4,252 nt of DNA from a virus (lineage: Duplodnaviria > Heunggongvirae > Uroviricota > Caudoviricetes). The notes beneath the pieces were generated by a model. It saw only the letters and a list, made by a program, of their open reading frames with translations, had not been told where the DNA came from and made no database searches. Location: IMG/VR virus record IMGVR_UViG_2713896789_000010. The stretch is one strand, 5' to 3'. Positions 1 to 4,252 of this stretch are shown here, in pieces; position 1 is the first letter of the stretch; the number at the start of each line of letters is the position of its first letter. A program made the translations under genes and the position numbers.

Positions 1-94
1 CGTTAACGGAGCGCGGCGTTGTCCCCTCATGGTCGCTGGTCCGGTGCGATGGTGGAAGAAACTGGATTTTGTTGCAACTGATAACCATTATCAT

Positions 95-125
95 TTTCGC
101 GGGTCCTTTCCGGCGATCCGGGCCG
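95..125 (+). promoter_or_regulatory. cosQ: cosQ-like region (packaging termination element) immediately upstream of cosN
   Basis: Sequence 88-130 (gataaccattatcattttcgcgggtcctttccggcgatccgggccgttacg) closely resembles the lambda right-end sequence as I recall it (…GGGTCCTTTCCGGTGATCCGACAGGTTACG). Exact cosQ boundaries are not determinable by eye; coordinates are approximate. Confidence 0.45.
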
Positions 126-153
126 TTACGGGGCGGCGACCTCGCGCGTTTTC
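120..153. other. cosN: cosN: terminase nicking site with lambda-type 12-nt cohesive end GGGCGGCGACCT at 131-142 (predicted top-strand nick between 130 and 131)
   Basis: Exact 12-mer GGGCGGCGACCT at 131-142 followed by CGCG…TTTTC.CTATTTATGA, matching the lambda left end (GGGCGGCGACCTCGCGGGTTTTCGCTATTTATGAAAATTTT) with a few substitutions; preceded by …CCGTTACG as at the lambda right end. Lies directly upstream of the terminase genes, as in lambda. Confidence 0.8.
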
Positions 154-154
154 A

Positions 155-330
155 CTATTTATGAGATTTTTTGAGGGGGGTGGTTGTTGTTTAATTGTTT
201 GGTATATCTAATTGATAAGTAAGGTGAAAATAAAATAAATACAACAACCTTACGATGTGTTTTGATGTCGTCAATGCGAAAAATGTCAATGATATCAAAT
301 GGTTTTGCAAAAACACATGGTTGTTGTATC
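155..330. promoter_or_regulatory. cosB: cosB-like terminase small-subunit binding region: three copies of a 9-10 bp element (R3-like 181-190 TGGTTGTTGT, R2-like 241-249 ACAACAACC inverted, R1-like 318-327 TGGTTGTTGT) plus an AT-rich candidate IHF site (about 204-240)
   Basis: Seen in sequence: exact 10-mer TGGTTGTTGT at 181-190 and 318-327, and its 9-mer reverse complement ACAACAACC at 241-249. The +/-/+ orientation and distances from the nick (about 52, 111 and 189 bp) parallel the lambda R3/R2/R1 layout, but the lambda R motif CGTTTCC is absent. Between R3-like and R2-like sits an AT-rich tract with TTGATA (213-218) loosely matching the IHF core. Functional assignment is inference. Confidence 0.45.
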
Positions 331-359
331 GCTTTTTATCGATGACTTATGGAGAGGAG

Positions 360-866
360 ATGGCCTTTTTATTGAATAAAAGTGATATGGCCTCCTCCAT
401 CGGTATCTCTGTTCAGGCATTTGATAAATGGGGCGTTCCTCCTGTTGAACGTCGGGGGAGGGAAGTTTTATATGACGTTAAAACTGTACTGGAGATAGAT
501 CGCGAGCGGCGACAACACAATCAGAGAACACCTGATGACGGGGGAGAACTGGAGGAAAGGCTGCTTCGGGCCAGAGCTGAACTGACAGAAGAACAGGCTG
601 TAGCTCAAAAACTTAAAAATCAGGTAACCGAAGGTAAGCTCATTGATTCAGACTTCTGCGTTTTCGCCCTCAGCAAACTGGCGATGGCATTGTCCAGTAC
701 GCTTGATTCCATTCCGTTATCCATGCAGCGACAGTTCCCGGATTTAACGCCACGTCATATTGACCATCTGAAAACCCTTATTGCAAAGGGCGCAAATCAG
801 TGTGCGCGGGCAGGGGATAAATTACCGGATTTGCTGGATGAATATATCAGAGCAACAACTGAATAA
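360..866 (+). CDS. nu1: Terminase small subunit (lambda gpNu1-like), 168 aa
   Basis: The ORF 255-866 translation is alignable to lambda gpNu1 along its length as I recall it (e.g. …GREVLYD… and …FCVFALSKLAMALSSTLDSIPLSMQRQFPDLTPRHIDHLK… versus lambda …GNEVLYD… and …FCTFVLSRIAGEIASILDGLPLSVQRRFPELENRHVDFLK…). Start placed at ATG 360 (MAFLLNKSDMASSIG…), preceded by purine-rich GGAGAGGAG (351-359); ATG 342 is an in-frame alternative. The ORF-track start at 255 would overlap the R1-like element and is unlikely. Stop TAA at 864-866, overlapping the gpA start by 29 nt. Confidence 0.85.
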   Translation: MAFLLNKSDMASSIGISVQAFDKWGVPPVERRGREVLYDVKTVLEIDRERRQHNQRTPDDGGELEERLLRARAELTEEQAVAQKLKNQVTEGKLIDSDFCVFALSKLAMALSSTLDSIPLSMQRQFPDLTPRHIDHLKTLIAKGANQCARAGDKLPDLLDEYIRATTE

Positions 867-2762
867 TATGATGGCTGCCGTTTCGGTTGCGCTGCAGCCT
901 CTGGTCAGAGTTGTACCGATGACGGCAGTTGAATGGGCTGATCAAAATTATTATTTGCCTAAAGACTCCTCATACGGTGACGGCGAATGGAAAACGCTGC
1001 CATTCCAGATCGCCATCATGAACAGCATGGGGAATGATCAGATCCGCACTGTTAATCTGATTAAATCTGCCCGTGTTGGCTATACAAAGATGTTGCTGGG
1101 GGTGGTCGGGTATTTTATTGAGCATAAATCCCGAAACAGTCTGCTTTTTCAGCCCACGGATTCTGCCGCTGAAGATTTTATGAAGTCTCACGTGGAGGCG
1201 ACGATTCGGGACGTGGCATGCCTGAAAGATCTTTCCCCGTGGCTGGGTCGTAAACATCGTGACAATACTCTCACGCTGAAACGCTTTTCATCGGGGGTGG
1301 GCTTCTGGTGCCTGGGTGGTGCGGCAGCAAAAAACTACCGTGAAAAATCCGTGGACGTGGTCTGCTATGACGAACTTTCCTCGTTCGAGCCGGATGTCGA
1401 AAAAGAGGGCTCGCCAACCCTGCTGGGGGATAAGCGTATTGAGGGGTCGGTGTGGCCAAAATCCATTCGCGGCTCGACGCCTAAAATCAAAGGCTCCTGC
1501 CAGATCGAAAAAGCGGCCAACGAGTCGGCGCATTTCATGCGTTTTTATGTGCCCTGCCCGCACTGTGGGGAGGAGCAGTATCTGAAATTTGGNNNNNNNN
1601 NNNNNNNNNNNNNNNNNNNNNNNNNNNNNNNNNNNNNNNNNNCATGGCTGCGTGATCCATCAGTCTGAGCTTGACCAGAGCAACGGGCGGTGGATCTGTG
1701 AAAATACGGGGATGTGGACCCGTGACGGTCTGACGTTTTTCAGCGCCGCGGATAATGAAATTCCGCCGCCGCGCTCCATCACGTTCCACATCTGGACGGC
1801 GTACAGTCCGTTCACCACCTGGGTACAGATAGTCTATGACTGGCTGGATGCNNNNNNNNNNNNNNNNNNNNNNNNNNNNNNNNNNNNNNNNNNNNNNNNN
1901 NGTGAACACCACGCTGGGCGAGACCTGGGAAGAGGCCGTGGGCGAAAAACTCGATCACCAGGTACTGATGGATAAGGTTGTGCGTTACACGGCGGCGGTG
2001 CCTGCCCGGGTGGTTTATCTGACGGCGGGCATTGACTCGCAGCGAAACCGTTTTGAGATGTATGTCTGGGGATGGGCACCGGGAGAGGAAGCCTTTCTGG
2101 TGGATAAAATCATCATTATGGGGCGTCCCGATGAGGAAGAGACGCTGTTACGTGTGGATGCGGCGATCAACAAAAAATACCGTCATGCAGACGGAACCGA
2201 AATGACCATTTCCCGTGTCTGCTGGGACACCGGGGGGATCGATGGCGAAATCGTTTATCAGCGGTCAAAAAAACACGGTGTTTTCCGGGTGCTGCCGGTA
2301 AAAGGCGCATCTGTCTATGGCAAGCCGGTGATCACCATGCCAAAAACCCGCAATCAGCGGGGCGTGTATCTGTGTGAAGTGGGGACGGACACCGCAAAAG
2401 AAATTCTCTATGCCCGTATGAAAGCCGATCCCACGCCTGCGGATGAAGCCACGTCGTATGCCATCCGTTTTCCTGATGATCCGGAGATTTTTTCGCAGAC
2501 AGAGGCGCAGCAACTGGTGGCGGAGGAGCTGGTGGAGAAGTGGGAAAAAGGAAAGATGCGTCTGTTGTGGGATAACAAAAAGCGGCGTAACGAAGCGCTG
2601 GACTGCCTGGTGTATGCCTACGCGGCATTACGTGTGTCTGTGCAACGCTGGCAGCTTGATCTGGCTGTACTGGCAAAATCCCGGGAAGAAGAGACGACCC
2701 GGCCAACCCTGAAAGAACTGGCAGCGAAGCTGTCCGGAGGAGTGAATGGTTACAGTCGCTGA
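838..2762 (+). CDS. A: Terminase large subunit (lambda gpA-like; ATPase/endonuclease), interrupted by two 50-N runs (1593-1642, 1852-1901); readable segments 838-1592 (frame 1), 1643-1851 (frame 2), 1902-2762 (frame 3)
   Basis: Translation from ATG 838 (MNISEQQLNNMM…TAVEWADQNYYLPK…) closely matches lambda gpA as I recall it. Conserved motifs: Walker A-like KSARVGYT (1063-1086, K76), Walker B-like VDVVCYDE (1351-1374, D178/E179), CPHCGEEQYLKFG before the first gap, FHIWTAYSPFTTWVQIV between gaps, nuclease-region YLTAGIDSQ (Asp codon 2034-2036), CWDTGGID, and KKRRNEALDC near the C-terminus. Stop TGA at 2760-2762. Visible residues (about 607) plus lambda-estimated hidden residues approximate the 641 aa of lambda gpA. 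The ORF-track start at 781 is an upstream in-frame extension into Nu1. Confidence 0.9.
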
Positions 2763-2952
2763 ACTGCAGGCGCTGCGTCAGGCGCGCCTTGATTTATTAA
2801 CCGGTAAACGGGTGGTGTCTGTCCAGAAAGATGGTCGCAGAATTGAATATACGGCGGCTTCTCTGGATGAGCTTAACCGTGCGATCAATGATGCGGAGTC
2901 GGTACTGGGGACAACCCGCCGTCGCCGTCGTCCGCTGGGAGTGAGGTTATGA
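2746..2952 (+). CDS. W: Head completion / head-tail joining protein (lambda gpW-like), 68 aa
   Basis: Translation MVTVAELQALRQARLDLLTGKRVVSVQKDGRRIEYTAASLDELNRAINDAESVLGTTRRRRRPLGVRL is the same length as lambda gpW and alignable to it (lambda …[24 protein letters not shown]…). GGAGG at 2736-2740 sits 5 nt upstream of ATG 2746. Overlaps the gpA 3' end by 17 nt; stop TGA 2950-2952. Confidence 0.9.
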   Translation: MVTVAELQALRQARLDLLTGKRVVSVQKDGRRIEYTAASLDELNRAINDAESVLGTTRRRRRPLGVRL

Positions 2953-4252
2953 AACGAACGCCTGTCCTGATTGATGTGAACGGCGTTCCGCTTCGGGAGA
3001 GTCTCAGCTACCACGGGGGCGGTGCAGGATTTGGCGGGCAAATGGCGGAGTGGTTGCCACCGGCGCAGAGTGCCGATGCGGCCCTGCTGCCCGCGTTGCG
3101 TCTGGGGAATGCCCGTGCAGATGATCTGGTACGCAATAACGGGATAGCGGCTAATGCGGTGGCCCTGCATAAGGATCATATTGTCGGGCATATGTTTCTT
3201 ATCAGCTACCGTCCGAACTGGCGCTGGCTGGGGATGCGGGAGACTGCGGCAAAAAGTTTTGTCGATGAGGTGGAGGCGGCCTGGTCGGAATACGCAGAAG
3301 GGATGTTTGGCGAGATCGACGTGGAAGGGAAACGCACGTTCACGGAATTTATCCGTGAAGGTGTGGGCGTTCATGCCTTTAACGGCGAAATCTTTGTGCA
3401 GCCGGTCTGGGATACGGAAACCACGCAGTTATTCCGCACGCGTTTTAAAGCCGTGAGTCCGAAACGGGTGGACACGCCAGGACACGGTATCGGGAATCGT
3501 TTTCTGCGGGCCGGGGTGGAGGTCGATCGATATGGCCGTGCCGTTGCGTACCATATCTGTGAGGATGATTTTCCTCGCTCCTGGAGTGGACGATGGGAAC
3601 GGATCCCGCGTGAACTTCCCACCGGGCGTCCGGCCATGCTGCATATTTTCGAGCCGGTGGAGGACGGGCAGACCCGTGGGGCCAATCAGTTTTACAGCGT
3701 TATGGAACGGCTGAAGATGCTGGATTCCCTGCAGGCAACACAGCTTCAGTCGGCCATTGTTAAAGCCATGTATGCAGCGACGATTGAAAGTGAACTTGAT
3801 ACCGAAAAGGCCTTTGAATATATCGCGGGGGCACCGCAGGGTCAGCAGGATAATCCGCTTATTAATATTCTGGAGAAGTTCTCCAGCTGGTATGACACGA
3901 ATCATGTGACGCTGGGCGGTGTCAAAATTCCGCACCTTTTCCCCGGGGATGATCTGAAACTGCAGACCGCGCAGGATTCAGACAATGGATTTTCGGCGCT
4001 TGAACAGGCGCTGCTGCGGTATATCGCCGCCGGTCTTGGCGTTTCCTACGAACAGTTGTCCCGTGATTACTCGAAGGTCAGTTATTCAAGTGCCCGCGCC
4101 TCCGCCAATGAGTCGTGGCGCTATTTTATGGGACGACGAAAATTTATTGCAGCCCGGCTGGCCACGCAGATGTTTTCCTGCTGGCTGGAAGAGGCACTTC
4201 TTCGGGGGATTATCCGTCCGCCACGGGCACGTTTTGATTTTTATCAGGCGCG
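2949..4252 (+). CDS. B: Portal protein (lambda gpB-like), 5' portion only; ORF runs off the 3' end of the window (about 434 codons visible)
   Basis: Manual translation from ATG 2949 (overlapping the W stop as ATGA) is open to the window end: MKRTPVLIDVNGVPLRESLSYHGGGAGFGGQ…ARADDLVRNNG…HAFNGEIFVQPVWDT…HIFEPVEDGQTRGANQFYSVMERLKMLDSLQATQLQSAIVKAMYAATIESELDT…LLRYIAAGLGVSYEQLSRDYSKVSYSSARASANESWRYFMGRRKF… These blocks match lambda gpB as I recall it. It is absent from the ORF track because no stop codon falls inside the window. Confidence 0.9.
   Translation, partial: MKRTPVLIDVNGVPLRESLSYHGGGAGFGGQMAEWLPPAQSADAALLPALRLGNARADDLVRNNGIAANAVALHKDHIVGHMFLISYRPNWRWLGMRETAAKSFVDEVEAAWSEYAEGMFGEIDVEGKRTFTEFIREGVGVHAFNGEIFVQPVWDTETTQLFRTRFKAVSPKRVDTPGHGIGNRFLRAGVEVDRYGRAVAYHICEDDFPRSWSGRWERIPRELPTGRPAMLHIFEPVEDGQTRGANQFYSVMERLKMLDSLQATQLQSAIVKAMYAATIESELDTEKAFEYIAGAPQGQQDNPLINILEKFSSWYDTNHVTLGGVKIPHLFPGDDLKLQTAQDSDNGFSALEQALLRYIAAGLGVSYEQLSRDYSKVSYSSARASANESWRYFMGRRKFIAARLATQMFSCWLEEALLRGIIRPPRARFDFYQA

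What the first reader, a model, noticed from the sequence alone, without database searches (positions are those of the whole stretch)
95..330. Intact lambda-type cos site with near-identical cosN/cosQ but a different cosB repeat
cosN (GGGCGGCGACCT, 131-142) and the upstream right-end/cosQ sequence are almost lambda-identical, so the cohesive ends would be lambda-compatible. The downstream region lacks the lambda R motif (CGTTTCC) and instead has TGGTTGTTGT at 181-190 and 318-327 with the inverted copy ACAACAACC at 241-249. This keeps the R3(+)/R2(-)/R1(+) layout at similar distances from the nick, which implies a packaging-initiation specificity different from lambda (as described for phage 21 versus lambda).
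Basis: partly seen in the sequence, partly recalled or inferred. Interest (0 to 1): 0.55.

Follow-up and report, generated by a model that had tools for sequence, protein, structure and literature searches.

The report
N15-type (Monarch-like) lambdoid cos site
This is the DNA-packaging start site of a lambda-like E. coli prophage: it has lambda's cutting site, but its terminase-binding repeats are those of phage N15 set out in lambda's three-site layout, a class already described in 2015, so it is real but ordinary.

Summary
cosN (131-142) matches lambda 12/12, and cosQ GGGTCCT lies at 101-107. GGTTGTTGT occurs exactly three times, at 182-190 (+), 241-249 (-) and 319-327 (+), and lambda's CGTTTCC is absent from the region.

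The repeat is not an unknown motif. It is the core of phage N15's R3 site (bp 48-59 GAGGTTGTTGTT), which was defined by mutation; scrambling bp 54-59 cut yield about 100-fold. The small terminase subunit encoded at 360-866 has the N15 recognition helix (GISVQAFDKWGV, identical).

A tripartite R3-I1-R2-R1 cosB with N15-type R sites and no rR2 is the "Monarch" prophage class of Feiss et al. 2015. The + - + layout is kept in 80/80 IMG/VR relatives. R-site columns are invariant in 24/27 cases, against 72/177 in the spacers. The motif sits 77-82 bp from cosQ in more than 100 loci, including Pseudomonas.

The expected specificity is N15-type. Published genetics show this is asymmetric: lambda and 21 do not package N15 DNA, but N15 terminase packages lambda DNA.

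Novelty: already known. Interest: low. Binding, IHF dependence and packaging were not tested for this cos.

The parts
101..107 (+). cosQ (GGGTCCT), the signal for packaging termination and nicking at the downstream cos
   Evidence: Identical to the lambda, 21 and N15 heptamer and at the same 30-bp distance from the nick. Conserved in the 42 distinct relatives. Its function is inferred from lambda genetics (PMC9026076).
131..142 (+). cosN cohesive-end sequence GGGCGGCGACCT (12-nt 5' overhang after staggered nicking)
   Evidence: 12/12 identical to lambda and 21; N15 differs at 2 positions. Nicking was not tested here.
152..174 (+). Conserved cosN-cosB spacer (CACTATTTATGAGATTTTTTGAG); it overlaps the position of the I2 IHF site annotated in phage 21
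   Evidence: The CTAYNTRYGA motif lies 25-27 bp before R3 in about 100 loci, including Pseudomonas. 21's I2 is annotated at bp 30-44. Function is inferred only.
182..190 (+). R3: the proposed primary TerS binding site (GGTTGTTGT; extended GTGGTTGTTGTT at 180-191), bp 52-60 from the nick
   Evidence: 11/12 match to N15 R3 (bp 48-59 GAGGTTGTTGTT) when aligned on the motif. N15 block mutants m1 and m2 lowered yield 7-fold and 100-fold. The motif is 77-82 bp from cosQ in more than 100 loci. 7/9 columns are invariant.
205..217 (-). I1: candidate IHF site (minus strand TATCAATTAGATA) with an A/T tract at 218-240
   Evidence: One mismatch from WATCAANNNNTTR. 9/13 columns are invariant, and TTGATAA is conserved in relatives. 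It has the same position and orientation as 21's annotated I1: bp 72-86 in 21, bp 75-87 here. The consensus match alone is not significant (5 hits against 2.9 expected).
241..249 (-). R2: inverted R copy (ACAACAACC on the + strand), bp 111-119
   Evidence: Exact inverted copy. 9/9 columns are invariant in 42 distinct relatives. It starts 59 bp after R3, compared with 61 bp in lambda.
319..327 (+). R1: third R copy, direct orientation, bp 189-197
   Evidence: Exact copy. 8/9 columns are invariant. It sits at bp 188/189 in most relatives and at bp 176 in a subgroup.
360..866 (+). terS (Nu1 homologue, 168 aa). The N-terminal ~50 aa form an N15-type winged-HTH DNA-binding domain; the C-terminal part is a different mosaic block that binds TerL
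   Evidence: Pfam PF07471 Phage_Nu1, E=1.4e-21. Residues 1-26 differ from N15 gp1 at only 2 positions, and GISVQAFDKWGV is identical. In the AF2 single-sequence model, residues 1-50 have pLDDT 83-89 with beta-alpha-alpha-wing-alpha topology. RefSeq annotates the same 168-aa ORF in a 99.8% identical prophage.
838..2762 (+). terL (lambda A homologue), interrupted in the window by two 50-N placeholders
   Evidence: RefSeq annotation of the 99.8% identical prophage. The N runs replace 73 and 31 nt, so the apparent frame changes are artefacts.

Best explanation
The region 101-359 is the cos site of a lambdoid (lambda-like head and tail) E. coli prophage. It has the 'complex' cosB of N15 packaging specificity, the class that Feiss and co-workers named after the prophage Monarch. 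Proposed mechanism, inferred by homology with lambda and N15: the N-terminal winged-HTH domains of dimeric TerS (gene at 360-866) bind the GGTTGTTGT elements. IHF bends the DNA at I1 (about 205-217), so that R3 (182-190) and the inverted R2 (241-249) face each other and can be bridged by one TerS dimer. R1 (319-327) adds affinity. TerS bound at R3, about 50 bp from the nick, positions TerL to introduce staggered nicks in cosN (131-142). This produces lambda-identical 12-nt cohesive ends, and packaging then proceeds rightward into terS/terL. cosQ (101-107) serves termination at the next cos. What is shown here: the sequence elements, their conservation, their fixed geometry and their co-inheritance with the N15-type TerS domain. 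What is shown in the literature, for N15 only: the motif is required for packaging. What is inferred: TerS binding to all three copies, IHF binding, and the specificity phenotype of this particular cos.
For: (1) Motif identity. N15 carries GGTTGTTGT at bp 50-58, inside its R3 (bp 48-59), and no other R site before gene 1. [quoted passage not shown] (2) Protein match. The window TerS and N15 gp1 share the recognition-helix segment GISVQAFDKWGV exactly, whereas lambda and 21 differ. Pfam Phage_Nu1 gives E=1.4e-21. (3) The literature describes exactly this combination: three R sites, an IHF site between R3 and R2, no rR2, N15-like R3 and recognition helix. This is the Monarch group. (4) Conservation. 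80/80 IMG/VR loci and 2 GTDB loci with this TerS keep + - + copies at bp ~51, ~110 and ~188 or 176. Among 42 distinct sequences, R columns are invariant in 24/27 cases against 72/177 in spacers (p=2e-6). (5) Geometry. R3 starts 77-82 bp from cosQ in more than 100 loci, including Pseudomonas, Halomonas and Aeromonas, even though their cosN sequences differ. Pseudomonas phages F10 and MD8 have the motif at bp 52 and 51 of their records. (6) Cassette swap. Compared with phage PhiR12_1, the window is about 95% identical at 1-172 and again from about 570 onward. It is unrelated across 175-570, which is cosB plus the TerS DNA-binding domain. PhiR12_1 carries different repeats there (CATGTCCGG) and a different HTH. 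(7) No promoter, terminator or Rfam family competes for the region.
Against: There is no binding, footprint or packaging experiment for this cos or for any Monarch-type cos. The published statement is only that a shared specificity is 'suggested'. No isolated phage in the INPHARED collection carries this TerS/cosB, so activity is known only by inference from prophages. N15 itself works with R3 alone, so R2, R1 and I1 need not be essential. The IHF match is a one-mismatch consensus hit that is not significant on its own, and I1 column conservation against spacers gives only p=0.08. R3 here lies at bp 52-60, which is 2 bp further from the nick than in N15 and 1 bp further than in most relatives. 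Lambda tolerates only about 1-2 bp of such shifts. The conservation statistics do not correct for shared ancestry.
Confidence: 0.85

Rival explanations
1. Only R3 is functionally required, as in N15. On this view R2, R1 and the IHF-like site are accessory fitness elements or leftovers of a lambda-like ancestor, and the IHF-bent R3/R2 hairpin does not form or does not matter.
For: N15, with the same recognition helix, packages from a single R3 with no R2, R1 or I1. Simple-cosB relatives dominate outside E. coli. In lambda, R1 is only accessory.
Against: R2 is invariant at 9/9 columns and R1 at 8/9 in 42 distinct sequences, while the intervening spacer is invariant at 17/69. TTGATAA of I1 is conserved. 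The R3-R2 spacing (59 bp) matches lambda's (61 bp). This pattern indicates purifying selection on all three sites.
Confidence: 0.2
2. The cos is a relic in a defective prophage. The elements are intact in sequence, but the phage no longer packages DNA, so the site has no current function.
For: This cos type is known only from prophages. No isolated phage in INPHARED carries it. In the closest complete genome the tail-fibre gene J is frameshifted.
Against: About 220 complete E. coli genomes carry >=80% of 95-900. The 99.8% identical copy sits in an Stx2a prophage with a complete lambda-like head gene set and an intact terS and terL. Site-specific conservation against variable spacers argues for ongoing selection.
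Confidence: 0.1
3. The three 9-mers are chance repeats in an A/T- and G/T-rich intergenic region, or are binding sites for a factor other than TerS (a regulator or a replication iteron).
For: 1% of dinucleotide shuffles of 143-359 give some 9-mer three times. No direct binding data exist.
Against: The motif is deeply conserved at a fixed distance from cosQ and cosN in more than 100 loci across several genera. It is strictly associated with one TerS DNA-binding-domain type and is replaced together with that domain in PhiR12_1. N15 mutational data support it. There is no promoter-like or RNA signal.
Confidence: 0.02

Closest known systems
cosB of the 'Monarch' group of N15-like prophages (Feiss et al. 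2015, Virology 482:260; summarised in PLoS One 10:e0141934, PMC4669245)
   Same: N15-type R3 and N15-type TerS recognition helix. Three R sequences with R2 inverted. An IHF site between R3 and R2. No rR2 inside terS. Lambda-like cosQ and cosN. All of these were found in the window.
   Different: No difference can be demonstrated. The Monarch sequence itself was not available here (the Virology paper is not held), so identity to one of the four described prophages could not be checked. The window has one extra G before R3 compared with most relatives.
Phage N15 cos (simple cosB: R3 plus remote rR2)
   Same: The same R core GGTTGTTGT about 50 bp from the nick. An identical TerS recognition helix. 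A lambda-like cosQ.
   Different: N15 has no R2, R1 or I1. Its gene 1 starts at bp 89 (bp 230 here). It has rR2 at +200 inside gene 1, which is absent here. Its cosN differs from lambda at 2 of 12 positions, whereas the window's is lambda-identical.
Phage lambda / phi80 cos (cosQ-cosN-cosB with R3-I1-R2-R1)
   Same: Identical cosN and cosQ. The same R3(+)-I1-R2(-)-R1(+) architecture. R3 and R2 lie at nearly the same distances from the nick. terS, terL, W and B are homologous.
   Different: The R motif is CGTTTCC in lambda and phi80 and GGTTGTTGT here (6/18 identity over bp 48-65). The TerS recognition helix differs. R1 is about 34 bp further from the nick.
Phage 21 cos (the classic alternative specificity)
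   Same: The same cosN and cosQ, the same tripartite layout, and an I1 at the same position and in the same orientation.
   Different: The R motif is (C)ATGTCGG and the HTH is different. N15-specific terminase does not package 21 DNA.

Membership tests
Lambda-like cos (12-nt 5' cohesive ends; cosQ-cosN-cosB) | 12-bp cosN with strong identity to lambda's | tested here: met
   GGGCGGCGACCT at 131-142, 12/12 identical to lambda.
Lambda-like cos (12-nt 5' cohesive ends; cosQ-cosN-cosB) | 7-bp cosQ GGGTCCT about 30 bp upstream of the nick | tested here: met
   At 101-107, with the same spacing as in lambda, 21 and N15.
Lambda-like cos (12-nt 5' cohesive ends; cosQ-cosN-cosB) | Terminase actually nicks here and generates cohesive ends | not testable with these tools
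   This needs end-mapping of virion DNA or an in vitro cos-cleavage assay.
N15 packaging-specificity group | R3 matching N15 R3 (GAGGTTGTTGTT) about 48-60 bp from the nick | tested here: met
   GTGGTTGTTGTT at 180-191 (bp 50-61) matches 11/12 when aligned on the motif. The offset is +2 bp compared with N15.
N15 packaging-specificity group | TerS recognition helix identical to TerS-N15 | tested here: met
   GISVQAFDKWGV is identical. Residues 1-26 differ from N15 gp1 at 2 positions, both outside that segment (F3V and I14L).
N15 packaging-specificity group | DNA is packaged by N15-specific terminase but not by lambda or 21 terminase | not testable with these tools
   This phenotype is published for N15 cos only. 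It has never been reported for a Monarch-type cos.
Monarch-type complex cosB | Three R sequences, with R2 opposite in orientation to R3 and R1 | tested here: met
   182-190 (+), 241-249 (-), 319-327 (+). The layout is conserved in 80/80 IMG/VR relatives.
Monarch-type complex cosB | [quoted passage not shown] | tested here: inconclusive
   There is a one-mismatch consensus match at 205-217 (-) with a flanking A/T tract. It is conserved and positioned like 21's annotated I1. However, the consensus hit is not statistically significant and binding was not tested.
Monarch-type complex cosB | No rR2 inside terS | tested here: met
   There is no copy at <=1 mismatch within 360-866. The window encodes RRQHNQRTP where simple-cosB relatives encode KQQP = AAACAACAACC.
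Monarch-type complex cosB | Sequence identity to the Monarch prophage itself | not tested
   The Monarch sequence and accession are not available in the papers held.
Simple N15-type cosB | A single R3 directly upstream of terS, plus rR2 at about +200, with no IHF site | tested here: not met
   The window has R2, R1 and an I1-like site. terS starts at bp 230, not about bp 89, and there is no rR2.
Lambda/phi80 or 21 packaging specificity | R motif CGTTTCC (lambda, phi80) or CATGTCGG (21) in cosB | tested here: not met
   No CGTTTCC/GGAAACG occurs before position 3328. Identity to lambda over bp 48-65 is 6/18. The 21 and phi80 motifs were read.
Phage_Nu1 small terminase family (PF07471) | Profile match above the curated threshold, including the N-terminal wHTH | tested here: met
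   77.2 bits against a cutoff of 30, E=1.4e-21, residues 6-149. The AF2 model has a confident wHTH-like N-terminal domain. Direct phmmer and Foldseek matches to the lambda gpNu1 structures (1J9I, 6HN7, 7LW0) were weak or absent.

The most novel reading that the evidence does not exclude
The GGTTGTTGT / TerS(GISVQAFDKW) pair may be an ancient packaging specificity shared across Gammaproteobacteria, not an oddity of N15 and E. coli prophages. It is found in Pseudomonas F10/MD8/LES-type phages, in Halomonas, Aeromonas and Oceanimonas prophages, in N15-like plasmid prophages, and in Stx2a-converting lambdoid prophages such as the window's nearest relative. In the simple form, the remote rR2 site lies at a fixed +200 bp and appears to be held by DNA-level selection inside terS: it is read as AAA CAA CAA CC = KQQP, with CAA in 25/26 motif Gln codons against 44/128 elsewhere. 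If so, rR2 would be a genuine second TerS contact over a ~200-bp loop. The window's tripartite form would be the lambda-style alternative solution to the same two-site requirement. N15-specificity helpers might then cross-package or interfere with Stx prophages that carry this cos.
Probability: 0.3. Interest if true: 0.4.

Novelty: already known. Interest (0 to 1): 0.2.

Why it matters
cosB/TerS specificity decides which co-resident lambdoid genomes a phage can package. It therefore shapes cross-packaging, interference and mobilisation among the many prophages of pathogenic E. coli. A 99.8% identical copy of this cos lies in an Stx2a-converting prophage. The window adds no new principle. It is a well-conserved example of the N15-specificity tripartite cosB, a class that has been described but never tested experimentally. 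It would be a convenient substrate for asking two questions: whether TerS-N15-type proteins use R2, R1 and IHF when these are present, and whether lambda terminase can use such a cos.

Tried and rejected
(1) Megablast and blastn of the cos region against isolated phages found only the cosQ/cosN part plus N15 and MStein for the terS 5' end. No phage record has this cosB. tblastn with the TerS DNA-binding domain confirmed this.

(2) phmmer of TerS against PDB sequences gave only weak hits to the lambda gpNu1 structures (E 0.2-0.6). These are not significant on their own.

(3) The single-sequence AlphaFold model was confident only for residues 1-50. Foldseek against the PDB with the whole model returned helical-bundle noise, with only sub-threshold MerR-like wHTH hits (RacA, BldC). 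This was uninformative, and I did not spend a large homologue search to improve it because the Pfam match already settles family membership.

(4) The IHF consensus scan gave hits no more frequent than chance. The I1 call therefore rests on position and conservation only.

(5) The shuffle test for 'any 9-mer three times' gave p of about 0.01. That is weaker than expected because A/T runs inflate the null.

(6) A neighbour-joining tree of about 56 aa of the DNA-binding domain could not polarise simple against complex cosB. The complex forms make one branch with a simple-cosB Trabulsiella locus nested inside it, and there are no support values. I therefore make no claim for or against Feiss's proposal that N15 arose by R3/R1 unequal crossing-over. 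The bases immediately 3' of N15's R3 (TTAAT) resemble the window's R3 flank rather than its R1 flank, which argues against a crossover strictly within the repeats. This is weak evidence.

(7) Promoter, terminator and Rfam scans of the region found nothing.

(8) Feiss et al. 2015 Virology (PMC4461450 / PMID 25956737) could not be read, so the Monarch sequence could not be compared directly.

Full report
**What is in the window.** The 4252-bp window is the left end of the late operon of a lambdoid prophage.
- The cos region is followed by terS (360-866; Pfam Phage_Nu1, E=1.4e-21).
- terL runs from 838 to 2762, followed by a W-like head-tail joining gene (2746-2952) and the start of the portal gene (from 2950).
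- A 99.8% identical copy lies in an Stx2a-converting prophage of E. coli 2015C-3905, with a complete lambda-like head and tail gene set.
- About 220 of 5426 complete E. coli genomes carry >=80% of positions 95-900.

**Checking the observation.**
- GGTTGTTGT occurs exactly three times in the whole window: 182-190 (+), 241-249 (-) and 319-327 (+).
- cosN (131-142) matches lambda 12/12. cosQ GGGTCCT lies at 101-107, at lambda's spacing from the nick. The 23 bp between cosQ and cosN carry 5 differences.
- Lambda's R core CGTTTCC is absent from the region.
[quoted passage not shown] Lambda's lie at 53-59, 114-120 and 155-161. R3 and R2 are at lambda-like positions, and R1 is about 34 bp further out.
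- A shuffle test alone is only moderately convincing: 1% of dinucleotide shuffles give some 9-mer three times. The case rests on the comparative evidence below.

**What the repeat is.**
- Phage N15 reads GGGCGGCGTCCG...GACATGAGGTTGTTGTTTAATC, with gene 1 starting at bp 89. Its GGTTGTTGT at bp 50-58 lies inside R3-N15 (bp 48-59).
- R3-N15 was defined by two 6-bp block mutations, which lowered phage yield about 7-fold (bp 48-53) and about 100-fold (bp 54-59, GTTGTT) (PMC4669245 section 16).
- The window's TerS begins MAFLLNKSDMASSIGISVQAFDKWGVPPVERRGREV. N15 gp1 begins MAVLLNKSDMASSLGISVQAFDKWGVQPVEKRGREV. The segment that aligns with lambda's recognition helix is identical in the two and different in lambda and 21.
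- A single-sequence AlphaFold model gives a confident (pLDDT 83-89) strand-helix-helix-wing-helix domain for residues 1-50.

**It is a described class.** Feiss and co-workers reported that, besides N15 and its relatives with a 'simple' cosB (R3 plus a remote inverted rR2 inside gene 1), a second group of prophages 'exemplified by Monarch' exists.
- The window shows each of these features. It has three R copies in + - + order. It has an IHF-like site at 205-217 on the minus strand (TATCAATTAGATA, one mismatch from WATCAANNNNTTR, followed by an A/T tract). That site has the same position and orientation as the I1 annotated in phage 21 (bp 72-86 there, bp 75-87 here). No rR2 lies in terS.
- I could not read the primary Virology paper, so I cannot say whether the window is one of the four prophages described there. 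It does fit that class.

**Comparative support for function.**
- I collected 25 loci from GTDB species representatives and 80 from IMG/VR that encode this TerS domain.
- All 80 IMG/VR loci and two Escherichia loci keep the + - + copies at bp ~51, ~110 and ~188, or ~176 in one subgroup.
- Among 42 distinct cosB sequences, 24 of 27 R-site columns are invariant, against 72 of 177 spacer columns (Fisher p=2e-6, not corrected for phylogeny).
- The same cosB is found joined to several different cosN and cosQ-cosN variants.
- In distant relatives from Pseudomonas, Halomonas/Vreelandella, Aeromonas, Oceanimonas, Erwinia and Trabulsiella, the flanks are unalignable. GGTTGTTGT is nevertheless present 77-82 bp from a cosQ-like element and 25-27 bp after a conserved CTAYNTRYGA motif.
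- The Pseudomonas phage records F10 and MD8 carry the motif at bp 52 and 51.
- Against phage PhiR12_1, the window is about 95% identical up to position ~172 and again from ~570. It is unrelated in between. cosB and the TerS DNA-binding domain are therefore exchanged as one ~400-bp cassette, and PhiR12_1 has different repeats (CATGTCCGG) and a different HTH there.
- phi80, which has lambda specificity, carries CGTTTCC-type R sites as expected.

**Mechanism.**
- By homology with lambda (reviewed in PMC9026076), dimeric TerS should dock on R3 and R2 across an IHF-induced bend at I1. R1 would add affinity, and the R3-bound subunit would position TerL to nick cosN.
- These steps are inferred. Only the requirement for the N15 R3 motif has been shown experimentally, and only in N15.
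- The main open alternative is that R3 alone suffices, as in N15. The near-perfect invariance of R2 and R1 against variable spacers argues that they are under selection.

**Specificity.**
The expected specificity is N15-type.
- That specificity is asymmetric. [quoted passage not shown]
- Whether the extra R2 and R1 sites change this for Monarch-type cos sites has not been tested.

**Negative and uninformative results.**
- No sigma-70-like promoter, intrinsic terminator or Rfam family occupies the region.
- Sequence and fold searches against solved structures gave only weak hits to lambda gpNu1 or to MerR-like wHTH proteins.
- A short DNA-binding-domain tree could not decide whether the simple or the complex cosB is ancestral.

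**Verdict.** It is of low novelty. Its main use is as a clean natural substrate for experiments on N15-type packaging recognition. A side observation may be worth a specialist's attention: the remote rR2 site of simple N15-type cos sites lies at a fixed +200 bp, is conserved as far as Pseudomonas, and shows codon evidence for DNA-level selection.

Noticed in passing
L011-L031, L002, L114, L115 (terS genes of simple-cosB relatives); absent from window 360-866: The 'rR2' inverted copy ACAACAACC lies exactly +200/+201 bp from R3 (start to start; +204 in Aeromonas, +211 in Oceanimonas and Oceanisphaera). This holds from N15 to Pseudomonas, Halomonas, Erwinia and Trabulsiella, and in Pseudomonas phages F10 and MD8. 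It is read as AAA CAA CAA CCN = KQQP. In GC-rich hosts the motif's Gln codons are CAA in 25/26 cases against 44/128 elsewhere in the same genes (Fisher p=2e-9, not corrected for phylogeny), which suggests DNA-level selection.
   Followed up: partly
window 175-570 compared with L004 (PhiR12_1) 1175-1570: cosB plus the first ~70 codons of terS form a swappable cassette. The flanks are about 95% identical to PhiR12_1 and the cassette is unrelated. PhiR12_1 has CATGTCCGG / CCGGACATG repeats and a different HTH, which implies yet another packaging specificity on the same cosN, TerS C-terminus and TerL.
   Followed up: partly
window 1593-1642 and 1852-1901: Two runs of exactly 50 N lie inside terL. 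In the 99.8% identical genome they correspond to 73 and 31 nt, so they are fixed-length placeholders. They cause the apparent frame changes among the ORFs at 781-1668, 1589-1975 and 1836-2762. terL is probably intact.
   Followed up: yes
window 293-305 (+): A second IHF-consensus-like sequence, TATCAAATGGTTT (one mismatch), lies between R2 and R1. The ATCAAA..GTTT core recurs in most relatives. It may be a second bend site that would explain why R1 is placed further out than in lambda.
   Followed up: no
window 232-263 and 310-336: R2 and R1 sit inside a longer imperfect inverted repeat (AAAATAAATACAACAACC / GGTTGTTGTATCGCTTTT, plus ACGATGTGTTTT / AAAACACATGGT). Their similarity extends beyond the 9-bp core, as it does for lambda's R2 and R1.
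   Followed up: no
L113 (E. coli 2015C-3905, NZ_CP027371.1 1210591-1251396): The nearest genomic copy of this cos (99.8%) belongs to an Stx2a-converting lambdoid prophage. stx2A and stx2B lie about 9 kb upstream of cos. The gpJ tail-tip gene is annotated as frameshifted.
   Followed up: partly
L078, L081, L092, L096, L098, L112 (IMG/VR relatives): The same N15-type tripartite cosB is joined to quite different cosN and cosQ-cosN sequences, for example GGGTCAGAGGACGCGC and GGGGCGGCAGGCGC. cosB/TerS-DBD and cosN therefore assort independently.
   Followed up: no
window 173-181: The G run before R3 has one more G than in most relatives. This puts R3 at bp 52-60 instead of 51-59 (50-58 in N15). A subgroup of relatives has AGTTGTTGT at R3, so the first G of the 9-mer is not essential.
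   Followed up: partly
phages collection (INPHARED, Aug 2025): No isolated phage record carries the Monarch-type TerS or cosB. The nearest are N15 and Enterobacter phage MStein-2023a (64% over 61 aa), followed by many Pseudomonas aeruginosa temperate phages (LESphi2/3, F10, MD8, JBD68).
   Followed up: yes
window 29-211 (+) and 255-359 (+): The ORF list contains a 60-aa ORF that runs across cosN and an in-frame 35-codon upstream extension of terS starting at ATG 255. Both overlap cos elements, neither is annotated in RefSeq, and terS has a strong GGAGAGGAG Shine-Dalgarno sequence at 351-359. They are almost certainly spurious.
   Followed up: partly
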